DNA of 64,000 nucleotides. Origin: Nitrospirota bacterium (GTDB taxonomy: Bacteria > Nitrospirota > UBA9217). The stretch spans positions 321,781 through 385,780 of the forward strand of contig CAVPKD010000006.1 of NCBI GenBank assembly GCA_963705595.1, read 5' to 3'. A program made the translations under genes and the position numbers. Shown here piece by piece: positions 1-64,000 of the stretch. Below the pieces are notes generated by a model. That model was not told the DNA's origin. It was given only the letters and a program-made list of their open reading frames with translations, and did no database searches. How positions within the stretch are numbered: the first letter of the stretch is position 1; each line of letters begins with the position of its first letter.

Positions 1-168
1 TATCGGGATGCGGACGCCAAGCTCGCAGAGCTTAAAAAGGGATCCTTTATCTCTCTCGAGCAGCTGAAAGACGATATCGAAAAGGAGATTTCCGCCAAAT
101 TTCTTGAGGAAGGCGAGAGAATCCAGCTCGAAGAGAAAACCAGAAAAAATGAAAAAGTCAGAAACTGA
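1..168 (+). CDS. 3' end of an upstream ORF (last 55 codons, charged), product unknown
   Basis: Frame open from base 1 to TGA at 166-168 (...EEKTRKNEKVRN*); no recognisable motif. Confidence 0.3.
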   Translation, partial: YRDADAKLAELKKGSFISLEQLKDDIEKEISAKFLEEGERIQLEEKTRKNEKVRN

Positions 169-259
169 CATGCCTATTATATAGGCTGCTGATTAAATTT
201 AAGGCAAAACCCTACCCTTTATTTGTTGCTAACCTTATGGAATCAATCATTTTTTATTT

Positions 260-640
<381 letters not shown>

Positions 641-825
641 AAAGTAAAAAGAAGAAAACAGGCAAAAGGAGCAGTACCCGGAAAGCTGTCCAGAAAACAA
701 CTGCGAAGAAATCACTCGAGAAAAAATCGGCAAAAAAGAAATCAGCTATTACTGGACAGGCGGGAGATGCAAGCAAACAGAAGACCAATGCGGTCTCAAT
801 ACGAATTTCAGAACAGGAGGATAAA

Positions 826-2238
826 ATGACACCAAAAGATGTACTGAAGTTAGCAAAAGAGAGCAAGGCAATGATGGTAGACATGAAATTCATGGACTAC
901 CCCGGACTGTGGCAGCACTTCTCCGTCCCGGTGGATGAATTGACCGAAGGCATATTCGAAGAAGGCCTCGGGTTCGACGGATCCAGCATTCGTGGATGGC
1001 AGGCGATCCACACGAGCGACATGCTCGTGGTTCCTGACGCGGAGACAGCGGTTATGGATCCCTTCACCAAGTATCCGACGCTCTCGCTTATCTGCAACAT
1101 CGTTGACCCCATCACCAAGGAGCGATACAGCCGCGACCCGCGCTACATAGCGCAGAAGTCCGAGGCGTACCTCAAGTCCACCGGCCTTGGCGACACCTGC
1201 TACATGGGCCCCGAGCCTGAGTTCTTCATCTTCGACGACATCCGCTTCGACCAGAATTCTCACTCCGGCTATTACTTCCTCGACAGTGTGGAAGGCATTT
1301 GGAACAGCGGCAAGGATGAGAAGCCGAACCTGGGATACAAGCCGCGCCATAAGGAAGGCTACTTCCCGGTGCCGCCCATTGACAGCCAGGAGGACATCCG
1401 CACCGAGATGGTGGAGGAGATGCAGAAGGTTGGTATCTACGTTGAGAAACAGCATCATGAGGTGGCCACTGCCGGTCAGGCCGAGATCGACATGCGGTTC
1501 AATTCTCTCGTGAAGTGCGCCGACCAGCTCATGTATTTCAAGTACATTATCAAGAACGTGGCGAAGCGGCATAATAAGACCGTGACCTTCATGCCCAAGC
1601 CGCTCTTCGGCGATAACGGTTCGGGCATGCACACGCATCAGTCCATCTGGAAGAACGGCAAACCGCTTTTCGCGGGCGATGGCTATGCGGGCATGTCCCA
1701 GATGGCGCTCCACTACATTGGTGGCATCTTGAAGCACGCAAAAGTGATCGCTGCGTTCACCAACCCAACGACGAACTCCTATAAGCGATTGACCCCGGGA
1801 TTCGAGGCTCCGGTGAACTTGGCTTACTCCAGCCGTAACCGGTCGGCCTCCGTCCGCATCCCCATGTACAGCGCGAACCCCAAGACAAAGCGCATCGAGG
1901 TCAGGTTCCCCGACCCATCCTGTAACCCCTACCTGGCGTTCGCGGCCATGCTCCTGGCGGGCCTGGACGGCATCGAGAACAAGATCGATCCAGGCCAACC
2001 GCTCGACAAGGATATCTACGATATGGCGCCTGAAGAACTGGCGAGCGTGCCGACTATGCCGGGCTCGCTCGACGAGGCCCTCAATAATCTCGAGGCAGAC
2101 CACAACTTCCTTCTAAAGGGCGATGTGTTCACCAAGGACGCCATCGAGACCTGGATCAGTTACAAGAGATCCAAGGAAGTGGATGCCCTCCGTCTTCGAC
2201 CCCATCCCTACGAATTCTTCCTGTATTACGATCTGTAA
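826..2238 (+). CDS. glnA: Glutamine synthetase type I (470 aa from ATG 826; the frame is open back to ATG 637)
   Basis: Full-length GS-I sequence ([12 protein letters not shown]..., [31 protein letters not shown]); AGGAGG at 815-820, 5 nt before ATG 826. Confidence 0.95.
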
Positions 2239-2271
2239 TATCTCCGCGATTCAAGAAATGGATCATCCAGA

Positions 2272-2307
2272 CCGGGACCTCATATCAGCAGGGGCCCCGG
2301 TTTTTTT
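2272..2307 (+). terminator. Rho-independent terminator after glnA
   Basis: CCGGGACC...GGGGCCCCGG stem (one mismatch), 9-nt loop, followed by T7 at 2301-2307. Confidence 0.65.
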
Positions 2308-2601
2308 ATACCAATGATCCGGTAATGGCAGAGTGCGCGAAATATGGTTTCAGGGATGTCATGACCAAACCGTCCAGGATAAGAGACCTGAGCGCGGTCA
2401 GTTATCGGGTGATAAATACGGAGTCCTGAGGTCTCTGCTGTTCCTCTTGTTGCTGGTCGAGCCTGGGGTCGGTTGCGCCTTTCAGCGGCGGATAGAGTAA
2501 TGAAAAATCTGAGGGGAAAAAATCGAGATCGGAGAACGCAAGTCACGAAAAACATTTCTTCTTGATTTTTTTGTCGGTTCGTACGATAATGGCCGCCTTG
2601 A

Positions 2602-3289
<688 letters not shown>

Positions 3290-3305
3290 TTTTTAGCTGG
3301 GAGAA

Positions 3306-3346
3306 AAAGTAAAGGCGGGATGCCATGCATCCCGCCTTTACTTTTG
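3306..3346 (+). terminator. Rho-independent terminator after adk
   Basis: Perfect 17-bp stem, 3306-3322 AAAGTAAAGGCGGGATG with 3328-3344 CATCCCGCCTTTACTTT, 5-nt loop, T-rich 3' side. Confidence 0.75.
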
Positions 3347-3574
3347 TCACATTTACAACAATTGTAAACTGGCGATAACGCCGGCTTATTTACACTTCTA
3401 AATAATGATAGCCGGGTGCAAATAACAGGAAGGAAACAGTATATGTCGTTAATAATGTATAGCTGAATTAAATGACAGAAGAGAATGCAAAGGATGGGTA
3501 TTTAAGGGTCCAAAAAGAATAAGAGGGTAGCAGCCTGCTAACACTTTGACTTTATCAATTTGCGCCGTAAAACC

Positions 3575-3647
3575 TCTCACCCCGAATGTAGTGAAGGGTC
3601 GCATATATTTGAAAGGCGAGATCCTCTGCTTTGCTCAGATTGACAAT
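3575..3647. repeat. Imperfect inverted repeat in an AT-rich spacer
   Basis: 3575-3602 CTCACCCCGAATGTAGTGAAGGGTCGC versus 3617-3647 GAGATCCTCTGCTTTGCTCAGATTGACAATG (reverse complement is partly collinear). Confidence 0.4.
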
Positions 3648-3676
3648 GAAATAAAAGAGATTGATGACGCGATACA

Positions 3677-4303
3677 CTAGGTAGGCATCCTATCGAACTT
3701 TTCCCAGGAGACCGCAACAATATCTCCATCCGTGGGAACCTCTTTCAAATCGGGTTGTCTGAAGGGGGCAATTATCTTCTGCGAAGGGAAATATGAACCA
3801 CAACAAACAAGATTGAGAATTGCACCAGACTTAGGGCCGCGGGCCACTTCAAACTCTGAACAGGGAAACTTCTTGTTCTCTTCAAGATCAAACAAATGCT
3901 GACCCCGCAGAAAAAGGGTGCGACCATCCTCCAGATGAAGAAAATAACCGCCGCCTTCATCCTCCAATTCTTCAACTCTGATAGCCTTATTTGCATAGAA
4001 GCGAGTCACCTCGACGACACCGCCAGCGAGGTCATCCTGATAGGAGGTGAGTGAAGAACTGCGACACAATTTCAGGTAAGAGCGAATGCTGTAGACAAGC
4101 CAGGCAACAATGATAATTGAAAAAAGAACAGGGAAATATAGACTTAAGAAACCCAGAACGTGGTCAACGACATAAAGGATGCCGATACTGATGGCTGAGC
4201 ACAATGCCGCCATAAGCAAAGCACTGGCCAGAGTGACTGGATTCTCCGCCTTGGCTATCAAAGCTTGGCGTTCTTCGCTGGTTAATGGTCTTATCGTGGA
4301 CAT
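3677..4303 (-). CDS. Hypothetical membrane protein (2 predicted TM helices plus a C-terminal soluble domain)
   Basis: 208-aa ORF; hydrophobic stretches LASALLMAALCSAISIGILYVV and FPVLFSIIIVAWLVY; lies in a low-GC islet; no family recognised. Confidence 0.55.
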   Translation of the reverse strand: MSTIRPLTSEERQALIAKAENPVTLASALLMAALCSAISIGILYVVDHVLGFLSLYFPVLFSIIIVAWLVYSIRSYLKLCRSSSLTSYQDDLAGGVVEVTRFYANKAIRVEELEDEGGGYFLHLEDGRTLFLRGQHLFDLEENKKFPCSEFEVARGPKSGAILNLVCCGSYFPSQKIIAPFRQPDLKEVPTDGDIVAVSWEKFDRMPT

Positions 4304-4479
4304 GTATCAACCTATCAGTTACACCGCTTACTGCCGATTATGAAAAATAATCTATATATGTTATAAAACTTGTCAATTGCAAATTCTGAGAGGGAAATCA
4401 AGAAAAATGACAAATCGCTATTTGAGTGGACCAGTGCTGTTCAGTGACTTAAATCTATATATGGTATTTGTGTGCAACG

Positions 4480-5343
4480 CTATAATCTGACCGGCACGCC
4501 TCGTTCCTTCAAATATTCCTTCGCCTGCCTGATGGTGTATTCCCTGAAGTGGAAGATCGAGGCCGCGAGAGCGGCATCGGCCTTGCCCTTGGTGAATCCC
4601 GTCATAGATATGTTCGAGGTTCCCCACGCCGCCGGAGGCGATGACCGGGATCGAGACCGCTTCGGCCACGGCGCGCGTCAGCTCCAGGTCGTAGCCCGTT
4701 CTTCTGGCCGTCCTGGTCCATGCTCGTGAGCAGTATCTCTCCAGCGCCGTACTCTTCCATCTTCCGTGCCCAGGCGACGGCATCGATGCCCATGGGCTTT
4801 CTGCCGCCGTGGGTGTAGACTTCCCACTGCAGTGCGGAGTGCGGACTGTGGATTGCGGAATCGACTGAGGAAGAGCGACCTGTATTTCGGATCATCGGCC
4901 CATTTGAGCGGCGGCTTGAAATCCTTGTCATGTGCGACAACCTGCTTGGCGTCGATGGCGACGACGATGCACTGGCTGCCGAAGCGCATGGATGCCGCCT
5001 TGATGAACTCCGGGTCGTGGACCGCAGTGGTGTTGATCGAGACCTTGTCGCGCTCCGGCGAGCAGGAGATTTCGGATATCGTCGAGGATTCTTGATGCCG
5101 CCGCCCGACGGTGAGCGGCATGAAGACCTGCTCCGCAGTGCGGCGCACGATGTCGAGGATGATGCCGCGCTCTTCGTGGGAGGCGGTGATGTCCAGGAAC
5201 GTGAGTTCGTCCGCGCCCTGCTCGTCGTAGACCTTCGCGATCTCGACGGGGTCGCCGGCGTCGTGCAGGTTCACGAAGCTGACGCCTTTTACGACACGGC
5301 CGCCTTTCACGTCGAGGCAGGGTATGATTCGTTTGGTCAGCAT
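4480..5343 (-). pseudogene. hisF: Imidazole glycerol phosphate synthase cyclase subunit; about six +1 frame disruptions as assembled
   Basis: [20 protein letters not shown]...[10 protein letters not shown]...[20 protein letters not shown]...[19 protein letters not shown]...[21 protein letters not shown] is recovered only by joining three frames (ORFs 4678-5382, 4602-4940, 4418-4783, plus the last 40 codons in frame 0). Confidence 0.9.
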
Positions 5344-5524
5344 TGATATTTCTCTCATGTCTGGCGAAAAAATAAATATCAAAAGTACAGCAAAAGGGTC
5401 ATGCTACCGCAGAGCAGCAAAGGATCCAGAGTAAGACCGTTCTTATCTTGAGTATTTCTCCTTGCGAACGCTACGTGCTTTGCGAGAAACTATAGTGCCT
5501 GCTACCGGGCGCACCGGTTGTCGT

Positions 5525-6253
5525 TCAGTCTTGACAAACAGTGATGGCTTCCTTCAGATCGAGCGAGCCGCTGTAGATCGCCTTCCCGGTGATCACCCCG
5601 CTGACACCGGAGTATCGCACCGTAAGAAGGTTCTCAATGTCCTTCATCGTGTGAACGCCGCCCGAGGCAATGACCGGGATATGGAGCGCCTCGGCGAGCG
5701 CCTTGGTCGCCTCGATGTTCGGGCCCGAGAGCATGCCGTCGCGCTTGATGTCGGTGTAGATGATGGCGATGACGCCGTGGTCCTGCATCTGTTTCGCCAG
5801 GTCAATGGCCTTCACCTTGGTGACTTCGGCCCAGCCCTTGATCGCCACCAGGCCGTCCTTGGCATCGATGCCCACGATGATCTTTCCCGGGAATTTCTCG
5901 CAGGCTTCCCGTACAAAGGCAGGGTTCTCGATGGCCGCGGTGCCGAGAATGATCCGGTCGATGCCGATGGAGACCAAGGTGTCTGATCGTGGCCATGTCG
6001 CGGATGCCGCCGCCGACCTCGATCGGGATCTTGATGGCGGCGCGGATCGCCTTGATGGCATCGAGGTTCTTCGGCACGCCGGCAAAGGCGCCGTTCAGGT
6101 CCACGACATGCAGGAGCTCTGCACCTTGGGACTTCCCAGTGCTTTGCCGTGGTCGCGCGGGTCGTCGGAGTAGACCGTGGCCTTGTCCATGAGCCCCTGT
6201 TCGAGGCGGACGCACTTGCCTTCTTTTAGATCGATTGCGGGAATGATTAACAT
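5525..6253 (-). pseudogene. hisA: ProFAR isomerase; three +1 frame disruptions as assembled
   Basis: [20 protein letters not shown] (frame 1) -> TTAKHWE (0) -> [16 protein letters not shown]...IEVGGGIRD (2) -> [14 protein letters not shown]...VIASGGV...GVITGKAIY (1). Confidence 0.9.
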
Positions 6254-6272
6254 AAGAACCTCAAAACATATT

Positions 6273-6412
6273 TACCACAGAGGACGCAGACGGAATCCCA
6301 AAAGGCTTTAGAAAAAAAAGAAAGCTGCGCGCCTAGCTTAACGTCATCAAATATTCTTTTGCTTTAGTTCATTGTCGATTCGTTTATCTTCCTCCGCGCC
6401 CTCTGCGGTGAA
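6273..6412 (-). repeat. Intercistronic imperfect inverted repeat (hisA-hisH spacer) forming a long stem on the sense transcript
   Basis: 6274-6290 pairs with 6409-6393; that gives 17 consecutive pairs on the minus-strand RNA, 3 of them G-U, versus 3 A-C mismatches on the plus strand. Confidence 0.7.
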
Positions 6413-6413
6413 A

Positions 6414-7034
6414 TCAAGTTTTTTGCTCTCCGAACCGCTTCAGGATCGACAGCCCCAGCGCCTGGCTCTTCTCCGGATGGAACTGGACCGCGAAGATATT
6501 GTCCTTCCAGATGCTCGAGACGAACTCGATGCCATAGGGCGTTGTCGTTGCGATCACGCTCTTGTCTTCAGGCACCACATGGAACGAGTGCACGAAATAC
6601 ACATGGCTGTTGTCAGGAACATCCTGGAGCGCCGGGGCCTGCCGCTTGATTGATATCGAATTCCAGCCCATGTGCGGGATCTTGAGATCCGACGAATTCC
6701 GGCCCCTTGAACCGGATCACGCGGCCTTTGATGATGTCCAGCCCTTTCGAGATCCCGAACTCCTCGCTTTCGGTGAAGAGCAGCTGGAGGCCGAGACAGA
6801 TGCCGAGAAAGGGTTTGCCGGACCTGATGCTCCTGTGCACCGCATCGATGAGGCCGTACTCCTCGAGGTTTCGCATGCAGTCCGGGAAGGCGCCTACGCC
6901 GGGCAGGACGACCTTGTCGATGCGTTCAGGATCGTCTTTGCGTCGCTCGTGACCACGGCTTCGTGGCCCATGCGCTCGAAGCCCTTCTGAACGCTCCGCA
7001 GATTTCCCATTCCGTAGTCGATGATAGCGATCAT
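6414..7034 (-). pseudogene. hisH: Imidazole glycerol phosphate synthase glutamine amidotransferase subunit; one -1 and one +1 disruption
   Basis: MIAIIDYGMGNLRSVQKGFERMGHEAVV (frame 2) -> DKVVLPGVGAF...GKPFLGICLGLQLL (0) -> HMGWNSI...YFVHSF...AVQFHPEKS (2). Confidence 0.9.
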
Positions 7035-7047
7035 ATATTAATAAAAT

Positions 7048-7213
7048 TCGGGACGCAGATTTTCGCAGATGAACGTGGATGAAAATCAAATTCATGAGGG
7101 ATACGCATGGCACGGAAAAAGTAGATTAAGAAATTTGAGTCATATCCGATCTTCAGATTTATCCATGTCCAATGAATTCTGGTTTTCCGCATCAATCTGC
7201 GTTCACCAGCGTC
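7048..7213 (-). repeat. Intercistronic imperfect inverted repeat (hisH-hisB spacer), arms of about 45 nt
   Basis: 7048-7095 GGGACGCAGATTTTCGCAGATGAACGTGGATGAAAATCAAATTCAT versus the reverse complement of 7158-7213, GGACGCTGGTGAACGCAGATTGATGCGGAAAACCAGAATTCAT (about 70% by eye). Confidence 0.55.
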
Positions 7214-7223
7214 CAATGATATC

Positions 7224-7815
7224 TCAGATCTTTCCCTTCGTCGAGAGCACGCCCTTGATCCTCGGATCGAGGCTCGTGGCCTGGTCCAGGGCGCGGCCGA
7301 AGGCCTTGAAGATGGCTTCGAGCATGTGGTGGACGTCGCGGCCGTAAAGGAGGCGGATATGCAGGTTCATGCCCAGCATGGTTCACAACGGACTGAAAGA
7401 AGTCTTCTGCAAGTCCGGGGTCGAAGTCCTTGAGCTTGTACTTCTTCGGCAGTTCCACCTGGTACGCTAGGTAGGGCCTGCCGGACAGGTCCATCACCAC
7501 CTGCGCCAGGGTCTCGTCCATGGGCACGGTCACGTCTCCGTATCGGCGGATGCCTTTGCTGTCACCGAGAGCTTTTTTGAGCGCCTGGCCGAAGGCGATG
7601 CCCAGGTCCTCGACCGTGTGGTGGTCATCGATCTCCGTATCGCCCTTGGCCTTGATCGTGAGGTCGAAGAAGCCGTGCTTGGCAATGTGGGAGAACATGT
7701 GGTCCATGAACGGTACGGATGTCTTGATGTTGTACGCGCCCGTGCCGTCGAGGTTCAAGGATATCTTGATGTCCGTCTCTTTGGTCTTACGTTCGATCGT
7801 CGCTTTGCGGGGCAT
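7224..7815 (-). pseudogene. hisB: Imidazoleglycerol-phosphate dehydratase; one +1 disruption (GG->GGG near 7372-7376)
   Basis: [26 protein letters not shown]...[14 protein letters not shown]...SVVNHAG, then [28 protein letters not shown]...STKGKI* in the next frame. Confidence 0.9.
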
Positions 7816-7873
7816 GTACCTTCTCCTTGCAGAAGTTGAGGAGTCTATGAATTACCCCGCAACTCCAAAACTC

Positions 7874-8947
7874 TTAAACTTTCAGAACTTTACTTAGTTC
7901 CGCGATAAACTCACTGTTCTCTTCCGGTTTCCCCACGGTCACGCGCAGACAATTCTTGAGCGGTCCAGGCCTGTTCAAATTCTTGATAAGGATCCCCTCC
8001 TGTTTGAGCTTCGTATAGATACGCGTTGCATCAGTCGATGTTTTGAACAGGATGAAATTGGTTTCAGACGGGTAGGCCGTAATGCCTTTCATCTGCGACA
8101 AAACATTATATAGGTTTTCCCGCTCTGAAATCAACAGGGAAATCTGTCGTTCGATGATGTTTTTGTGCTTGAGCGCCGCAACAGCAGCGGCCTGTGACAG
8201 GGTGTTGATGTTGTACGGTAGTCTGATCTTGTTCAGTTCCTCAATAACCATTGGCGAGGCGGCCAAAACTCCTACGCGAAGGCCTGCAAAACCTATTTTC
8301 GACAGCGTGCGGAGGATGATCATGTTCGGGAACTTCTTGAGCTCGGGAAGATAGGTCTTTCGGGAGAAATCAAAATATGCTTCATCGATCACCACGGCGG
8401 CAGCGGCTTTATGCAGGATTTTTCGTACAGCGGCATCGGAGAAACGGTTGCCCGTAGGGTTGTTCGGACAGGCGAGGAAGATCACCTTTGCTTTGACTTC
8501 TTTTGCCTTCTTGAGCATCTTGTCGGCATCGAGGGAAAAGTCCTTCCCGAGAGGTACGGTGACAACGTTCTGTGATAGCGCCTGGGAAGTGATCTCGTAC
8601 ATCGCAAAGGTGGGTACGGGGATGAGCACCGGTCCGCCGAATGCAAGGATTATCGCTTGAATAAGTTCATCTGATCCGTTGCCGAGAATCATCTGATCCG
8701 AGTCCATGCCCCAGAGCGCGGCAATCGCCTTTTTCAGCCCTATTGCCGACGGGTCAGGATAGCGGTTGATGAACGCTTCTTGCACCGCTTTTCCGATCTC
8801 GCGGCTCACGCGATCCGGGGGAGGGAAGGGATTCTCCATGGCGTCGAGCTTGATGCGGCATGGCGTTTCATCAATATGATATGCAGCAAGCTTGCGTATC
8901 TGCGGTTTGATGAGCCTAATGATATCTTTTATCGTTGATGATTTCAT
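7874..8947 (-). CDS. hisC: Histidinol-phosphate aminotransferase (intact)
   Basis: 357-aa uninterrupted ORF; class-II aminotransferase features (NPTGN, SKIGFAGLRVG with the PLP lysine); first gene of the his operon. Confidence 0.85.
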   Translation of the reverse strand: MKSSTIKDIIRLIKPQIRKLAAYHIDETPCRIKLDAMENPFPPPDRVSREIGKAVQEAFINRYPDPSAIGLKKAIAALWGMDSDQMILGNGSDELIQAIILAFGGPVLIPVPTFAMYEITSQALSQNVVTVPLGKDFSLDADKMLKKAKEVKAKVIFLACPNNPTGNRFSDAAVRKILHKAAAAVVIDEAYFDFSRKTYLPELKKFPNMIILRTLSKIGFAGLRVGVLAASPMVIEELNKIRLPYNINTLSQAAAVAALKHKNIIERQISLLISERENLYNVLSQMKGITAYPSETNFILFKTSTDATRIYTKLKQEGILIKNLNRPGPLKNCLRVTVGKPEENSEFIAELSKVLKV

Positions 8948-9043
8948 AGGTTTTCATGCAATATACAAGAATCGGGAATCTTGCACAAGGAGAAAATTAC
9001 ATAATTGGATACCTAACAGGGACAAGCCAGAACCAGAAGATGC

Positions 9044-9139
9044 ATGAACACGAATTGCACGAATTAGTCGAATATCACGAAGGGGGAAAGGAGTTTTATC
9101 CATGCTCTTCGTCCTTTTCGTGTCATTCGTAATTAAGGG
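9044..9139. repeat. Inverted repeat built from CACGAA-type short direct repeats (hisC / DUF255 divergent spacer)
   Basis: 9044-9085 ATGAACACGAATTGCACGAATTAGTCGAATATCACGAAGGG versus 9105-9139 CTCTTCGTCCTTTTCGTGTCATTCGTAATTAAGGG. Confidence 0.5.
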
Positions 9140-9231
9140 ATTGAGATTTTTTCTACCTTTTGACGAGAATTTGAATCGCGAATTTCTAACACTCGTTGTT
9201 TTCTTGTATGGAAATGAGGTATCATGAGTGC

Positions 9232-11070
9232 ATGAAAAAAATCTTTTTATCCGTGCTTTGCTGTGTTCTTCTGCTTTGTCATGCATCTCCGGCATCGGAC
9301 TTCCGCTTCTCTCCCCGTCCCAACAGGGCGCACCTGATCCAGTGGAGAACTTGGGGCCAGGAAGTATTCGATGAGGCGCAGAAGAAAAACAAGCTTATCC
9401 TGCTTTCCCTCAGCGCTATCTGGTGCCATTGGTGCCATGTGATGGACGAGACCACCTATTCGGATCAGGAGATCATCAGCTTTATCAACGACAATTTTAT
9501 TCCCGTCAGGGTAGACGCGGACATGCGGCCCGATATCGACACTCTCTATAACCAGGGCGGTTGGCCCAGCACGGCAATCCTTACTCCGCAGGGAGAAGTC
9601 ATTAGTGGTGGAAACTATATCCCACCGGAGGAAATGCTCGGGAGGCTCAAGAGAACGGCGGCGTTTTACAGCGGCAATCGCAATGCCGTCTTAGATCGGA
9701 TCAAAGAGATGAGGGCCATGAAGGAACTCCGCAGCATCGGGCAGAAAGGTTATGCCGGTGAGCCGGACAAAATCGATCTCGACTACATTGTCCAAATCCT
9801 CAAGGGGTCCTTTGATGAAAAGAATGGTGGTTTTGGAAGGAGCCAGAAATTCCCAAGCCCCGACTCGATCGACTTTCTGCTTTCGGTGTATGCACAGCAC
9901 AAGGATGAAGAGATCAAGAGGATCGTGACTCTGACGCTCGACCACATGGCGAAAGGCGAAATCTTCGACAAGGTCGAAGGAGGCTTTTTCCGGTATGCCA
10001 CGAAAACGGACTGGTCACAGCCCCATTATGAAAAGATGCTTGAGGTGAATGCAGGGCTGATCAGGAGCTATGCTGACGCTTCCCTGGTCTTGGGAAGGAA
10101 GGACTATATTCGCATCGTCCGCAAGAGCATGCGATTTATTCAGAACAACCTGTACGACAATGAGGGTGGCGGTTTTTTTGGAAGCCAGGACGCGGATGAA
10201 GCATATTACAAGAGGCGAGACCGGAAAGGAATGAAAGCCCCATTTGTTGACAAGACAACGTACACGGATTCCTCGTCTCTCATGATCAGCGCACTTGTTG
10301 CGTCATATGGTGCGATATCGGACAAGCAGTACTTGGGTATGGCTATCAAGGGCGCTGATTTCCTGCTGGAGAAACTTTATTCCGGCAGTGACGGAGTGTG
10401 CCATTATTTCCGTGATGGAGCGCCTCATCTCACAGGTATTCTTTCGGACAATGCTCTTGCAGGGTCAGCCCTTCTTGATCTGTATAATGCAACGGGTGAA
10501 AAACGTTATCTGAATGCTGCAAAAGAGATTGGGAAGCTTATCATTGGCCAATTCTACGACGTGGCCAAGAAACGATTCCGCTCGACTCTCGATACGTCAC
10601 TCAGCAAACCCGTGACCGCCGGCGCTTTGTCGGAGGTGAACGAGAACCTTGCTAATTACAGGGCGATCCGTTTTCTGAGCAGGCTTGCATTTACTGGAGA
10701 GGTTAAGAGGCTGAAAGAAGTCCGCGATGCCGTTTTTGCGACCATTTCCGGTGAATATCAGCGATTCGCGCCTCAGGCAGGTGCTTATGGAAACTCTGCT
10801 TATTGGATCGCGGTGGAGCCCGTTCAGATCATGATTCTTGCTGATGGAGAGGGTGCACGGAAATATCTGTCGGTGATCAACAGCGTTTATGTCCCGGAAA
10901 AGGTTGTGCGGGTGCTCTCGCTTTCAGAGGATGCCGGGGAGATTACAAAACTCAAGTACACGTTTAAAGAATCCGTTTATCTGTGCGCAGGTAAGCGATG
11001 CTCGGCACCGATAGCTAAGACGGAGCATCTTAAAGAAGAATTAATAAGATTCATGGGGAAAAAGAACTGA
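9232..11070 (+). CDS. Secreted thioredoxin-domain (DUF255 / YyaL-like) protein with a C-terminal alpha/alpha-toroid-like region
   Basis: Signal-like MKKIFLSVLCCVLLLCHASPA; LSAIWCHWCHVMDETTY motif typical of DUF255; ORF 9196-11070, ATG at 9232 preferred. Confidence 0.8.
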   Translation: MKKIFLSVLCCVLLLCHASPASDFRFSPRPNRAHLIQWRTWGQEVFDEAQKKNKLILLSLSAIWCHWCHVMDETTYSDQEIISFINDNFIPVRVDADMRPDIDTLYNQGGWPSTAILTPQGEVISGGNYIPPEEMLGRLKRTAAFYSGNRNAVLDRIKEMRAMKELRSIGQKGYAGEPDKIDLDYIVQILKGSFDEKNGGFGRSQKFPSPDSIDFLLSVYAQHKDEEIKRIVTLTLDHMAKGEIFDKVEGGFFRYATKTDWSQPHYEKMLEVNAGLIRSYADASLVLGRKDYIRIVRKSMRFIQNNLYDNEGGGFFGSQDADEAYYKRRDRKGMKAPFVDKTTYTDSSSLMISALVASYGAISDKQYLGMAIKGADFLLEKLYSGSDGVCHYFRDGAPHLTGILSDNALAGSALLDLYNATGEKRYLNAAKEIGKLIIGQFYDVAKKRFRSTLDTSLSKPVTAGALSEVNENLANYRAIRFLSRLAFTGEVKRLKEVRDAVFATISGEYQRFAPQAGAYGNSAYWIAVEPVQIMILADGEGARKYLSVINSVYVPEKVVRVLSLSEDAGEITKLKYTFKESVYLCAGKRCSAPIAKTEHLKEELIRFMGKKN

Positions 11071-11195
11071 ATAAACCCCGCCTTGTTTTGAAAACCCTTT
11101 TTAAAATGGTGTTGTGCCGGACTGATTATTAGCTGACTCCACCATTCACCTGTATCATAAATACATCAATGTAATTATTGTAATCGAGGTGCGAG

Positions 11196-11415
11196 ATGAC
11201 ATTCAATGCCAAAACAGTCGCGTTGCTTGCCCGCACTAACCCAGCGGCAGATTGACTACTGGAATCGAGACCATTTTACCAAGCCATCGGTTGAGAAGGG
11301 GCTGGTCGTTGATAAGATAAGGAAGGAGGGATTATCAATAGAGGAGTTTTTTTTTAAATCTACGTGTTGTAAAATTAAGGCGGCCTTGCGGGCCGCCTTA
11401 ATTATTACGGAATGA
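11196..11415 (+). pseudogene. Small MerR-like HTH protein, one +1 disruption near 11230
   Basis: ATG 11196 (GAGGTG RBS) gives MTFNAKTVALLAR, which continues in frame +1 as LTQRQIDYWNRDHFTKPS...IRKEGLSIEEF (MerR-type wHTH pattern). Confidence 0.45.
11373..11403. terminator. Bidirectional hairpin between convergent genes
   Basis: Perfect 13-bp stem AATTAAGGCGGCC / GGCCGCCTTAATT with a 5-nt loop, A/T-rich on both flanks. Confidence 0.7.
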
Positions 11416-12326
11416 CTTTGTTCAGGGGATACTCAACGATCCCCGATGCGCCGCTGCGCTTGAGCCGCGGGATGAGGTTGCGGGCCTGTTTTTCGTCCAG
11501 GATCACTTCCAGGCTTACCCACTCGGGGTCGGTCTGATGCGAGATCGTGGGCGCATGCATGGAGGGGAGGAGGCCGCAGATCTCCTTGAGGTTCGCCTTG
11601 GGCGCGTTCATCTTGAGGCCGACCTTTTCCTCGGCCGCGAGCGCGCCCTGGAGCAGCATGGCCATGTTCTCGATCTTCTTCCGTTTCCAGGGATCTTTCC
11701 AGGCCTTCTTGTTCGCGATGAGCCGGTGGTGGACTCAAGCATCACCTCGACGATCCTGAGCTTGTTCGCTCTGAGCGAACTGCCGGTCTCGGTGAGTTCC
11801 ACGATGGCGTCGGCAAGCTGCGGCGGCTTCACTTCTGTGGCGCCCCAGGAGAACTCGATCTCGGCGGTGACGCCCTTGGACTTGAGGTAACGTCTTGGTG
11901 TAGCCTACGAGCTCGGTGGCGATGCGCTTGCCTTTCAGGTCCTTGAGCGTCTTGATTGCAGAATCTTCAGGCACGGCCACGACCCAGCGTACGGGGTTCA
12001 GCCCGCCCTTGGCGTAGCGGAGTTCGGCGACCTCGACCACGTCGGCATTCTGCTCGAGGATCCAGTCCTTGCCGGTAAGACCCACATCGAAGATGCCGTT
12101 GTCGACGTAGCGCGCCATCTCCTGGGCGCGGACGAGGATGCACTCGATGTCCGGGTCGTCGATGGTCGGGTAGTAGCTTCGCGAGCCGACCTGGACGCGG
12201 TATCCGGCCTTGCCGAAGAGCTTGAAGGTCGACTCCTGCAGGCTCCCCTTGGGCAGGCCGAGCTTGAGCTTGGGGACCGCCGGAGCGGCGGACCTTTGAT
12301 GCGGTCTTTTTCGATTTCGTTGGCAT
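11405..12326 (-). pseudogene. hisG: ATP phosphoribosyltransferase, long form; two +1 and one -1 disruptions
   Basis: MPTKSKK... -> [23 protein letters not shown]...DVGLTGKDW -> [30 protein letters not shown] -> C-terminal regulatory domain MAMLLQGAL...[12 protein letters not shown]. Confidence 0.85.
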
Positions 12327-12336
12327 AGTGTCTCCT

Positions 12337-12419
12337 CTAAACGAGTCTGACAGGATGACAACAACATCTGATTTTATCTTATCCCGCCAATCCTGTAAAT
12401 ATTGTCTAAGTCGTTTCGG
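12337..12419 (-). repeat. Intercistronic imperfect inverted repeat (hisD-hisG spacer)
   Basis: 12337-12362 CTAAACGAGTCTGACAGGATGACAAC versus the reverse complement of 12392-12419, CCGAAACGACTTAGACAATATTTACAGG. Confidence 0.5.
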
Positions 12420-13714
12420 TTATCTTTTCGCCATCCTCACCCTGATCGTGTTCCCGTGCGCTTCAAGCCCTTCCACGTCCGCGATCTGCATCACGGCTTC
12501 AGCCACCTTGTCCAGGCCCTCTTCGTGTGTAGAAGATGAGGCTGGACTTCTTCATGAAACTGTCCGTGGACAGGGGCGAGAAGAACCGCGCCGTGCCGCC
12601 GGTCGGCAGTACATGGTTCGGTCCGGCAATATAGTCTCCCACGGACTCGGGCGTGTAGTGGCCGAGGAAGATGGCGCCGGCGTTCTTGATCATGCGCCAG
12701 CAAGCTCGAAGGGCTTCTCCACGGCAAGTTCCAGGTGCTCCGGCGCGATGGAGTTCGAGACGTCTGCTGCCTCCTGCAGCGTCTTGACAAGCACGATGGC
12801 GCCGAACCGATCGATGGCCTTGCGCGCGATCTCTTTCCTGCGCGAGGTTCGCGAGCTGTCGCTCGATCTCGGCATCCACTTTTTCCGCGAGCTCCCGCGA
12901 CGTGGTGACGAGTATGGACGACGCCAGCTCGTCATGCTCGGCCTGCGAGAGCAGGTCTGATGCAACAAACGCCGGATTCGCCGAATGGTCGGCGATGATC
13001 AGTATCTCGCTCGGTCCGGCGATCATGTCGATGTCCACCTGACCGAAAACGTACCGTTTGGCCGTGGCCACGTAAATGTTGCCCGGGCCCACGATCTTGT
13101 CGACCTTGGGGATCGTCGCAGTGCCGTAGGCCATGGCTGCGATCGCCTGCGCGCCGCCGATCTTGTAGATCTCGCTCACGCCGGCGATGTCCGCGGCAAC
13201 GAGGATGTAGGGGTTCAGATTCCCGCCCGGGACGGGGAGCACATGACGAGCTGCTCCACGCCGGCCACCGTGGCCGGGATCACGTTCATGAGCACCGACG
13301 ACGGGTAGCACGCCTTGCCGCCGGGAACGTAGACGCCGACGCTCCGGATCGGCCGCGCGAGCTGGCCGAGGATGACGCCGTCGGCCTCCTGGCTGACCCA
13401 GGAGCTGATCTTCTGTTTCTCGTGGAAGGCGCGGATGTTCTGCGCCGCAAGCTTGAGCGCGTCCACCTTCTTGCGTCCACCTTGGTATAGGCTTCCTTGA
13501 TCTCCTCCGGCGAAACCCTGATGTCCTTGAGCGTGAGCATCACCCGGTCGAACTTCTCGGTGTATTCGAGCACGGCCGGGTCGCCCTGCTTGCGCACGCG
13601 CTCGACGACTTCTTTGACCGCAGTGGCGACTTCCTCGGTCGCGGTTTCGCCGCGGTTGATGATGCGCTTGAGCTCGGTGACGATGTCTTTTTGCTGTGAG
13701 TCGATGATCTTCAT
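12420..13714 (-). pseudogene. hisD: Histidinol dehydrogenase; about five frame disruptions (three -1, two +1)
   Basis: MKIIDSQQKDIVTELKRII... / VDALKLAAQNIRAFHEKQ...VGVYVPGGKA / NPYILVAADIAGV...GGAQAIAAMAYGT...GPGNIYV...IAGPSEILIIAD...QAEHD / ...HLEL / GDYIAGPNHVLPTGGTARF are spread over three frames. Confidence 0.9.
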
Positions 13715-13738
13715 AAATATTCCTTAATAATAAAATGT

Positions 13739-13826
13739 TAACCACGGAGTCCCTGAGGCTCGGGGAAAAATCTTGAATCTATTTCTTGATTTGAGCCTCT
13801 ACTGAGACTCCGGTCATCTGTGGTTT
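13739..13826 (-). repeat. Intercistronic three-segment hairpin (murA-hisD spacer)
   Basis: Watson-Crick segments 13740-13745/13820-13825, 13746-13751/13806-13811 and 13755-13761/13793-13799 (6+6+7 bp), separated by bulges. Confidence 0.65.
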
Positions 13827-13836
13827 GCATGGAATA

Positions 13837-15090
<1,254 letters not shown>

Positions 15091-15417
15091 AACGGTTTAG
15101 GCTGTTTACAGTGTTTCGATTTCAGCCACTAAACTCTAAGTTCGAAATACTAAGCAAATACGAATATTGTTATATCGAAACTAGTTTAAACATATCTGAC
15201 TTTGATGATTTCGATATTATGTTGTTACCAAAGAATCAAATTCTTCTCAAATTGGCACGAAAATTTTACCGCAAAGACGATAGAAACGCGGAAAAAACCT
15301 CAGGCTTACTTGTTTATAGCATTAAAAAACCTTCGCGCCTTGGCCGTTCTAAGGTCTGTTTTGGTTCCGGCCTGTCAGGGCTAGAATTGAGAGTTTAGAA
15401 ATCCTGATTTGCTCGAT

Positions 15418-16332
15418 TCATTTTTTTCTTGCCACAATCACACGCTCGATTCCCGTGAGGTCTTTCATTATCTCCGGCAGCTCATATCGGCCGGCGTCAT
15501 TCACCATCCTCATGAGTGCGCCTGACTGTCCCTGTCCCATCTCCATGATGAGCGCTCCATGTTTTTTCAGAAACTCCGGCGCCGTGCCGATTATCCGCTG
15601 CTGAATTTCTGTCCCTTTCGGGCCCGCGATGAGCGCCAACTCGGGTTCAAAGTCCCTTACCTCGGGTTGAAGCCCAGGAAGGTCTTCGGAGCGCACATAG
15701 GGCGGATTCGAAACGATAATGTCAACCATCCCGTGAAGATCGAGTTCAGCGAGCGGTTCGAATAGGTCACCTTCGAGGAACCGAATGCGGTCCGACACGT
15801 CATGCTTACGCGCGTTCTCTCTGGCAATGGCCAGTGCTCGATCGGACTTATCCGTTGCAAAGATGCACGCGGCGTCGGCCTCCTTTGCCAGGCTCACCGC
15901 GATACATCCCGAGCCGACACAGAGATCGACGATCGTAACCTGCCCGCCCCCCGTCTGAATGATCTTGAGCGCCGCTTCTACAACCAGTTCCGTTTCCGGC
16001 CTCGGGATCAACACGTCTGGCGTGACGCTGAAATCAAGACCCCAGAATTCCTGCTCGCCGGTGATGTACTGGAGCGGCTCCCGCTGTGCCCTGCGGTTGA
16101 CCGCGTCTTCAAAGAGCGTCCGCTGTGCCTCGTCAAGAGATTCGTCGCGATGGATAATGAGCCAGGCGCGGTCTCTCATGAAAGTGCGAGAAAGAAGTAT
16201 TTCAGCGTCGAGCCTGGCATTGCTTATCCCGTGCACTGATAATCTTTGTGCTGCTTGGTATATCGCTTCAGCGAGAGTCACCGTGATAAATTGCGAATTG
16301 CGGAATGCGGATTTCGGAATTTGGTTTTCCAT
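15418..16332 (-). CDS. prmC: Release-factor glutamine N5-methyltransferase (intact)
   Basis: 304-aa ORF; EPLQYITGEQEFWG, DLCVGSGCI (SAM site), VSNPPYV motif; immediately downstream of prfA. Confidence 0.9.
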   Translation of the reverse strand: MENQIPKSAFRNSQFITVTLAEAIYQAAQRLSVHGISNARLDAEILLSRTFMRDRAWLIIHRDESLDEAQRTLFEDAVNRRAQREPLQYITGEQEFWGLDFSVTPDVLIPRPETELVVEAALKIIQTGGGQVTIVDLCVGSGCIAVSLAKEADAACIFATDKSDRALAIARENARKHDVSDRIRFLEGDLFEPLAELDLHGMVDIIVSNPPYVRSEDLPGLQPEVRDFEPELALIAGPKGTEIQQRIIGTAPEFLKKHGALIMEMGQGQSGALMRMVNDAGRYELPEIMKDLTGIERVIVARKK

Positions 16333-16364
16333 CTACAGGCCGCAATCCGAATTCTGCAATGGCC

Positions 16365-17433
16365 TTACAGGTTCTTCAATCGTTCGGCGTTTACCGCTGA
16401 GGTCAGGGCGTCGATGAACTCGTCGAGGTCGCCGTCCAGTACAGACGTCGAGCCGGTAGAGCGAAAGCCCGATGCGGTGGTCGGTCACCCTGCTCTGCGG
16501 GAAGTTATAGGTCCTGATCTTCTCGCTGCGCTCGCCGGTCCCTACCTGCGCTTTGCGGTCCTGGGCGGTCTCGGCTTCCTGCTTCTCACGCTCCTTTTCA
16601 AGCAGGCGGGACTTGAGGATCTTCATGGCCTTTTCGCGGTTCTTGAGCTGTGAGCGTTCGTCCTGGCACGCGACCACTTCGCCGGTGGGGATGTGGGTGA
16701 TCCTGACTGCCGAGTAGGTCGTGTTCACACTCTGTCCGCCGGGCCCGGAAGAACAGTAGGTGTCGATGCGCAGGTCCTTCTGTTCGATCTGCACGTCCAC
16801 ATCGTCGGCCTCGGGCAGCACAGCCACGGTCACCGTGGACGTATGGATCCTGCCGCTCGCCTCGGTTGCCGGGACGCGCTGTACGCGGTGCACGCCGCTC
16901 TCATATTTGAGCCTGCTGTAGACGCCCTTGCCCTGGATCTGGGCGATGACTTCCTTCGCGCCGCCGACACCCGTGGTGCTCATGTCGAGCAGGGTGACTT
17001 TCCAGCGTTTCTTCTCGGCATAGCGCGAGTACATGCGGAAGAGCTCGGCGGCAAAGAGGCCTGCCTCGTCGCCGCCCGCGCCTGCACGGATCTCGAGGAA
17101 GATATTCTTTTCGTCCCGGGGTCCTTGGGCACGAGCATGAGCCGGAGTTCCTGTTCCATCTGCTCGCTCCTCGGCGCGAAGCTCCTTGAGCTCGGCTTCG
17201 GCCATTGCGCGCAGCTCGGGGTCCGACTTTTTGTCCTCGGTGATCTCCTCGGTCTCTCGTGATCTGCTTCAAGAGGTCCTGATACGCGCGGTAGTGGTTC
17301 ACCACGTCCTCGATGTCCGACCGCTCCTTCGAGTACTTCTGGTACTGCTGGTGGTCGGCTGCAACCGCCGGATCGGACAGGAGCCTGGTCAGCTCATCAT
17401 ATTTTTCTGCAACTGCTTCTAATTTTTTAACAT
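16365..17433 (-). pseudogene. prfA: Peptide chain release factor 1; about five frame disruptions (including A7->A6 in codons 3-4)
   Basis: ATGTTAAAAAATTAG must read MLKKLEAVAEKYDEL...; later [40 protein letters not shown] (GGQ) and RVTDHRIGL; C-terminus [11 protein letters not shown]...RLKNL* is in another frame. Confidence 0.9.
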
Positions 17434-17443
17434 AGGGAAAAAT

Positions 17444-17585
17444 CTACCACAGAGGCACGGAGACAACCATGAGTGAGGCTGAACTAACGGGATTAAAAAA
17501 AAGGATTGAAATCCGATCTTATCCTGTTCATCCTGTAAAGAACGAACTTTATAATTTCTCTGTACCTCAGTGCCTCCGCGGTTAG
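17444..17585 (-). repeat. Intercistronic imperfect inverted repeat (DUF1385-prfA spacer), sense-strand specific
   Basis: 17447-17465 pairs with 17581-17563; on the minus-strand RNA 18 of 19 positions pair, 4 of them G-U, versus 5 mismatches on the plus strand. Confidence 0.7.
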
Positions 17586-17602
17586 CGTGATTGTTTTGTC
17601 CA

Positions 17603-17630
17603 ACAAAAAAACCCCGCTTCAGCGGGGTTC
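17603..17630 (-). terminator. Hairpin plus U-tract overlapping the DUF1385 stop codon
   Basis: Minus strand reads GAACCCCGC TGAA GCGGGGTTTTTTTTG; the stop TGA sits in the loop. Confidence 0.55.
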
Positions 17631-18529
17631 CATCGCAAGGGCTTCGTTCAGCGCCCTGATGGCGACCTCTATTTGGTCATCCGACGGTTCTCGCGTCGTG
17701 AGGCGCTGAAGCCAGAGTCCCGGCAGCATCAGAGCCTCGATAAGGGGATGTCCCGCGCTTCTTCGCGCTGTACTTGATGAATTCGTACCCCAGCCCGGCG
17801 ATCACCGGCAGCAGTACGATCCGCGAAAGGCCTTTTGCCCAGAGGGGCCAGCTGCCCGGGATGAGCGAGAACAGGATGATGGAAAGCGCTATCACCGCGA
17901 GCAGGAAGCTCGTGCCGCAGCGCGGGTGGATGCAGGAGTAGGGTCTCGCGTTCTGGACCGTAAGCTCGACTCCGGCCTCGTAGGCTGCGATGGCCTTGTG
18001 CTCGGCCCCGTGGTACTCGAAGACCCGGCGGATGTCCTTCATGAACGAGATGCCGGATACATATCCCAGGAACAGCGCAACCCGGAGGGCACCGTCCGTG
18101 AGATTGAAGAGGATGCTGTTCCTGCTGACGGTATCGTATTTTGCGCCGAGCAGGTTGGTGAGCAGGAGAGGGAGCGCCAGGAAGAGTCCCGAGAGCGAAG
18201 GCGAGCGCCACGAATCATGGTCCCCGCCATGGCGAGAGGGCTGATCTCTTCTTTCTTTCCGTCGTCGCTCTTCGAGCGCTTCGTTCGCCGAGAAATTGAG
18301 CGCCCGTATTCCGAGCCACATCGCTTCGAAGAGCGCTGCCGAGCCGCGGATGATTTTTTTCTTCAGCAGGGGAAACCGTTCTCCGAGCGGCGTGAGCAGT
18401 TGCGTGAGTACTGCGATCTCTGCGCCGGGTTTGCCGCCTTTGCGCACGGCTACGGTGAAAGACGTGCGGTGAGCGCATCATCACGCCTTCGAGCACTGCC
18501 TGGCCACCTATGGTTAATTTTTCTGACAA
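17619..18529 (-). pseudogene. DUF1385 (YqhQ-like) membrane protein; about five +1 disruptions
   Basis: MSEKLTIGGQAVLEGVMMRSP..., IIRGSAALFEAMWLGIRALNFSA..., FEYHGAEHKAI..., IHPRCGTSF...; conserved position between rpmE and prfA. Confidence 0.75.
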
Positions 18530-18586
18530 GACAGGAACCTCGCTTCAGGCTTGTTTCAAGACCACCATACAATTTGCGCCGGCGGA

Positions 18587-18787
18587 TTACGCCTTCTTGT
18601 ACTTTTTCCTAAACTTGTCCACGCGGCCTTCGGTGTCGATGAGTTTCTGCTTGCCGGTGAAGAAGGGGTGGCAGTTCGAGCAAATGTCGAGCTTCACGTC
18701 CTGCTTGGTGGAGCGGGTCTGGAACGATTCACCGCAGGCACAGTGAACGGTCGTAACCTTGTAGTCGGGATGAATTCCTTGCTTCAT
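18587..18787 (-). CDS. rpmE: 50S ribosomal protein L31
   Basis: [27 protein letters not shown]...[13 protein letters not shown]; AGGAGG RBS at 18795-18800; the ORF-track start at 18820 is probably too far upstream. Confidence 0.9.
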
Positions 18788-18802
18788 AGTGCTATCCTCC
18801 TG

Positions 18803-18838
18803 AAATAAAACCATAGCCACAGCGGTCGGCTGTGGCTA
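18803..18838 (-). terminator. Hairpin plus U-rich tract between rho and rpmE
   Basis: 10-bp stem TAGCCACAGC / GCTGTGGCTA with a 5-nt loop, then GGTTTTATTT on the minus strand; it ends just upstream of the rpmE RBS. Confidence 0.5.
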
Positions 18839-19008
18839 ATTTTGTTGAGACAAAGATATTATACCAAACTATGGAAAATTACAAGAGAAAAATTTTACCC
18901 CTGATGAATGAAACTAGCTGCCGACGCAGGTGACGAACATCATTTCCCTGCGATGTCGGTTGTAGCCGTAACCGATGTTCATGAGTGAGCATTGCTCATC
19001 AGCGAAAT

Positions 19009-20256
19009 CTATTTGTTCATGGAATCCAGGAAATCCCTGTTCGTTTTTGCCTGCTTAAGCTTCTCGAGCAGAAACTCCATGCTCTCCACGGTGGAGAGGG
19101 GGTTCAGGACCTTGCGGAGCACCCACATGCGGTTCAGATCGTCCTTGTCCACAAGCAGCTCTTCCTTGCGGGTGCCGGACGCGTTGATGTCAATGGCCGG
19201 GAACACGCGTTTGTCGACGAGCTTCCGGTCGAGGTGGAGCTCCATGTTGCCCGTGCCCTTGAACTCTTCGAAGATCACGTCGTCCATGCGGCTGCCGGTG
19301 TCGACGAGCGCCGTCGCGAGGATGGTGAGGCTGCCGCCGTCCTCGATGCTCCGGGCGGCGCCAAAGAACCGTTTCGGTCGCTGGAGCGCATTGGCGTCCA
19401 GACCGCCGGAGAGCACCTTGCCCGAGGCCGGGATGATGGCGTTGTGCGCCCGTGCGAGGCGGGTGATGCTGTCGAGCAGGATCACCACGTCCTTCTTGTG
19501 CTCTACGAGGCGCTTGGCCCGCTCGCTCACCATGTCGGCGACCTGCACGTGCCGCTGCGGCGGTTCATCGAAGGTCGAACTGATGATCTCTGCCTTGACC
19601 TGGCGCTGCCAGTCCGTTACTTCTTCGGGACGTTCGTCGATGAGCAGAACGATGAGCTTGATATCCTTATGGTTCTTCAGGATCGCCTTGGCGATGGCCT
19701 GGAGCAGCATGGTCTTTCCGGTCCGCGGCGGGGCAACGATCATGCCGCGCTGGCCCATGCCGATGGGCGTGACGAGGTCCATGGCGCGGGTCGTGTAGTC
19801 GGTCGGTGAATGTTCGAGCTTGATCTTCTTTTCGGGATAGTAGGGCGTGAGGTTGTCGAAGAGGATCTTGGTCCGGGAGATCTCGGGGTCCTCATAGTTG
19901 ATGGCGTCCACCTTGAGGAGCGCGAAGTAGCGCTCGCCTTCCTTCGGAGGCCGTATCTGTCCGGAGACCGTATCGCCGGTGCGGATGTTGAACCGTCTTA
20001 TCTGGGAAGGGGATACGTAGATATCGTCTGGGCCGGGGAGGTAGTTGTAATCTGGGGCTCTCAGAAAGCCGAATCCGTCGGGTAGGATCTCGAGAACGCC
20101 TTCACCGAAGATCATGCCGTTTTTCTCGGTTTGTGCCTGCAGGATGGCGAAGATGAGTTCCTGCTTCCGCATGCCGCTGACACCTTCGACTTTCAACTCG
20201 TCCGCCATTGTGGTAAGCTCGGCGATGCTTTTTCCTTTAAGTTCTACTAAGTTCAT
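19009..20256 (-). CDS. rho: Transcription termination factor Rho (intact)
   Basis: 415 aa; N-terminal [21 protein letters not shown]-binding FGFLR, Walker [10 protein letters not shown] loops; AAGGAG RBS. Confidence 0.95.
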
Positions 20257-20560
20257 GATTCTACTCCTTGGCCGTGGTCTGCAAGGGCAGACGTGGTCTG
20301 TACCTGAGAGGTGGGTTGATAGTTATGCCACTCCTGTAGCAGGTGTAATAGTTGCGTAAATAGTGATGATGGTTGTTACCGGGGGAGCGAGTTCCATCAG
20401 ATTGTCAGCTTGTGTGAGTAACGTGAGTAATCAGCAATGGTGCTGTGTGACTGCGGTTTACCTACGGATGAAAATGCCTTTCTGTGCTAAGCGGAATGCT
20501 CTCATTTAACCTGGTTATTATGCTGGGTTAGGTAATAACAGGGGTTTTTGGTTAGGTTTA
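20257..20560 (-). promoter_or_regulatory. Long rho 5' leader that is C-rich and G-poor on the transcript (rut-like)
   Basis: My hand count over 20281-20460 is 61 G versus 27 C on the plus strand, so the minus-strand RNA is about 34% C and 15% G. Confidence 0.4.
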
Positions 20561-20738
20561 CTTGATTTACAAAAAAAATATACCCCAGAAAGGAGGGTTT
20601 GTCAATATTTTATTTAACGTTGTTGCGGAACTACCGCTTTTATTTTTCCCCTTCTCAGGAGGCGAGTACCCGGCACGGGATACCCACCTTGTCTCCGAGT
20701 TGCGACTGGGTGGTCCCGCAGCTTCCCGCGAATTCAGG

Positions 20739-20767
20739 TTGACACCCATTCTCCGCTGTCGTAGTAT
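20739..20767 (+). promoter_or_regulatory. Sigma70-type promoter directly abutting the Rieske start codon
   Basis: TTGACA (20739-44), 17-nt spacer, TAGTAT (20762-67); ATG at 20775 with no SD between them. Confidence 0.4.
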
Positions 20768-20774
20768 CTCCATC

Positions 20775-21227
20775 ATGGTACCAGACCGAAGAGATTTTAT
20801 CATAAAAGCGCTTGTCGGAGTGCTCGTCATCCTCGGGCTTGGTTTCCTGTTACCGGGTCTCAGGATTTTCTCCCCTGCCGGCAACCGCGATAAAGTGCTC
20901 GTCTTTTTCCCCCTCATCCTGGAGGAAGAGGTTCCGAGGTCAGGCGTCAAGAAGAGCGAACTCGTCTATGCTATATCCGGCAAGGAACGCAAGGTGAGGG
21001 TCTTTATCGTATCAACCCCGAACGGGCTGAGCGTATTTTCGGCAACATGCACACACCTAGGATGTCTCGTCAATTACAACAAGGAAAAGCATGAGTTCGT
21101 CTGCCCTTGCCACGGCGGACGATATGATCTGACCGGAAAGAATATTGCGGGACCTCCGCCCGCCCCTCTTACGCGTTTTCCCATCCAGACGCAGAACGGC
21201 ATGATATCTGTCGGGATCAAGGTGTGA
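20775..21227 (+). CDS. Rieske [2Fe-2S] subunit of a cytochrome bc/b6f-type complex
   Basis: Tat-like PDRRDF plus a TM helix; CTHLGC and CPCHGG cluster boxes; ATG 20775 preferred over the track start at 20562. Confidence 0.85.
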   Translation: MVPDRRDFIIKALVGVLVILGLGFLLPGLRIFSPAGNRDKVLVFFPLILEEEVPRSGVKKSELVYAISGKERKVRVFIVSTPNGLSVFSATCTHLGCLVNYNKEKHEFVCPCHGGRYDLTGKNIAGPPPAPLTRFPIQTQNGMISVGIKV

Positions 21228-21233
21228 TTGCAA

Positions 21234-21878
21234 ATGTGGCTCCTCGATTACCTGAACACACGCATGGTATTTACGGGCAGGCACCGCAGGGTGATGGACA
21301 AGCCGGTACCGGGATGGCTCAATTACTTTTACTGTTTCGGCGGCATAACGTTTACCCTGTTCATCGTGCAACTCCTGACCGGTCTTCTTCTGTCCATCCA
21401 TTATACGCCGTCCGAGGCTGAGGCATACAAGAGCATCCAGCGCCTGCACCTAATCGTTCCGCTCGGCCACCTTCTCCGTTCGGTACACCACTGGGCAGCG
21501 AACCTCATGGTCGTGATGGTGACGCTCCACATGCTCAGGGTATTCATTACCGGGTCTTACAAGAACCCGAGAGAATTGAATTGGATCGCGGGCGCCGTGC
21601 TGCTCCTGATGACATTAGGGTTCGGTTTTACCGGCTACCTTCTGCCCTGGGACCAGAAGGCATACTGGGCAACGGTGATTGGAACGAATATGCTCGGTTC
21701 GGTGCCGTTCATCGGGCCCATCCTCGCTACGTTCGTCCGCGGTGGTGCTGAGGTGACCGGCCAGACGCTTCTCCGGTTTTACAGCATGCATATTCTCTGG
21801 TTCCCGGTCATCACTGCCTTTTTTCTCTGGATTCATTTCCACATCCTGCGAAGACTGGGGATTTCGGGGGGGATGTAA
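21234..21878 (+). CDS. Cytochrome b, N-terminal (b6-like) subunit
   Basis: FGGITFTLFIVQLLTG, RSVHHWAANLMVV, LPWDQKAYWAT, RFYSMHILWFP; ORF open from TTG 21228. Confidence 0.85.
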   Translation: MWLLDYLNTRMVFTGRHRRVMDKPVPGWLNYFYCFGGITFTLFIVQLLTGLLLSIHYTPSEAEAYKSIQRLHLIVPLGHLLRSVHHWAANLMVVMVTLHMLRVFITGSYKNPRELNWIAGAVLLLMTLGFGFTGYLLPWDQKAYWATVIGTNMLGSVPFIGPILATFVRGGAEVTGQTLLRFYSMHILWFPVITAFFLWIHFHILRRLGISGGM

Positions 21879-21941
21879 CGAGTGCCAAATGGAGAATGCG
21901 GAGCACTGAATAAGGAGAGAGAGAGACATCTATCGTTCTAG

Positions 21942-22370
21942 TTGAACGTATCGAATGATGATTCCCCTCCTAATGTCGGAGTAACGGTGAACCAAAGCGG
22001 CGAAAAAAAGTTCTATCCATATTATCTATTCGAGATCACGCTCATAACCCTCTTCACGGTGGAGACGGTTCTGCTGCTCGCTATTCTGTTTCCCTCTGCT
22101 ATCGGACGGGAAATAGATTTTTCCGCGCAGTACAGCCCGAGGCCCGAATGGTACTTCCTCTTCTTATATCAGCTTACCAAATACTTCCCCGGCCGGTGGA
22201 CATTCGTCGGAGCCGTTCTTCTGCCGGGACTTGCGTTCAGCGTTATTCTCCTGGCACCTTTCTTGGACAGCGGATCGGCTGTCTCGCTCCGGCGGAGGAA
22301 AGCTGCTGCGCTTTTCGGATTTGGTCTACTGGCAGCAGTAGTGGGTTTGACGATTGCATCCCTGATATGA
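21942..22370 (+). CDS. Cytochrome b C-terminal domain / subunit IV-like
   Basis: PRPEWYFLFLYQLTKYFPG motif plus 3 TM helices; start uncertain (TTG 21942, or GTG 21987 preceded by GGAG). Confidence 0.7.
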   Translation: MNVSNDDSPPNVGVTVNQSGEKKFYPYYLFEITLITLFTVETVLLLAILFPSAIGREIDFSAQYSPRPEWYFLFLYQLTKYFPGRWTFVGAVLLPGLAFSVILLAPFLDSGSAVSLRRRKAAALFGFGLLAAVVGLTIASLI

Positions 22371-22456
22371 GTAAAATTAATACGTATGTCGAATCGCATG
22401 AATCGGTTCCGAGGGTAATGGCTTCTCCCGATGGCCCGGAACCGACACGGTGATCT

Positions 22457-23500
22457 GTGAAACATTTCATATCAATTATCATACCCAATTACAACGGCAG
22501 TCAAACAATCGGAAAGTGCCTGGACTCCATCTTTGCAATGAACGATCATGATCGAGAAGCCATCGTCGTTGATGACTGTTCTGATGACAGCTCACTCGAC
22601 ATCATCAAGAAATACCCCTGCAGACTTATTCAGTTGGAGAGACACGCAGGCGCTTCAGCTGCGAGGAATGTAGGAGCATTCAAGAGCAGAGGCGATGTCC
22701 TTTTTTTCATTGATGCAGACTGCCTCCTGCAACAAGACACCCTTGCCATCATTCGGAGGAATCTTTCAGCGTATCCGCCGGATGTGGTGTTTGGCGGCAC
22801 CTACACGCCCATGCCGCACGATCCCGTCTTCTTCAGTCACTTTCAATCTGCTTTTATCAATTACTTTGAGACGAAAAACAGCGGCAACCCTGATTACCTC
22901 GCCACGCATGCCCTAGTTATTCACACCGAAACCTTCAGGAAGCTTGGTGGATTTACGGAAAACTTTCTGCCTATTCTCGAAGATGTCGAGTTCTGTCACC
23001 GTCTGCGCAGGGCCGGCTTTCGGCTCATTATGGACCCTGATCTGCAGGTCCGTCACATATTCAACCTTTCATTTTTGAGGTCGATCCGGAATGCCATCAG
23101 AAAAACACGGTACTGGATCGTGTATTCCCTGTCGAACAAGGATCTCTTTACCGATTCGGGAACGGCATCGAGAGAAATCAAGATCAATGGTGTCACCTGG
23201 CTTGCGACCGTCCTGCTAACACTTCTCTCCCTTGTATCCGGACAACGAGGATTTCTGATGCCCTTGCCCCTTCTGTGGGCAGCCGGCATTTTTGTCAGCA
23301 GATATTTATTTAAAGCATTGTATAAATCAGGCGGTGTTTTATTCGCCGTTATGTCGGGGATGTATTATATGATGGTATATCCTGCGGCTGTTTGGATCGG
23401 GGTATTTAGGGGGGGTATCCAATATCTGACCCGGAAGAAGAGGCAACCGGATGAGGGCGATCCGTGCCGGTTGACCTCATCAGGATCAATGAAGGAATAG
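22457..23500 (+). CDS. Family 2 glycosyltransferase with C-terminal TM helices
   Basis: ISIIIPNYNGSQTIGKCLDS, VVDDCSDDSS, FIDADC (DXD), ILEDVEFCHRL. Confidence 0.8.
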   Translation: MKHFISIIIPNYNGSQTIGKCLDSIFAMNDHDREAIVVDDCSDDSSLDIIKKYPCRLIQLERHAGASAARNVGAFKSRGDVLFFIDADCLLQQDTLAIIRRNLSAYPPDVVFGGTYTPMPHDPVFFSHFQSAFINYFETKNSGNPDYLATHALVIHTETFRKLGGFTENFLPILEDVEFCHRLRRAGFRLIMDPDLQVRHIFNLSFLRSIRNAIRKTRYWIVYSLSNKDLFTDSGTASREIKINGVTWLATVLLTLLSLVSGQRGFLMPLPLLWAAGIFVSRYLFKALYKSGGVLFAVMSGMYYMMVYPAAVWIGVFRGGIQYLTRKKRQPDEGDPCRLTSSGSMKE

Positions 23501-23505
23501 ACGCT

Positions 23506-24594
23506 ATGTACTCGCCATTCAGATATATAAGGGACATAGTCTGGAAGGGAAGGCCGATTCATCTTACGTTCTTTGTGACCAGACGATGTAATTCCAAATG
23601 TCCCTTCTGTTTCTACCTCAGGTCGGATGATATTCCCGGCGAAACCCGGCCCGAGCTGTCGTTGGAAGAGATCGAGAAGATTTCCTCTTCTCTGGGCAGT
23701 CTCCTGTGGCTTGCGTTTTCCGGCGGGGAGATCTTTCTGAGAGACGATCTCGTCGAGATCGCCAGAACCTTTTACCGGAATAACAAGCCGATGATCATGC
23801 TTTTCCCTACGAACGGACTGCTGCCTGACGTGATCCGTGACAGGATCGCGATGATTGTGCGGTCCTGTCCGCAGAGCGTCGTGGCGCTCAAGCTGACTGT
23901 TGACGGTCTGGGCGAGGCGCATGATGCGCTCCGCGATACGCCGGGAAGCTTTGACAAGACCCTGCAGACGTACCAGGCTGTTGCCGATCTGATAGACAGG
24001 TATCCGAATTTCGAGCTCGGAGTGAACACGGTATTCTGTTCAGAAAATCAGAACGCCATGGACGGGATCATCGACTATGTGCGGGGATTGCCGTATATCA
24101 AAACGCACACGATATCTCTTGTCCGGGGCAGCCTTGCAGATAAACGATACGGTAACGTGGATGCTCATAAATATTTTGATGCCGTGCGAACGCTTGAACA
24201 GAATTTAAAAGAAGGGAAGTCTCCTGTTTATCGTTTCAGGGGAGCGCGCATCAAGGCGGCACAGGATATTCTCCAGCGCCGTCTCATCCACCAGACGATG
24301 AGCGAGCACAAAAGGATTATCCCCTGTTACGCCGGCAGGCTCAATCTGGTTCTCACGGAAGGGGGCGATGTTTTTCCCTGCGAACTGCTCACGGAATCAT
24401 TTGGGAATGTACGGGATTTTGGATACAACATGGGGAAGATTGTCCGTTCGGAGAGATCACGCAGGGTAAATATTTCGATAAGGAACAACGAGTGCTACTG
24501 CACACACGAATGTTATTTCATGACCAATATCTTGTTTAACATTCATATGTATCCCGCCTTGATGAAGGAATACCTGCACCTCTGGCCCAAATGA
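23506..24594 (+). CDS. Radical SAM protein with a Cys-rich (SPASM/twitch-like) C-terminus
   Basis: RRCNSKCPFCFY (CX3CX2C); C-terminal CYAG...FPCE...NNECYCTHECYF; ATG 23506 preferred. Confidence 0.8.
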   Translation: MYSPFRYIRDIVWKGRPIHLTFFVTRRCNSKCPFCFYLRSDDIPGETRPELSLEEIEKISSSLGSLLWLAFSGGEIFLRDDLVEIARTFYRNNKPMIMLFPTNGLLPDVIRDRIAMIVRSCPQSVVALKLTVDGLGEAHDALRDTPGSFDKTLQTYQAVADLIDRYPNFELGVNTVFCSENQNAMDGIIDYVRGLPYIKTHTISLVRGSLADKRYGNVDAHKYFDAVRTLEQNLKEGKSPVYRFRGARIKAAQDILQRRLIHQTMSEHKRIIPCYAGRLNLVLTEGGDVFPCELLTESFGNVRDFGYNMGKIVRSERSRRVNISIRNNECYCTHECYFMTNILFNIHMYPALMKEYLHLWPK

Positions 24595-24766
24595 CAGCGT
24601 CACATACCGGTAATGTCCGGTCATACTGCTTTTCAAAAACGATATACGCGTGAAAACGGCGCGAATATATACGCCTAATGGCTTTAGAACGGCTTATGAC
24701 CGTGCAAGTATTTTGTGATCATCCATGCAATGCCGAGCATGGGGGAAAAGTATATTTATACTGTAG

Positions 24767-26113
24767 TTATTCTACTCCGAGTTCTTTCAGTCTTTTCCAC
24801 AGAGTGACCCTGCTGATGCCGAGATGTTTTGCCGTAAGGGTCCGGTTTCCTTTGTGCAGGGTCAGCGCCGAGCGCAGCTTTTCCCGGTCCATAATCTGTC
24901 CATTCCCTTCTGCCTTTTTCTCCTCGAAGACATATTCAGGCAGGTCTGTGACTTCGACGGTGTCTCCTTTGCAAGTGATAGCGCTATGCTCCAGGGTGTT
25001 GATCAACTGTCTAACGTTTCCTGGCCACCGGTAGTTTTCGATGATATCCAATGCTTCAGGGCTTATTCTCCGGATATCCTTATTGTTAATATGGGAGATC
25101 TTCTTCAAATAGTGGAACGTGATGGCGGGGATATCTTCAGCCCGGTCCCGCAGAGGCGGAACCCTGATTAAAATGGAGTTAATGCGGTACAGGAGGTCTT
25201 CCCGGAAGATGTCCGAATTGACGAGGGCGTTCAGGTCCTTATTCGTGGCGGAGATCAGCCGGATGTTGACGGAGATCGGATTGTGATCTCCCACGCGTTC
25301 CACCACTTTTTCTTCGATGACCCGTAGTAGTTTCACCTGCATGACCTTTGGCATGTCGCCAATCTCATCGAGGAAGATACTGCCGTTATGAGCAGCCTCG
25401 AACCTGCCCATCCGGTCGCTCATGGCGCCTGTGAAGGAGCCTTTCTTGTGACCGAAGAGCTCACTCTCGAGAAGATAATCGTTGAGCGACCCGCAGTTCA
25501 TCGCGACGAACGGGCCCTCTTTGCGCCTGCTGAGGGTGTGGATGGCCTGGGCCACGAGGTTCTTGCCGGTACCGCTTTCGCCGCAGATAAGCACAGGCGC
25601 TTCACTCACGGAAGCGTTCCGGATCTGCTCGAACAGAGTCTGCATAGGGGCGCTCTTCCCGAGCAGACCCTTGAACCAGTATTCCTGCCGCAGTTCCTGC
25701 TTCAACTCTTCGAGCTCCATCTCCTTCATATACAGCGATGTGATATCCGTCATAGACTCTACGGCACCGATCATTTCGCCGTTCTCGTCCTTAAGGACCG
25801 TAGCGTTCTTTAAGAGATAGACGGCCCTCCCATCGCTGGACCTTATGCGGCATTTCTTGTTTTCGATCGCGCCCATCTTGAATATGCCGCAGTCTTTTTT
25901 CCTCCCCTCGTCGGTTAAGAAGACACAGGTGTCGCTGTCGAGGATCGTGCACTGTTGCCCAATGACATCTTCTTTGCGATATCCGGTAATATTTTCCGCA
26001 GCTCGGTTGAAGAAGAGAATATTCCCGTCTTTATCGACGATCATGAGTCCGTCTCGCATGGTTTCGAAAACGTTCATAAGAAAGTGAGGTTCTTTGCATA
26101 ATTTTTCAATCAT
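24767..26113 (-). CDS. Sigma54-dependent transcriptional activator (PAS - AAA+ - Fis HTH, no receiver domain)
   Basis: GESGTGKN Walker A, GSFTGA (GAFTGA variant), FLDEIGDM, RWPGNVRQL, C-terminal LGISRVTLWKRLKELG; the PAS domain carries 4 Cys. Confidence 0.9.
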   Translation of the reverse strand: MIEKLCKEPHFLMNVFETMRDGLMIVDKDGNILFFNRAAENITGYRKEDVIGQQCTILDSDTCVFLTDEGRKKDCGIFKMGAIENKKCRIRSSDGRAVYLLKNATVLKDENGEMIGAVESMTDITSLYMKEMELEELKQELRQEYWFKGLLGKSAPMQTLFEQIRNASVSEAPVLICGESGTGKNLVAQAIHTLSRRKEGPFVAMNCGSLNDYLLESELFGHKKGSFTGAMSDRMGRFEAAHNGSIFLDEIGDMPKVMQVKLLRVIEEKVVERVGDHNPISVNIRLISATNKDLNALVNSDIFREDLLYRINSILIRVPPLRDRAEDIPAITFHYLKKISHINNKDIRRISPEALDIIENYRWPGNVRQLINTLEHSAITCKGDTVEVTDLPEYVFEEKKAEGNGQIMDREKLRSALTLHKGNRTLTAKHLGISRVTLWKRLKELGVE

Positions 26114-26145
26114 GGGTCATCCTTTGTTGTTAAAAAATGAAACAT

Positions 26146-26199
26146 GTTAATTAGCATCTTGTTAATTGTTAATTAAACACGTTTAACGTTAATTAGCAT
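26146..26199. promoter_or_regulatory. Candidate enhancer (UAS): two exact GTTAATTAGCAT copies 42 bp apart with GTTAATTGTTAATTAA between them
   Basis: 12-mers at 26146-26157 and 26188-26199; a related TTAATTATTAATTAGCA at 26935-26951 upstream of the second USP gene. Confidence 0.45.
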
Positions 26200-26280
26200 T
26201 TTAACATAAATTTGTCAATATAAAATTATAATGATTTTGAAACACATTGAAATATTATAAAATAGGTTCTAATATAAATC

Positions 26281-26296
26281 AGGCATGATACTTGCT
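26281..26296 (+). promoter_or_regulatory. Sigma54 promoter (-24 GG / -12 GC) for the USP-USP-USP-YeeE operon
   Basis: AGGCATGATACTTGCT versus TGGCACG-N4-TTGCW; GG at 26282-83, TTGC at 26292-95, exact spacing; about 50 nt upstream of ATG 26348. Confidence 0.65.
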
Positions 26297-26347
26297 ATAA
26301 TTAACGTGTATTAGGAACATATAAAATGTTTGCAGGAGGAATGATGC

Positions 26348-26932
26348 ATGAAAAAGATCCTGATAGCAGTAGATGATACAAAGGGATCAAAGAACGTACT
26401 ATCGGTCTTTCATAATTTTGTCCAGAAGCCGGCTGAGGTGGTTCTTCTTCACGTAGAAAGGCTGCAGGGCCGGTCTCTGATGATTGACATGCTTGGCGAC
26501 GCGGAAATGTCGACCCTGAAGGAAATGATGAACGGCACTGATCATAAAGCCACGTTGGACAAGAGGGCGGAGCAGATCCTGGCATTTTACTCGAAAGAGC
26601 TGGTACAGGACGGTCTGGGAACGCTCAAGACCGTGAGAAGGGATGGCGTTCCTTCTGAAGAAATCCTCAGGGTGGCTGGGGAAGAAGGCGCCGATATGAT
26701 CATTCTCGGCCAGAGCGGTAAAAGAGGGTTCGACAGGTTCATTACAGGAAAAGTCGCCCAATACGTAGAAGCCAATGCGAAGGTGCCGGTGCTGGTGGCA
26801 AAAAGACCGCTTATGTGTGAAGAACCGTTTACCAAAAGGGATGCCTGGGCCGCTGTTTCCGTTACTACGGCAATCATGCTCGCACTGTTCATTCTGGGCG
26901 TCATTCTCCAAAGAGGGATGATTATTCACTAG
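26348..26932 (+). CDS. Universal stress protein (UspA family) with a C-terminal TM anchor
   Basis: MKKILIAVDDTKGSKNVL...GADMIILGQSGKRGFDRFITGKVAQYV...VPVLV, then AAVSVTTAIMLALFILGVIL. Confidence 0.85.
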   Translation: MKKILIAVDDTKGSKNVLSVFHNFVQKPAEVVLLHVERLQGRSLMIDMLGDAEMSTLKEMMNGTDHKATLDKRAEQILAFYSKELVQDGLGTLKTVRRDGVPSEEILRVAGEEGADMIILGQSGKRGFDRFITGKVAQYVEANAKVPVLVAKRPLMCEEPFTKRDAWAAVSVTTAIMLALFILGVILQRGMIIH

Positions 26933-27030
26933 CGTTAATTATTAATTAGCAGATGCCATATGTAACCACGGAGTTGAAGCCAGGTAACTTTAGGAACAAA
27001 CAAGATAACAAAAAATAATGAGGAGGAAAT

Positions 27031-27549
27031 ATGAAGAAGGTATTGATCGCTGTAGATGAAACAGAAGGTTCAAAAGCCGTATTGTCGGTGTTCCGTAATA
27101 TGGTACGTCCGCCGGAAAGCGTGGTGCTGGTCCATGTGCAGCAGCTCGAGGGCAAGTCCCTCATGATCGACATGCTTGGGGACGCAGAGCTGAACACGCT
27201 CCGGGAGTCCCTGAAGGGCACACCGTATAAAGAGGCATTGGACCGGAAGTCGGAAAAGATCCTGAACTATTATCGGAAGGAAATTGAGAATGGCGGCTTG
27301 GTCAGCGTGAAGACCGTGGTCAGGGATGGAATCACCTCTGAGGAGATATTGAAGGTCGCCCAGGAAGAAGGTGTTGACCTTATTGTTACGGGGTACAATG
27401 GGAAGACCTTCATGCAGAGGCTTGTCACCGGCTCTATCAGCAAAGATATGGAGAAGAATGCACCGGTGCCCGTCCTCGTTGCGAAGGACCCCACGGAAGA
27501 AGAGAAGTATGCCTGGACCGCGGCCATGAGATTGAAGGCAAGCAATTAA
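27031..27549 (+). CDS. Universal stress protein, paralog 2
   Basis: MKKVLIAVDETEGSKAVL..., collinear with the gene at 26348; GAGGAGG RBS. Confidence 0.85.
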   Translation: MKKVLIAVDETEGSKAVLSVFRNMVRPPESVVLVHVQQLEGKSLMIDMLGDAELNTLRESLKGTPYKEALDRKSEKILNYYRKEIENGGLVSVKTVVRDGITSEEILKVAQEEGVDLIVTGYNGKTFMQRLVTGSISKDMEKNAPVPVLVAKDPTEEEKYAWTAAMRLKASN

Positions 27550-27596
27550 GCAGTCTGCTGAAAACGTCCAGAAAACACGGTGAACGTAATTTTGAG

Positions 27597-27642
27597 CGAA
27601 GCGAAGGACCTCGGTTTTTCATAGAGGCGGTCCTTCGCTTCG
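27597..27642 (+). repeat. Intercistronic 14-bp perfect hairpin (CGAAGCGAAGGACC / GGTCCTTCGCTTCG)
   Basis: 27597-27610 pairs with 27629-27642; lies between USP2 and USP3. Confidence 0.6.
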
Positions 27643-27748
27643 TTTGTGTGGTGCGAAAAATAATTTATCAGATCCTGCGAGGGTTTCAGTGCCCTGGAGA
27701 ACGGGGCTTGAAATATCAGGGGTTAATAATACCATACAGGAGGGGGAT

Positions 27749-28264
27749 ATGAGGAAGGTGCTAATGGCGGTAGACGAGACAGCAGGTTCAAAATCCGTAC
27801 TGTTCGTCTACAAAACCATGGTCCGGGAACCGGAAAGCGTGATCCTAGTCCATGTGCAGCGGCTTGAGGGAAAGTCGATGATGATCGATATGCTCAGTGA
27901 GTCGGAGTTGAAGACCCTGAAGGAGTCGATACAGGGCACGGAGCACAAAGAGGAGCTTGACCGGAAGTCAGAAAAGATCATGAGCTTCTACAAGAAGGAA
28001 CTTGGGAACGGCAGTTCGGTCAAGGTGAAGGCCCTCATAAAGGAAGGTATCCCCTCGGTGGAGATCCTGAAGGTCGCCCGGGAAGAGAAGGTCGATCTTA
28101 TCATCATGGGCTGCAACGGCAAGACCTGGCCCCAGCGGCTCGTTACCGGATGCGTCACCAAAGAAGTGGAACGAGCTGCAACAGTGCCCGTACTTGTCGC
28201 AAAGACGGCCGGGCGTGAAAAATCTATTGAGCACGGCTGGAGGGAAGCTTATGCTGCACAGTAG
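27749..28264 (+). CDS. Universal stress protein, paralog 3
   Basis: MRKVLMAVDETAGSKSVL...; AGGAGGGGG RBS at 27738-46; the track start at 27644 is unlikely. Confidence 0.85.
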   Translation: MRKVLMAVDETAGSKSVLFVYKTMVREPESVILVHVQRLEGKSMMIDMLSESELKTLKESIQGTEHKEELDRKSEKIMSFYKKELGNGSSVKVKALIKEGIPSVEILKVAREEKVDLIIMGCNGKTWPQRLVTGCVTKEVERAATVPVLVAKTAGREKSIEHGWREAYAAQ

Positions 28265-29350
28265 CGTTATTTCTTTTGGGACCGCGATCTTGGCCGGTCT
28301 CGCGCTTGGTTACATTCTGCAGAAAGGCCGTTTCTGTCTGAACTCGGCGTTCCGGGACATCATCTTCATAAAGGACCTTACGCTCTTCCGGTCATATCTG
28401 CTGGCGCTCGTTGTGGCGATCATCGGATCCAATCTGATGGAAGATTTGGGGCTCCTTCAGGTGATTAATGCCGATACCGGCGCCCTGGAGGCAACATCGC
28501 TCATGCGCCAGAGCTTTGTACCTGTTGCGAACGTCCTCGGCGGCTTTCTGTTCGGTCTCGGGATCGTTCTTGCCGGCGGGTGCGCGAGCGGTATCGTGTA
28601 CCGTATCGGCGAGGGCCAGCTGTCCGCCATGGTCGCGATCCTCGGCTTTTTCTTCGGCGCCGTGATGACCGCCGACGGGCTGCTGAGCCCGGTGAATAAT
28701 TTTCTCAAGGGCTTCCGTGTTGAGATCAACGGGTCAGCGAGCCCTGCTATCTGGGACATCTTCGGCGGAGGACCGGTGGTGAAATGGATCACCATTGCGA
28801 TTTTTGCTGTCGGAGTGTTAAGCTTTGTTATCGCCGGTAAGCCGGAGTTCAAGTCCAAATCAAAGGGCTTTGCATGGGGCACCACCGGTCTTCTGATCGG
28901 CGGTCTTGACTATTGCCTCGTGGTGGGTGTCATCCTATTTCGGCGGTGCTCCGCGCGGCATGGCCATCAGCGGGCCGGTCAGAGAATTCTTCTACGTTCT
29001 TCTTACCAAGAGCACGCACTCAAGCTTTCCTGAGTTCAGCTTCCTGGGTATCTTCCGCGGATCATGGGGCATGTTCTTCATCCTTTCCGTGCCCTTCGGG
29101 GCATGGCTCAGTGCCCTCTGCACTCAAGGAATTCAGGTGGAAGATCCCCCCGGCAGCGGAGTTCCTTACGGTGTTCTTCGGAAGCATCCTGATGGGAATC
29201 GGCGCGGTCATCGCCGGCGGCTGCAACATCGGCCACGGCCTTACCGGCATGTCCGCGATGGCCGTTTCCAGCCTCGTGGCTATCACCGCCATCATCCTCG
29301 GCAACTGGACGATGGTCTACTTCAAGCTGATCAGACCCATGCAGGATTAA
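28251..29350 (+). pseudogene. YeeE/YedE-family sulfur-compound (thiosulfate-type) permease; two +1 disruptions (about 28905 and 29125)
   Basis: QKGRFCLNSAF, LAGGCASGIVYRIGEG and IAGGCNIGHGLTG motifs spread over frames 0, 1 and 2; the start overlaps the USP3 stop by 14 nt. Confidence 0.8.
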
Positions 29351-29368
29351 GCTAACGCCCCCTTAAAC

Positions 29369-29408
29369 AAGGACGGCCCCGGCAGTTTTGCGGAGCCGTC
29401 CTTTTTTT
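29369..29408 (+). terminator. Rho-independent terminator after the YeeE gene
   Basis: AAGGACGGC...GCCGTCCTT stem followed by T7 (29401-29407). Confidence 0.7.
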
Positions 29409-29952
29409 GACCGTGCTTCCCTAACTCCTCCTTGCTGGATTGGCAACGTCCCCGTTCTTCACTTGATTATTCTAGAGAACTTCGCCGCTTATTTCGATTG
29501 AATCCAGCTATCTTTTCTGAAAAACCCAGTCATCGATGCTGGTTGATTCCGCTACTGGTGGAGAGACATTGGTTGAGACCGATAAGAAATGAAAACAGTA
29601 CACTTCCACTGTAAATCCTTTATCAAAGAATAATGAATCAGATTCTATGGTCAATGAAAATGGCGCAAAAGAAGAGGTGAGAGATGACGTTCATAGGTGC
29701 CCTTGGGGATCCTATGGCGTCTTAACTTCCTAAAACCATTTTGATAAAATGAAGGGGGGACTAAGGATAATGAAGTTGTTTACGATCCTTAATGTTTTTC
29801 TTAGAATAACAATTCCTCTATTTTTCTTTACCAATGCTTGTCCAAATGCGGGTATCCCTGTAGAATTCTGCACGTTTTTGTCTTGATAATTTCCTTTTCG
29901 GGTGTTATCCTTTTCTATACTCTAAAAGCAATGTGCTGCCAGGTCTACAAAC

Positions 29953-31299
29953 ATGCTGGATAGATTATTAAAAGACCCTCAATTTTTGCCTGAAGTGTTC
30001 GAGACCATGAGGGACGGCCTTATGGTGGTAGATAACAAAGGCCGTATCCTCTTATTCAACCGTGCGGCTGAAGAAATAACCGGGTATCGAAAAGACGAGG
30101 TTATCGGCAAAGAATGTACTATTTTCCAATGTGATACCTGTGTGGTCATAAGCGAATCAGAGGGACGGAGGGACCGTCAACTAGAAAAATTCGGTTCCAT
30201 TTACAATAAGAGATGTCGGATACGGTCGGGGGACGGGAGGTCTGTGCTTCTGCTAAAGAATGCCGTTGTTATACGGGACGACAATGGAGAAATACTCGGT
30301 ACGGTCGAGTCGATGACGGACATTACATCACTCTACAACAAGGAAATGGAACTGCAGGGGCTCAAGGAGGATTTGAGACAGGACTACTGGTTCATGGGGT
30401 TACTGGGGAAGAGCATACCCATGCAGAGATTGTACGAGCACATTCGGAATGCCGCCGTAAGCGAAGCCCCTGTCCTGATAATCGGAGAAAGCGGCTCCGG
30501 CAAAAACCTCGTCGCCCACGCCATACATAAACTCGGTAGACGCAGGGACGGACCATTCATCCAGATGAACTGCGCGTCGCTGAACGAACAGCTACTTGAA
30601 AGCGAGCTCTTCGGCCACAAGAAAGGTTCCTTCACCGGCGCGGTAAGCGACCGCATCGGAAGGTTCGAGGCCGCTCATGACGGTGGGATCTTCCTCGACG
30701 AGATCGGAGATATGCCGATGACGATGCAGGTAAAACTCCTCAGGGTCCTTGAAGAAAAAGTCGTGGAGCGCGTGGGAGACCACAAGCCGATCCCCGTGAA
30801 CATCAGGCTCATTTCAGCCACGAACAAGGACCTCAGCAGCCTGATCCACGCAGGCAAATTCAGGGAAGATCTCCTTTACCGGATAAATTCCATTGTCATC
30901 AACGTCCCTCCGTTACGGGAGCGAAAAGAAGACATCCCGCTTATCGCACTCCACTACCTCAGAAAGATTTCCTCGGTAAATAACAAAGAGATCCGGAGCA
31001 TCAGCCCTTCTGCGATGGAGATTTTAATAGACTTCCCCTGGCCGGGCAATGTGCGGCGGCTCATCAATGCCCTTGAACACAGCGCTGCCACCTGTAAAAG
31101 CGATACCATTGAGGTCTCGGATCTGCCGGACTATCTCGTCTACGAAAAAAAGACAGAGATAAACGAAAATCGTATCGACATCGAGGAGATCCGTTCGACC
31201 CTTTCTTTGTATAAAGGCAATAGAACCCTTGCGGCGAAGCACCTCGGGATCAGCAGGGTCACTCTCTGGAAAAGACTGAAGGCAATCGGCATCGACTAA
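29953..31299 (+). CDS. Sigma54-dependent activator, paralog of 24767-26113 (same 448-aa PAS - AAA+ - HTH layout)
   Basis: Collinear: FETMRDGLMVVD, EVIGKECTIF, GESGSGKN, GSFTGA, PWPGNVRRL, LGISRVTLWKRLKAIG. Confidence 0.9.
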   Translation: MLDRLLKDPQFLPEVFETMRDGLMVVDNKGRILLFNRAAEEITGYRKDEVIGKECTIFQCDTCVVISESEGRRDRQLEKFGSIYNKRCRIRSGDGRSVLLLKNAVVIRDDNGEILGTVESMTDITSLYNKEMELQGLKEDLRQDYWFMGLLGKSIPMQRLYEHIRNAAVSEAPVLIIGESGSGKNLVAHAIHKLGRRRDGPFIQMNCASLNEQLLESELFGHKKGSFTGAVSDRIGRFEAAHDGGIFLDEIGDMPMTMQVKLLRVLEEKVVERVGDHKPIPVNIRLISATNKDLSSLIHAGKFREDLLYRINSIVINVPPLRERKEDIPLIALHYLRKISSVNNKEIRSISPSAMEILIDFPWPGNVRRLINALEHSAATCKSDTIEVSDLPDYLVYEKKTEINENRIDIEEIRSTLSLYKGNRTLAAKHLGISRVTLWKRLKAIGID

Positions 31300-31317
31300 G
31301 GAAGATGAGAAGATGAC

Positions 31318-32965
31318 ATGAAAAGGTATATCGTTATCATAGCAGTCCTTGCGATCATCATTTCGGCTCTCATGATCCTAAGTGTTTTTTTTCAGCGGAC
31401 GCTCCAGATGGAGACGGCCGAACAGTTCAACAGGCAGCAACTGCTCCTTGCCAATGCAGAGGCATCGAACATTCAGACCTATCTAAGTAGCGTAAAAGAG
31501 GAAATGCTCCATATCGCTCAATCCGTGTCACTGCTCCAGATCCGCAAAGAGACGGATTGCAGGTTGCTTACCAACGCGATTTTTAAGGACAACGATAATG
31601 TCAAGAAACGGATAGAATTCCTCGATCGTAACGGGGAAATATTTTTCAGCCGAGGGAACGTGCATGCAGAAGGACCCGATGAAAAAAAGATCGTCAGCGG
31701 GGCAAGAAGGTTGTGTCCCGGCGATGTGCAGATAGAACAGGATACGAAGAGGATTTCCATCGTCGCTCCGATGTGTCGTTATGACTCCCTCATCGGTGCG
31801 GTGGTGATTACCCTTGATATCCAGGACATCGCGATGACCTTCCTCAGCCCCATAAAATCCGGCTTCACGAGGGTATGCATGGATGATGGATGAAAAAGGG
31901 AACCTTCTGTACCATCCAACCCAGCCCAACATGGTCGGCAGGAATTTATACAAGACCGACTCTTCCTGCTTCAAATGTCATAAAACCTTTGACGTGGAAA
32001 AGAAGATCATTGAAGGGAGAGGCGACTATTACGGAAGATACGTTGCACCGACCGGGGAAGACAAGATCCTGGCCTTCTCCACCATAGCGGTCGGGAATGC
32101 ACGGTGGATCGTGGCGGTATCGGCCCCCTATTCCGAGGTCACCATGTCGATCAAGAGGTCCATGAACCTCTATGCGTGGATCATTATCGTGATCTTTATG
32201 ACGACCAGCGGTGTTGCCGCAATGCTGCTTGTTTTAAACCGGAAACAGGAACAAGCCGAAGAGCGGGCAAAACATGAGAAGGAACTCGAGATGATGCACT
32301 CCGAAAAGCTTGCATCCCTCGAACGGTTGACCTCGGGCATAACCTCCGAAATAGGAAATCCCTTAACATCGGTTTTCTCTTTTATCGACGTATTAATGGA
32401 TATGGAGGATGATGAGTTTAAAAAGGAGACGCTCGAGACCATCTTCTTCCATATGAACAGGATCGCGGACATCCTGAAACAGCTTTCCAGTTTTTCGAAG
32501 ATGCCGCCTATGGAGCTCAAACCCTGCAAGGTGAACAGCCTTATCGAGGAGTCCCTTTCTCTCATCCAGTACGACCAGAGGGTACAGGACATCACCGTCG
32601 TGAGGGACCTCTGGCCCGATATGCCGGCGATCACCACGGACGGGAACCAGCTCTCCCAGGTCATCGTGAACATCGTATTGAACGCAGCGGATGCAATGCC
32701 GAGCGGGGGGACACTCACAATACGAAGCAGGGTAGAGAATAACAGTATCGTGATCGATTTTGAGGATACGGGAGTTGGCATTGACAAAGAGAATCTCAGC
32801 AGGATATTCGACCCATTTTACACCACGAAAGAGCATGGTACGGGTCTGGGCCTCGCGGTGAGCTATAGCATCATTAAGAAACTCAACGGAAGCCTTACGG
32901 TAGAAAGCGATCTCAACAAGGGCTCCAGATTTATGATAACCCTTCCGATGAAAGGAACGGGATGA
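31318..32965 (+). pseudogene. Membrane sensor histidine-kinase-like protein (periplasmic Cache-like domain with CXXCH; HATPase); one +1 disruption near 31860
   Basis: TM helix, then RGYAWMMDEKGNLLYHP and SSCFKCHK, a second TM helix, a DHp-like helix LTSGITSEIGNPL, then N, G1, F and G2 boxes (NAADAM, DTGVGI, FDPFYTTK, GTGLGL). Confidence 0.8.
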
Positions 32966-33337
32966 AGCCTATGCTCATATTTATTATTGAGAAACCGTCA
33001 GACCTTCGGGAAGTTGGTCAATTTATCCCTTCATTAAAAGGATTCCCGCCATGGTTTCCGTCTAATTAGTACCTCTTTCAGCCATGGTTACATTCTTAAT
33101 AATCGCTATCAGCTACGTCTACATCCACAAGCCATATCCAACCTTAATCCCCACTCATAAAAGGGGGGGATTCTCCATTGTGTACATTCCCATGACTATG
33201 TGTATTTCTACACAGGGCCCGCAACGTTTAAGGCTTTCATCACCTGTGGGGAATTGCGGCTGTGGATCCATGCTCGCAAGGACACAAAGAAAGTGATTTT
33301 TTCAGGAAGAAGCCTATTCTTTAAATGAATAGTGTGA

Positions 33338-33916
33338 TCACTGTGAATTAGCCGTATTTCCTTCTCTCCTGGATCGTGCAACGAGGCCCCCTATCGCACC
33401 TATAAGCATTGCCAATGGGACGAACATGATAAAGGAAACTAAGACGCCGCCAAATGCAGCAAGCCCCAGTCCAGCAGGCTTAAATAAATAGTTCAGGAGA
33501 AAAATACCTCCTTTTAATACCACGTGGTCAATAAAATAAATGATTGTTCCGGCGAGAGCAGATTGCCATATGTCGCCGACTTTTCTTCTTATAATAAACC
33601 ATCCTGCATAAAAAATTATGGCAATCCTGCCGATATTATATACAATATTTCCGATGCTGAATGGTAAGAGCGAAAAGAGAGTATTTACCAAAAAGAAATT
33701 GATAACAACAAAGAAGATCGGACGTCTTATCACGGCAAGATATCTTTTCATATTTATATCCTCATTGCTAGCGGATGCTATGGATTTGACAATTGCCACT
33801 GATTCTGCCGACTCGCCAGTTGATGAGCAGAGCATAAACTCTTTCTCAACAGAGATTATAGCCGCAGGATACAGGCAGATGACAGCGAGGAATAAAAAAG
33901 CAATTTTGTTTTCCAC
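33338..33916 (-). CDS. Hypothetical polytopic membrane protein (low-GC islet)
   Basis: 192-aa ORF with 4-5 hydrophobic helices; no family recognised; the start may be the internal MKRYLAV. Confidence 0.45.
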   Translation of the reverse strand: MENKIAFLFLAVICLYPAAIISVEKEFMLCSSTGESAESVAIVKSIASASNEDINMKRYLAVIRRPIFFVVINFFLVNTLFSLLPFSIGNIVYNIGRIAIIFYAGWFIIRRKVGDIWQSALAGTIIYFIDHVVLKGGIFLLNYLFKPAGLGLAAFGGVLVSFIMFVPLAMLIGAIGGLVARSRREGNTANSQ

Positions 33917-34261
33917 GGATACACGGATTTATAGTGATGAAACCAAACAATTTTTATGGATAATAAAACGTTATTGTCCGCGTCTATCTGTGGTTAATAT
34001 GTAAACTGCTTTATTCCTTGAGTAATAAGCGACTTGGGATAGACTGACTATAATATAAATGCGTGTGCCTTGACAAGAGTGAAATAAATAGGAGCGTGGC
34101 AATCTCGCAGAACAATTCAAGGTCTGCTTCGTTCCACGCCTGACAATGACACTTTATAATAGTTTATATATCTGTATAGAAAACGAAATCTTGATAATTA
34201 CCTCACATCCTGTCTCCTTCACCCTGTCCATATTTCCAATGGGAGATGATGCGTAGTGGTT

Positions 34262-35782
34262 TCAGATTTGGCGTTCGGAGGTTTTAATAGCCGTTGCGTT
34301 CAGCCCCTTCCTCTGTCTATTGAAAAGGTCCATTTTGAGCGCCAGCCAGAAGAGGCTTCTGATACTTTTCAAAACTACCTTCACGTCATTGATCGTCCGC
34401 AGGTCTCGTAGTTTTTTTAGCATAAAGGACGGCCTGAGATAGAATTTCTTGAAGGCGATCTGACGGAGCTTCTGGATATCCTCCCGCGTCATGGTCTTCG
34501 GTATGAAGGCCGCACCTTGATACGTGAAGTCTGAGAGCTCATCGGAAATCGTCCCGTATCGTTCCAGATTGTCATAGAGATAGGTGCCGGGGAACGGTGT
34601 GATAGCATGAAAATTCGCCATTTCAGGGTTCAGCTTGATTGCGAATTCGATGGTCTGAAGCCCTTCCTCAAATGTTTCACCGGGTATTCCGAACATGAAG
34701 GGTGTACTGACCTTGAGGCCGACATCCTGTGCAGTCCTCACGGCGTTCTGAATCTGCTCCAGTCTTGTGCCTTTTCTGATGGTATTGAGATTTTTTTGGA
34801 CGCCGCTCTCCGCGCCGAAGAGAATGGCCCAGCAGCCTGCATCCCGGAACGCCTTGAGAAGTGGCTTGTCTACCTGGTTGACGCAGGCAGAGGCAAACCA
34901 CGTGATTGACAGGCGGCGCCTCCGGATCTCCTGCGTAATCTGCATTGCCCGGTCATAATCAGCGGCGAAGGTATCGTCAAGGAATTTTATCTCTTTATAA
35001 CCCTGGCGTACGCAAAGCTCGATCTCTTGAATCACATTCTCGACACTCCGGTAGCGGATCCCGCTCTTTCGGTCCTTGTCCAACTGAAAACAGTAAATGC
35101 AATGCCTGTTGCATCCCCGTGAGGTTATCATTACGGCTACCGGTTTTTTCCGGTAGGTCCCAGGCGGAGGGATATAGCGATCCGTATCGCCCAAAAGCTC
35201 CCGCGCAGGGAACGGAAGGGAATCCAGATTGGTGATGAGCGGCCTCGGAGAATTTTTGTAGATCTTGTTCCCCTCGCGGTACACCGCGCCCATCACTCCT
35301 TCTATGCTTCGGCCGCTCTGTAGCCGTTCGACGATCTCGAGGACGGTAAACTCACCTTCACCGGTAACGATCGCATCAATGCTGGCTCCCGCGTCGTTCA
35401 GGCAACGCTCTTGAACAGCAATGGGATAGGGCCCTCCCGCGCAGATAAAGCAACGGCCGGAAAACCGTCTTTTCAGGTCAGCAGCGGTCTTCTTTGCTTT
35501 GCTCCATCCGAAGGTCGTTGAGTAGATCCCGATAAAGCGCGGTCTGAATTGCTCAAGTTCGGAAAGAATCTGCTCGTGGGTCAGGAAAGCGCCGTTGATA
35601 AACTTGACAAAATGACCGGCTTTCTGGAGCACGGCTGCGACGGACAGAGTGCCGACCGGCTGCCAGTAGTTAATCTGTGAGCTTGCGGTCTTTGAGGAAA
35701 ATATCTCTTCGGGGACCCAGGCGGGTATGACCAGTGCGCACTTCATATAAACATTATGTGCTCGCGAGGACCAATTCGCCAA
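34262..35782 (-). CDS. B12-binding-domain radical SAM protein (class B)
   Basis: N-terminal Rossmann-like cobalamin domain, TSRGCNRHCIYCFQ (CX3CX2C), 506 aa. Confidence 0.85.
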   Translation of the reverse strand: MANWSSRAHNVYMKCALVIPAWVPEEIFSSKTASSQINYWQPVGTLSVAAVLQKAGHFVKFINGAFLTHEQILSELEQFRPRFIGIYSTTFGWSKAKKTAADLKRRFSGRCFICAGGPYPIAVQERCLNDAGASIDAIVTGEGEFTVLEIVERLQSGRSIEGVMGAVYREGNKIYKNSPRPLITNLDSLPFPARELLGDTDRYIPPPGTYRKKPVAVMITSRGCNRHCIYCFQLDKDRKSGIRYRSVENVIQEIELCVRQGYKEIKFLDDTFAADYDRAMQITQEIRRRRLSITWFASACVNQVDKPLLKAFRDAGCWAILFGAESGVQKNLNTIRKGTRLEQIQNAVRTAQDVGLKVSTPFMFGIPGETFEEGLQTIEFAIKLNPEMANFHAITPFPGTYLYDNLERYGTISDELSDFTYQGAAFIPKTMTREDIQKLRQIAFKKFYLRPSFMLKKLRDLRTINDVKVVLKSIRSLFWLALKMDLFNRQRKGLNATAIKTSERQI

Positions 35783-37166
35783 GTTCGACGGCGTCAGCAG
35801 AGCGGGATTTTTGAATGACCTTCTCCGCGGTCTCTATGCCTGACCGTATCGCAACATCCATATTATAATAGCGGAACATGCCGCTTCTGCCTGCAATGTG
35901 AAGGTTGCTGAAGCGTCCCAGGTAGTCATACAAATCATCTACATATTCCCCGTATCCGACCTCGAAAAGCGGATAGGCCTTTGGTACGCGCACTACCACA
36001 CTGTCCAGGACCTCTTGCCTGCTGATAAAGCCGAGTCGGGTAAGGTTGTCGATGGTGATATCCGCGAGCTTGTCATCTTGCATATTCCAGACAGCGTCGC
36101 CTATAAAGCTGAAAAATTCCATGACCAAAAGCGATTTGCCAGGTGGGGCCATGGCGGGGCTCCAGTTTGTCGGCTCATGGATCCTGCCGAAGGGGAACTT
36201 CTGCTCCGGTATATAGATCCATGTTTGGTCAGTGACATGCTCCCGATCCACCATGATCGCCACGACCACTAGATCGCGGAATTTGAGCTTTGCAGCAGTA
36301 TCGAGTATATGTGCAGGCGAAGGGGGATTGAGCATGCTGACGAGCTTTGTTATCGGAATACTGGATATGAATTCATCAGCCGGGATCGTGAGCCTCTGGT
36401 CCTGATTGCGGATAGAGATGCTCTCGATCTTGAAATCAGCATGATTGACACATTCGATAATAGTATCGGTGAATACGTCACTGTGTTTTTCGATCTCGTC
36501 CCTGAGCCGGTCGGACAGCCGCCCAATCCCGAGGGATGGATATAAAAAAATATCCGTCAGAGTCGCCAGGTCCCTGCCGCTGAACTTGAAGAAGGCGTTT
36601 TTGATTGCTTTTGCCAGGGACAGCCCTTTGATGCGCTGGGCAACCCACGTTGCACTGATTCTGCTGCAATCGATGCCCCAGACCTTTTCACTGTACTCCT
36701 TGAAGTAAATATTGAACATGGTACGGCCGAAATTGCTGACTACCCAGTCCTCGAGCGATATGATCTTTTTTTCCCGAATCGTTCGTTTGGCTGTTTCCCA
36801 AGCGTAGTCGGTGAGGATCCCCGTCGTGGTCAATATGCCCAGTCCGAACATGGCATTCAGCGGCTTCAGGGGATAGTCGAAGTATTTATTGCGCATGTAG
36901 ATCTTGCTGTTACGCTGAACGGAGATCAACTCGCTTCCCATGAGCTCCCGCACAAAGGTATTGATCTTTTCGTCCTTGGTGAAAAACCGGTGGCCGCCGA
37001 GATCGAAGCGGAATCCGTTTTTTTCGATCGTTTTCGACAGCCCGCCGACGACGGTATCGCGTTCGTACACGCTGACATTGAAGCCGGCGTTCGTCAAGAC
37101 ATAGCCTGACGAAAGACCGGAGAGGCCGCCGCCTAAAATAATGATGTCCTTTTTTGAGCCGCTCAC
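35754..37166 (-). CDS. FAD-dependent oxidoreductase, UDP-galactopyranose-mutase/amine-oxidase-like
   Basis: IIILGGGLSGLSSG dinucleotide fold, YFKEYSEKVWG (Glf-like); GTG 37166 after AGGTGG preferred; 29-nt overlap with the rSAM gene. Confidence 0.7.
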   Translation of the reverse strand: MSGSKKDIIILGGGLSGLSSGYVLTNAGFNVSVYERDTVVGGLSKTIEKNGFRFDLGGHRFFTKDEKINTFVRELMGSELISVQRNSKIYMRNKYFDYPLKPLNAMFGLGILTTTGILTDYAWETAKRTIREKKIISLEDWVVSNFGRTMFNIYFKEYSEKVWGIDCSRISATWVAQRIKGLSLAKAIKNAFFKFSGRDLATLTDIFLYPSLGIGRLSDRLRDEIEKHSDVFTDTIIECVNHADFKIESISIRNQDQRLTIPADEFISSIPITKLVSMLNPPSPAHILDTAAKLKFRDLVVVAIMVDREHVTDQTWIYIPEQKFPFGRIHEPTNWSPAMAPPGKSLLVMEFFSFIGDAVWNMQDDKLADITIDNLTRLGFISRQEVLDSVVVRVPKAYPLFEVGYGEYVDDLYDYLGRFSNLHIAGRSGMFRYYNMDVAIRSGIETAEKVIQKSRSADAVELGELVLAST

Positions 37167-37260
37167 CGTACCACCTGAGGGTATCCGTGGAAAAGTATAT
37201 GCCGGAGAGTATACGATAATTTTTCTTATCCCGGACAGGCCGGAACCCAAATAATTGAAC

Positions 37261-37344
37261 CGTGAAGGCACCAAAGGTGCAAAGTTTTACGAAGAGTCAA
37301 AGCAATATCTCAAACTCTTCTTCGCGTTCTTTGCAACTTTGTAG
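37261..37344 (-). repeat. Intercistronic imperfect inverted repeat (USP4 / FAD-oxidoreductase spacer)
   Basis: CACCAAAGGTGCAAAGTTTTACGAAGAGT versus the reverse complement of 37314-37344, CTACAAAGTTGCAAAGAACGCGAAGAAGAGT (about 75% by eye). Confidence 0.55.
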
Positions 37345-37534
37345 TAAATTTCTTAATTCATTTTTGTAAGAATTTGATCTGTAAGTTGCCAATGGATGAT
37401 CAAAACGACACGATGGTGAACATCAGATGCTGACTCCACGCATCTGCACTACCGGGTGTGCCGCCACGTCATCCCTTCCCGGCACCAGAGGGGGCTACTG
37501 GATGCCGGCAAGGGAGGCGACATCTTTCTTCTGC

Positions 37535-37999
37535 CTACTTCACGATCAGAACAGGGATGTCTGCACTGTTCGCCACTTCTCTGCTGACGCTTCCCATGAA
37601 AAGGTGGGTGGTTCTTCTGCCCCGCGCTCCGATGACAATCATATCCGCTTTTTCTTCCCTGGCTGTATTCAAGATCTCTTCAGCCGGATGCCCTTTCTTG
37701 ATGATCGTCCTGACTCCGGTTAAGCCTTTGTCTTCCAGGGCTTTTTTGTAGTAACCGACAATAGCGTTGGCCTTTTTATCAAGCGCCTCCTGATATTCGG
37801 TCCCTTCCAAAACTTCCTTCAGGGTCTGCATCTCCGAAACGCTCAGCAACTGGTCGTCCATCAGGGACCTGCCTTCGAGCTTCTCGACATAAACCAGGAT
37901 GATGGTCTCAGGACGCACGCAGGAGCAAAACATCGTGTATGTAGAAAAAGCATTTTTTGTGCCCTTCGTTTCGTCTACTGCAATAAGTATCCGCTTCAT
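37535..37999 (-). CDS. Universal stress protein, paralog 4
   Basis: MKRILIAVDETKGTKNAF...ADMIVIGARGRRTTHLFMGSVSREV...IPVLIV. Confidence 0.85.
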   Translation of the reverse strand: MKRILIAVDETKGTKNAFSTYTMFCSCVRPETIILVYVEKLEGRSLMDDQLLSVSEMQTLKEVLEGTEYQEALDKKANAIVGYYKKALEDKGLTGVRTIIKKGHPAEEILNTAREEKADMIVIGARGRRTTHLFMGSVSREVANSADIPVLIVK

Positions 38000-38096
38000 G
38001 ATTTCTCCGTTATCAGGGATGGTCTTGAAACGACCAGTTCTGCGAATGTTTATGCGTCGTTATGAGAGCAGTTCCCGGTGTTGAGCTATCCGGGCA

Positions 38097-38407
38097 CTAT
38101 TTATATCCGCCTGCTGCCGGCGCCCCGTACCCGCCTGACTTGGGAGCCGGTGCCCCATACCCGCCTGACTTGGGAGCCGGTGCCCCGTACCCGCCTGCTG
38201 CCGGTGCTGTACCGTATCCGCCCGGATGCGGGAGCCGGTGCTGAACCGTAGCCGCCGATGCATGACGCGGAACGCCGAGCCATATCCGCCTGCGGCGCCC
38301 TGGCCCGGCGCGGCTTTCGCTATCATATCATGCTGCTGGCTGTACACCACCAGGAAACCGAGAATGCACACCACGATCGCAATGAGAATTACCAGCGGTG
38401 CTTTCAT
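38097..38407 (-). pseudogene. Small membrane-anchored Gly/Tyr-rich repeat protein (about 7 GGYG motifs); two +1 disruptions
   Basis: MKAPLVILIAIVVCILGFLVV anchor, then GGYGSA / GGYGSAPAPAS / GGYGTAPAA / GGYGAPAPKS x2 / GGYGAPAA / GGYK* recovered across three frames. Confidence 0.5.
38104..38300. repeat. Degenerate tandem repeat encoding the GGYG units; the core is two 30-bp copies
   Basis: 38122-38151 and 38152-38181 differ at one base (GCCCCGTACCCGCCTGACTTGGGAGCCGGT); flanked by diverged copies. Confidence 0.75.
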
Positions 38408-38442
38408 AAGATCCTCCCTTAGATATGGTTTGAAGCAACTGC

Positions 38443-38694
38443 TTAGCCCTTTTTGATTTTAAAGACGATCTTGCCGCCTTCGTTCTTCTTCTCCATCAGG
38501 TCATGTCCGGCCTGATCGAGCATCTGGACGATCGTTTCCGCCGACGAGGGGTTGTCGAAGGTCATCTCGAGGACCTCGCCCTCTCCGATCTTCTCCAGCG
38601 ATTTCTTGCAGTAGATCTGGGGATGGGGGCACACATAGCCGCACACATCGAGCATATAGACACCGTCACCTTTTTTTTCAAATTTCATTGCCAT
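38443..38694 (-). CDS. TusA/SirA-family sulfurtransferase
   Basis: 83 aa; LDVCGYVCPHPQI (CPxP active-site motif); directly downstream of a YeeE gene. Confidence 0.85.
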   Translation of the reverse strand: MAMKFEKKGDGVYMLDVCGYVCPHPQIYCKKSLEKIGEGEVLEMTFDNPSSAETIVQMLDQAGHDLMEKKNEGGKIVFKIKKG

Positions 38695-38725
38695 GACAAA
38701 TATCCTCCTTATATTCGATAGTTAT

Positions 38726-40156
38726 TTATGGGTAGGTTAAAAATCCGCCATTTCCTGCCGCCATCTTTCTCTCCGACCACCAGTTGAAGAACTTGACACC
38801 GGCAAAGGCGCCGGTCACCATGCCGATGCCGTACAGCCATCCGCTCGGATCGCCACCTGCAACGCGGATGAAGAACGCGCCGATGTTGCAGCCGAGCGCG
38901 GGACGCGAGCCCAGTCCCATCAAGGTCCCGCCCAGCAGACCCCACACGATCAGTTCGCCCTTCGGCAGCTTGAACTTGAACTCCTTGCTCATGAGCGACA
39001 TGATCATGGCGCCGAAGATGATGCCGAAGGACATCCAGAGCGCCGGGTTGCGCCAGGGCACGGGGAGCCCGTTATTGACGCCGAAGAACACGTTGTCATG
39101 CATGTTCCATCCGAGCTTGTCGAGGACCCACCCGCCGAACTGTCCTTCCTGGCTGGTGATATACCAGTAGCCCGGGTCAAAGACCGTGCCCCGGATGCTC
39201 GTGTCAGCGGCATGCCCCATCTTGGTGAGGAGCTCTCCGAAATTCGAGATGCCGAACTTGATCTGCATGCCCTTCATGACGAAGATGTGGATGCCCGCGG
39301 TGATGCCGATGATGACCCCCATAATAGAGGTCCGCTTGGACGCCGTCAGCATGCTCCAGATCCCGGCAAACTCGTCGGAGAAGCTTGTCGGCTTGCCCGT
39401 CTGTTTTGCGCGCTTCTTGAGGAAGCCTTTCCGGATGTAGAACGCATAGATGACGACGATCAGCACGAGGGCAGGTATGATCGCGCTGATGAGCGCGTCT
39501 GCGACGAAGAATTTTGATGCGCCCGGGAGGGCATTTGAGAAGGCTTGGGTGTGTGAAAGCTGGATAGAGGGCTGGTCCCAGACGTAGCCGGAAAGGTAGT
39601 AGTCGAACCAGGACCTGACCTTGTCGGCGGGAAGATGCTTCGCTGCGGAAGACGCCTTCCAGGAATCCGGGACCAGTTTCAGGAAGGGCCCGCCGATGTC
39701 AACAAAGATCGCCTGGCCGAAGGATATCCCGAGGATGGAAAGTATCGAGGTGCCGTTGCCTTCGCCGATCTTGTACAGGGACCCCGATGCGCACCCTCCG
39801 GCAAGGACCATCCCCACGCCGAAGATCATCCCCGATATCAGCGTGTGGACGCCGAACGGGGCCGGATGGAAGGTGCTCATGTTGGTTGCTGCGAGCGTTG
39901 CCTGGATGACGCTGAAAAAGATGAGCGCGATCAGGATGCCGACGGCCATTCTCGGAACACCGGCGGCAAACAGATCTCGCGATGCCGAAGCGAAGCAGAA
40001 CCTGCCGTACTGAAGCATCATGCCGTAAGCGATTCCGAACCAGATGTATGCTACCAGGTACATGTAATATACATTTGCCTTGTAATAGAGCAGGCTCACC
40101 AGAATCATCAAGCCTGTTACTACGAAGGCCCAGATCTGATTTTTTTTCTCTTCCAT
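38726..40156 (-). CDS. YeeE/YedE-family sulfur-compound permease (intact, 476 aa)
   Basis: YGRFCFASASRD, LAGGCASGSLYKIGEGNG, ALGCNIGAFF; polytopic. Confidence 0.85.
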   Translation of the reverse strand: MEEKKNQIWAFVVTGLMILVSLLYYKANVYYMYLVAYIWFGIAYGMMLQYGRFCFASASRDLFAAGVPRMAVGILIALIFFSVIQATLAATNMSTFHPAPFGVHTLISGMIFGVGMVLAGGCASGSLYKIGEGNGTSILSILGISFGQAIFVDIGGPFLKLVPDSWKASSAAKHLPADKVRSWFDYYLSGYVWDQPSIQLSHTQAFSNALPGASKFFVADALISAIIPALVLIVVIYAFYIRKGFLKKRAKQTGKPTSFSDEFAGIWSMLTASKRTSIMGVIIGITAGIHIFVMKGMQIKFGISNFGELLTKMGHAADTSIRGTVFDPGYWYITSQEGQFGGWVLDKLGWNMHDNVFFGVNNGLPVPWRNPALWMSFGIIFGAMIMSLMSKEFKFKLPKGELIVWGLLGGTLMGLGSRPALGCNIGAFFIRVAGGDPSGWLYGIGMVTGAFAGVKFFNWWSERKMAAGNGGFLTYP

Positions 40157-40372
40157 AATACTATTTCCCCCTTAAAAAAAATAGTTTGAAAGACGTAGCT
40201 CAGATGCAAAGCAGTTATTTCTTTAAGACTAATCTCGCCCCCTTTCGCTGTTACGTGAATGCGCCGAAAAAACCAACAAATTTTTTTAATCGTATATGCG
40301 GATAAACTTATGAGGAGCAATTCATCTACAGAATATATAATATATAAACTGAGGATCAAAAACAAGCACTAT

Positions 40373-40431
40373 TTTGCATGCTATGTTGCATAATTGCTTG
40401 ATATTGCAACAAAAAAGAACCAGATTGCAAC
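40373..40431. promoter_or_regulatory. Cluster of TTGCA(T/AC) sites upstream of the YeeE-TusA operon, including the palindrome GTTGCA-N14-TGCAAC
   Basis: GTTGCA 40385-90 and TGCAAC 40405-10; ATTGCAAC repeated at 40403-10 and 40424-31; TTTTGCATGC at 40373-82. Confidence 0.3.
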
Positions 40432-40457
40432 TGCGGAGAGGTAGATGGGTAGCCTAT

Positions 40458-42167
40458 TCAAGGGTTTTTGATGGGGGGAAGGGAGAGGTTTTTTGGTAGA
40501 TTCTGACGCCGACGATAGTATCGAAATATTTTTTCGCTCGTATTGAACGATTCGGATAATCGGTATCCTTCGAGCCTTTGTGCAACAGGTTTCGGCAGCG
40601 GGTCATTGGAAGCGTCCGAAATGACAACAACGGGAACGTTTAAAAATGCATCATGTTTGGCAATATAATAAGTCGGGTTCCGGTATGCCCAGGTGAAGCG
40701 GAGAGAAGATTGTTCAATTTCTTCGCGAGGAGGGAAGTCTTCAGGCTGGTAGTGATACCGTATCTGCTTGTTAGTGAAAAGGTCGATAAGGGGGACAGCA
40801 ACAGCAGGGTTGACAACGGGCTCCTTAGAAAACAATGTTATGACCTCGATCTCCCCGGCGTCCAGCGTATTGAGATACTCGCCGGCATGTTTCAGGTTCG
40901 CGACGCTCATGCTCTCAGCAAGCGGCAGGAAGGCGAAAATCCCGATTACGAGCGATGTCGTGACCGTGCTGAAGAGTATGAATCGTCTCAACTCATCCCG
41001 TTTGATGACCTGCAACCCGTACCCCGCCATGAGCGTAAGCATGGGGAATACGGGCAGGGTGTATCGGATCCTCCTGATGCCGAAGAGAACGATGAGCAGA
41101 ACGAGCCAACTGATGATCGCATAACTCGCGTCGCGTTTTCGCAGCGCGACAGCGAGGGAAACCAGTGCTGATAACGTGATGAGCGGGTGCATCTGGAACA
41201 GGAACGTTGAATGAAAACTTTCTCCCCATCGGTCGAGCCCGGGTTTTTGATACTCCAGCAGGAGTATGACCTGTTCTGAAAACACGTCGAACTTTGTAAG
41301 GAGTATCGCTCCCATAACTGCCGCTGCCATGAGCAGAATAATAGCACCTCTCAGAAGCGGACGGCGGTCTTTCGATCCAGCACGAACCATGGCGTATACG
41401 ATGAGCACAACTATGAGCACGGAGAGCATGAACCAGACAGAGTATTTGGACAGCATTGTGAGAACGATCGTTACTACGGAACAGACAATCCTTGCGGCAC
41501 CGCCCTTATTTAATGCATCGAGGTACGTATAGATCGCGAGTGTGAGAAAAAACATAGTCGGGACATCAACCAGCATAAGCGGGACCTGGGCCAGCAGATA
41601 AGGAATGCCGAGAAGCAGCAACCCGGCGGAGAATCCCGTTTCTCTGTTCCAGAGCGTTTTCCCGATCAGGGAGGTCAGAACAACAGTCAGAGAGAACAGT
41701 ACAGTCGTAAACAACTGTATGAAGATCCTGTTCTCACCGAACAGTCTGAAGATCATTCCGTAGAGAAACGGTACGAGCGGCATATCCGTCCAGGCAAGGA
41801 TCGTTCTGCCCCATTCTTTCAGAAAATAGCCGATGCCGTACACTTCGAGGTGTTTTGCCTGGGTAAAATAGCGCGACGCGTCGACAATGATCTCGGACTC
41901 TTTCCAGAACGGCAGGATGACTGCAAATGAGAGCACCGCAAGAAACGGTATCTGATAGTTGCCGGGAATTGCTGTCCGTGCCAGGAAAGCAGAAATGATC
42001 AACCCAGCGACGAGCAAGAAATAGATCCGTGACGCGTCAACCCTGTCAAGCGCCCATGCCCAGCTGAACAGGCTGTTGTCGTCTATCCCGCGGAGGAGAA
42101 AAAGGGTGATGAAGGCGATAAGAAAGACAGCGGAGATGAGGAAATAATTAGTGAGCTTGTTTTGCAC
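40458..42167 (-). CDS. ArnT/PMT-like (GT39/GT83-type) polytopic glycosyltransferase
   Basis: 569 aa with more than 10 TM helices and a C-terminal soluble domain; GTG start preceded by TGCTATAAT. Confidence 0.65.
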   Translation of the reverse strand: MQNKLTNYFLISAVFLIAFITLFLLRGIDDNSLFSWAWALDRVDASRIYFLLVAGLIISAFLARTAIPGNYQIPFLAVLSFAVILPFWKESEIIVDASRYFTQAKHLEVYGIGYFLKEWGRTILAWTDMPLVPFLYGMIFRLFGENRIFIQLFTTVLFSLTVVLTSLIGKTLWNRETGFSAGLLLLGIPYLLAQVPLMLVDVPTMFFLTLAIYTYLDALNKGGAARIVCSVVTIVLTMLSKYSVWFMLSVLIVVLIVYAMVRAGSKDRRPLLRGAIILLMAAAVMGAILLTKFDVFSEQVILLLEYQKPGLDRWGESFHSTFLFQMHPLITLSALVSLAVALRKRDASYAIISWLVLLIVLFGIRRIRYTLPVFPMLTLMAGYGLQVIKRDELRRFILFSTVTTSLVIGIFAFLPLAESMSVANLKHAGEYLNTLDAGEIEVITLFSKEPVVNPAVAVPLIDLFTNKQIRYHYQPEDFPPREEIEQSSLRFTWAYRNPTYYIAKHDAFLNVPVVVISDASNDPLPKPVAQRLEGYRLSESFNTSEKIFRYYRRRQNLPKNLSLPPIKNP

Positions 42168-42487
42168 GGAGGCATTATAGCATTAGGTCGGATTAAGTTC
42201 TATGGTCTTCATCGATAAAATCAGCGGGTCGGTTTTTCCACGTCCGATGAAAAGACTTGTTTACGCTCGGCAGGGGTGTGAGCTTAAGGGGTGAAAGTCC
42301 CCTGTACGCGGCGGGTCATGATGATCTTGCATTTCCCTGCAGCTCGCGACAGGGTCACCTTATAGAGGGAAGAGCCTGAGAAACCGTAGCTTGCGCAAAT
42401 GATAAATGTCTTCCTTTTATAAATTCCCCGTCAGCTTGCTGCCGAGTGATTCATTTATGGAATAAAAACCGCGAGAATTAGTGAGAT

Positions 42488-42514
42488 CTGGGAGGCATCT
42501 GCGATGCCTCCCAG
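42488..42514. terminator. 12-bp perfect hairpin 9 nt downstream of the rhodanese stop (no clear U-tract)
   Basis: CTGGGAGGCATC tgc GATGCCTCCCAG. Confidence 0.45.
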
Positions 42515-42522
42515 GAGAGGAT

Positions 42523-43023
42523 TTATTTTGCAATAGGATAGTTTTTTGAAGCTGCGCCCTGGATGGCTTCCTGCATCTTCTGACCTCCGCGATATCCCTT
42601 AATCCAGGCGGCATAGCCGAATGCCATGGTGGAGGCATCGTAGCCGAGCGCGCGCAAGCCGACGACAGGAAGGTTCTGGGTCTGGCCGGTTACGCAGACG
42701 AGGATGACCTTCTTGTTCTTCGGAAGCTTCTTGAGATTCTCGGGCTTAAAGATGTCCTGGACGCTTATCTGAATAGAACCGGGAATGTGCCCTTCGCCGA
42801 ACTCGGCCGGGTTGGGCCGGACATCGACGATCACGAAATCGGTCTTTTTTGCGTTGATCATCGCGAGGACATCGTCTGCCGTTACCTGCCAGAACTTTGC
42901 GTCGGGACCTTTTGAAAGCACATCATTCAGCTTCTTTGCCATATCATCTGCAGCAGACGCGGCCGGAATCGATACCGACACTGCCAGAACCACTATGCAC
43001 AGCATGACCAGTATTTTCTTCAT
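42523..43023 (-). CDS. Secreted single-domain rhodanese (sulfurtransferase)
   Basis: Signal peptide MKKILVMLCIVVLAVSVSIPAASA; VIVDVRP...GHIPGS; active-site loop VCVTGQT; GGAGGAG RBS. Confidence 0.8.
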   Translation of the reverse strand: MKKILVMLCIVVLAVSVSIPAASAADDMAKKLNDVLSKGPDAKFWQVTADDVLAMINAKKTDFVIVDVRPNPAEFGEGHIPGSIQISVQDIFKPENLKKLPKNKKVILVCVTGQTQNLPVVGLRALGYDASTMAFGYAAWIKGYRGGQKMQEAIQGAASKNYPIAK

Positions 43024-43105
43024 TTCCTTCTCCTCCCTATCGTGAATTTTTTTGTTCGCCATTCGGTTCTGTTCTAAAAAAATGAACTTCTCCAGTTAAC
43101 AAACA

Positions 43106-43408
43106 TCACAAGACGATCACCCGATCTGCCTCGTGCAGCATCACTGCATTGTTGTACTGGCTTCCACAGACGATCTCCTTCGAAAGGCCCTCCGAAGTAA
43201 CCCCCATGTGTTTTGCGCTGTGGTCGCAAAAACTGACAGTGACCCCTTTCGTCTTGCATAATTCGGCGAACGCAGGGGTCCCGACGAGCTTTGTGCCCTC
43301 ATCCATGTTGAAGAGGACGACTATGTGTCCTTTTGCGAGGGCAGCTTTTGTAATTCCCTGTACCGCATTAAGATTTTTATTGGTATTCACGAATATGCCG
43401 AGCTTCAT
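43106..43408 (-). CDS. DsrE-like sulfur-relay protein (100 aa)
   Basis: MKLGIFVNTNKNL..., conserved Cys in VSFCDHSAKHMG, GSQYNNAVMLH; GGAGG RBS; paralog of 45139-45447. Confidence 0.7.
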   Translation of the reverse strand: MKLGIFVNTNKNLNAVQGITKAALAKGHIVVLFNMDEGTKLVGTPAFAELCKTKGVTVSFCDHSAKHMGVTSEGLSKEIVCGSQYNNAVMLHEADRVIVL

Positions 43409-43489
43409 GTGTTTCCCCTCCTCTCGAGTTTTCGGCTGTCGGAATGTGTCCACTTCCGGAGCACTCTGTTCATCATGCAGCTGTACAAC

Positions 43490-43657
43490 CTACCAGGATA
43501 TGACTTTATCGCTGGAGAAAATGAGATCTACGATCTGGTCGTAGTTCTTATTCTCCTTGATATCCACGATTGTGACGTCATTTCCCTTTTTCTGAACTTC
43601 CATGATTGTTTTTGTCGTGGCATCGAGATCCTGTTTCAGAATATATAATATTTTCAT
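43490..43657 (-). CDS. 55-aa DsrH/TusB-like mini protein (not in the ORF track)
   Basis: GAGGTG RBS then ATG; MKILYILKQDLDATTKTIMEVQKKGNDVTIVDIKENKNYDQIVDLIFSSDKVISW*; paralog at 45775-45945. Confidence 0.6.
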   Translation of the reverse strand: MKILYILKQDLDATTKTIMEVQKKGNDVTIVDIKENKNYDQIVDLIFSSDKVISW

Positions 43658-43681
43658 ACGTTATCACCTCGTTCCGGGTAT

Positions 43682-43954
43682 TTAGTACGGTATGATATGG
43701 TCATACTCCAGAAGCTTCTTGGCCAATTCTTCGTTGGAAATGTAATCCATGCCCGCGTTTTCTTTCGTGTTCGTAGCGAGCTTCATATCCATGTCCTTGA
43801 TGGTCTCGAGATTCAGGTCATTATCGGCGTTGCTTTCCACCTTTCTATCCAGCACATAGACATCGATGGTGTCGTCCATGAGCGTAACGCCCACGGACAT
43901 CCTCAGAGCCTCACCCTGCCGGTCCCTGACGAGTACAGCGATTTTTTTCCCCAT
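43682..43954 (-). CDS. 90-aa DsrF/TusC-like protein
   Basis: MGKKIAVLVRDRQGEALRMSVGVTLMDDTIDVYVLD...AKKLLEYDHIIPY*; AAGGAGG RBS; paralog at 45475-45753. Confidence 0.65.
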   Translation of the reverse strand: MGKKIAVLVRDRQGEALRMSVGVTLMDDTIDVYVLDRKVESNADNDLNLETIKDMDMKLATNTKENAGMDYISNEELAKKLLEYDHIIPY

Positions 43955-44009
43955 GGCATCCTCCTTGAATTCAAATTCGCCGCGTTGTAATAATTTTTTT
44001 AGGTAAGAA

Positions 44010-44026
44010 TGCAAAAGATTCACCCC
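44010..44026 (-). promoter_or_regulatory. Weak sigma54-type promoter candidate for the minus-strand DsrF/H/E-rhodanese operon
   Basis: Minus strand reads GGGGTGAATCTTTTGCA; GG and TTGCA are at consensus spacing but the rest of the -24 box is poor. Confidence 0.25.
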
Positions 44027-44617
44027 TGCGAACAAAATTGCATGTTTGGATGTGAACGAGACCACCTCCTCCGATTGAAATTTGGCAGTGCTGCTGAATG
44101 TTGAAAAAACCGCCGCGATGAGAGATATTTAATGCGTGCCAGTGGACGGACCGCGCTGCTTCTTGTGCTTAGTTGCGAGATATAGAGTGTTATTAGTTTC
44201 TAAACAATATTCTATTGTGTGGGCAAGATTATGATGTCAAGGATGCGCGAGTAACATAATACAAAAAAAATTAAATTGCAAGAAGAGAGCATGATCCCTC
44301 TCATAAAGTATCGTTATGAAGCGATGAAAGATTTTAATAGGAAGGGGGAAGGCAGTATATGCAACCGGCATTAAATTTTATTATATTTCGAAATGGAGTA
44401 TTGACAGGCGAGATGGTTTTTGATAAGTTACTACATCTCGGTTCGAAAGTTCAGAGTTATGGTGACTTACCAATCTGGCGATAGAGTGCTGTGTTTGCAG
44501 AGCGGACACTCTGTCCAGCATCTTTCTCAAGAGAGCGTATCGCCAATTGTCATGTGATAGCAACCGGGCAAATCAGATAGCCCAATTTTGATAATCATTC
44601 GTGAGGAGGAACGTATC

Positions 44618-44866
44618 ATGGCATTGAAAGATGAAGCACCGAAGGAAACGTTGGATACTCTTGGAAGGGTATGCCCCTATCCGCTTCTGTTGACCAAAAA
44701 GGCGCTCGAAAAGCTCGCAAGCGGCCAGATGCTCAAGGTTCTCTGCGATGCTCCCGCGTCTGCCGAGGAGAGCATCCCGCGCTACTGCGAGAAGAACAAA
44801 TTCGCCTTCGAGTCCGTAAAGCTCGATGACAAGGGGATGTGGGAACTCTATATCAAGAAGTCGTAA
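44618..44866 (+). CDS. TusA/SirA-family sulfurtransferase
   Basis: MALKDEAPKETLDTLGRVCPYPLLLTKKAL (CPxP); GAGGAGG RBS. Confidence 0.8.
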   Translation: MALKDEAPKETLDTLGRVCPYPLLLTKKALEKLASGQMLKVLCDAPASAEESIPRYCEKNKFAFESVKLDDKGMWELYIKKS

Positions 44867-45138
44867 GCACGTAAGCAGTACCCGTATGGCTCTCAATGGT
44901 TTTATTCAACAGCGATCTCGTTGTTTCCAGGGATCCGAACTGACCGCACTACAAGCCGGGTAGAATACAACTGCCCGGCTTTCTTGTTTGTCGTGACCGG
45001 AGGTCACGGTTTCACAGGATACTACGAAGCGGGGAAGGGCGCTCGCGGGTTTTCCCGGAGCGAACGTCGGGGCGTAAAATTCCCCGTAGTGTTCTTCGTC
45101 CTGAAATGGCATAATTGCAGTTATCGAAAGGAAGTGAG

Positions 45139-45447
45139 ATGATGGCGAATGATATGTTGGGTATCATGGTTACGAAGTATGAGAACCTGGAGCATATCGC
45201 CGGAGTTGTCAAGGCGGCGCGGGCTGCGGGGCATCCGGTCGTGATATTCTTGACCGACGAAGGTGTGCGTTTTACAAGGGATCCGAAATTCCTAGAGTTG
45301 CTCAAGGTTCCCGGCGTGGAGCTGTCCTGCTGCGATCACAGTTGCGAGCGGATCGGGATTCACGAAAAGACAGATGGCATATCATACGGCAGTCAGTACA
45401 ATAATGCCGGGATGCTGCACGACAGCGCGCGGTTATTGGTGTTCTAA
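45139..45447 (+). CDS. DsrE-like sulfur-relay protein, paralog of 43106-43408
   Basis: MLGIMVTKYENL..., LSCCDHSCERIG, GSQYNNAGMLH; start is ATG 45139 or 45154. Confidence 0.7.
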   Translation: MMANDMLGIMVTKYENLEHIAGVVKAARAAGHPVVIFLTDEGVRFTRDPKFLELLKVPGVELSCCDHSCERIGIHEKTDGISYGSQYNNAGMLHDSARLLVF

Positions 45448-45474
45448 CAAATATGAGAACAATGGGAGTGTTCT

Positions 45475-45753
45475 ATGGGAGATACGAAAAAAATAGCGGT
45501 AATCGTGAGGGAGAGGCAGGGCGAAGCACTCCGCGTATCGGGCGGGCTTACTCTGGCTGACGACACCATCGAGGTCTTTGTGCTGGATCGGAAACTGGAA
45601 AAGAACGACCCTGAAATCGCTCAGCCCCTTGAATTGGTGAACGATCTTGACCTGAAGATGTATTCCAACAATCCCGAAAACGGGTACACGACAATCAGCC
45701 TCGAGGAGATGGCAAAGAAACTCCTTGAATATGACATTGTGGTACCATACTAA
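45475..45753 (+). CDS. 92-aa DsrF/TusC-like protein, paralog of 43682-43954
   Basis: KKIAVIVRERQGEALRVSGGLTLADDTIEVFVLD...AKKLLEYDIVVPY*. Confidence 0.65.
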   Translation: MGDTKKIAVIVRERQGEALRVSGGLTLADDTIEVFVLDRKLEKNDPEIAQPLELVNDLDLKMYSNNPENGYTTISLEEMAKKLLEYDIVVPY

Positions 45754-45774
45754 CATGATAGGAGGTTTCGTATT

Positions 45775-45945
45775 GTGAAGATCCTGCATATCTTAAAAAC
45801 AGCGCCGGACGCAAGCACAAAAAAGATCATCGAAGTTCATGCGTCCGGACATCAAATGAAAGCCGTTGAGCTCTATAAAGGTGGAATTTCCTACGACAAG
45901 CTTTTAGAGGATGTATTCTCACACGACAAGGTGTTCTGCTGGTAA
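45775..45945 (+). CDS. 56-aa DsrH/TusB-like mini protein (not in the ORF track)
   Basis: GGAGG RBS, GTG start; VKILHILKTAPDASTKKIIEVHASGHQMKAVELYKGGISYDKLLEDVFSHDKVFCW*. Confidence 0.55.
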   Translation: MKILHILKTAPDASTKKIIEVHASGHQMKAVELYKGGISYDKLLEDVFSHDKVFCW

Positions 45946-46808
45946 GGGGTAGCATGCGGATGGTCCAAGGGGGCGTGATTGCCGCAAGTACAGAACGACT
46001 GCGGGGCCTGCGAACGGGGGGACGAGCGCGGTCCTTATTTCACTATGAAATACATTGCAACATACTCGAACTATCTTCGATGTTTCGGGGAACAGCCTGC
46101 AGGTTTGGCAAAATTATTATCTATTATCGGGCAACTTATTTATAGAGGCGCAATTCACTCGTCATCCGGTTTTGCAATAAATATGCTCTGACCACACGTC
46201 AGCGATGTGGGCTCTACAGGAGAACTCGTGGATATCTCTGTCACGCTATCGGGGATTGCGATGGGAGCCGGTTTCGGATTCGTGCTTCACATGATTTCTA
46301 CGCTTGCCATGTCGAGCGTGGTGTCAATGGCGAGTATTGTCGTCGGCAGCTGGTCCATGTTTTACCTGCTTTTCATGAAAAAGTCCGCAGGGAGGTAAAG
46401 TCTCCATTCGGATGGAATGCGATACCCGGGGAATATATGGGCGACATTGCCAAATATGTAAACGTACAGGATGACGTTTTCAAGGAAGAATACCCTTGCG
46501 GTTTCCCATTGTCTGCCGATGTACTCCAGGAATATGACAGGGGGAAGAAACCACCCAACCAGAGAAGGTAAATTTACTCTACCAAATATGCTGAAGACCA
46601 TCCCGCTGGTGTCCCGCCATCCCGGGAACTTGTGACCTCGCATCGTCTTATTTCCTACCACACTTGTATCAAATGGCACAGAGAAGCGGTGCTGTACGCA
46701 TACATGGCACAGGTATGCCTTTGATTAATCACATCTTGCAAATCTGGCAAGAGTATTGCAAAAATTCTGTAGTCCAGCGGAAACAGAAAGCTGCCGGACT
46801 GTGGAGGT

Positions 46809-47732
46809 TTGACTGTGCATTGCCCGGATTGCAAACAAACAAACGATACCGATGCTCTCTTCTGTACAGCATGCGGAAGACCACTTGAGGCGGCACCGCG
46901 GCAGACGGTCAAGATACAGCGCAGGGCATATTTCATTGCTCTCCTTTTCGTGCCGGTTATCGCGCTTGCCGCGGGCATTGGTTACTACAAGTTTTTTTTG
47001 CCTAACGGAGTAGCAGCCGTGGTGAACGGTGAGGAAATAAAGCTTTCCGAGCTTGACGCCGCTGTTGCCCGTGCACAGGGAAGTCAGGAGGCGGCATCAA
47101 GCCGGCTCCGGTACCAACTTCTCAACCAACTAATCACCCAGCGGATCGTGATTCAGGAAGCGCGCAAGGCAGGAATATCGGTGTCAAAAGAAGAAATCGA
47201 AACATCCGCAACAGAAGTGCGAATATCCTCCGGTCTCGATGAAGCGACTTTCAATAGGCAAGTTGTTTCACAGTATGGCAGCATGCGCACATTCAAGGAT
47301 GCTCTGGAGCGCCGTCTCCTGGCGAACAGGTTCTTTGTCGCAAAGGTCGTACCTCCGGGCGCTGATCAGCCTACCGCGCAAAGCGCAATAAAACGATGGC
47401 TCGATGATATTGCAGGAAGGGCCGCGGTACGGATAGCGCTGGCAGGGCAAGGAGCGGGACCAGGGTGTGCTCGCTGCAACACAGAAGACGTGCAGGCGTC
47501 GAAGCGGTCGGGTATCCAGGGACATGGTTGCGCAGCCGTAAAGAAACCAGCCGCTTTGGACGTGGGGAAAGCGGCAGATGCCGGCCTTCGGTTCTGGCAT
47601 GCGAAATACGGACCTGACGCGGTCACTACGCGGTTGACCGAATACGGTTGTCATATCCAGGTTGACATCGTGAAGAATAATAAAATAATCGGTTCCCTCC
47701 GATACCAGGATGGAAGCATTACAGAGATTTAA
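46809..47732 (+). CDS. Zinc-ribbon / TM / SurA-N-like chaperone-domain protein
   Basis: HCPDCKQ...CTACG ribbon, a TM helix, then VNGEEIKLSELD...LLNQLITQRIVIQEARKAGISVS. Confidence 0.55.
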   Translation: MTVHCPDCKQTNDTDALFCTACGRPLEAAPRQTVKIQRRAYFIALLFVPVIALAAGIGYYKFFLPNGVAAVVNGEEIKLSELDAAVARAQGSQEAASSRLRYQLLNQLITQRIVIQEARKAGISVSKEEIETSATEVRISSGLDEATFNRQVVSQYGSMRTFKDALERRLLANRFFVAKVVPPGADQPTAQSAIKRWLDDIAGRAAVRIALAGQGAGPGCARCNTEDVQASKRSGIQGHGCAAVKKPAALDVGKAADAGLRFWHAKYGPDAVTTRLTEYGCHIQVDIVKNNKIIGSLRYQDGSITEI

Positions 47733-47747
47733 GGAAGGAGATAATAA

Positions 47748-48386
47748 ATGAGCAAGTGCAGTAAATGCGGTGAAGAGATGAGGGAGAAAGCAAAATATTG
47801 TAAGGCCTGCGGTAGCAGCATAGGAGCAGAAGTTTCGCTGGATGAGAAAAAAGCGCGCGTGCTGACTCAGGAAAGGCAGTGGAAAAAACCGCTGGCGATC
47901 GCGGGAGCCCTCGTTCTCGCTGTGGTCATGGTCTGGCTGGGCAATAGTGTTTACATGTCGAAACGAACGGGCGCGCATCCGATGTTTCCACCGCGCCGCG
48001 ACGCATCGGCGAGGTTGATGAACGCCGTGCCTGTAATGGAACAGGGCGCAAACGTGCGCATCCCGCTTAGGACCCTGGATGACGGCAATGCGCATTTTTT
48101 CGCCTATATCGCAGGCGGGAAGACTATTACCTTTTTCGCGATGAAGGCTATGGACGGGAGCATCCGGACGGCCCTCGATGCGTGCGTGGCATGCAATCAT
48201 GCCAAGCTGGGATACCGGCAGGAGGGTAACCTCGTGGTTTGCAATAACTGCGGCATGGGCTTTAAGCCAACCGATATAGGCATGACGTCCGGCGGGTGCA
48301 ATCCCATCCCAATCAATAAGTCGGTAGACGGTCAGATGATTGTCTTGAAAGCAAAAGACCTTGAGGACGGTGCCCGTTATTTCTAA
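47748..48386 (+). CDS. Zinc-ribbon / TM / DUF2318-like Cys-rich domain protein
   Basis: KCSKCG...CKACG ribbon; C-terminal CVACNHAKLGY...VCNNCGMGF...GGCNPIP. Confidence 0.6.
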   Translation: MSKCSKCGEEMREKAKYCKACGSSIGAEVSLDEKKARVLTQERQWKKPLAIAGALVLAVVMVWLGNSVYMSKRTGAHPMFPPRRDASARLMNAVPVMEQGANVRIPLRTLDDGNAHFFAYIAGGKTITFFAMKAMDGSIRTALDACVACNHAKLGYRQEGNLVVCNNCGMGFKPTDIGMTSGGCNPIPINKSVDGQMIVLKAKDLEDGARYF

Positions 48387-48443
48387 GAGAAATGTAACGG
48401 TCAGAAAATGATCAGAAGAATCAAAAAACGGATATCACGCATG

Positions 48444-48523
48444 TCGCGAAAAGGAGTGATGACACGAAGAAAAGAAGAGCGAGACATCCATTCGCGTTTT
48501 TCGCATCATTCGTGCAATTCGCG
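48444..48523 (+). repeat. Intercistronic imperfect inverted repeat built from (C/A)CGAA short repeats
   Basis: CGCGAA 48445-50 pairs with TTCGCG 48518-23; ACGAA 48464-68 pairs with TTCGT 48509-13; further GCGA/TCGC pairs inside. Confidence 0.45.
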
Positions 48524-48540
48524 CCCAGAGGATCTTAATA

Positions 48541-49707
48541 ATGAAGCTGATTGACATTTCTCTGAACAATCTGCTCCGGAAAAAAGGCCGGACTTTCTTT
48601 CTTGTCTCTGGGCTTGCAATCGGGATTGGTGCGGCCGTCGCCATGACTTCTGTGGGTAACGCCATGAACCGGGAGGTCATGCACGCGCTCGACGAGTTCG
48701 GGGCGAACATCCTCATAGTGCCGGCTACCGAGGGTTTACCGCTCTCCTATGGCGGCCTAACGGTTTCTGCAGTAAATACCGGAGGTCGGGAACTCACCAT
48801 GAACGATGTTGACCGTATCCGCACCATCAAGAACAATCAGAACATCAGTACGATCGCGCCGAAACTGCTCGTCCAGACCGATGTGAAAGGAACAAAGGTT
48901 CTCGTTGCCGGTGTAGATTTCAAGGCCGAGCAACGGCTTAAGAAATGGTGGCGGGTGGCAGCGGGAATGAATCCGCGGGACAACGGAGAGGCCCTGATCG
49001 GCAAAGATGCCGCAGCCCTGCTGCATATAGTCCCTGGCGACAGTATTGCACTCGCTCGCGGGACGACGCTGCGCGTGTCCGGCGTGCTAGACAATACCGG
49101 ATCGCAGGACGACGGTCTGATCTTCGCCGATATCAAATGGCTCCAACAGCACTTTCAGAAGGGCAATGCCGTAAGCCTTATTGAGCTTTCCGCTCTGTGC
49201 AGCGGTTGTCCTATTGAGGACATGGTGGCGCAGTTGAACAGCACGCTTCCCGGGGCTCGTGCCGTGGCAGTCAAGGAAACGGTGGAGCTCAAGATGCAGG
49301 CTATGCATTATTTTCATAAATTCTCCCTCGGCATCTCGGCGCTCCTGCTCATCGTGGCCGGCATGATAATTTTCTTCGCCATGACCGCCTCGGTCAAAGA
49401 GAGGGTGCAGGAAATCGGTCTATTCCGGGCTATCGGCTTCCGAACCGGCCATATTATCCTGGTGCTGCTCACGGAGGCCTTCATCGTGAGCTTGCTAGCG
49501 GGATTAACGGGATATGTCATCGGGGTCATCAGCCCACGGTTCGTCGCGCCCTATCTGATGAGCGCCTATAACCTGACATTCGTGATCGATCCGGTTCTGG
49601 CAGTGAGAGCGCTGGTATCATCTGTCCTCGTCGGGCTTGCAGCGAGCGTTTATCCGGCGGTGCGGGCAGGCCGGCTCGATCCGGTTGAGGCACTGAAGAC
49701 GCTGTAG
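48541..49707 (+). CDS. ABC transporter permease, FtsX/MacB-like
   Basis: 388 aa; N-terminal TM helix, large periplasmic domain, 3 C-terminal TM helices, ...RLDPVEALKTL*. Confidence 0.85.
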   Translation: MKLIDISLNNLLRKKGRTFFLVSGLAIGIGAAVAMTSVGNAMNREVMHALDEFGANILIVPATEGLPLSYGGLTVSAVNTGGRELTMNDVDRIRTIKNNQNISTIAPKLLVQTDVKGTKVLVAGVDFKAEQRLKKWWRVAAGMNPRDNGEALIGKDAAALLHIVPGDSIALARGTTLRVSGVLDNTGSQDDGLIFADIKWLQQHFQKGNAVSLIELSALCSGCPIEDMVAQLNSTLPGARAVAVKETVELKMQAMHYFHKFSLGISALLLIVAGMIIFFAMTASVKERVQEIGLFRAIGFRTGHIILVLLTEAFIVSLLAGLTGYVIGVISPRFVAPYLMSAYNLTFVIDPVLAVRALVSSVLVGLAASVYPAVRAGRLDPVEALKTL

Positions 49708-49709
49708 TA

Positions 49710-49775
49710 GCAGAGTGCAGAGCGCAAGGCGCAAAGGGATTAAACGCCGTGTTCCATGCTCTATGCTTTATGGGA
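49710..49775 (+). repeat. Heptamer-periodic inverted element between the permease and ATPase genes
   Basis: GCAGAGT GCAGAGC GCAAGGC GCAAAGG (49710-49737) faces CATGCTC TATGCTT TATGGGA (49755-49775). Confidence 0.5.
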
Positions 49776-49791
49776 AATTACAGGAGTAGGC

Positions 49792-50463
49792 ATGTCATTC
49801 ATAAAAATCTCAAACGTAACCAAGACTTTTCATGCCGGCGATGAAGAGTATGATGCTCTCAAAGGGGTTTCGCTCGGTATCAACTCCGGCGAGTTTATTG
49901 CCATCATGGGGCCGTCAGGTTCGGGCAAGAGCACCCTCCTGTCGCTCATCGGTGGATTAAGCAAGGCGACCTCAGGCGTTGTGTCCATCGACAGTATTGA
50001 TCTGGGCAGTCTCGGGCCGAACAGGCTTTCCGATTTCAGACGCGAATATCTTGGGTTTGTGTTCCAGTCCTTTTATCTCGTTCCCTATCTCACTGCGCTC
50101 GAAAATGTAATGCTTCCGCTCACGATCCAGCCAGGGCTGAACGGCACGGCACGTGGCATGGCGCATGAATCGCTAGCGCGGGTCGGGCTGGATGCCAAGG
50201 CAGGGCGTTTGCCATCCCAGCTTTCAGGCGGAGAGCAGGAGCGGGTCGCGATTGCGCGCGCTATAGTGAACAAGCCCGCCCTTATCCTCGCCGATGAGCC
50301 CACGGGGAATCTGGACACAAAAACGGGGAACAAGGTGCTCGATATGCTCGCGGGTTTGCATGCCGAAGGCCGTACGATTGTGATGGTAACCCATAGCCGG
50401 GAGAACGCAGAACGGGCTGAGAGGGTCATCGAGATTAGGGACGGGGAGATTATGAGAATGTAG
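49792..50463 (+). CDS. ABC transporter ATP-binding protein (LolD/MacB type)
   Basis: GPSGSGKST Walker A, LSGGEQERVAIARA signature, LILADEPTGNLD Walker B; AGGAG RBS before ATG 49792. Confidence 0.9.
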   Translation: MSFIKISNVTKTFHAGDEEYDALKGVSLGINSGEFIAIMGPSGSGKSTLLSLIGGLSKATSGVVSIDSIDLGSLGPNRLSDFRREYLGFVFQSFYLVPYLTALENVMLPLTIQPGLNGTARGMAHESLARVGLDAKAGRLPSQLSGGEQERVAIARAIVNKPALILADEPTGNLDTKTGNKVLDMLAGLHAEGRTIVMVTHSRENAERAERVIEIRDGEIMRM

Positions 50464-50612
50464 GACGCGAATGCGTCAAGGGGCGACGAAGCCAGTATCA
50501 TGCCTCGGTAGCCGCAATGTCATAAAAGACTAACGACTAACCACATAACCGAAACGAGCGTCGTAGTCGTAACTGTTATTGCTGAACGATCTTGATCATG
50601 CGTGGCCATAAC

Positions 50613-51257
50613 TTAAAATTCAAACAGTAATCCTGCAAGCCAACTCGTCCCACCGAGATTGATTGAGCCAGACGTAGTGGTGTTTGCCATGGCGCGTATA
50701 TACTCCGCCTCTACGAAAAAGTAAGTGTGGAACATGCCGTAGTCAAGGTACATGCTTGTCGACGCGCTCGGATCAATACCATCAAGCAACAATTGAAGTC
50801 CAGCCCTCCCATGATAACCATTTGTCGAACCTCGCGTCACTTCCTGAGACTGAACCTCCTCCCTGTAGAACATTGTGGTCCACCCTCCGCCGACGTAGGG
50901 AACGAGCCACTGATTCTCGCTGAATAGCCCGCGGGCCAGAATAAATACGTTTAACGGCGCTGACGCATATTTCACGTTGCCCGTAATCGTTTGGTGTATC
51001 GGAGCGAAGCCCTGGCCGTTATCCTTCATATACAGGCCTTCTATGCCGAATTCCAGCTTCCTCGAAATCTTGTATGCCAACGAACCGCCGTACTCGATCG
51101 TGTATCTCTGGCCATAATACGCAGACCAGTTTTCAATATCAGGGATAAATTCGCCACCCTTTAACTCTAGGGACCAATGTGGCCGTTTTGGGGCTTCTTC
51201 TGCAAGAGCAGCCATCGGCAAGATGGACAGGATCATCACCAAGACGAGTTTTTTCAA
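50613..51257 (-). CDS. Outer-membrane beta-barrel protein (about 214 aa)
   Basis: TTG start after GGAGG; signal MKKLVLVMILSILPMAALA; alternating beta pattern; C-terminal ...GLLFEF*; 4-nt overlap with the upstream gene. Confidence 0.6.
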   Translation of the reverse strand: MKKLVLVMILSILPMAALAEEAPKRPHWSLELKGGEFIPDIENWSAYYGQRYTIEYGGSLAYKISRKLEFGIEGLYMKDNGQGFAPIHQTITGNVKYASAPLNVFILARGLFSENQWLVPYVGGGWTTMFYREEVQSQEVTRGSTNGYHGRAGLQLLLDGIDPSASTSMYLDYGMFHTYFFVEAEYIRAMANTTTSGSINLGGTSWLAGLLFEF

Positions 51258-53053
51258 CGTATGCCTCCGGAATGTACGAACTTCTTTCTGTAGCGCAGAC
51301 ATCCCACAAGGAATCCGACTGACAGAAGAACGGTCAATTTAATGAGTAAAGATGTCCTCATAAGGAAAAGAGCACCTCCAACTGCCGGCATGAGCGCTGT
51401 ACGTACTGCGGGCTTGAGCCATGGATTAGCGTTTAAAAACGCCGCGCCGGTCGGGCCGTATTGATAATACCAGTGGACGAATGCCCTGCCAGGGGTATTG
51501 GTCATGAGATACTGGTCACGAAACTCGCGCAATACTTGCACTTGTGGCGCAGAATAAAATCCGTATGCAGCCGTTGCAATAAAGCAGCCTTTGTTCGGCA
51601 GGTTTGGGTACGGGGCTATAGCTTCGGGGAAATCCGAGACTTCGTTCGACAAACCGCTCTCCATCACCGGTCCAAGAGGAACGGACGCTTCTTGAGAATA
51701 AGTGCTCTCATGATCCACTCCGGGCGAGGAAGGCGAGCTAGTGTTGTCGACTGCAGTGACCGCAATAAAATAAATCGATTGGGTGACAGCAGAGACCGCC
51801 ACTTTATATGTTTGCCCGTTCATGAGCCCGGACAGAACAAAGGACGTAACATTTCCAACATTGATGGTATTCTCGCTCGTTGATGCGATGCCGTAGTGGA
51901 CATTGTAGCCTGTCGCGCCACTGACGGAAGACCACGAGAGGATAAGGCTTGTGTTCGCCGGCGAAGGGGGGAAAAGTACCGGGGCAGTGGGCGCAGCATT
52001 CGTGGATGTCAATCCGCTGATTATCGTGCTCGTAATCGTGCTTACAACGCTCGATTTAACCTGATAGGGCGCACCAGAAACGTTCAGGCTGTAGTAAATG
52101 TTGTACCCTCCCGGCATAACGGTATTGGTCACCAGGTAAGAGTTGTTCGATGTCCAGCTGAGGGCTATTGATGATGCCGACGCCACAGTGGCTGACTGGA
52201 TGGCAACTGGAAACGGAATTGTATCGGAACTCGGTCCGCCATACGCCCCGATATCGCTTACTGAGCCGTTAAAACTGTCCGGCCCGCTTATGTTCGTACC
52301 CGCATCGATGCAAGGAGACCCCTGCTTCAGATGAAAATCTCCCATTGTTTGCGAGGGGTTCACAAAGAGGGGATCTGAGTTCGCGACCACGTCATTCGGG
52401 ATGGAGTTTGTGCCGACTCGTTCGGCAGGGGCAAAAAAACAGTTGAAATCGATGCCTGATTGTGAAAGCGAACCGCTTTGGCTGATGTTCATCGTATTGT
52501 TTGAAAAGATGTTGTTGATAATTTGTATTGTGTCCGAATCTCGTGTGACAGCGGTCCCGTTTTGATAAAAAGTATTGTTAATGACTGCTACGCTAGGAGA
52601 ACCCTGAATTTGAATGGCAGTACCGCCGGTTCCTACCGTAAACACGTTATTCATGATTTTTAGTGTTGAGTTCCCGCTAACCTGAATCCCTGTTGTAGCG
52701 GTTGTAATCGTAAAATTGCTGAATGTCACTATGCCGGTTATGCCATTCGCAGTTACCGCGGTCCCAGTACCTCCTCCGCTGATGATCGTCCTTGCGGTTT
52801 CCCTGCCTGCAATGGAAATCCCGCTTTTTAACACAATTCCGCCGGGATAGGTCCCCGGTTCTACAAGCACAGAGTACGTGGTACCGGTATTTGCCGAAGC
52901 CAGACTCGCCGCATTGTCTATTGCTGCCTGTATAGTTGAAAAATCGTTAGGAACGTTCAGCGTGACAGTTGCCGCCAGCAGACTCTTCGGGGCACCTATC
53001 AAGAGAAGTAGCATGATCGCTGCGAGGATGAGTGCCGAGTTTTTTGTTTGCAT
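51254..53053 (-). CDS. Secreted right-handed beta-helix plus FN3-repeat protein with a CFIATAAYG...LREFRD C-terminal module and a terminal TM helix
   Basis: Signal MQTKNSALILAAIMLLLLIG; repeated NN(V/T/I)F turns; two FN3-like units (SWSS..GATGYNVHYG); GCFIATAAYGFYSAPQVQVLREFRD. Confidence 0.7.
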   Translation of the reverse strand: MQTKNSALILAAIMLLLLIGAPKSLLAATVTLNVPNDFSTIQAAIDNAASLASANTGTTYSVLVEPGTYPGGIVLKSGISIAGRETARTIISGGGTGTAVTANGITGIVTFSNFTITTATTGIQVSGNSTLKIMNNVFTVGTGGTAIQIQGSPSVAVINNTFYQNGTAVTRDSDTIQIINNIFSNNTMNISQSGSLSQSGIDFNCFFAPAERVGTNSIPNDVVANSDPLFVNPSQTMGDFHLKQGSPCIDAGTNISGPDSFNGSVSDIGAYGGPSSDTIPFPVAIQSATVASASSIALSWTSNNSYLVTNTVMPGGYNIYYSLNVSGAPYQVKSSVVSTITSTIISGLTSTNAAPTAPVLFPPSPANTSLILSWSSVSGATGYNVHYGIASTSENTINVGNVTSFVLSGLMNGQTYKVAVSAVTQSIYFIAVTAVDNTSSPSSPGVDHESTYSQEASVPLGPVMESGLSNEVSDFPEAIAPYPNLPNKGCFIATAAYGFYSAPQVQVLREFRDQYLMTNTPGRAFVHWYYQYGPTGAAFLNANPWLKPAVRTALMPAVGGALFLMRTSLLIKLTVLLSVGFLVGCLRYRKKFVHSGGIR

Positions 53054-53342
53054 GCGTTTTGCCTTCGGTTGAGCTAGCGAAATTTCATAAACCATAACAT
53101 AAAGAGAGCAAAAAAGTCAAACCGCTGAACTTATGGTGAAGCACGGCGAAAGCATGAACTATAAAAAACTGTTTACTAATGATTTAGCTGGCTTGCGTGG
53201 CAAGGTATGCTATACTTTATTATCACGTAAAAACTGCGAACTGGATTTCGGCCTTCATCTATTTATTCTAAGGACGTTTTTGTGCTGTGGTTTGATACAC
53301 TGTTTTGTCTCATTTCACTGGCAGGTTCGGAGGATGATATTC

Positions 53343-56300
53343 ATGGCAATACGTGGCCATCTCGGCCCACTTTTTTTCATGGCGGTGTTCATGATCGCAT
53401 CGACGGCATCCGCCTACCAGCAGATCGAGTTTGTTCGAGAAATCGGTGATTCCGGTAAAAAAGCCAAGGAGCGTCTGTTGAACTCACCTAGGGCAATGGC
53501 CCTTTCCGAGGAAAAAATTTATATCGCCGATACCGATGCTCACCGGGTTGTTGTGCTTGATATGAGCGGCAAGACGGTGCTCGCATGGGGCGTGAAGGGT
53601 GATAAGCTCGGGCAGTTCAAGTCGCCTGCAGGCATCGCTGTTGATGAACAAGGCAAAGTGTATGTCTCGGATACGGGCAACGGCCGTATCCAGGTGTTTG
53701 ACACCAAGGGGAAATGGGTCAGGAACATCGGCGGCAGGGGCAGCGGAACGCGGGAATTCAACAGTCCTTCGGGGATTGTCGTTCGCCGGGGGCTCCTGTA
53801 TGTCGCCGATACGGGCAACAGTCGTGTGCAAGTACTCACCTACGACGGTATCTTCATTGGACAGATTACCGTGAAGACCAAGAAGGACGAGATGAAGGCG
53901 CCGGTGGCGGTGGCGTTGGACGTGCAGAACAGGGTCTATGTGCTTGATGCCGACGACAATAACGTCCGCATATTCGACCCTGCAGGAACACAGCTCGAAA
54001 AGTTCGGCTCCCGGGGTAAGGGCACCGAAGGGTTTCATAAACCGCAGGGACTCGCCGTGGACAACCGTGGAAGCATCTACGTGGCAGACACGGGAAACTA
54101 TAAGCTCAAGAAATTTAACGCTGAGGGCAGGCTGCTTGGCTCCCTGGGTTCTGAAGGTGAGGGGCCGGGCCAGTTCCGAGAGGCCGCGGGGATAGACATC
54201 GACCGGGACGGCAAAATCTTCCTGCTCGATGCCGGGAAGAACACGCTCCAAATATTCGCATGTGAACACAGTGACGACCAGCCGCTCGCGCCGGCATCCC
54301 CGTTGCCGACGGTTGAACTCGCGAAGGACATGCCGGGCGAGGTAAACGCCCTTGCCGCGGATAAGCGGGTATGGGCCCTCGTGGGCGATTCGATCACTGC
54401 TGTCGGTGTTCACGGTGTCCGCACCATCGGCTCCCGCGGCAGTGCTCCCGCACTGCTCAAGAACCCTCGTGGATTGACCGTGGATGGAGCAGGAAATTTC
54501 TGGGTAGCCGATACCGGCAATGACAGGCTGCAGAAATTCAGCTCGCAGGGCAGTCTGCTCCACGTGATCGGGAAATCGGGTTCAGGTGAGGGGGAATTCC
54601 GCTCGCCGTCGGGTGTTGCAATCAGCTCCAAAGGTTCCATCTACGTCGCCGACACAGGCAATAAGCGGGTGCAGGTATTCAGCTCTAAAGGCATTTTCCT
54701 CGGCACCTTCGGCAAAGGGGGGAAGCACCGCGGGCAATTCAGTGAGCCCGTAAGTTTAGCATTGGATGGCTCGGAGTTTGTTTACGTAGCAGACCGCGGA
54801 AACGACAGGGTATCAAAATACGACAGCAACGGCACTCTCGTATGGGAAATGGGCAAGACCGGCAAGCAGGACGGCGAATTCAATGCACCTTCGGACGTCA
54901 TCGTTTCTCCGGACGGGGAGCTCTTTGTTCTCGATGCGGGCAATGCGCGTGTCCAGGTTTTCGACAACCGTGGAAAATTTATGAGAAAGTTCGGAAGCGA
55001 AGGCAGGTGGCCTGGGGAGTTCCGGTCGCCCCAGGGGCTGGCCATGGAGGCAGGCGTCAGGCTCTATGTGGGAGACCGGGGCAACGGTAGGGTGGAGGTC
55101 TTTTCGCTCCGCTATTCGCCTGCGGTGCCCCGGGGCCTCACGGCGCAGGCAAGGGCGAACGAAATCCAGCTGACCTGGATGGAAAATGCTGAGACATTCC
55201 TTGAGCATTATAAAGTATACCGCGCCGACTCACCAACCGGTGAGTTCAAGCTCATCGGAACGCCGTCGGAACCGTTCTATATCGACAGGAACCTTCTGAG
55301 CAACCGAACATTCTTCTACCGCGTGGCGAGCAAAGCGAAAGAAGGCAATGAGAGCGCAGCGTCCGAGTCGGTCGTTGCCGTGACGCCGAAGCTTGTTCCC
55401 GCCCAACCAAAAAAGGTGCGCATAGAACCGTCGGAGAAGGAAATTACGCTCTCCTGGCTTCCGAACGCCGAGCCATTTGTGAGCCATTACCGCGTGTACC
55501 GCACGAAGCAGTTGAAAACGGATTTCGAGCTCGTGATCAGGACAGAAAAGGCTGTTTTTGTAGACAGCCCGCTCCCTGACGAAACGCGCTACTACTATCA
55601 GATCACGGCCGTGGGGAAAGAGGGGGACGAGAGTCACCCGAGCGACGTGGTGGTCGCCTCGACGCTGAAGGTGCCCCTCACTGAACCGCCAATCAAGATC
55701 AGCCGAATCGAGATCAGCGAGATCTTTGCGGCCGCGTACAAGTATTACGAATCGCACCCGTTGGGGAAGGTCGTGATCACGAACAATACCGACCAGACCT
55801 ATACCAAGGTGAAGCTTGGCATTGCAATTAAGGGTTTCATGGATTTTCCCGCGGAGATCGAGATCGCTGAGATCACTCCGAAACAGCATGTAGAGCTGCA
55901 GTTTAAGCCGGTCTTCAGTAATAAGATCCTCGATGTAACCGAGAACACTTCTCTTCAGAGTGAGATTACGCTCACCTATTACGTGGCGGGAGAACCCAAG
56001 ACCGTGACGCGGAGCTTTCCGGTAACGCTGTACGAACGGCACGCGATACGGTGGGACCAGAAGGCAAAAGCAGGTTCGTTCGTGACAGCCAAAGACCCGG
56101 TCGTGGCAGATTTCACTAGGGCGGTGATCCGGCCGTATGTGGACACGTATCCCAATCTGCCCAAGTCGATCGTGTATGCACGAGTCATCTATGATGCTCT
56201 CGGTGTTCTGGGAGTCTCCTATATCGTGGATCCGACGCCGTTCCATGAATTTTCCGAAAACACCGCAATCGTGGATTACACCCAGTATCCCCGCGAGGTG

Positions 56301-57143
56301 CTCACGAGAAAGAGCGGGGACTGCGACGACCTTTCCATGATGTTTGCCGCCGCCGAGGAAAACATCGGGATCGAGACGGCCCTTGTGGACGTGCCGGGTC
56401 ATGTCTTCGTCATGTTCAATACCGGGATAGCCGAGAAAGAGAGGAGTTTGTGCGGGTTCCCCGACGAACTTCTGGTCCTGTACCAGGGCACCGCCTGGAT
56501 ACCGCTTGAGATGACCATGGTTGGCTCATCGTTCACGCGGGCATGGCAGAAAGGCGCCGAAGAGTACCGCGACTGGTCGGCCAAGGGAAAGACGGAGATA
56601 ATCAGCATCCATAAGGCATGGGAGCAGTTCAAGCCGGTAACGCTGCCGCCTGCGGATGGAAAGGCAATCAAGGTTACGAGCGGGGAGATCGAGGCAAAAT
56701 ACAAGGGCGAGCTTCAGGCCCTCGCTGCGCAGCGGCTCGCCAACCTTTCGGAGTCACTTATCAAATCACTCAAGAAAAATCCGACCGATCTGAGCGCGCT
56801 GAGCCAACTCGGGATAGCATACGGCGAGAATGGCTTCTATGCCGAGGCGCTCGAGCAGTTCCAGAAAATGCTTGCTGTTGACAAGGACAACGCCGCAGCC
56901 CTCAATAACGTCGGGAACATTAACTATCTGCAAGGGAGGCTGGACGATGCGCGCCAGGCATACGAAGCGGCGCTCAAAATTTCCGGTATGGACCCGGGGG
57001 TCATGGTGAACCTGTCCCGCGTCTTTTTGCAGATGGGCAAGAAGGAAGATGCGAACAAGTGGTTCAGAAATGCAATTGCTCTCGATCCACGGGTGGTGCA
57101 TCAGTACGGCGATCTTGCGGCGAGCCTGGGAGTAGTGAAATAG
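53343..57143 (+). CDS. Giant secreted NHL-repeat / FN3 / transglutaminase-like / TPR protein (about 1266 aa)
   Basis: About 16 NHL units (F.SP.G(I/V)A(V/I)D..G..YV(A/S)DTGN.R(I/V)QVF), two FN3 units, SGDCDDLSMMFAAA...VPGHVFVMF (Cys/His core), C-terminal TPR; ATG 53343 after GGAGG. Confidence 0.75.
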   Translation: MAIRGHLGPLFFMAVFMIASTASAYQQIEFVREIGDSGKKAKERLLNSPRAMALSEEKIYIADTDAHRVVVLDMSGKTVLAWGVKGDKLGQFKSPAGIAVDEQGKVYVSDTGNGRIQVFDTKGKWVRNIGGRGSGTREFNSPSGIVVRRGLLYVADTGNSRVQVLTYDGIFIGQITVKTKKDEMKAPVAVALDVQNRVYVLDADDNNVRIFDPAGTQLEKFGSRGKGTEGFHKPQGLAVDNRGSIYVADTGNYKLKKFNAEGRLLGSLGSEGEGPGQFREAAGIDIDRDGKIFLLDAGKNTLQIFACEHSDDQPLAPASPLPTVELAKDMPGEVNALAADKRVWALVGDSITAVGVHGVRTIGSRGSAPALLKNPRGLTVDGAGNFWVADTGNDRLQKFSSQGSLLHVIGKSGSGEGEFRSPSGVAISSKGSIYVADTGNKRVQVFSSKGIFLGTFGKGGKHRGQFSEPVSLALDGSEFVYVADRGNDRVSKYDSNGTLVWEMGKTGKQDGEFNAPSDVIVSPDGELFVLDAGNARVQVFDNRGKFMRKFGSEGRWPGEFRSPQGLAMEAGVRLYVGDRGNGRVEVFSLRYSPAVPRGLTAQARANEIQLTWMENAETFLEHYKVYRADSPTGEFKLIGTPSEPFYIDRNLLSNRTFFYRVASKAKEGNESAASESVVAVTPKLVPAQPKKVRIEPSEKEITLSWLPNAEPFVSHYRVYRTKQLKTDFELVIRTEKAVFVDSPLPDETRYYYQITAVGKEGDESHPSDVVVASTLKVPLTEPPIKISRIEISEIFAAAYKYYESHPLGKVVITNNTDQTYTKVKLGIAIKGFMDFPAEIEIAEITPKQHVELQFKPVFSNKILDVTENTSLQSEITLTYYVAGEPKTVTRSFPVTLYERHAIRWDQKAKAGSFVTAKDPVVADFTRAVIRPYVDTYPNLPKSIVYARVIYDALGVLGVSYIVDPTPFHEFSENTAIVDYTQYPREVLTRKSGDCDDLSMMFAAAEENIGIETALVDVPGHVFVMFNTGIAEKERSLCGFPDELLVLYQGTAWIPLEMTMVGSSFTRAWQKGAEEYRDWSAKGKTEIISIHKAWEQFKPVTLPPADGKAIKVTSGEIEAKYKGELQALAAQRLANLSESLIKSLKKNPTDLSALSQLGIAYGENGFYAEALEQFQKMLAVDKDNAAALNNVGNINYLQGRLDDARQAYEAALKISGMDPGVMVNLSRVFLQMGKKEDANKWFRNAIALDPRVVHQYGDLAASLGVVK

Positions 57144-57147
57144 ATCA

Positions 57148-57237
57148 TTTCGGATTGTGGATCGGGAATTAGAGAATAAAAATTAAATAGTGCTACGATT
57201 TCAGGTTTAATCCTCACTCCGTACTCCGCAATTCAAA
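57148..57237 (+). repeat. Imperfect inverted repeat downstream of the NHL gene, plus-strand specific
   Basis: 57152-57161 pairs with 57234-57225; 10 consecutive pairs on the plus-strand RNA including 2 G-U (57153/57233, 57158/57228). Confidence 0.55.
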
Positions 57238-57252
57238 TAAGGAGGCGTTATA

Positions 57253-57663
57253 TTGAGAAAGATAGTTTTTCTCGCCGTTCTTTGCTTATCCGCCACCATG
57301 GCTCTTGCGCAGGAGCAGGAAAGAAAGGCTGGCCCCAGCATCTCGGAATGGCTGAAGGGGCTTCAGAAAAAGCTTGAGCAGATCGTGCCGAGGAAATCTG
57401 TCCCGCTGAGCATGGTAGTTGCTAGGGGTCACGACGCGAGGGATGACTCCCAGCCCAAGCTCTATTGGAAAGGGAAAAAGGGCGACGAAGCGGTGACGGA
57501 AGAAGAGCTCACGAAATTCAAATTGGCAATCAACACAGTGGAAAAGGGCGACCGAACGGGTGCAATCAAGGAGCTCGCAGAGTTCATAAAACAGTATCCT
57601 GACAGTGACCTGATACCGGACGCCAAGAAGACGCTCGATCTGGTGAAGGAGAAAGGGAAGTAA
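57253..57663 (+). CDS. Small secreted protein with a YbgF/TPR-like C-terminus
   Basis: TTG start 8 nt after AAGGAGG; signal peptide ...LSATMALAQE; ...AIKELAEFIKQYPDSDLIPDAKKTL. Confidence 0.5.
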   Translation: MRKIVFLAVLCLSATMALAQEQERKAGPSISEWLKGLQKKLEQIVPRKSVPLSMVVARGHDARDDSQPKLYWKGKKGDEAVTEEELTKFKLAINTVEKGDRTGAIKELAEFIKQYPDSDLIPDAKKTLDLVKEKGK

Positions 57664-57683
57664 GAGAGGAACCATATCCCCTA

Positions 57684-57795
57684 CTGTTGTTGCGAGCCAA
57701 AGGCAATCTCGGTTTGGTCGCTCGCGATAAACTCCGCAATCTCATTTTTCCAGGTCCTAAGATCGTACGACATGACCCTCCTCGCAATGACAATG
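57684..57795. repeat. Long-range inverted repeat (TGTTGTTGCGAG ... CTCGCAATGACA) in the spacer upstream of ampG
   Basis: 57686-57697 versus 57781-57792 (10 of 12 complementary), with additional GCAATCTC copies at 57703-10 and 57736-43. Confidence 0.45.
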
Positions 57796-57892
57796 AAATT
57801 GACGGATCTTGATATTGATCTGCAAGGCAGGGACATCGCTCTGCCTTATTTTTTTCTGGATGTTTGACCGGCAATCTGATAGTCTTGCCCGC

Positions 57893-59164
57893 ATGATACA
57901 ATCGCCTGCGGCGTCCAGAAATCCATGGACATTTCTGCCCACGCTCTATTTTGCCGAAGGCCTGCCCTACGTCATCATCAACACGGTGTCGGTCATCCTA
58001 TACAAGCGGATGGGGATCGACAACGCCCACATTGCGTTCTGGACCAGCTTCCTTTACCTGCCGTGGGTAATCAAGATGTTCTGGGGCCCACTCGTGGACA
58101 TCTATTCTACCAAGAGGACTTGGATCCTATCCATGCAACTCGCCATGAGCGTGTGCATGTTCCTCCTCGCGTTCTCGCTCAAAACAGACGTCTTTTTCCC
58201 CCTATCGCTGTTGGCGCTATTAATCGGAGCGTTCATTTCAGCGACCTACGACATCTCTACCGATGGATTTTACATGCTCGCTCTCACCGAAAAGGAGCAG
58301 GCGCTGTTCGTCGGGATCAGGGCCGCTTTCTACCGGCTGGCGATGATCTTCGGTTCCGGTGTGCTCGTATACCTGGCTGGTATACTTGAGGCGTCCACCA
58401 GAAACATCGCTATGAGCTGGACCGCGGTCATCTCCATCTCAGCGCTTATATTCGCGCTGGCCTTTGTGTACCATACGGTCACACTCCCTGTCCCGGCTGC
58501 CGACAGGAGGCGTTCAGTACAAGAGAGAACTGATCATGCTTCCTTCGGCGAGGTCATCCGGTCGTACTTCCTCCAGAGGAAAATCGGGGTTATGCTTGCG
58601 TTTATTCTGCTCTACCGGCTGGGCGAGGCCATGCTCATCAAGCTGGTCTCTCCCTTTTTGCTCGACCCGAAGAGCGCCGGAGGGCTGGAACTGACGACGA
58701 AGCAGGTGGGTCTGGTCTATGGGACGGTGGGTATTCTCTCGCTCGTCATCGGAGGGATCCTGGGGGGGTGGCTGATATCAAGGTTTGGGTTCAAGCGGTG
58801 CATCTGGCCTATGGTGCTAGCCATGCATATCCCCGACCTTTTTTTTGTCTACATGGCCTACGCACAGCCCGGCAGTGATCTCATCTATCCGCTCGTGGCG
58901 CTCGAGCAGTTCGGCTATGGAGTTGGCTTTACCGTGTTCACGGTCTATCTTATGTATTCGGCAAACGGCAAATACAAAACATCGCACTATGCCATATCGA
59001 CGGGTATTATGGCGCTTGGCATGATGCTCCCGGGATTTATTAGCGGATACGTTCAGCAGGCCGTGGGCTACAAGATGTTTTTTATTATCGTCTGCCTCAT
59101 GACGATCCCGGGCATGTTGACCATCCCCTTCATCCCGAAGGAGGGGCTGGACAAAAATACATGA
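57893..59164 (+). CDS. ampG: AmpG-family MFS permease (muropeptide/lysolipid-type)
   Basis: PTLYFAEGLPYVIINTVSVILYKRMGIDNAHIAFWTS..LPWVIKMFWGPLVD; 12-14 TM helices. Confidence 0.75.
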   Translation: MIQSPAASRNPWTFLPTLYFAEGLPYVIINTVSVILYKRMGIDNAHIAFWTSFLYLPWVIKMFWGPLVDIYSTKRTWILSMQLAMSVCMFLLAFSLKTDVFFPLSLLALLIGAFISATYDISTDGFYMLALTEKEQALFVGIRAAFYRLAMIFGSGVLVYLAGILEASTRNIAMSWTAVISISALIFALAFVYHTVTLPVPAADRRRSVQERTDHASFGEVIRSYFLQRKIGVMLAFILLYRLGEAMLIKLVSPFLLDPKSAGGLELTTKQVGLVYGTVGILSLVIGGILGGWLISRFGFKRCIWPMVLAMHIPDLFFVYMAYAQPGSDLIYPLVALEQFGYGVGFTVFTVYLMYSANGKYKTSHYAISTGIMALGMMLPGFISGYVQQAVGYKMFFIIVCLMTIPGMLTIPFIPKEGLDKNT

Positions 59165-59526
59165 ATTATTCTATGATTACTCTTGCGCCTGGGATTCACC
59201 CATCATCCTGTCCCTCCGCCTGCAGGTTGCGCACTCAGAAACATCCTCCGAGCCATCTTCCCAGAGTATGATCCTGATGCCTGAGTTCCAGCAGACTGGG
59301 CAAAGAACACAGTGAGATTCGCTGAACCCCCGTTCTATGCTGAACCGTAATGTAGAATCTGCTGAAAACATAATGTCTATATGTTACCACTTTTTCAGAC
59401 ATGACGGGCGGGGGAACCGTTGTCGAAGGATTGATTTTCTCCAGCGACTGAGGCAGGAAGCGTTTAAAAAGAACAGCAGAACGCATAGTGTCTGCCGAAG
59501 CACGTATCACACGCGACACGGGTGCC

Positions 59527-59772
59527 TTACTCTTTTCCGATCCCGGAAAGGACGTACCCGACAACGGTGCCGATGATTGTGCCGATGGTCTCCCTGCCGA
59601 GGATATTCATAATGCCGAGAACGAGGATGAGCGGGAGGATGAAAGCTATTGCAAGGAACTGTATCGTTTTGGTCCCAATCGTCATATTCTGCTTTAGGAT
59701 AAGATAGAAAATTCCTCCAAGTCCGCCCGCCATGATAAGTGCACCGACCAATCCAATCCACCCCTGCATCAT
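59527..59772 (-). CDS. Small hypothetical membrane protein (81 aa, 3 TM helices)
   Basis: Gly-rich hydrophobic ORF MMQGWIGLVGALIMAGGLGGIFYL...; no family recognised. Confidence 0.4.
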   Translation of the reverse strand: MMQGWIGLVGALIMAGGLGGIFYLILKQNMTIGTKTIQFLAIAFILPLILVLGIMNILGRETIGTIIGTVVGYVLSGIGKE

Positions 59773-59952
59773 TCCTGCACCTCCGCCCTGTGAATTTTGT
59801 AACTAGTGAATGCCGGTCCCTGCAAAACAAAAATATTATAAGCAAGTTGCAGGAATTTGTCAAAGATGTACCTTTTTCCCCGGATTCTCCGTGTGAAACA
59901 TTTGCTGGTATCTTTTAACAGAAATGGGTAAAATAAAACATTGTTTCATGGT

Positions 59953-59980
59953 TTGACGTTCTGCTGTGTGTTGGTATAAT
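59953..59980 (+). promoter_or_regulatory. Strong sigma70 promoter with an extended -10
   Basis: TTGACG (59953-58), 16-nt spacer, TGgTATAAT (59972-80). Confidence 0.6.
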
Positions 59981-59999
59981 GTAATAAAAGGAGCGCCGT

Positions 60000-60926
60000 A
60001 TCAACAGGGTCCTGTACTCATTCGGCCTGATCATAGTTGCGGGATATATCTGGAGGTTTTTCAACCCCGGAGGCATTGACCGGCAGCGGGCGCGGCATGC
60101 TCTGAGCGTTACGGTCCTGCATTTTTTCCTGCCACCGCTTGCATTCATGCTCGTTGCAGGAGCTCATGTCGACAGGAGCTTTGTCTCGGTGCCGCTGACC
60201 GCGGCCGTTGTCACCGCTGCGGGGATCGCAGCGGGATTCGCAGTCTATAAACTGCTCCCATGGTTTAAGGATATATCTCACCCCTCATTCGGGGTCATGA
60301 TTCTCGCTGCGGCCTTCGGCAACGTGACTTATCTCGGCCTGCCGGTCATAACCGAGATGCTCGGCGCGCAGCATGGCTATGTAGCGATCCTCTATGACCT
60401 GCTCGCGACCACGCCCATCCTTCTGACGATCGGCGTGTTCATTGCCGCGCAGTACGGCAGCGGTGACCAGGTCTCGTTCGCTGCGGCTATTAGGCGCGTA
60501 CTCAGGCTCCCGCCGCTTTGGGGCGTAGCCGCCGGCATAGCTGTCCACGCTGGTGGCATCACGGTTCCGAAGATCGTACTGGAAACAGCAGGGCTCATGG
60601 GTAAGACCGTTATCCCCATCATGACATTCACGGTGGGGCTTGCCCTTGATTTCAGTGACCTGAGGCGTCTGCCAATCGCAATTCCAGCTCTCGTCCTCAA
60701 ACTGGTCGCGGCCCCGTTCCTTGCCTGGTGGGTGGGCTCGCGGTTCGGTGTAACCGGTGAGGCCCTCAAAGCGGTAACCATCGAGGGGGCGATGCCGGTG
60801 ATGGTCCTGTCGCTCGTGATAGCGGATGAGTTCGACCTTGATGTGCCGCTTGCCGCCTTGTGCATCACCGTATCGACGGTGGCGTTGTTCTTTACGATGC
60901 CGGTCGTGATGAAGATACTGTTCTGA
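60000..60926 (+). CDS. AEC (auxin efflux carrier) family transporter; the N-terminus lacks a canonical start codon
   Basis: In-frame INRVLYSFGLIIVAGYIWRF...LPPLAF precedes the track ATG at 60147; AAGGAG at 59988-93, then ATC at 60000; 308 codons fits the family size. Confidence 0.65.
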   Translation: MNRVLYSFGLIIVAGYIWRFFNPGGIDRQRARHALSVTVLHFFLPPLAFMLVAGAHVDRSFVSVPLTAAVVTAAGIAAGFAVYKLLPWFKDISHPSFGVMILAAAFGNVTYLGLPVITEMLGAQHGYVAILYDLLATTPILLTIGVFIAAQYGSGDQVSFAAAIRRVLRLPPLWGVAAGIAVHAGGITVPKIVLETAGLMGKTVIPIMTFTVGLALDFSDLRRLPIAIPALVLKLVAAPFLAWWVGSRFGVTGEALKAVTIEGAMPVMVLSLVIADEFDLDVPLAALCITVSTVALFFTMPVVMKILF

Positions 60927-61005
60927 GCAGCGAGCACCTCCATGCTGCATGCGCTTTGTTCAATTCACCGCGCGTCCTATAGTTAAATACATCGGGAGGG
61001 GTCCC

Positions 61006-61233
61006 ATGAGTGACAGACACGATCATTCGCACCAGCATCACGAACACGGGCACGAGGGGCATGAACATCACGGCTTGGTGGAGGTCACGCTTCTACTTGA
61101 GGATGAGCATCTTGATGCCCTGGACGAGGTCGCCGCGGAGATCAGCAAGGAGTTGAAGCAGTCGTGGGACCGCGGGGCAGTGGTGCGGCTGGCTCTGAGC
61201 GAGTTTTTCTCGCGGCGCGGGAAAATAACTTAG
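61006..61233 (+). CDS. Ribbon-helix-helix (CopG-like) protein with a His-rich N-terminal tail
   Basis: MSDRHDHSHQHHEHGHEGHEHHG, then VEVTLLLEDEHLDALDEVA...RGAVVRLALSEFF; GGGAGGGG RBS. Confidence 0.55.
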   Translation: MSDRHDHSHQHHEHGHEGHEHHGLVEVTLLLEDEHLDALDEVAAEISKELKQSWDRGAVVRLALSEFFSRRGKIT

Positions 61234-61364
61234 TCAGACAGGTTCTGGCAGAGGGGACGCGAAGAGGGAGGGACGCGGCAACTAGTTGTTGAAGACGCTT
61301 CCATCGTCTCTCCGTCGCGCAGTCTCCGCATCGTTTATTAGCATCGTAAACATCGGAGTCCGTC

Positions 61365-62237
61365 ATGGCATATGTTATTGGGAACAAGCGGTACCTCATT
61401 GATGTTCATGTACACGGAGCGGCCACATACGATACGCGCACGAGGAGGCAGGACGATATCCTCCAGATGGCGAACATCCACGGAGAGCGCGGCACGTCCG
61501 CCATGCTTCCCACCATTTATCCAGGCTCCATTGAATCGATGCGCGATAATATGGCCGCGGTGCAGCGCGCCATGGCAGCACAGCGGGAGGGGGCCCGGAT
61601 TCTGGGAGTGCATCTGGAAGGCCCTTTCCTGAATCCGGAGAGGGCAGGGTCTCTGGACGGACAGAGCTTTGCCGAGCCGTCTGTGGAAATGCTGACCCGT
61701 CTCGTTGAGGATTTTGAGGACATTATCAAGATCGTGACCATCGCCCCTGAACTGCCCGGGGCGCTTCGGGTGATCGAGGTATGCAGGGAAATGGGTTTCC
61801 TCGTGCACATGGGCCATAGCGACGCGACGTTCGAGCAGGCAGAGGAGGGAAAGCACGCTGGGGCCACGGGTATCACCCATGTATTCAACGCCATGCGGGG
61901 GTTTCATCACCGCGAACCCGGACTTGCCGGGTTTGGGCTTATGGACGAGGACGTTTTTGTTGAAGTTATCGCGGACATGGCGCACCTCCATCCGCAGAGT
62001 CTCAAAATGCTCTTTGATATGAAATCGCCGGACAAAATCGTCCTCATTTCAGACTCGGTTAAAGGGGCGGGCTGGGGGAACGGACCCATACGCGGTGCTG
62101 GGGGGATCCTACTGGGGAGCGGTATATGTCTTAAGGATGCCGTGAAGAACCTGATCTCCCTCGGTGTCCCTTCCGAGCGGGCGCTTCAGCTTGCCTCGGA
62201 TAATCCGATGAGATACCTGGGTATAACAGCTATCTGA
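61365..62237 (+). CDS. nagA: N-acetylglucosamine-6-phosphate deacetylase-like amidohydrolase, short form (290 aa)
   Basis: IDVHVHG, GVHLEGPFLN, VTIAPE, HMGHSDAT, THVFNAM, ADMAHLHP, LISDS; the small beta-sandwich domain segments seem absent. Confidence 0.75.
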   Translation: MAYVIGNKRYLIDVHVHGAATYDTRTRRQDDILQMANIHGERGTSAMLPTIYPGSIESMRDNMAAVQRAMAAQREGARILGVHLEGPFLNPERAGSLDGQSFAEPSVEMLTRLVEDFEDIIKIVTIAPELPGALRVIEVCREMGFLVHMGHSDATFEQAEEGKHAGATGITHVFNAMRGFHHREPGLAGFGLMDEDVFVEVIADMAHLHPQSLKMLFDMKSPDKIVLISDSVKGAGWGNGPIRGAGGILLGSGICLKDAVKNLISLGVPSERALQLASDNPMRYLGITAI

Positions 62238-62368
62238 AATTAGCATGTCAATATCCTCAATTCGCAATGATTTTCATACTATGAATGTCGAAACCGCCAC
62301 ACCTTTTTGATGCTTCAAGTTTGTTCAGAATTGAGACATGCGTATATTGCGCTTTTTGAATTTACTAT

Positions 62369-63019
62369 ATGCAACCCATCGGACTTCTCATATTTGATCT
62401 CGATGGCACATTGGTGAACACCCTTGAGGACATTACCGCCTCTGTGAACCACACCCTCACGCATCTCGGCAAGCATCCCATTTCCCAGGATGCCGTCAGG
62501 AAGTATGTAGGTGACGGGATCGAAGCCCTGCTCATTCGTTCTCTCGGCGGCAGAGCGGAGCGCATTGACGAGGCTGTGGCTGTTTACAAGGATCACCACC
62601 GCCGTAACCTCGTTGTCCACTCTTTACTTTATCCAGCCGTGCGGGAGGCGCTCGGGCACTTTAAGGCGTTGCCGATGGCTGTGATCAGCAATAAGACGAT
62701 GGAATTTGTCGGCCCGCTGCTTGAACGGCTGGGCATTGCGGGATATTTCAAGATCATCATCGGCGCGGATTCCGGCCTGCCGCTCAAGCCAGCTCCGGAT
62801 TCGGTATGGAGGATCATGTCCGCGTTCGGAGTTTCCAAGGAACAGACCGTGATTGTGGGCGACGGGACCACGGACGTGCGTGCGGGAAAGGCTGCCGGCA
62901 TCATAACCTGTTCCGTGACCTACGGCTTCCGGTCCGAAGAAGAGTTGAGGAAAGCCGGTCCTGACTACATCATCCGGACCCTTTCAGACCTGCAAAAGCT
63001 CTTTAGGCCTGCTACCTGA
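62369..63019 (+). CDS. HAD-superfamily phosphatase (phosphoglycolate phosphatase-like)
   Basis: LLIFDLDGTLVNT (motif I), ISNK (motif II), VGDGTTDVRAGKAAG (motif IV). Confidence 0.8.
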   Translation: MQPIGLLIFDLDGTLVNTLEDITASVNHTLTHLGKHPISQDAVRKYVGDGIEALLIRSLGGRAERIDEAVAVYKDHHRRNLVVHSLLYPAVREALGHFKALPMAVISNKTMEFVGPLLERLGIAGYFKIIIGADSGLPLKPAPDSVWRIMSAFGVSKEQTVIVGDGTTDVRAGKAAGIITCSVTYGFRSEEELRKAGPDYIIRTLSDLQKLFRPAT

Positions 63020-63193
63020 TCCAATCATGCGCCGAATTTGGTCTTTACTATTCCGGTCTGATTGGTTAATATGTTGGTATGCTTCAACGCGTTATTGAAA
63101 AGTCCAGACTGGAAACTGGGAAATATTAAGGAGTTTGATTAACTTTTTTATTTTACAAGCTTTAACTTCCAAATTTCCAATAAAGGAGTTCCT

Positions 63194-64000
63194 ATGTCCC
63201 ATCCGCAAGCAACGAAAGCGCCCCACGGCCATCCCAGCGGCGCGGGAGCAGAAAAGAAATATCTCCCACGTCTGATAGCCTGGGAGGTAACGCGCAGCTG
63301 CGTGCTGAACTGCGTCCACTGCCGCGCCGCGGCCAAATACGGCCCGTACCCGGGTGAGCTCACAACCGAGGAGTGCTTCCGCTTCCTCGACGACGTTAAG
63401 TCCTTCAGCGATCCTATCATCATCCTTACGGGCGGCGAGCCCATGATGCGGCCCGATATATACGACATCGCCAAGTACGGCACGAAGCTCGGCCTGCGCA
63501 TGGTGATGGCGCCCTGTGGCCTGCTCGTGACCGAAGAGCTTGCCCAGAAGATCAAGGACTCAGGCATCATGCGGGTATCACTATCCATCGACGGACTGAC
63601 CGCCGAAAGCCATAATGCCTTCCGCCGCGTGGAAGGAGCCTTTGAGGGCGTGATGAAGGCCATCGAGAACTTCAAGAAGGTCGGGGTGGAGTTCCAGGTG
63701 AATACGACCATCACGAAGCACAATGTCAAAGACCTGCCGAAGCTCCTCGAGATGGTGATCAAGCTGGGTGCCGTTGCCTATCATCCGTTCCTGCTCGTCC
63801 CCACCGGACGCGGCAAGGAACTCGCGGACCAGGAGATCCCGCCCGAGGAATACGAGAGTACGCTCAAGTGGTTCTATGAGATGCGCGACAAGGTGCCGAT
63901 CCAGTTCAAGCCCACCTGTGCACCGCATTACTACCGAATCTTCCGGCAGGGCGAAAAGGAGAAGGGGAAGACCGTCACCCCCGAGTCTCACGGCTTCGAT
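63194..64000 (+). CDS. Radical SAM protein of the NirJ/AhbC/AhbD (alternative heme/heme d1) type, 5' partial at the window end
   Basis: AAGGAG RBS then ATG 63194; TRSCVLNCVHCRA (CX3CX2C), IIILTGGEPMMRPD, FQVNTTITKHN, HPFLLVPTGRG; frame open to base 64000; not in the track because it has no stop. Confidence 0.8.
   Translation, partial: MSHPQATKAPHGHPSGAGAEKKYLPRLIAWEVTRSCVLNCVHCRAAAKYGPYPGELTTEECFRFLDDVKSFSDPIIILTGGEPMMRPDIYDIAKYGTKLGLRMVMAPCGLLVTEELAQKIKDSGIMRVSLSIDGLTAESHNAFRRVEGAFEGVMKAIENFKKVGVEFQVNTTITKHNVKDLPKLLEMVIKLGAVAYHPFLLVPTGRGKELADQEIPPEEYESTLKWFYEMRDKVPIQFKPTCAPHYYRIFRQGEKEKGKTVTPESHGFD

Follow-up and report, generated by a model that had tools for sequence, protein, structure and literature searches.

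A foldable hairpin between hisH and hisA of a Nitrospirota bacterium belongs to a dispersed family of inverted tandem-unit arrays, and its G-U asymmetry is not diagnostic of RNA-level selection

Does an inverted repeat that pairs better on the transcribed strand than on its complement point to selection on RNA structure? This question is raised by the spacer between hisH and hisA in a Nitrospirota bacterium, located in a 64-kb stretch of DNA (hereafter the window) that encodes hisC-hisB-hisH-hisA-hisF in this order on the minus strand at 4.4-9.0 kb. An initial annotation of the spacer had described a stem that exists only on the coding-strand RNA and had read its G-U versus A-C asymmetry as the signature of selection on RNA structure. 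The identities of hisH and hisA on either side of the stem were confirmed, and so was most of its geometry. Within the 160-nt spacer, positions 6274-6290 and 6393-6409 read ACCACAGAGGACGCAGA and TCCGCGCCCTCTGCGGT on the plus strand. On the minus (mRNA) strand, 6409-6393 (ACCGCAGAGGGCGCGGA) and 6290-6274 (UCUGCGUCCUCUGUGGU) form 17 contiguous pairs, three of which are G-U (6277/6406, 6284/6399 and 6288/6395) and turn into A-C on the plus strand, all as annotated. RNAfold on the minus strand extended the stem past the bulged C by four pairs to a total of 21 (6389-6409 with 6274-6295). The arms do enclose AT-rich sequence of approximately the 100 nt that had been given (Table 1). The first paired base of the 5′ arm lies 4 nt past the hisH stop codon and the 3′ arm ends 11 nt ahead of the hisA Shine-Dalgarno sequence; the UUUUGAGGUU..AUG string at the hisA start is kept in relatives and is located outside the repeat element. 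The 5′ arm is built from two to three tandem units of the CRCRGAGG type, namely CGCAGAGG-G, CGCGGAGG-A and a partial unit, and the 3′ arm from their complements.

Table 1. Features of the hisH-hisA spacer and further members of the repeat family in the window. L numbers designate related genomes and metagenome contigs.
Feature	Positions	Strand	Details
hisH stop codon TGA	6414..6416	-	Sequence
5′ arm, mRNA sense (ACCGCAGAGGGCGCGGAGGAA)	6389..6409	-	Sequence; RNAfold MFE and centroid; homologous arms in L006, L002, L011, L014, L087
AT-rich interior ("loop"), 93 nt (about 93-102)	6296..6388	-	Sequence
3′ arm, mRNA sense (UUCC-G-UCUGCGUCCUCUGUGGU)	6274..6295	-	17 contiguous pairs and 4 beyond bulged C 6291
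hisA ribosome-binding region	6251..6262	-	GAGG 6259-6262, ATG 6251-6253
hisA-hisF spacer member, degenerate, CGCAAAG flavour	5403..5489	-	Better-preserved counterparts in L002, L004, L016, L006
hisB-hisH spacer member, CGCAGAT flavour	7051..7214	-	Arms GGACGCTGGTGAACGCAGATTGATGCGGAAAA and TTTTCATCCACGTTCATCTGCGAAAATCTGCGTCC, loop ~100 nt; kept in L087
CACGAAT/CACGAAG-flavour member	9047..9132		Divergent intergenic region, hisC (minus) / ORF starting 9196 (plus)
Second CRCAGAGG/CACGGAGA-flavour copy	17446..17582		Just downstream of intrinsic terminator-like hairpin (~17605-17640, minus-strand reading)
CGGAKT-flavour member	57147..57232	+	Begins 4 nt past stop of 1336-aa ORF

Folding is not equivalent on the two strands. 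RNAfold returned a minimum free energy of -47.2 kcal/mol on the minus strand (z -2.29; 3 of 200 shuffles were as stable) and of -36.3 kcal/mol on the plus strand (z -1.70); with DNA parameters the values were -21.9 (z -1.98) and -14.7 (z 0.09), respectively. The claim that the plus-strand helix falls apart went too far, however, as it persists with three interruptions and is weakened, not abolished. The length of the stem was judged from explicit helix scans, which provided the window-wide run counts, and from a chance estimate of 0.375^n per run, with G-U allowed, within 330 nt and over the whole 64-kb window. By our own estimate about 0.75 runs of at least 17 pairs are expected per strand, and only three loci reach this length; runs of at least 14 pairs numbered 18 and 12 on the two strands, which is about the chance rate. 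As such long runs are about as frequent in the window as chance predicts, the stem alone is suggestive and not decisive. The view that an AT-rich spacer produced the inverted repeat by chance, with base-calling errors perhaps improving the match, draws on these run counts and also on 14 single-base insertions that the window assembly carries relative to the orthologous contig L087 across hisB, hisH, hisA and hisF; individual bases are not beyond doubt because of these insertions. Against this stands the best hairpin of the 160-nt spacer under a scoring that is blind to strand (Watson-Crick pair +1, either transition mismatch -0.5, transversion -1.5), which reached 14.0 and exceeded 30 of 30 dinucleotide shuffles (mean 8.2, maximum 10.0). 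There is, moreover, a second copy of the same flavour in the window, and homologous arms occupy the equivalent place in the relatives listed in Table 1. The homologous arms essentially refute a chance match, which we consider hardly credible. Searches against curated RNA families (Rfam 15) returned no match at the gathering threshold in the whole window and none at E<=1 in 5300-7300.

The stem belongs to a dispersed family of inverted arrays of tandem 8-9-nt units that occurs in several sequence flavours. The unit has the general form C-R-C-N-R-A-K, here CGCAGAGG / CGCGGAGG, and is repeated in 2-4 tandem copies per arm. At least six paired arrays are found within the window, in which unit arrays are about four times commoner than expected (11 versus 2.6 in shuffles). 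Since members also occupy a divergent promoter region and a site beside a terminator-like hairpin, the element is not specific to the his mRNA.

Relatives of the locus were recovered with a HisA fragment and comprised 17 Nitrospirota species genomes (77-91% identity), 63 Desulfuromonadota and other genomes, and about 40 further metagenome contigs of the Nitrospirota clade. Among the genomes, many are "MFD" MAGs. Pairing is present in the hisH-hisA spacer of related genomes as well. This spacer measures 81-267 nt in 18 Nitrospirota genomes and at least about 42 nt in 40 metagenome loci; paired inverted tandem-unit arrays were found in most or nearly all of the 58 and are visible by eye in most of the 18 genome spacers. 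The best strand-symmetric hairpin scored above all 30 shuffles in 15 of the 18 genome spacers and above all shuffles in 24 of 36 further non-redundant metagenome spacers. Arms in relatives hold 2-4 unit copies and are separated by an interior of 5 to ~160 nt, and each 8-kb locus contains 2-4 paired arrays. The other his spacers of the Nitrospirota clade have medians of 98-176 nt, compared with -1 to 37 nt in other phyla, and many of them contain arrays. About a third of the spacers in Desulfuromonadota are >60 nt, with equivalent architecture (L018, L027, L030, L039, L046, L055, L059, L060, L065, L072 and L079).

At one and the same junction the unit sequence differs between relatives. The CRCAGAGG or CACGGAGA flavour of the window is shared by L002, L006, L011, L013, L014, L017, L083, L090, L092, L104-106, L116 and L118-119, while CACGAAGG is found in L004, L008, L010, L088, L097, L122 and L126, GGGTCCAGTAGC in L001, L007, L009, L103, L110 and L111, and CGCAAAGG in L016, L093 and L100; further flavours exist. 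Modules may also be nested. A second hairpin module sits inside the first one in L002, L006 and L011, where it takes the position of the interior, and likewise in L030 and L060. L117 carries the outer hairpin of L011 and L002 and lacks exactly the 153-nt inner CACGAAGG module; comparison of L011 and L002 with L117 showed no clear target-site duplication at the borders of this module, and no empty site for the outer element was found in Nitrospirota. In L013 two paralogous copies occupy the hisC-hisB and hisH-hisA spacers, and ~35 nt of one arm and ~22 nt of the other are nearly the same in both copies, A-C mismatches included. The spacing of the units is often unequal between the two arms, e.g. 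9-9-9 versus 8-8-10 nt in L002, and the helix is therefore regularly bulged.

The two arms vary in concert in their flavour. Across 28 outer units, 89.3% of cells were paired compared with 83.9% after shuffling, and double-sided changes occurred in 32 cells against 17.2 expected; none of 500 shuffles reached either value. Pair 4-29 of the outer units, for example, is G-C in 15, A-U in 10 and G-U in three. The covariation is symmetric between the strands. Pair 6277/6406 is G-U in the window, A-C in L006, G-C in L002 and L011, and A-U in L014, L013 and L017.

If the structure were selected on the his mRNA strand, as an intercistronic stabiliser or processing hairpin that sets the stability of hisC-B-H against that of hisA-F, G-U pairs would be tolerated since only the RNA matters. 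Some observations agree with this reading in addition to the folding energies of the window copy and the occurrence of a hairpin at the hisH-hisA junction across the clade. The copy at 17446-17582, too, is more stable on the minus strand (-51.0, z -5.1) than on the plus strand (-40.1, z -2.8), and both CRCAGAGG copies of the window (the other at 6274-6409) favour the sense strand of the genes next to them. When hisH-hisA spacers were folded together with their flanks, sense was the more stable orientation in 12 of 18, and the 28 outermost hairpin units at this junction had 24 G-U against 13 A-C on the mRNA strand (p about 0.1, not significant). ORF-based gene calls gave wrong strands because his genes were frameshifted; to be certain of the sense strand, the mismatch counts were limited to spacers flanked by his genes that tblastn had located. 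A census based on codon-usage strand profiles was dropped, as its strand calls were doubtful for the GC-rich Desulfuromonadota loci, where 35 hairpins were called minus/minus though his was on the plus strand. Counted in this restricted way, the larger sample speaks against a sense preference: 76 significant his-spacer hairpins from 81 genomes had 95 G-U against 130 A-C on the mRNA strand, a deviation opposite to the hypothesis (binomial p 0.023), and RNAfold found the mRNA strand better in 29 and worse in 46 of them (Wilcoxon p 0.053). An independent set of 33 metagenome hairpins showed no preference, with 51 G-U against 43 A-C and the mRNA strand better in 17 and worse in 15. The nearest homologous arms, those of L006, are asymmetric in the opposite direction, with two A-C and one G-U on the mRNA strand and a more stable fold in antisense (-55.1) than in sense (-46.5). 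The equivalent elements outside the his transcript and the regular bulges that arise from unequal unit length argue in the same direction, and selection on the mRNA strand appears unlikely to us.

A bias towards sense-strand G-U that is peculiar to the window genome was considered and rejected. A manual selection of the clearest members in the window gave about 9:4, which is not significant, and the automated window-wide census of 11 G-U to 13 A-C speaks against it. An intrinsic polarity of the element, as might result from single-stranded DNA transposition or strand-biased deamination, was rejected too, since the direction of mismatches is not overdispersed: in 4 of 38 elements with at least three mismatches all pointed one way, where 5.2 were expected. 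Three G-U out of three have a probability of about 0.07-0.12, and without a sense bias in the counts and without overdispersion this is an unremarkable draw. As the arms copy a degenerate unit that varies by transitions, a few G-U pairs in one hairpin are no evidence for RNA-level selection. We infer that the three G-U pairs of the window copy reflect random sampling of the transitions by which repeat units differ. The stem is thus a real, foldable intercistronic hairpin, and its G-U asymmetry is not diagnostic.

The orthologous metagenome contig L087 shares 89.6% identity with the window across 5.5 kb and contains the whole element including its interior. The 5′ arm has kept 78.6% identity, the interior 85.7% and the 3′ arm 92.6%. 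The 5′ arm is about as divergent as the third codon positions of hisH and hisA (identity 0.78-0.79), which together with the broken pairs described below points to relaxed constraint. It is the L087 arm that has decayed, since the window's 5′ arm is similar to those of L006 and L002. Among seven substitutions in its stem, two convert G-U to G-C and A-U, one converts A-U to G-U and four break pairs, with none of the four compensated. Folding of the L087 spacer does not stand out from that of its shuffles (z -1.0 in sense, -0.6 in antisense). The compensatory changes that had been anticipated for related spacers are accordingly absent from this orthologue and exist among the wider set of arms only in strand-symmetric form; together with the mismatch counts, the reversed L006 and the decayed L087 do not support the G-U/A-C asymmetry as a signature of RNA selection. 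The multiple copies, the swapping of flavours at one junction, the nesting, the duplication together with mismatches and the decay of the orthologue indicate propagation and maintenance at the DNA level, as an inverted repeat that does not favour the transcribed strand.

The closest published description, judged from consensus strings alone and from the passages of the report that deal with these sites, is one from Geobacter metallireducens, where paired TCTCCGTS sites form class 2. Aklujkar et al. 2009 (BMC Microbiol 9:109, PMC2700814) list 24, 21 and 8 pairs of sites on opposite strands and at variable distance, termed "predicted global regulator binding sites" of classes 1-3, each consisting of three to five tandem hepta- or octanucleotides. 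In the same passages the class 2 unit is given as TCTCCGTS[Y], repeated three times, and the class 3 unit as MTYCTGA, repeated five times, with one class 3 pair between proB and proA; the distance between IS elements and class 1 sites is given as constant (PMC2700814). Like these sites, the arms in the window are inverted, composed of tandem units, multi-copy, intergenic and at variable distance, and some lie between cistrons. The reverse complement of the class 2 unit, SACGGAGA, resembles the flavour of the window arms (CGCGGAGG, CGCAGAGG) and is matched exactly in L013 (CACGGAGA); the window units CGCGGAGG and CGCAGAGG agree with it at 6/8 and 5/8 positions, and that of class 3, TCAGRAK, has the flavour of L001, L008 and L065, all by comparison of consensus strings only. 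The parts of the report on these sites differ from the present case in that they concern one Desulfuromonadota genome and offer no hairpin or RNA reading, no turnover of flavours at orthologous junctions and no nesting (PMC2700814). Our literature search found no descriptions of such elements for Nitrospirota, and a full-text search with the repeat strings matched only unrelated eukaryotic primers.

In the sections on the paired sites, binding by IHF or HU is put forward as the authors' guess, made without experiments (PMC2700814). A published hypothesis thus covers a matching architecture, and the arms described here might similarly be binding arrays on double-stranded DNA for a nucleoid-associated protein or global regulator, acting as a symmetric oligomer or by looping, with RNA folding being incidental. 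This would agree with a unit motif and tandem repetition that are better conserved than exact complementarity, with the unequal unit spacing and its regular bulges, with the variable distance between arms, with the lack of strand bias and with the presence of elements in all types of intergenic regions. However, a single genome holds many unit flavours side by side, and flavours replace one another at a given site, so that many proteins or a very loose recognition would be needed, and the covariation of arm flavours fits inverted duplication or a hairpin equally well. We regard protein binding as a doubtful explanation, on a par with selection on the mRNA strand.

REP elements and BIMEs are multi-copy extragenic imperfect palindromes that often lie between cistrons or just past stop codons, are transcribed with the operon and serve as targets of IS insertion. 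Each REP comprises one 20-40-nt palindrome whose loop is short and whose conserved GTAG-type head is recognised by a RAYT transposase. In mRNA, REP hairpins stabilise the upstream message, and close to the upstream stop codon they can lower translation (Higgins 1982; Newbury 1987; Liang, Rudd and Deutscher 2015). The elements described here resemble REPs and BIMEs in being multi-copy and intercistronic or near stop codons, with species-specific sequence at conserved sites. They differ in that the arms are arrays of tandem direct repeats up to ~160 nt apart, and a GTAG-like head was not found on the arms, which start with (T)TT(C)ACC or GCC. With REPINs (Bertels and Rainey 2011, PMC3116915) they share two inverted modules and a spacer that form one long hairpin, a dispersed distribution with evolution inside the genome, and mismatches common to copies; what sets REPINs apart is that their arms are themselves palindromic REPs, that their spacing is tight and conserved and that a RAYT mobilises them. 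The cyanobacterial STRR and the TAACTGA repeats of Beggiatoaceae (MacGregor 2015, PMC4679880) are likewise intergenic 7-nt tandem repeats that span lineages and occur near start codons, but they are direct repeats only (one indirect among 170 sets) and form no hairpins (PMC4679880).

On balance we consider it probable, though by no means certain, that the stem represents the arms of a REP-like dispersed intergenic inverted repeat that is kept as DNA, folds when it is transcribed and then has REP-like effects on the mRNA. Because the element lies inside the his transcription unit, the arms of the his mRNA would be expected to fold into a helix of ~21 bp between hisH and hisA. By analogy with the REP elements of enterobacteria, this helix should hinder 3′-5′ exonucleases. 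It could also serve as a partial terminator that attenuates read-through or as a site for a double-strand RNase; like terminators and RNase III hairpins it is a stable helix within a transcript, and a stem of ~21 bp is in principle long enough for a double-strand RNase. Expression of hisH would be uncoupled from that of hisA, and translational coupling between them would presumably be broken.

A more specific proposal combines an internal terminator that ends the hisC-B-H transcript with a promoter in the AT-rich interior that restarts transcription for hisA-F. Read on the minus strand, the interior does contain a weak match to a sigma-70 promoter (TCGACA-17-AATATT, 6378..6350), the -35 box of which is a perfect TTGACA in L087, and AAAUUUUUUUU follows the 3′ arm of L002 and L006. 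But the match scores 9/12 within AT-rich sequence, and the promoter scan yielded 8 hits where 3.5 +/- 2.0 are expected, which for the whole region is not above expectation. The element has no short loop (93 nt) and no uninterrupted U-tract (the tail reads AAAUAUGUUUUG), and the scan called no terminator at this site. The T-run, moreover, is part of the conserved hisA ribosome-binding region and is present even where the hairpin differs (L003). An internal terminator with restart is in our view very improbable.

To return to the REP-like repeat, occupancy of all his junctions across the clade is a hint that a hairpin as such, though not its sequence, may have been kept for a role in the mRNA. 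The hisH-hisA spacer is long in 58 of 58 cases, most of them with arrays, while co-directional ORFs elsewhere in the window abut or overlap, and this is more suggestive of a function being kept than of purely selfish insertion. One might go further and see in the paired tandem-octamer arrays an uncharacterised class of self-propagating hairpins common to Nitrospirota and Desulfuromonadota, which in the present Nitrospirota clade was fixed, with turnover of flavour, as "punctuation" at each boundary between his cistrons and sets their relative expression by providing double-strand RNase or exonuclease-barrier sites; this proposal is speculative and rather unlikely as a whole. In the Nitrospirota clade most, if not all, of the his-operon junctions examined carry arrays, as do about a third of long Desulfuromonadota spacers. 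Such arrays lengthen the spacers of operons, would interrupt translational coupling and put stable 20-35 bp helices into polycistronic transcripts; an influence on operon expression and mRNA turnover in these uncultured lineages is probable. In genome scans they could pass for riboswitches, small RNAs or terminators.

The intercistronic spacers of the his operon were compared between 18 Nitrospirota and 63 other genomes. The Nitrospirota clade has long spacers at all four junctions, with medians of 98-176 nt and a minimum of 52 nt, whereas those of the Desulfuromonadota are mostly tight (medians of -1 to 37 nt). Outside of the his genes, neighbours of the same orientation within the window abut or overlap each other.

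The hisH-hisA junction was also found to carry repeats other than the paired arrays, i.e. the two inverted arrays of 8-9-nt tandem units. In two relatives' loci, L089 and L094, with short spacers (about 58 and about 42 nt, respectively), tandem self-complementary units (GCTTGCAA/GCTTGCAAGC) replace the paired arrays and are an alternative route to a hairpin at this junction. A GC-rich palindromic repeat, CCCTCCCCCGGAGGGGGAGGGTTAGGGAGGGGG ... CCCCCACCCAGCCTCCCCCCTCCGGGG, which differs from the paired arrays, occupies the same spacer in Geomonas and Geobacter (L019, L022, L032, and L034); it is absent from the 17-nt spacer of a sister species (L020). Furthermore, a clean 153-nt presence/absence difference was observed in this spacer between L011 and L002 on the one side and L117 on the other. 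The segment comprises the inner CACGAAGG hairpin module and about 30-35 nt on either side, the outer hairpin around it is otherwise collinear in the three loci, and their comparison revealed no obvious target-site duplication.

Compared with its orthologue L087, the window contains 14 frameshifting insertion events in the his genes (one in hisB, two in hisH, one of these being 2 nt long, five in hisA, and six in hisF), so that all four reading frames are broken. The extra bases are on the window side in every case, and none of the 14 events is located in a homopolymer. Neither hisC nor a 208-aa ORF showed frameshifting insertions in the same comparison. Either the assembly has acquired insertion-type errors where the sequence is GC-rich, or the his operon is pseudogenised.

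Positions of the described features
Feature	Locus	Positions	Strand
Adenylate-kinase-like ORF, end	window	3289	
19-bp hairpin	window	3305-3345	
Counterpart of 19-bp hairpin	L004	2808-2851	
Counterpart of 19-bp hairpin	L006	7644-7675	
Counterpart of 19-bp hairpin	L010	7039-7072	
Counterpart of 19-bp hairpin	L012	7529-7570	
208-aa ORF	window	3677-4303	
hisF, hisA, hisH and hisB (frameshifting insertions)	window	4483-7815	
Sigma-70-like motif	window	6350-6378	minus
Second repeat copy	window	17446-17582	
Terminator-like hairpin	window	17605-17640	minus
ORF preceding it, end	window	17677	minus

In the interior of the element we noted a sigma-70-like motif, TCGACA-17-AATATT, which reads TTGACA-17-AATATT in L087. 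This may be a promoter inside the operon that serves hisA-hisF, or the AT-rich sequence may have produced the match by chance.

An adenylate-kinase-like ORF is followed by a perfect 19-bp hairpin (arms AAAAGTAAAGGCGGGATGC/GCATCCCGCCTTTACTTTT), the core of which, AAAGGCGGGATG, is kept in several relatives. Its loop is 3 nt long, and it is flanked by A/T runs on both sides. The hairpin resembles an intrinsic terminator that would act in both directions. A further intrinsic terminator-like hairpin, GGAACCCCGCTGAAGCGGGGTTTTTTTG, lies directly past the end of a minus-strand ORF, and the second copy of the repeat element in the window is situated directly downstream of it in the minus sense.

Follow-up and report, generated by a model that had tools for sequence, protein, structure and literature searches.

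A conserved sigma-54 switch with a cysteine-rich PAS activator beside universal-stress-protein genes in uncultured Nitrospirota

Genes and features of the locus

The window, a 64-kb stretch of DNA from an uncultured sediment Nitrospirota bacterium, contains an activator gene (ACT1) divergent from three tandem universal-stress-protein (USP) genes and a YeeE-like transporter gene (Table 1). Every sequence feature listed in the original prediction is present at its coordinates. The three USP reading frames each match PF00582, the divergent spacer of 234 nt (26114–26347) is 75.2% A+T where about 75% had been given, and the transporter start overlaps the USP3 stop by 14 nt (ATG at 28251, stop at 28262–28264). 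A synteny comparison found at least 10 independent loci of Nitrospirota that share the order of activator, two to three USP genes and YeeE. The arrangement had been described as not a standard operon; it is indeed uncharacterised, but it is not odd. It is a widespread conserved module, and there are precedents in which sigma-54 governs USP genes (PMC12316311) or, through FisR, genes for sulfur detoxification (PMC7315123). Metatranscriptome contigs from eight runs reveal that the module genes are expressed in situ; these contigs were assembled from strains 90–99% identical and carry no strand information.

Table 1. Coordinates of genes and regulatory features in the window
Feature	Coordinates	Strand	Description
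ACT1	24767..26113	-	Receiver-less sigma-54 activator (bEBP), 448 aa; Pfam matches
Putative enhancer (UAS)	26146..26206	.	GTTAA/TTAAC array, ~-100 to -160 from predicted start
Array pentamers	26146, 26161, 26168, (26173 TTAAAC), 26183, 26188, 26201	.	Both exact 12-mers included
TTGTCAAT box	26212..26219	-	Minus strand reads TTGACA; candidate -35 of activator's promoter
Sigma-54 promoter AGGCATGATACTTGCT	26281..26296	+	-24 GG 26282-3, -12 GC 26294-5; predicted start ~26307
USP1	26348..26932	+	PF00582, 194 aa; degenerate ATP motif G-2x-G-9x-G-K; C-terminal hydrophobic tail (predicted membrane anchor)
USP2	27031..27549	+	PF00582, 172 aa; typical ATP-binding motif G-YN-G-9x-G-S
Intrinsic-terminator-like hairpin	27594..27654	+	17-bp GC-rich stem, then GTTTGTGTGG; -31.3 kcal/mol, z -5.3
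USP3	27749..28264	+	PF00582, 171 aa; motif G-CN-G-9x-G-C
YeeE/TsuA-like transporter	28251..29350	+	PF04143; true gene is one 365-aa ORF
Terminator after YeeE	29369..29408	+	Hairpin + T7; -22.1 kcal/mol, z -4.2
ACT2	29953..31299	+	Paralogous activator, 70% identical to ACT1

By the published definition of the USP ATP-binding motif (PMC3673472), USP2 has the complete G-2x-G-9x-G-(S/T) signature of the UspFG/MJ0577 type, and the last position is degenerate in USP1 (K) and USP3 (C). Among the three proteins USP2 shows the strongest conservation, and RNA contigs are deepest over its gene. The 194-aa form of USP1 is kept in relatives, and USP3 is missing or decayed in some of them and fused to USP2 in L013.

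The YeeE gene of the window is broken up into three frames (28251–~28908, ~28908–~29120 and ~29120–29350), a disruption that went unreported in the original prediction. In three independent assemblies a single base is missing at each of the two positions, 28908 and 29120, which identifies the two single-base insertions as assembly errors, and the gene is intact in relatives. An intact orthologue matches PF04143 (E 8.7e-67) and scores 218 bits (cut-off 400) and 132 bits (cut-off 645) with the NCBIfam TsuA models; the protein is a PF04143 family member, but these scores do not assign its substrate. Its Cys-containing motifs, GRFCLNS, AGGCASG and AGGCNIG, recall the three Cys motifs of the PF04143 proteins YeeE/TsuA-YeeD and YeeE-like SoxT1B (PMC11073785, PMC11582611), and YeeE-like importers can pass a sulfur signal to a cytoplasmic regulator (PMC11582611). 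The locus differs from YeeE/TsuA-YeeD in three ways: its TsuA scores fall below the cut-offs, the overlapping gene encodes a USP, and no YeeD/TusA partner gene lies between 26348 and 29950, whereas the adjacent partner is essential in E. coli (PMC11073785). Elsewhere in the window, a TusA gene at 38443–38694 adjoins a second YeeE-like gene.

The activator

The divergent gene had been proposed to encode a sigma-54 activator, and ACT1 has the complete domain set of a bEBP in Pfam: PAS, Sigma54_activat (PF00158, E 6.8e-67), AAA lid and HTH_8. Its AAA+ domain carries Walker A (GESGTGK), Walker B (DE) and a GSFTGA loop, the Ser variant of GAFTGA, all invariant in homologues. The C-terminal HTH_8 is accompanied by repeated upstream sites, putative binding sites that co-occur only with the ACT1 family, and residues S434–K440 of this Fis-type HTH are invariant in 30 homologues. 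The same 30 proteins retain Cys55, Cys63 and Cys88 of the PAS domain without exception, and at least 90% of them retain Cys75. Scored against the named bEBP equivalogs of NCBIfam (PrdR, AtoC, NifA, NorR, ZraR and others), ACT1 reaches no cut-off, the best being PrdR with 364 bits against 795, and it is therefore assigned to an unnamed bEBP subfamily. The genome should by implication carry rpoN, since the window has two bEBP genes whose sigma-54 contact loops are intact.

A fold search with the predicted ACT1 PAS returned only generic LOV/NifL-like PAS matches, the best in the modelled structure being NifL PAS1 and LOV-type PAS domains (TM 0.67–0.76). NifL is a redox-sensing PAS protein controlling a bEBP, and Cys55 of ACT1 aligns with the photoactive Cys of LOV domains. 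ACT1 nevertheless departs from LOV proteins, with GQQCTILD in place of the flavin-binding motif GxNCRFLQ, three further conserved Cys and, in the model, a low-confidence insert in place of the F-alpha helix. The sensing site is probably a Cys4 metal or Fe-S site, or one using thiol chemistry, and the signal is probably redox, an oxidant or reactive sulfur.

The promoter and the upstream array

The near-consensus sigma-54 promoter of the original prediction, AGGCATGATACTTGCT, has GG and GC doublets exactly 10 nt apart inside a TGGCAC-N5-TTGCW-like sequence and is the sole zero-mismatch match to GGCAYG-N5-TGCW in the 64 kb. An alignment of 13 orthologous loci bears out the sigma-54 interpretation: GGCA and TTGC(T/A) are invariant, the six intervening bases vary, and the flanks drift around the two elements. 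USP1 RNA contigs of related strains, which lack strand information, start at the equivalent of 26319–26342, with none upstream. No contig covers 26194–26315, a gap in the divergent spacer that could partly reflect sequence divergence. A search for an IHF consensus between array and promoter found none.

Upstream of the promoter lie two exact copies of GTTAATTAGCAT (26146–26157 and 26188–26199), 42 bp apart from start to start, with GTTAATTGTTAATTAA between them at 26161–26176, all as first described. Shuffling the spacer yields an exact 12-mer direct repeat in 1–2% of cases and eight GTTAA/TTAAC pentamers in 5e-5 of them. Nowhere else in the window, which holds 51 such pentamers in 64 kb, do at least four fall within 80 nt. 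The register of the array is fixed in 11 loci, and its mean column identity is 0.81, against 0.46–0.59 for the neighbouring spacer. The 12-mer had been read as the enhancer unit. The upstream array is conserved, but its family-wide unit is the GTTAA pentamer; the whole 12-mer is kept only in close relatives, where it takes the form GTTAAYTAnCA with the 42-bp spacing fixed. The related motif noted before USP2, TTAATTATTAATTAGCA, does exist at 26935–26951, but no relative has it, and related strains have lost part of it by deletion.

A GTTAA/TTAAC cluster lies upstream in all 12 loci with an activator of the ACT1 family and in none of 82 loci with unrelated sigma-54 bEBPs (541 kb covered). The array is retained even in L008, which has a rhodanese gene as target in place of USP genes. 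Comparison of these sequences supports an array specific to the ACT1 activator family, and it likewise supports reading the −24/−12 element and the upstream repeats as phylogenetic footprints.

Extent of the transcription unit

The three USP genes and YeeE had been placed in one unit. The recurring gene order agrees with this, but the claim loses weight in view of a conserved hairpin downstream of USP2 and of the way RNA contigs are distributed. Of 11 loci compared, nine have a hairpin and T-run here, with differing sequences; L013 and L014 lack the element. The T-run is canonical (T6–T7) in L001–L004, L009 and L015, shorter (ATTTTGTGG) in L005, and interrupted in L006 and in the window (GTTTGTGTGG). 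RNA contig depth drops to about zero after 27597–27658 in four runs and is low over USP3 and YeeE. This drop, together with the strong conserved hairpin and T-run, points to USP1–USP2 as the main unit, and USP3–YeeE is probably reached by read-through or separately transcribed. RNA depth over USP2 is far above that over USP1, a difference not accounted for by one start at 26307.

In a stricter version, the hairpin is a full terminator, USP3–YeeE has its own sigma-70-type promoter outside the sigma-54 unit, and only USP1–USP2 is enhancer-controlled. We regard this version as a serious contender, though the less probable one. It accounts for the conserved hairpin and the loss of RNA beyond it, and it can draw on a promoter-like TTGAAA-16-TACCAT at 27708–27735 and on the loci without USP3, where 300–450 nt separate the terminator from yeeE and share a common TAGTGTAWTATAGTTTAGCAA box. 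In L001 and L009, however, about 25 nt lie between T-run and USP3 start, leaving no room for a promoter. The USP2–USP3 fusion in L013, the locus L014 without hairpin, the weak T-run of the window and RNA contigs that cross the hairpin into the USP3 leader (27592–27733, two runs) also speak against full separation.

The role of the array

The minus strand of the spacer reads TTGACA in the TTGTCAAT box (26218–26213), followed 17 nt downstream by TAATTA (26195–26190) within the second 12-mer copy, and the pair may form a sigma-70-type promoter for the activator gene. Its overlap with the array makes autoregulation of ACT1 probable. It also opens a different explanation, in which the array is mainly the operator and promoter of the activator gene, serving autoregulation or another AT-binding factor, and the 12-mer copies are kept since they carry its −10 region and leader. 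RNA contigs over the ACT1 5' end, which reach across sites 1–3 and in two runs end at 26170 and 26172, fit this explanation. The array has never been seen away from the activator gene in available data, and comparison alone therefore cannot separate operator from USP enhancer roles. We nonetheless hold a predominantly operator function to be unlikely. Multiple sites at −100 to −160 of a conserved −24/−12 promoter beside a bEBP gene are canonical enhancer geometry, and the TTGTCAAT box stands 66–70 nt upstream of GG in all family loci, which implies a constraint between the sigma-54 promoter and the side of the array. Nor does one role exclude the other: PexR has both (PMC12754779).

It is very improbable that the GG-N10-GC match is fortuitous and that transcription of the USP genes depends on a sigma-70 promoter with TATAAT at 26296–26301 or 26227–26232. 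In its favour, about 0.5 exact loose-consensus matches are calculated to arise by chance over both strands of the 64 kb, without enrichment at one mismatch, TATAAT hexamers are present in the AT-rich spacer, and RNA contigs do not resolve starts at 26307 and 26308. Against it, the GGCA and TTGC elements stay unchanged across the 13 loci, even where activator identity is down to 60%, the TATAAT at 26296 is not conserved, neither hexamer has a good −35 at 16–18 nt, and no contig lies over 26240–26315, where a start after 26232 would require cover.

Model and comparison with known systems

The preferred reading is that of an enhancer-dependent sigma-54 module conserved in uncultured Thermodesulfovibrionia-type Nitrospirota, to which we give a probability of about 0.8. 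A well-conserved sigma-54 gene switch, made up of a Cys-rich PAS sensor-activator, upstream GTTAA sites and a −24/−12 promoter, is strongly supported. The kind of switch is ordinary; its sensor and targets are new. The targets would be the USP genes and, to a lesser degree, the gene of a thiosulfate-type sulfur importer; across the activator family they may comprise USPs, thiosulfate-type importers and rhodaneses. ACT1 dimers would use their invariant Fis-type helix to bind the GTTAA array, the four-Cys PAS would release inhibition to let the ATPase ring form, and the ring would remodel the sigma-54 holoenzyme at its promoter for a start near 26307. The hairpin after USP2 would end most transcripts, and USP3 and the translationally coupled YeeE would be expressed by partial read-through or from a weak secondary promoter.

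FisR of Cupriavidus pinatubonensis and Acinetobacter baumannii, a sigma-54 activator of sulfide/persulfide detoxification genes, resembles ACT1 in function only. Both are receiver-less bEBPs divergent from a sigma-54 promoter, the FisR targets handle reactive sulfur, and the Cupriavidus protein senses through cysteines of its regulatory domain (PMC7315123, PMC11211675). FisR controls pdo-sqr-tauE, in contrast to the USPs and YeeE here, the ACT1 sensor is a Cys4 PAS, and the A. baumannii yeeE genes are under BigR, not FisR. PexR of Myxococcus xanthus is an H2O2-sensing bEBP in which a metal-binding sensor domain at the N-terminus imposes autoinhibition; the protein binds upstream dyad repeats, switches on stress genes from sigma-54 promoters and is also the repressor of a sigma-A promoter that overlaps (PMC12754779). 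The PexR sensor is a GAF domain with a Zn/Fe centre, and its targets are ahpC/katB, whereas ACT1 has a four-Cys PAS, in which a metal is only putative, and GTTAA repeats. For the pairing of USP and transporter, TeaD of the Halomonas elongata teaABCD locus is, as cited in PMC3673472 (Schweikhard 2010), an ATP-binding USP encoded with a transporter that it regulates. That transporter is of the TRAP type and not sigma-54-controlled, and a role for the USPs at the present locus can only be inferred.

The paralogue ACT2 has the same recognition helix as ACT1 (SRVTLWKRLK). Its PAS cysteines are C55, C60, C63 and C88, and both paralogues thus have a four-Cys set in which one ligand is shifted from C75 to C60. 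The pentamer scan of the window found no GTTAA cluster near ACT2, and ACT2 may act on the same enhancer as ACT1. The gene next after ACT2 encodes a Cache/HK-like sensor.

A conserved sigma-54 module

ACT1, a receiver-less sigma-54 activator (bEBP), and the universal stress protein (USP) genes that diverge from it form a genuine sigma-54 module, one that is both conserved and expressed. All elements named in the original prediction lie where it had placed them, and its core sigma-54 reading stands; the corrections concern what the enhancer unit is, where the operon ends, the third motif and whether YeeE is intact. ACT1 carries a Walker A motif GESGTGK, a Walker B DE and the loop GSFTGA. It reaches none of the NCBIfam equivalog cut-offs and is therefore a member of an unnamed bEBP subfamily; its PAS region matches at least 499 proteins at E<=1e-10, almost all of them unnamed and metagenomic.

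Coordinates of features in the window
Feature	Position (strand)	Remarks
ACT1	24767-26113 (-)	PAS, Sigma54_activat (E 7e-67), AAA lid, HTH_8
Divergent spacer	26114-26347	234 nt, 75.2% A+T
12-mer, two exact copies	starts 26146 and 26188	GTTAATTAGCAT
GTTAA/TTAAC array	26146-26206	candidate enhancer
Element within array	26161-26176	GTTAATTGTTAATTAA
Conserved box	26212-26219	TTGTCAAT
-24/-12 promoter	26281-26296	AGGCATGATACTTGCT
TATAAT and inverted ACGTTAATTA	26296-26309	inverted copy at 26298-26307
USP1	start 26348	PF00582
Third motif copy	26935-26951	before USP2
USP2	27031-27549	PF00582
USP3	start 27749	PF00582
YeeE	start 28251	PF04143; overlaps USP3 stop by 14 nt
ACT2	29953-31299	paralogue of ACT1
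Cache/HisKA/HATPase sensor gene	31318-32965	after ACT2
Second sulfur gene string	37535-40156 (-)	
Repeated TTGCAA motifs	40380-40440	upstream of second string
Sigma-54-like element	46745-46760 (+)	TGGCAAGAGTATTGCA
Zinc-ribbon/SurA-N-like gene	46809-47732	

The comparison set comprises twelve loci whose activators are 60-90% identical to ACT1, taken from Nitrospirota/Thermodesulfovibrionales MAGs and one MAG labelled delta proteobacterium. Two or three USP genes followed by YeeE diverge from the activator in 10 of the 12. Locus L007 ends inside its first USP, and the target in L008 is instead a secreted multi-rhodanese gene. This gene, at 746-2041 (-) of its locus, encodes a single protein of 431 aa that has a signal peptide and rhodanese domains, and is interrupted by an in-frame TGA (FYCGGPT-U-TMSPRSA), possibly a selenocysteine in an active-site loop. 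Locus L013 has one USP, then a tandem-USP fusion, then YeeE and, 3' of yeeE, two rhodaneses; the USP2-USP3 fusion (3075-4202, minus strand) is 375 aa long, and its stop and the start of yeeE overlap by 14 nt.

Promoter and enhancer array

The promoter, with ten bases from GG to GC, is the sole perfect match to GGCAYG-N5-TGCW within the window, and GGCA-N6-TTGC(T/A) faces the target genes in all collected ACT1-type loci. The GGCA and TTGC blocks are invariant across loci, while the six bases between them and the leader are free to vary; column identity averages 0.82 in the promoter, 0.59 over 26233-26280 and 0.46 in the leader. The TATAAT and the inverted ACGTTAATTA copy that overlap or follow the -12 element are unconserved in relatives.

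From the predicted start at about 26307, the array lies at roughly -100 to -160. An exact 12-mer repeat occurs in 1-2% of shuffled spacers and eight GTTAA/TTAAC pentamers in a fraction of 5e-5; nowhere else in the 64 kb do four such pentamers fall within 80 nt. The 12-mer had been proposed as the enhancer unit, and close relatives do keep both copies as GTTAAYTAnCA at the same 42-bp spacing, but only the pentamers remain in the distant loci L008, L013 and L014. It is the pentamers that hold a fixed register upstream of the promoter in 11 loci, and at least four per 80 nt are present in all 12 loci that include an ACT1-type upstream region. The cluster is found in none of 82 loci (541 kb) with unrelated bEBPs; this negative control drew on a metagenome scan with the family alignment that matched generic AAA+ peptides, so that its hits were 79 unrelated bEBPs and a single in-family contig. 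The anticipated recurrence of the motif at other sigma-54 promoters is thus seen within ACT1-family loci, one of them with a different target. A strict dyad, GTTAA-N8-TTAAC occurring twice, matches close relatives and is not claimed because L008 and L014 do not fit it. The HTH recognition helix, S434-K440, is invariant in 30 homologues, a constancy that recognition of the conserved pentamer would explain.

The related motif before USP2, which the original prediction had listed, is discarded as a functional site because every relative lacks it and RNA contigs from related strains partly delete it.

The TTGTCAAT box is invariant and lies 66-70 nt 5' of the GG in every locus. Its minus strand reads TTGACA, with TA(A/G)TTA 17 nt downstream, inside the second 12-mer copy, from which we infer a sigma-70-type promoter of ACT1 itself that overlaps the array. 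The box fits better as the -35 element of the activator gene than as an IHF site, and inspection by eye found no IHF consensus WATCAANNNNTTR between array and promoter. Given the overlap, autoregulation of ACT1 would be possible.

Operon boundary and expression

The three USPs (46-55% identity to USP1) and YeeE had been read as one unit. However, the gap from USP2 to USP3 contains a GC-rich hairpin with a 17-bp stem (-31.3 kcal/mol, z -5.3), and GTTTGTGTGG follows it. Nine of 11 loci have a hairpin and T-run at this point; their stems are unrelated in sequence, and most of the tails are canonical (T6-T7). L014 has no such element, and the USP2-USP3 fusion in L013 leaves no place for one. Rfam gave no match over 25900-30000 at E<=1, so the hairpin is not explained by a known riboswitch or leader. 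RNA depth drops to about zero past 27597-27658 in four runs; USP3 and YeeE have thin cover in two runs, with some of these contigs spanning the hairpin. Loci L002, L004 and L015 share a box TAGTGTA(A/T)TATAGTTTAGCAA in a long spacer before yeeE, just past the candidate USP2 terminator, which may be a separate yeeE promoter where USP3 is missing.

The stretch is present near-identically in more than 20 public metagenomes, and parts of it in several metatranscriptomes. No RNA contig in eight runs covers 26194-26315; those across the ACT1 5' end terminate at 26170 and 26172, those of USP1 start at the equivalent of 26319-26342, and the deepest coverage falls on USP2. These contigs fit transcription that starts just 3' of the -12 element and in substantial part ends after USP2, a fit that is only suggestive because they are strandless and come from strains 90-99% identical. 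USP2 contig depth is 5-15 times that of USP1 in six metatranscriptomes, possibly because USP2 has a promoter of its own, because the mRNA is processed, or because USP2, being more conserved, attracts cross-mapping from many species.

State of YeeE

The window's YeeE occupies three frames, with two single-base insertions in alignment with the relatives L006 and L009. A pseudogene is ruled out: three independent short-read assemblies, with contigs at least 99% identical, have one base fewer at 28908 and at 29120, all relatives lack the extra bases, and the gene is unbroken in a JGI contig from a near-identical strain as well. The extra bases are therefore consensus errors of the window's assembly; the true gene encodes 365 aa, a PF04143 protein that has the three Cys motifs and does not reach the equivalog cut-offs for TsuA. 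Its operon contains no YeeD/TusA partner.

The PAS sensor and ACT2

The ACT1 PAS domain has three invariant cysteines, Cys55, Cys63 and Cys88, and a fourth, Cys75, with at least 90% conservation. ACT2 is 70% identical to ACT1 and has the same recognition helix; it and its orthologues retain four cysteines, with Cys60 replacing Cys75 to give C55-x4-C60-x2-C63 plus C88. Because four ligands are kept while one has moved, the pattern suggests a putative metal or Fe-S site rather than a single disulfide switch. AlphaFold predicts a PAS fold (pLDDT 80) with a low-confidence insert at the expected F-alpha position. A fold search places it nearest to LOV and NifL PAS domains, with generic matches, and in alignment Cys55 coincides with the photoactive Cys of LOV domains; prediction and search gave no cofactor assignment.

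The targets (USPs, a sulfur importer and rhodaneses), together with the L013 neighbours DsrC, SOD, DJ-1, NifU and thioredoxin-like genes, point to redox, oxidant or reactive-sulfur stress as the signal. A joint reading, which we consider improbable, would have ACT1 and ACT2, with identical recognition helices, both act on the single GTTAA array. Each would bear an Fe-S or metal-binding PAS sensor not described before, and ACT2 would share a transcript with a haem-c Cache pseudo-kinase. Cytoplasmic redox/sulfane-sulfur status and a periplasmic signal would then be integrated at the array, and YeeE, gated by USP3, would import the sensed sulfur species in a feed-forward loop particular to sulfur-cycling Nitrospirota. 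The surroundings of ACT2 contain no GTTAA cluster. The ACT2-sensor pair also occurs 3' of yeeE in L006, L015 and L016.

Relation to known systems

Wetland, peat and freshwater sediments abound in such Nitrospirota, and to our knowledge none of their regulators has been studied. Literature searches yielded no description of an ACT1-USP-YeeE module in Nitrospirota. FisR activates sulfide detoxification through sigma-54 (PMC7315123), and PexR, a bEBP with a metal centre, combines activation of sigma-54 stress genes with repression at an overlapping sigma-A promoter (PMC12754779). Sigma-54 promoters are predicted 5' of USP genes in a Planctomycetia survey (PMC12316311), a regulator can receive its signal from YeeE-like importers (PMC11582611), and TeaD, as cited in PMC3673472, is a USP encoded alongside the transporter that it regulates. 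The locus is a complete, compact and testable regulatory unit of sensor, DNA sites, promoter and targets in which universal stress proteins and sulfur import are linked. Should the four-cysteine PAS prove to bind a metal or Fe-S cluster, the sigma-54 activators would gain a sensor class, and there would be a handle on stress perception in these anaerobes; if not, the locus is a new regulon member that is well documented.

Other elements in the window

Another good sigma-54-like element, TGGCAAGAGTATTGCA, lies 49 nt 5' of the zinc-ribbon/SurA-N-like gene, with no GTTAA array nearby. The second sulfur string, preceded by TTGCAA rather than GTTAA repeats, encodes a 476-aa YeeE-like protein, TusA, a small Gly/Tyr-rich protein and a fourth USP that resembles USP1-3.

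Follow-up and report, generated by a model that had tools for sequence, protein, structure and literature searches.

NifL is homologous to histidine kinases but has no phosphorylation activity, and it binds the AAA+ domain of the receiver-less activator NifA through its DH and GHKL domains (PMC12998190). DivL of Caulobacter has a Tyr in place of the acceptor His in its HisKA/HATPase fold, and gives its output via protein-protein contacts. Among sensory domains, sCache_heme (DUF3365/Tll0287, PF11845; GSU0582/GSU0935) was presented by Deshpande et al. in a 2026 preprint as the first Cache domain to bear a covalent cofactor and as a proposed sensor of redox state or NO, with no dCache form described (PMC12889525). 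We analysed a 64-kb window (the whole stretch of DNA under study) and compared a sensor gene and its neighbours with these systems. Our preferred reading, to which we give a probability of about 0.5, is that the gene encodes a sensor of the NifL/NifA kind, which transfers no phosphate and controls the activator of a USP-YeeE operon.

The sensor gene (31318–32965; this and all other features lie on the + strand) was found as two open reading frames, 31318–31893 in frame 1 and 31883–32965 in frame 2, which jointly make up one heme-c dCache/DHp/GHKL protein of 548 aa if intact. Along this protein follow TM1, a periplasmic double-Cache domain, TM2, a DHp and a GHKL ATPase. The membrane segments TM1 (31330–31392; IVIIAVLAIIISALMILSVFF) and TM2 (32168–32236; LYAWIIIVIFMTTSGVAAMLLVL) were read off the translation, and the MKRY before TM1 fits the positive-inside rule. 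The double-Cache (dCache_1) sensor domain between them (31393–32167) was assigned using AF2, Foldseek and Pfam. A helical linker of ~20 residues, without HAMP or PAS, connects TM2 to the DHp; long-form relatives have a PAS domain at this place (Pfam). The DHp, a HisKA-like helical hairpin (32318–32503), matched Pfam HisKA with 29.6 bits over residues 154–215 of the translation of positions 31859–32962, and the GHKL ATP-binding domain (32639–32953) matched HATPase_c with 92 bits. Corresponding scores in the intact orthologue L001 were 68 bits for dCache_1, 31.9 bits for HisKA and 95.8 bits for HATPase_c.

A sequence-only reading of this DNA had described an extracytoplasmic Cache-like domain containing SSCFKCHK, a c-type heme attachment site. 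The topology is indeed periplasmic and the CXXCH (C-F-K-C-H, 31967–31981) invariant, and the domain can now be specified as dCache_1, with the motif in its membrane-proximal module. A check of orthologues found CXXCH in 120 of 120 database homologues and 68 of 68 locus copies of the sensor, and it occupied the matching place in 139 of the best 150 representatives at 50% identity. Judged by this conservation, the motif is far from a chance occurrence. In the AF2 model of the L001 sensor domain (pLDDT 85.3, pTM 0.84), CXXCH lies on a short helix (190–194) of the membrane-proximal Cache module. The top 50 Foldseek matches of the model in the PDB were all dCache ligand-binding domains, PctA, TlpA, Tlp1 and mmHK1S among them (TM 0.55–0.74). 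Both the two-module fold and the gathering score place the sensor in dCache_1 (PF02743): the intact orthologue scored 68–72 bits against a cut-off of 45, with positions 3–240 of 240 covered, and the two halves in the window scored only 28 and 25.5 bits because the gene is split.

The likely distal axial ligand of the heme is the Met of QPNMVG (31931–31933), a candidate suggested by its conservation, since it was invariant in 68 sensors and present in 93% of 124 distant CXXCH-bearing representatives. Unlike this Met, the His of LLYHP was not conserved beyond the close family. Cytochrome-c assembly genes are present in the genome (PF01578 at four places, all above cut-off), and together with a CXXCH between TM1 and TM2 they give the sensor the sequence hallmarks of a c-type hemoprotein. 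We infer that the protein probably carries a covalent heme outside the cell, with attachment and ligands as predicted above. In our preferred reading it serves as a transmembrane redox or small-ligand sensor, which could respond to the redox state of the periplasm or to a ligand of the heme, for instance sulfide or NO.

This domain resembles sCache_heme in being an extracytoplasmic sensor of the Cache superfamily, in which a short inserted helix carries a conserved CXXCH and to which signalling outputs are fused. It differs in being dCache_1 by both fold and HMM, and in having two modules with the heme site in the membrane-proximal one. Membership in sCache_heme itself was rejected: the sensor did not match PF11845 even at E≤10, the solved members 5B82, 3B42 and 3B47 were not found in a profile search of the PDB with the sensor domain, and the model has two modules. 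In the literature we found no heme-c dCache family described, the search yielding just the sCache_heme preprints.

We then considered the kinase-like part of the protein. The DHp contains LTSGITSEIGNPL, in which a Ser (TCC, 32345–32347) takes the position of the phospho-accepting His. This substitution had been proposed from the sequence alone, and gapless phmmer alignments to four solved kinases confirmed it, setting the Ser on the His of KinB 3D36 (LAASISHEIRNPL), ZraS 9JFJ (LAAGVAHEIRNPL), CckA 5IDJ and ThkA 3A0R. The sensor thus lacks the acceptor His of the HisKA class (H-E-x-x-N/T-P-L). Among 98 short-form homologues (90%-identity clusters) the acceptor residue was S in 93, T in 2, N in 2 and A in 1, with no His, and the locus orthologues used all four TCN codons at the conserved Ser. 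Clade-wide conservation and synonymous codon turnover led us to reject a private mutation or a pseudogene behind the Ser. Separately, Ser/Thr is 97% conserved in the short-form clade and the hydroxyl itself could matter, which speaks against our preferred reading.

The operon partner of the sensor is act2 (29953–31299), an activator with a Cys-rich PAS domain, a sigma54 AAA+ domain and a Fis-type HTH. Its Pfam matches were PAS_9, Sigma54_activat (229 bits) and HTH_8, and Response_reg was not found in it. The earlier claims that the sensor gene follows a receiver-less activator and that no response regulator is nearby held within the window, which contains none of the genome's 88 REC matches; the nearest downstream is ~52 kb away. 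In place of the cognate response regulator with a receiver that goes with the HisKA class, the partner has a PAS domain where REC would be. An act2 orthologue lay directly upstream of the sensor, on the same strand and at a distance of 0–94 nt, in 23/23 related loci with flank. Using a REC HMM within ±6 kb, we found no receiver in 23/24 related loci with a REC-less partner. The link of His loss to a REC-less sigma54 partner in 23 of 24 related loci, along with the clade-wide Ser, supports the earlier suggestion of a pseudokinase or a non-canonical relay. It should be added that act2 has a Cys-rich PAS sensor of its own and may not need the membrane protein, a point against the preferred reading.

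A comparison of partner and acceptor residue across 70 family members with known context gave a clear pattern. His was kept in 42/42 copies that precede a REC-sigma54 regulator. Behind a REC-less PAS-sigma54 activator, 19 of 25 copies had a non-His acceptor, the full set being H6, S8, T1, N3, Q4, D1, Y1 and R1. These 25 copies form one nested clade that accounts for 6.07 of 20.3 tree-length units, and all of the His/non-His changes (at least 5), as well as all 8 residue-state changes, fell inside it. The tree indicates that His was lost repeatedly, and that this happened solely in the lineage with a REC-less operon partner. Some clade members still have His, and therefore the switch of partner came before the loss of His. 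A plausible intermediate in the switch is the sister locus L019, where a canonical HK(His)-RR(REC) pair stands beside a PAS-sigma54 gene and a USP-YeeE operon. Ser is one of the residues that took the place of His, of which the wider clade has at least seven, and this variety favours a pseudokinase over a phosphorelay through Ser. As the histidine was lost after pairing with a receiver-less activator, signalling is probably by direct contact between the proteins, for which the operon linkage of sensor and act2 is circumstantial support. A literature search for His-less kinases paired with sigma54 activators returned only papers on NifL and DivL. The six clade members that keep His might still phosphorylate an unlinked regulator, and this too is an observation against the preferred reading.

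The sensor in the window retains the GHKL ATP-binding domain of the HisKA class, and its N (NIVLNAADAM), G1 (DTGVG), F (FDPFYTTK) and G2 (GTGLGL) boxes are all intact, as had been noted from the sequence. Relatives have departed from this: L007 has lost the N-box Asn, the F box and the G2 box, L003 and L004 have a degenerate G2, and in L035 a Tyr replaces the N-box Asn. Catalysis therefore appears dispensable in some His-less lineages while the fold stays. Mean identity inside the 25-member clade was 0.69 for the DHp, 0.66 for the CA and 77% for the proximal sensor module, and the helix-1 face EIGNPLTSVFSF was conserved with or without His. The kinase-like core is, by this measure, still under constraint. 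The HisKA phosphatase motif (S-E-I-G-N) also keeps its E and N, which is compatible with action on a REC protein and counts against the preferred reading.

The probable target operon (26281–29350), identified by pattern match and open reading frames, consists of three USP genes followed by a YeeE/YedE-type sulfur transporter, with a sigma54-type -24/-12 element (AGGCATGATACTTGCT, 26281–26296) ahead of the USP genes. The relaxed sigma54 pattern occurred 29 times across the window against 28.3 expected, which is chance level, and the match at 26281 was the sole positionally meaningful one. The pattern scan found no sigma54 promoter ahead of act2. Among the related loci listed, USP genes lay divergent beside the act2-sensor pair in 15/23, and 13 of these also had YeeE. 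Regulation of the USP-YeeE operon by act2 would agree with this arrangement.

On sequence, the locus shows the NifL-NifA type of organization, with a histidine-kinase-like protein that lacks the acceptor His and a REC-less bEBP in one operon. The likeness to NifL-NifA of Azotobacter vinelandii and Klebsiella would extend to a DHp and GHKL without phosphotransfer, a co-transcribed partner bEBP with a sensory domain in REC's place, a redox cofactor in the sensor and retained nucleotide binding (PMC12998190). There are also differences, since NifL is cytoplasmic with a FAD-PAS, whereas the sensor here is transmembrane with a periplasmic heme-c dCache, and the gene order is reversed, with the activator first. 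As a system it does not share descent with NifL, the architecture being dCache-TM-DHp-GHKL here and FAD-PAS1, PAS2, DH, GHKL in NifL. The clade lies nested within an ordinary HisKA kinase family that has REC partners, so the resemblance to NifL is convergent and a functional analogy only. DivL 4Q20 was among the sequence matches of the sensor core, and a Tyr acceptor also occurs in some relatives here (L013 and 4 clusters). DivL differs in being cytoplasmic and polar, in reading DivK~P and in controlling CckA; the sensor here instead takes its input through a periplasmic heme domain and is paired with a REC-less sigma54 activator. The best NCBIfam and PDB matches to the core were kinases of the ZraS/AtoS type (AtoS 219 bits, ZraS 173 bits, ZraS 9JFJ E=8e-31), which work with NtrC-type regulators much as the ancestral sensor paralogues pair with REC-sigma54 regulators. 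The sensor here departs from that type in having neither the acceptor His nor a REC partner, and the scores were far below the equivalog cut-offs.

In the NifL-like reading, the cytoplasmic part would have the histidine-kinase fold with phosphotransfer given up. The heme state would be relayed to the DHp/GHKL core via TM2 and a short coiled coil, and the core would act on act2 by direct, conformation-dependent binding, with bound ADP or ATP as a possible modulator. In turn, act2 would drive the sigma54-dependent USP-USP-USP-YeeE operon for stress and sulfur uptake. The physical contact of sensor and activator is predicted, and the regulation could have either sign. At slightly less than even odds, two linked conclusions hold together. 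One is that the sensor would belong to a large undescribed double-Cache family whose membrane-proximal module carries heme c covalently and is joined to HisKA and HisKA_3 kinases and to HD-GYP outputs; CXXCH would then have entered the Cache fold a second time, independently. The other is that a canonical His-kinase/REC-sigma54 pair with such a sensor became a transmembrane, NifL-like pseudokinase acting on a REC-less sigma54 activator through contact only, the acceptor His then being lost at least 5 times and erosion of the ATP site having begun.

If correct, the clade is a natural replicated experiment in how two-component systems abandon phosphate, with the order of events readable from the sequences. 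The partner would lose or replace its receiver, the acceptor His would then drift by single-step codon changes, and the ATP site would decay last, with the fold and docking face conserved through all stages. The NifL principle would then also apply to a receptor in the membrane that monitors the periplasm. The heme-c dCache family, common in anaerobic sediment bacteria, would be a second and apparently unrecognised Cache family bearing a cofactor. In sulfur-cycling Nitrospirota, the arrangement suggests a coupling of periplasmic redox or sulfur chemistry to USP/YeeE stress and sulfur-uptake genes.

The strongest alternative, though an unlikely one, is that the protein modulates a canonical pathway, either by serving a REC-sigma54 regulator as its dedicated phosphatase or sink, or by forming heterodimers with a His-bearing heme-sensor paralogue. 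The source genome does contain such a paralogue with a like heme sensor (C1:52225–54510) and its REC partner (C1:50848–52224), and at least 5 other Ser-form genomes have one as well (L001/L069, L003/L065, L004/L070, L005/L058 and L006/L059). The conserved phosphatase residues and REC-docking face of helix 1 would suit this role, and the pseudokinase DivL, which regulates another kinase, provides a precedent (PMC4211667). However, the strict operon partner in all 23 loci with upstream flank is a REC-less activator, the genome's paralogue belongs to a distant branch (36–44% identity), and the kinase of the canonical pair can already act as its own phosphatase.

A little less probable still is a switch in which the intact GHKL phosphorylates Ser343 (or the activator) and a stable phospho-Ser sets the output. 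Ser kinases related to histidine kinases include SpoIIAB/RsbW, BCKDK/PDK and the plant subfamily-2 ethylene receptors. Such a switch would account for Ser/Thr in 95/98 short-form clusters with use of every TCN codon. It would also account for the state of the window protein and of L001, L002, L005, L006 and L010, where the four ATPase boxes (N, G1, F and G2) and the Glu that follows the acceptor are all intact. It accords poorly with sister sub-clades that have the same partner and carry N, Q, D or R, which are not phosphorylatable, or Y. The occurrence of A and N inside the short form also argues against it, and L003, L004 and L007 keep S or T despite degenerate G2 and N boxes.

That the gene is decaying, with the His loss, the frameshift and the eroded ATP boxes as marks of a pseudogene on its way out, is very improbable. 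The copy in the window is frameshifted, which also counts against the preferred reading, and some relatives have degenerate boxes, but orthologues with the full 548 aa are spread over about 100 distinct 90% clusters and come from many environments. The clade identities given above (77% in the proximal sensor module, 66–69% in the core) and the synonymous turnover at the conserved Ser also oppose decay. The frameshift itself probably stems from the assembly. Intact 548-aa homologues read SPIKSG-(S/L)RGYAWMMDE across its position, and therefore the window has one base too many at 31864–31866 (GGCT[T]CACG, a +1 frameshift). Related strains from four independent metagenomes (X1, X2, X3 and X5) all had one base fewer at 31863–31867 in their Logan contigs, as did every relative examined. 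A single frameshift had been suspected near 31860; it is single, and lies slightly downstream. Frame changes in 6/40 kinase genes of the source assembly point to assembly errors, and the site resembles a merger of two natural alleles, GGC-TTA-CGA and GGC-TCA-CGA. The extra base is thus probably an assembly error, and the organism would have an intact copy. A programmed frameshift was rejected, as all relatives have a single ORF and the site looks like merged alleles.

Least credible is a canonical kinase that uses the His of MMHSEK, 18 residues upstream and earlier named as the alternative acceptor: this His occurs in 112/120 homologues, but the other eight have Q, R, Y or N, a REC partner is missing, and His-bearing paralogues have it equally (LHSEK in C1), so we rejected it as a replacement acceptor and regard it as a general feature of the linker helix.

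Open reading frame listing and three-frame translation showed that the sensor is encoded by one gene lying over two frames (31318-31893 and 31883-32965), with Pfam matches to dCache_1, which is spread over both pieces, HisKA (29.6 bits) and HATPase_c (92 bits). A search of a 5.8-billion-protein collection returned 120 homologues with 55-92% identity, mainly from metagenomes of Nitrospirota and Thermodesulfovibrionales, and almost all were intact, with a usual length of 548 aa. On protein alignment the homologues read SPIKSG-(S/L)RGYAWMMDE, whereas the window reads SPIKSGFT and then RGYAW. The single frameshift noticed near 31860 in the sequence-only reading is therefore one extra base, GGCT[T]CACG, at 31864-31866. 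All contigs of ∼97-98% identical strains, from four independent metagenome runs, had one base fewer at 31863-31867. The natural alleles in these contigs were GGC-TTA-CGA and GGC-TCA-CGA, and the TTCA of the window looks like a fusion of the two. The same contigs showed about six one-base gaps in 12.9 kb around the sensor, two of them inside YeeE, another gene that is split in the window. Frame changes were present in 6 of 40 kinase genes of the source genome, a 10-contig assembly with a marker completeness of just 78%. From these comparisons, we consider the frameshift probably to be an assembly artefact.

Two hydrophobic stretches (residues 5-25 and about 284-306), both with positively charged cytoplasmic sides, predict that the Cache domain of roughly 258 residues faces the periplasm. 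The CXXCH proposed for this domain (31967-31981) was kept in 120/120 database homologues and in 68/68 sensor copies recovered from genomes, and cytochrome-c assembly proteins are encoded in the source genome. We built an AF2 model of an orthologous periplasmic domain (pLDDT 85, pTM 0.84), which showed a long N-terminal helix followed by a membrane-distal and then a membrane-proximal five-stranded module, and which puts the CXXCH in the latter, where it lies on a short helix (190-194). Identity was 0.77 in the proximal module and 0.43 in the distal one. The top 50 Foldseek matches in the PDB were all double-Cache ligand-binding domains, for example PctA, TlpA, Tlp1 and mmHK1S, and an intact orthologue covered dCache_1 end to end (68-72 bits). 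A published Cache family with a covalent cofactor, sCache_heme (PF11845), was described in 2026 and termed the first Cache domain carrying one (PMC12889525). Membership of this family was ruled out by the absence of a PF11845 match to the sensor domain at E ≤ 10 and by the failure of the sensor profile to find 5B82, 3B42 and 3B47. Unlike that family, the sensor domain is predicted to be a double Cache of the dCache_1 type, and a literature search found no description of a heme-c dCache.

The sensor profile gave 870 matches at E ≤ 1e-10 among 1.84 billion 50%-identity representatives, and the CXXCH stood at the same place in 139 of the best 150. In ten sampled representatives, dCache_1 was joined to a HisKA kinase, a HisKA_3 kinase or a PAS-GAF-HD-GYP output. 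Among P0139-P0270, proteins from this wider search, the CXXCH-bearing dCache_1 sensor has many outputs, including proteins of up to 1600 aa. Across 124 distant CXXCH members, a Met (31931-31933) was conserved in 93%, while the His of LLYHP was not; we infer His/Met ligation of the heme. The Gln found in the sensor clade three residues before this Met is His in 83% of distant members.

We then examined the acceptor position. Alignments by phmmer to the solved kinases KinB, ZraS, CckA and ThkA, gap-free in the H-box, matched Ser (TCC, 32345-32347) with their phospho-His, as the sequence-only reading had proposed. The residue was S93, T2, N2 and A1 in short-form homologues (<600 aa), and H14, Y4, S3 and Q1 in long-form homologues (≥600 aa, with an extra cytoplasmic PAS). 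Codons TCA, TCC, TCG and TCT are all in use for Ser. First replacements were nearly all one nucleotide from CAY, and Ser (TCN) is reachable via Tyr.

The preceding gene, act2 (29953-31299, plus strand), encodes PAS, Sigma54_activat (229 bits) and HTH_8 domains and no receiver by Pfam, and no receiver was found anywhere in the 64-kb window, in agreement with the suggested receiver-less activator and lack of a nearby response regulator. A scan with one genome per species gave 75 loci, and the sigma54 neighbour was typed for 68 full-length copies and two of the source genome. An NtrC-type REC-sigma54 regulator lay downstream of 42 copies, and the acceptor was His in 42/42; the source genome's paralogue (C1:52225-54510) belongs to this group. 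An orthologue of the REC-less PAS-sigma54 activator lay upstream of 25 copies, with acceptors H6, S8, T1, N3, Q4, D1, Y1 and R1. In a maximum-likelihood tree made without the acceptor column, these 25 copies formed a single nested clade (tree length 6.07 out of a total of 20.3), inside which fell all of the at least five His/non-His changes and all eight residue changes. The REC HMM found no receivers within ±6 kb in 23/24 PAS-sigma54-partnered loci. As judged from these loci, it is the type of neighbouring activator that decides the acceptor residue. L019 (JAJYIF010000018.1), the closest His-bearing sister, branches immediately outside the clade that loses His. Its canonical heme-dCache kinase, which keeps His, and the REC-sigma54 regulator of that kinase adjoin a PAS-sigma54 gene in divergent orientation and an operon of USPx4-YeeE; this layout is plausibly intermediate, and looks ancestral.

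Identity inside the clade was 0.69 for DHp and 0.66 for CA, and the helix-1 face EIGNPLTSVFSF was kept whether or not His was present. The N, G1, F and G2 boxes were found intact in the sensor, as previously noted, and ATP boxes were also intact at the related loci L001, L002, L005, L006 and L010. Elsewhere the N-box Asn was replaced by Arg with loss of the F and G2 boxes (L007), G2 was degenerate (L003, L004), or the N-box Asn was replaced by Tyr (L035). The conserved core, helix-1 face and Ser codons, together with the eroded ATP boxes, thus suggest selection on fold and docking surface, and not on catalysis. The act2 ORF of L007 (CAVOVE010000018.1, 4295-7647) runs into that of the sensor in another frame, and the N, F and G2 boxes are gone from the sensor; since the record is a long-read MAG, part of the overlap and box loss may be indel error.

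The best-supported model, to which we assign a probability of about 0.5, is a phosphotransfer-independent system working like NifL-NifA, the cited model for such control (PMC12998190). The heme-c dCache would read the periplasm, and the DHp/GHKL core would control the REC-less activator through contact. The system would be analogous to NifL and is not homologous to it, because the clade lies inside an ordinary HisKA family. Of the earlier alternatives, a pseudokinase or a non-canonical phosphorelay, the first is favoured over the second by the spread of acceptor replacements, the erosion of ATP sites and the REC-less partner. Spread, erosion and the strict pairing in the operon also argue against four rival explanations. 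A phosphatase or heterodimer modulator acting on the canonical paralogue is unlikely on these grounds, and a phospho-Ser switch slightly more so. Gene decay is improbable. Least probable of all is an alternative acceptor, the upstream His of MMHSEK, which was rejected because it varies among homologues and is present also in His-bearing paralogues.

In most loci a USP-USP-USP-YeeE operon is divergent from act2 and the sensor; in the window and L001 the divergent position is taken by act1 (24767-26113, minus strand), a 70%-identical paralogue of act2. A −24/−12-like element (26281-26296) precedes USP1, and a terminator-like hairpin, GGACGGC...GCCGTCC with TTTTTTT (29371-29408), directly follows YeeE, so that the USP-YeeE operon appears to end before act2 and the sensor. 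These two genes are predicted to form a separate transcription unit of their own, and the 550-bp spacer (29409-29952) holds no recognisable sigma54 element. The activators, two 448-aa proteins, have the same HTH recognition helix and a PAS Cys cluster (C-x4-C-x2-C ... C) that is conserved for the most part (C55, C60, C63 and C88 in act2, with Ser at C60 in act1). The cluster points to cytoplasmic input through a thiol, a metal or Fe-S, and both activators probably sense something on their own too; they may possibly form mixed hexamers on one common enhancer.

The YeeE/YedE-type transporter gene (28194-29350) occupies three reading frames in the window, and a 98%-identical contig from metagenome X5 has two one-base gaps within it; like that of the sensor gene, this split is probably an assembly indel error. 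At 38084-38758, one-base differences from contigs of two or three metagenomes, mostly bases left out, are densely clustered, and joints skip 63-120 bases. This stretch coincides with a repeat-rich mini-gene region, and is either hypervariable or badly assembled. Colinear matches also cross from one frame to another in five more histidine-kinase genes of the source genome (C10:14530-15334, C10:33780-34548, C4:114640-115312, C7:48289-48946 and C8:45425-45794), which calls for caution with any pseudogene call in this genome.

Follow-up and report, generated by a model that had tools for sequence, protein, structure and literature searches.

Two sulfur-trafficking clusters of the YTD type, belonging to different subfamilies, likely lie back to back at this locus, each encoding a DsrEFH type II heterotrimer. 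The basic idea of a DsrEFH-like trio is already published; new here are the longer cluster A, the stripped cluster B, the old split between A and B, the purifying selection, and the B-specific cysteines. All eight open reading frames of the initial annotation were recovered, with their coordinates, on the sequence of the window, by which we mean the whole 64,000-nucleotide stretch of DNA that was analyzed.

Gene content of the two clusters

Cluster A extends from 43954 to 38443 on the minus strand in the gene order dsrF-dsrH-dsrE-rhodanese-(PMT_2-like membrane protein)-yedE-tusA. It begins with dsrF_A (Chp1; 43682..43954), a DsrF type II-like subunit of 90 aa without Cys that was assigned from an AF2 model and Foldseek, followed by dsrH_A (Chp2; 43490..43657), a DsrH type II-like subunit of 55 aa without Cys (TIGR03011 TusB/DsrH, E 0.005), and dsrE_A (43106..43408), a DsrE type II subunit of 100 aa carrying the active-site Cys61 in FCDHSA (Pfam DsrE, 2.4e-6). 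The cluster had been described as ending in a rhodanese. That gene is present (42523..43023; Pfam Rhodanese, 9.6e-15), but the cluster runs on co-directionally to genes for a PMT_2 (GT-C-like) polytopic membrane protein of 569 aa (40458..42167; Pfam PMT_2, 3.3e-10), for YedE_A, a YedE/YeeE-family sulfur (thiosulfate) permease of 476 aa (38726..40156; Pfam Sulf_transp, 7.8e-40), and for TusA_Y, a TusA/YeeD-type sulfur carrier with Cys22 in CPHP (38443..38694; Pfam TusA, 1.2e-18). The yedE_A gene encodes the sole intact permease at the locus and is paired with tusA_Y, whose synteny with yedE was seen in 16 loci.

Cluster B lies on the plus strand and comprises tusA_B (44618..44866), which has a conserved RBS and ATG and encodes a TusA sulfur carrier with Cys19 in CPYP (Pfam TusA, 3.6e-21), dsrE_B (45139..45447), a DsrE type II subunit of 102 aa with the active Cys65 in CCDHSC (Pfam DsrE, 5e-5), dsrF_B (Chp1; 45475..45753; 92 aa), and dsrH_B (Chp2; 45775..45945; 56 aa), which has a GTG start and the C-terminus ...FCW. 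An in-frame, 63-aa remnant of a YedE-family permease gene follows on the same strand (46207..46398).

The dN/dS ratios against orthologs were 0.06-0.12 for all six small genes (dsrE_A 0.09, dsrH_A 0.08, dsrF_A 0.07, dsrE_B 0.10, dsrF_B 0.06, and dsrH_B 0.12); therefore, the six are real coding genes under purifying selection.

Identity of the trio proteins

The results of BLASTP bore out the clear paralogy claimed for the three protein pairs at 45-60% identity: 60% for the 90/92-aa pair (E 7e-34), 45% for the 55/56-aa pair (E 6e-16), and 46% for the DsrE-like pair (E 4e-29). The name YTD cluster, which the initial annotation had proposed, is confirmed in the literature for clusters containing yedE, tusA, a dsrE-like gene, chp1, and chp2 (PMC13293266, PMC13047784, PMC12998232), and two papers of 2026 show that the DsrE-like protein and the two hypothetical proteins assemble into a small DsrEFH-like heterotrimer termed DsrEFH type II. 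The idea of a miniature DsrEFH/TusBCD-type complex was correct and is already in print: the DsrE-like protein, Chp1, and Chp2 have been modelled as a DsrEFH-like double heterotrimer (PMC13047784), and a 1:1:1 complex with a heterotrimer peak of 29 kDa has been purified, for which Cys67-dependent sulfur transfer from TusA to DsrE(Cys67) and on to DsrC was reported (PMC13293266). The Cys67 of Electronema aureum DsrE is the counterpart of Cys78 in Allochromatium vinosum DsrE. A genome with DsrEFH type II would be expected to carry dsrAB/dsrC as well (approximately 74% reductive type); the physiology of YTD systems is disputed between oxidation and disproportionation. The published HMM criterion for DsrEFH type II is >80 bits for each of the three proteins.

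The assignment of both trios to DsrEFH type II is supported by synteny, size, the conserved cysteine, and taxonomic distribution. Genes for tusA and yeeE/yedE are syntenic with the trios; cluster A carries yedE_A-tusA_Y downstream, and cluster B carries tusA_B upstream, its yedE_B having been lost here. The summed masses of the trios, 27.3 and 28.0 kDa, are in keeping with the 29-kDa peak of the purified complex. The active-site Cys (Cys61 in A and Cys65 in B) was invariant among 20 aligned DsrE sequences, and a profile aligned it with the cysteine within VVCVAAA of 2HY5_A, the A. vinosum DsrE (whole-sequence E 0.096). The family is distributed in Nitrospirota and Desulfobacterota, in agreement with the published distribution; the dsrF_A family is compact (192 clusters), and dsrF_B has 787 relatives, mainly in Nitrospirota. 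Co-conservation of the trio beyond this genome was evident in >100 related loci, where the three genes always co-occur, in the orders E-F-H, F-H-E, or F-E-H.

At the level of single families, the DsrE-like proteins alone passed PF02635 (28.1 and 23.9 bits; cutoff, 22.7). The DsrF-like proteins had no PF02635 match, and neither F nor H reached any Pfam or NCBIfam family at cutoff. The best H score was 17 bits against the TIGR03011 cutoff of 49.2, and sub-threshold matches to this TusB/DsrH family were obtained for 14 of the 22 H-family members (best E 2.4e-4). The AF2 model of dsrF_A (pLDDT 87.7) has a beta-alpha-beta-alpha-beta-alpha-beta topology. Its top PDB match in Foldseek was 2PD2, which we take to be a DsrE/DsrF-family protein (prob 1.0, TMq 0.75, with a marginal E of 0.019); 2HY5_B and 2D1P_B were absent among the 50 matches listed. 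The dsrH_A model (beta-alpha-beta-alpha-beta, pLDDT 75) had no PDB match in the structure search, searches of PDB sequences with the F and H profiles found nothing, and hhalign of F against E was not significant. The resemblance to the C-terminus of TusC that had been pointed out exists but is not significant (hhalign against E. coli TusC, E 0.008, prob 5%). Equating the two small proteins with DsrF and DsrH finds support in the published trio. From the present analysis it is tentative, the fold comparisons having given a weak result for F and no structural match for H.

Comparison with known systems

The published YTD members used for comparison were those of E. aureum GS, Electrothrix, Desulfobulbales, and Dissulfurispira thermophila (PMC13293266, PMC13047784, PMC12998232). 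[quoted passage not shown] It differs in that clusters of two subfamilies stand back to back, that A has the order F-H-E (F-E-H in some relatives) together with a rhodanese bearing a signal peptide and a PMT_2-like protein that is conserved, and that B has lost its yedE genes, has a terminator after tusA, and carries extra conserved cysteines. The tusA-dsrEFH genes of cable bacteria, in contrast, are reported as one operon (PMC13293266). These differences are unmentioned in PMC13293266, PMC13047784, and PMC12998232.

Canonical DsrEFH (A. vinosum, 2HY5) and TusBCD (E. coli, 2D1P) consist of three paralogous DsrE-fold subunits with the active-site Cys on DsrE/TusD, and sulfur enters from TusA and leaves to DsrC/TusE; the trios of this locus would be similar in these respects. 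The present trios are far smaller (100/90/55 aa compared with 130/136/102 for DsrEFH and 128/119/95 for TusDCB), their sequence similarity to the canonical subunits is at or under detection, and, unlike the canonical systems, they are not encoded alongside dsrAB or tRNA-thiolation genes. Cys20 of canonical A. vinosum DsrH is missing; H_A has no Cys, and H_B has just Cys55. Membership in canonical DsrEFH type I/TusBCD was rejected, with F and H below the curated cutoffs of the DsrE/DsrF (PF02635) and DsrH (PF04077, TIGR03011) families and the DsrH Cys absent.

The yedE_A-tusA_Y pair, like the ancestral tusA_B-yedE_B pair, recalls YeeE/YeeD (TsuA/TsuB) in placing a YedE-family channel beside a TusA-family carrier. 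However, NCBIfam YedE/TsuA matches of yedE_A were sub-threshold, scores being far under the TsuA/TsuB cutoffs, and YedE_A has 476 aa compared with approximately 330-360 aa.

Accessory proteins of cluster A and a possible sulfur route

The rhodanese is predicted to be Sec-exported, with an N-terminal signal peptide consisting of MKK, a hydrophobic core, and ASA|AD; an alternative start lies at 43062. The protein belongs to PF00581, and Cys110 in the active-site loop CVTGQTQ occupies the catalytic position, aligning with the catalytic Cys of both 6MXV domains. The signal peptide and the Cys are kept in 11 orthologs, and the gene was found only in a close clade (L001-L011). In having a signal peptide, a single rhodanese domain, and a catalytic Cys, the protein resembles PspE, Sud-type proteins, and the pRho of Desulfobulbales, which has been reported to be co-expressed with YTD genes. 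Unlike these known periplasmic rhodaneses, it is encoded inside the cluster, directly after dsrE_A, its loop is without the usual Arg, and its scores are far under the PspE cutoffs. Of the 19 A-type loci, 16 have the PMT_2-like gene, between dsrE/rhd and yedE, with identity down to 34%; a sequence search found no solved homolog of its product.

A sulfur route may be proposed from the protein families. In the periplasm, the exported rhodanese would act on sulfur from thiosulfate or polysulfide, YedE_A would import the sulfur compound, and a TusA would pick it up through the Cys of its CP[HY]P motif. Sulfane sulfur could then pass from TusA to the invariant DsrE Cys of a heterotrimer of approximately 27-28 kDa (DsrE of ~100 aa, DsrF-like protein of ~90 aa, and DsrH-like protein of ~55 aa) and from DsrE to DsrC and DsrAB, whose genes are assumed to lie elsewhere in the genome. 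The 64-kb window contains none of the genes dsrAB, dsrC, apr, and sat; therefore, the downstream sulfur acceptor is an assumption.

Control region and transcription units

The intergenic spacer was previously delimited as 44066-44587, which is too short: orthologs of the 90-aa protein all begin at its ATG, and the 37 codons upstream are unconserved. The true spacer, 43955-44617, is 663 bp long and is AT-rich as had been noted (GC 0.37-0.41 compared with ~0.50 in the flanks). An alignment of eight genomes revealed conserved blocks at 44169-44191 and 44251-44282, a palindrome around 44302-44318, a promoter-like TTGACA-17-GATAAG at 44401-44429 pointing to tusA_B, and a hairpin at 44565-44583, 5' of the tusA_B RBS. 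This divergent control region had no match in Rfam.

Cluster B had been described as an operon led by TusA. Although tusA_B does lie 5' of the trio, a shared operon is doubtful. The 272-bp gap between tusA_B and dsrE_B contains an intrinsic terminator (44953..44991, plus strand; terminator scan) composed of a hairpin at 44953-44981 with an 11-bp stem and a T-rich tail, which is kept in 10 relatives with compensatory stem changes. Because this conserved terminator stands between them, tusA_B and dsrEFH_B probably form two transcription units. The trio B genes are closely packed and have a promoter-like TGGCATAAT of their own at 45107-45115.

Origin and permease loss of cluster B

The synteny survey covered 24 loci from genomes and 80 from metagenomes, across which both gene arrangements recur. 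The order tusA-yedE-terminator-dsrEFH, found in 32 related metagenome loci, is the canonical one for B, with this hairpin 3' of yedE_B. Judged by this synteny, cluster B is here a canonical cluster stripped of its permease genes. The second yedE, 3' of dsrH_B, is full length (~340 aa) in relatives, and tblastn pieces of the 63-aa remnant match the N- and C-termini of yedE from L035, L061, L083, and L060. A yedE-less B was present in 12 loci.

The two clusters had been regarded as an inverted-order duplication, which is wrong. The split of B from all A-type trios had 90% bootstrap support in a neighbor-joining tree, concatenated identity is 50%, and sister genomes have no trio B at the site; B is therefore not a recent copy of A. 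As read from the sequences, A and B are old paralogs rather than redundant copies. The trio B is an accessory module lost by sister genomes (missing at the equivalent site in L002, L004, L005, L006, L008, and L009), and tusA_B is kept even where relatives have no trio B. The cysteines also separate the subfamilies: the C-x3-C of dsrE_B (Cys65/Cys69) is B-specific, with the +4 Cys in approximately 9/10 sequences, dsrH_B has a penultimate Cys55 within a C-terminal CW found in 71 of 72 B-type sequences, and cluster A proteins are without these extra cysteines.

Alternative explanations

Trio B might be a redundant, decaying copy that lost its permeases after A came alongside and adds nothing functionally. 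The loss of yedE_B perfectly tracks adjacency to A (8/8 yedE-less loci with visible upstream sequence compared with 0/21 canonical loci in which 1.5 kb or more past tusA_B can be seen), and the downstream remnant and the six sister genomes that lack dsrEFH_B are consistent with decay. We nevertheless consider it improbable, since all three B genes remain intact and purifying selection acts on them in yedE-less genomes as well (dN/dS 0.05-0.20), the B-specific Cys motifs are kept, and the genes retain tight spacing and their own promoter-like element. A possible but tentative alternative is that the trios are isoforms, each specialized for its own chemistry or its own partners. In this view, A would be tied to sulfur mobilization in the periplasm through the rhodanese, the PMT_2-like protein, YedE_A, and TusA_Y, and the C-x3-C and the DsrH C-terminal Cys of B might serve a resolving-cysteine, trisulfide, or disulfide step, or another acceptor. 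The ancient divergence, a TusA for each trio, the subfamily-specific Cys patterns, the accessory genes linked to A only, and the reported co-expression of periplasmic rhodaneses with YTD genes argue for it. However, the placement of the extra cysteines near the active site is conjecture, close relatives do without trio B, and extra cysteines were persulfidated non-specifically in vitro (PMC13293266).

The most remote of the alternatives, and a very improbable one, is that the two small proteins of ~90 and ~55 aa are of unrelated kinds (e.g., antitoxin-like) and are mere neighbors of a DsrE-like gene, forming no complex. The lack of a family at cutoff, stray weak matches such as PHD_like in 5 of 23 F members, and the marginal Foldseek E-values would fit it. 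By contrast, the encoding of a DsrEFH type II heterotrimer by each cluster agrees with the strict three-gene co-occurrence despite permuted order and with the co-purification of a homologous trio (PMC13293266), and the sole recurrent signal for H is TusB/DsrH.

Gene content of the two clusters

All eight open reading frames (ORFs) claimed by the initial annotation were found in the window. On the minus strand, these were a 90-aa ORF (dsrF_A, 43954-43682), a 55-aa ORF (dsrH_A, 43657-43490), a 100-aa ORF (dsrE_A, 43408-43106; Pfam DsrE, 2.4e-6), and a rhodanese gene (43023-42523, or with a start at 43062; Pfam Rhodanese, 9.6e-15). The plus strand carried tusA_B (44618-44866; Pfam TusA, 3.6e-21), a 102-aa ORF (dsrE_B, 45139-45447; Pfam DsrE, 5e-5), a 92-aa ORF (dsrF_B, 45475-45753), and a 56-aa ORF with a GTG start (dsrH_B, 45775-45945). 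The Pfam search thus matched the DsrE, TusA, and rhodanese proteins, but the 90/92-aa and 55/56-aa proteins had no significant family. The proposed paralogy of the three pairs was confirmed, with identities of 60% for the 90/92-aa pair (E 7e-34), 45% for the 55/56-aa pair (E 6e-16), and 46% for the DsrE-like pair (E 4e-29).

The operon boundaries required revision. The rhodanese gene, previously described as the end of the minus-strand operon, is present but is followed on the same strand by genes for a 569-aa PMT_2-like membrane protein (40458-42167), a YedE/Sulf_transp permease (yedE_A, 38726-40156; Sulf_transp, 7.8e-40), and a second TusA (tusA_Y, 38443-38694; TusA, 1.2e-18). The plus-strand operon had been described as led by TusA; tusA_B does lie upstream, but a terminator separates it from trio B, that is, dsrE_B, dsrF_B, and dsrH_B. 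The spacer placed at 44066-44587 was not upheld, the intergenic region being 43955-44617 (663 bp, GC 0.37-0.41). A 127-aa extended dsrF_A ORF (GTG at 44065) was rejected because its upstream part was unconserved and contained indels; all dsrF_A orthologs begin at the ATG of the 90-aa ORF, and the region upstream is not kept as coding sequence. Within the window, the genes surrounding the locus were housekeeping or regulatory only (glnA, rho, EPSP synthase, two PAS-sigma54 activators, and an ABC/FtsX pair).

Assignment of the trios to DsrEFH type II

The name YTD cluster (yedE, tusA, dsrE-like, chp1, chp2), used in the initial annotation, is correct according to the literature, and its inference of a miniature DsrEFH-type complex was also made in two 2026 papers; the interpretation is supported, yet has been in print since that year. 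One of these papers (PMC13293266, ISME J) named the complex DsrEFH type II and reported that the three proteins co-purify 1:1:1 with a peak at 29 kDa, that DsrE Cys67 is persulfidated by TusA, and that the sulfur then goes to DsrC (PMC13293266). The genes were found in 985 genomes and form three subtypes, one of them mostly Nitrospirota (PMC13293266).

In our analysis, the summed masses of the two trios were 27.3 and 28.0 kDa. The DsrE Cys in the F/C-C-D-H-S motif was invariant in 20 diverse sequences, and in the match of the DsrE family profile to A. vinosum DsrE (2HY5_A, E 0.096) it aligned with the Cys within VVCVAAA. The ~90-aa F family was small and compact, with 192 clusters (50% identity) in a set of 1.84 billion representatives, almost all of them 85-100 aa long; besides Nitrospirota proteins it included some from Desulfohalobiaceae and Desulfobacteraceae MAGs, and the named members of the clusters listed were MAGs only, with no cultured strains. 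On the basis of synteny, size, Cys, and distribution, the membership of both trios in DsrEFH type II is well supported; among the published subtypes, A may belong to subtype 1.

The separate assignment of the two small families as DsrF and DsrH agrees with the published inference, but our own fold evidence was weak for F and equivocal for H. The AF2 model of F (pLDDT 87.7, pTM 0.79) had a predicted beta-alpha-beta-alpha-beta-alpha-beta topology, and its top PDB match was 2PD2 (ST0148; prob 1.0, TMq 0.75, E 0.019), which we take to be a DsrE/DsrF-family protein; papers and PDB sequence searches gave no confirmation of that classification. The H model (pLDDT 75, pTM 0.44) formed a beta-alpha-beta-alpha-beta unit, for which Foldseek returned no match in the PDB. 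Sub-threshold matches to TIGR03011 (TusB/DsrH) occurred in 14 of 22 diverse H members (best E 2.4e-4), and no other family recurred among them. The attempt to link the F and H families by profile with solved DsrF/TusC and DsrH/TusB was dropped, as neither hmmsearch nor hhalign gave a significant match: the F and H profiles found nothing among PDB sequences by hmmsearch, and hhalign found nothing for F versus E, H versus F, or H versus TusB, and at most 32% probability for H versus the N-terminus of E. The TusC-like C-terminus noted earlier was exact in position, hhalign of F against E. coli TusC aligning only the last 20 residues, but was not significant (E 0.008, prob 5%).

Cluster A in other genomes

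Cluster A was surveyed with the 90-aa protein as query and one genome per species, which yielded 24 loci, nearly all from Nitrospirota MAGs and a few labelled Betaproteobacteria or Streptomycetaceae. The close clade (L001-L011) had the same order as the window, dsrF-dsrH-dsrE-rhodanese followed by PMT_2-like-yedE-tusA-usp-amine oxidase-radical SAM. Loci L013-L020 had no rhodanese gene, and F-H-E or F-E-H was followed directly by the PMT_2-like gene, yedE, and tusA; L012 lacked both the rhodanese and the PMT_2-like gene, with yedE directly after dsrE; and the two Thermodesulfovibrionales loci (L023 and L024) had the order E-F-H. Of 19 A-type loci, 16 carried the polytopic PMT_2 (GT-C-like) protein (569 aa in the window) between dsrE or the rhodanese gene and yedE, with identity down to 34%; sequence searching found no solved homolog. 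These findings show a free trio gene order, a conserved neighbour in the PMT_2-like protein, and, in the rhodanese, an addition specific to one clade. As an aid to annotation, E-F-H should not be demanded of DsrEFH type II.

All 11 rhodanese orthologs had an MKK start, a hydrophobic core, and an A-x-A site, and a Cys occupied the catalytic position. The rhodanese also scored weakly with NCBIfam NF045521 (rhoda_near_glyco; 23 bits, cutoff 145); judged from its short name alone, this family may lie near glycosyltransferase genes, which is curious beside a GT-C-like neighbour. In L011 (3392-5546), tusA_B was directly upstream of dsrF_A in the same orientation, so that tusA leads the A cluster there; upstream of dsrF in L018 and L019 stood another TusA-like gene, a distant one with 34-37% identity to tusA_Y. 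The titles of L003, L015, and L017 assign them to Betaproteobacteria or Streptomycetaceae MAGs, and their A-type clusters were 62-92% identical to that of the window. These are probably mis-binned Nitrospirota contigs, and such mis-binning could inflate the share of Pseudomonadota and Actinomycetota reported for DsrEFH type II subtype 1.

Modularity of cluster B and loss of its permeases

For cluster B, metagenomes were queried with the 92-aa protein, which yielded 80 loci. The usual form (32 loci and 7 cut-off loci) was tusA_B-yedE_B-dsrE-dsrF-dsrH, followed by surA-like, ftrD-like, ftsX, and ABC genes; the permease encoded by yedE_B, read in three loci, had ~361-368 aa there and was only 26-37% identical to the YedE of the window. 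The form found in the window, with dsrE_B 160-300 bp after tusA_B, occurred in 12 loci. Cluster A adjoined this yedE-less form in all eight of the 12 loci with visible upstream sequence, and adjoined the usual form in none of the 21 loci in which the visible sequence extended 1.5 kb or more past tusA_B. Upstream of tusA_B in three canonical B loci (L033, L043, and L099), cluster A was absent, and an apparent Rieske-like Tat-signal protein and apparent cytochrome b-like membrane proteins were observed, as judged from N-termini alone.

In the usual form, yedE_B is followed by a hairpin (GCCGGG...CCCGGC) with a T-run; in the window (44953-44981) and 10 relatives, this hairpin stands behind tusA_B, and its stem shows compensatory changes. 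The position of this terminator in the usual form versus the window shows that the tusA-yedE uptake unit and the dsrEFH relay unit are separate modules, and in the window yedE_B was cleanly deleted. Several relatives (L035 5676-6725, L061, L083, and L060) carried a full-length yedE of ~340 aa downstream of dsrH_B. A 63-aa ORF at 46207-46398 on the plus strand is all that the window has left of a YedE-family permease gene, an in-frame remnant whose residues 5-28 correspond to the N-terminus of the full-length protein and whose residues 17-63 correspond to the C-terminus. The trio dsrEFH_B was also absent in L002, L004, L005, L006, L008, and L009, in which tusA_B and the terminator were followed by other genes, with surA directly next in L002, L004, L005, and L008. 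Where the clusters are adjacent, one loses its permeases first and its relay genes after.

Age, selection, and proposed function

The initial annotation had attributed the two trios to an inverted-order duplication. Phylogeny ruled out a recent tandem or inverted duplication: in a neighbour-joining tree of concatenated E+F+H, the B copies and the rhodanese-bearing A clade were each monophyletic (100%), and all A-type trios split from B plus L023/L024 with 90% support. The concatenated identity was 50% for A versus B and 65-69% for A versus L012-L014 and L019. B is therefore no recent duplicate of A. The median dN/dS of the six small genes was 0.06-0.12, and 0.05-0.20 for B copies with no yedE_B in the genome, ratios that are approximate because dS was often saturated; purifying selection acts on all six. 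The subfamilies also differed in cysteines. The second Cys of the DsrE_B type, four residues past the active Cys (CDHSC), occurred in approximately nine in 10 sequences, and the C-terminal Cys-Trp of the DsrH_B type in 71 of 72; A had neither.

Our analysis demonstrated the parts of the system and how they are conserved, together with the Cys residues, the terminator, and the reductive pattern. In the route that we propose, the exported rhodanese would mobilise periplasmic sulfane sulfur, and YedE_A, the sole intact permease at the locus, would supply both trios; in the literature on homologs, YeeE/YeeD serve thiosulfate uptake. TusA_Y and TusA_B would then load DsrE_A Cys61 and DsrE_B Cys65, and the sink would be DsrC and DsrAB, presumably encoded outside the window. 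The transfer from TusA through the DsrE Cys to DsrC is carried over from the literature on homologs. We also considered that the two trios might be functionally distinct isoforms, A serving an undescribed trans-envelope sulfur acquisition route and B a different chemistry or acceptor. The Sec-exported rhodanese and the GT-C/PMT_2-like membrane protein would then join in a route feeding YedE, and B would employ the subfamily-specific C-x3-C of its DsrE and the penultimate Cys of its DsrH, the latter reminding one of the C-terminal Cys arm of DsrC/TusE, for the different transfer. We regard this division of labour as improbable.

Back-to-back pairs, permuted order, a linked rhodanese, and a PMT_2-like gene are mentioned in neither of the two 2026 papers nor in PMC12998232. 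What is new is the architecture and evolution, namely two old subfamilies back to back, free trio order, and accessory rhodanese and PMT_2-like genes, together with the modular terminator, subfamily-specific cysteines, and stepwise loss of redundant permeases. In soil and groundwater Nitrospirota, the family has at least two old subfamilies, both possible in one genome, that differ in cysteine pattern and in accessory genes (periplasmic rhodanese and PMT_2-like membrane protein). DsrEFH type II is a proposed marker that many "sulfate reducers" are also able to oxidise or disproportionate sulfur, and which of the two is the physiology is disputed in the literature. The analysis supplies concrete mutagenesis targets and leaves the view of how the system works unchanged.

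Intergenic elements and other features

Rfam found no riboswitch or other RNA in the spacers. Conserved across eight genomes were two blocks (44169-44191 and 44251-44282), a promoter-like TTGACA-17-GATAAG facing tusA_B (44401-44429), and a hairpin just 5' of the tusA_B RBS (44565-44583); the eight-genome consensus also contained a palindrome, CCATAA-N7-TTATGG, around 44302-44318. A conserved SD-like GGAGGAGGTGG lay on the minus strand ~110 nt upstream of dsrF_A (44062-44072). Before dsrE_B, a sigma-54 promoter reading of TGGCATAATTGCA was dropped on spacing, the element resembling an extended -10. The sequence TGGCATAAT at 45107-45115 on the plus strand, which precedes the dsrE_B start by ~25 nt, resembles an extended -10 element, and a similar TGGGATAAT was present in L010; if it is one, trio B would have a promoter of its own beyond the terminator.

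A 30-bp tandem repeat (38116-38197; 2.7 copies, 94% matches) lay between tusA_Y and usp, inside doubtful overlapping ORFs. The two PAS-sigma54-activator-HTH_8 regulators of the window (24767-26113, minus strand; 29953-31299, plus strand), of 448 aa each, were 70% identical over their full length without gaps.
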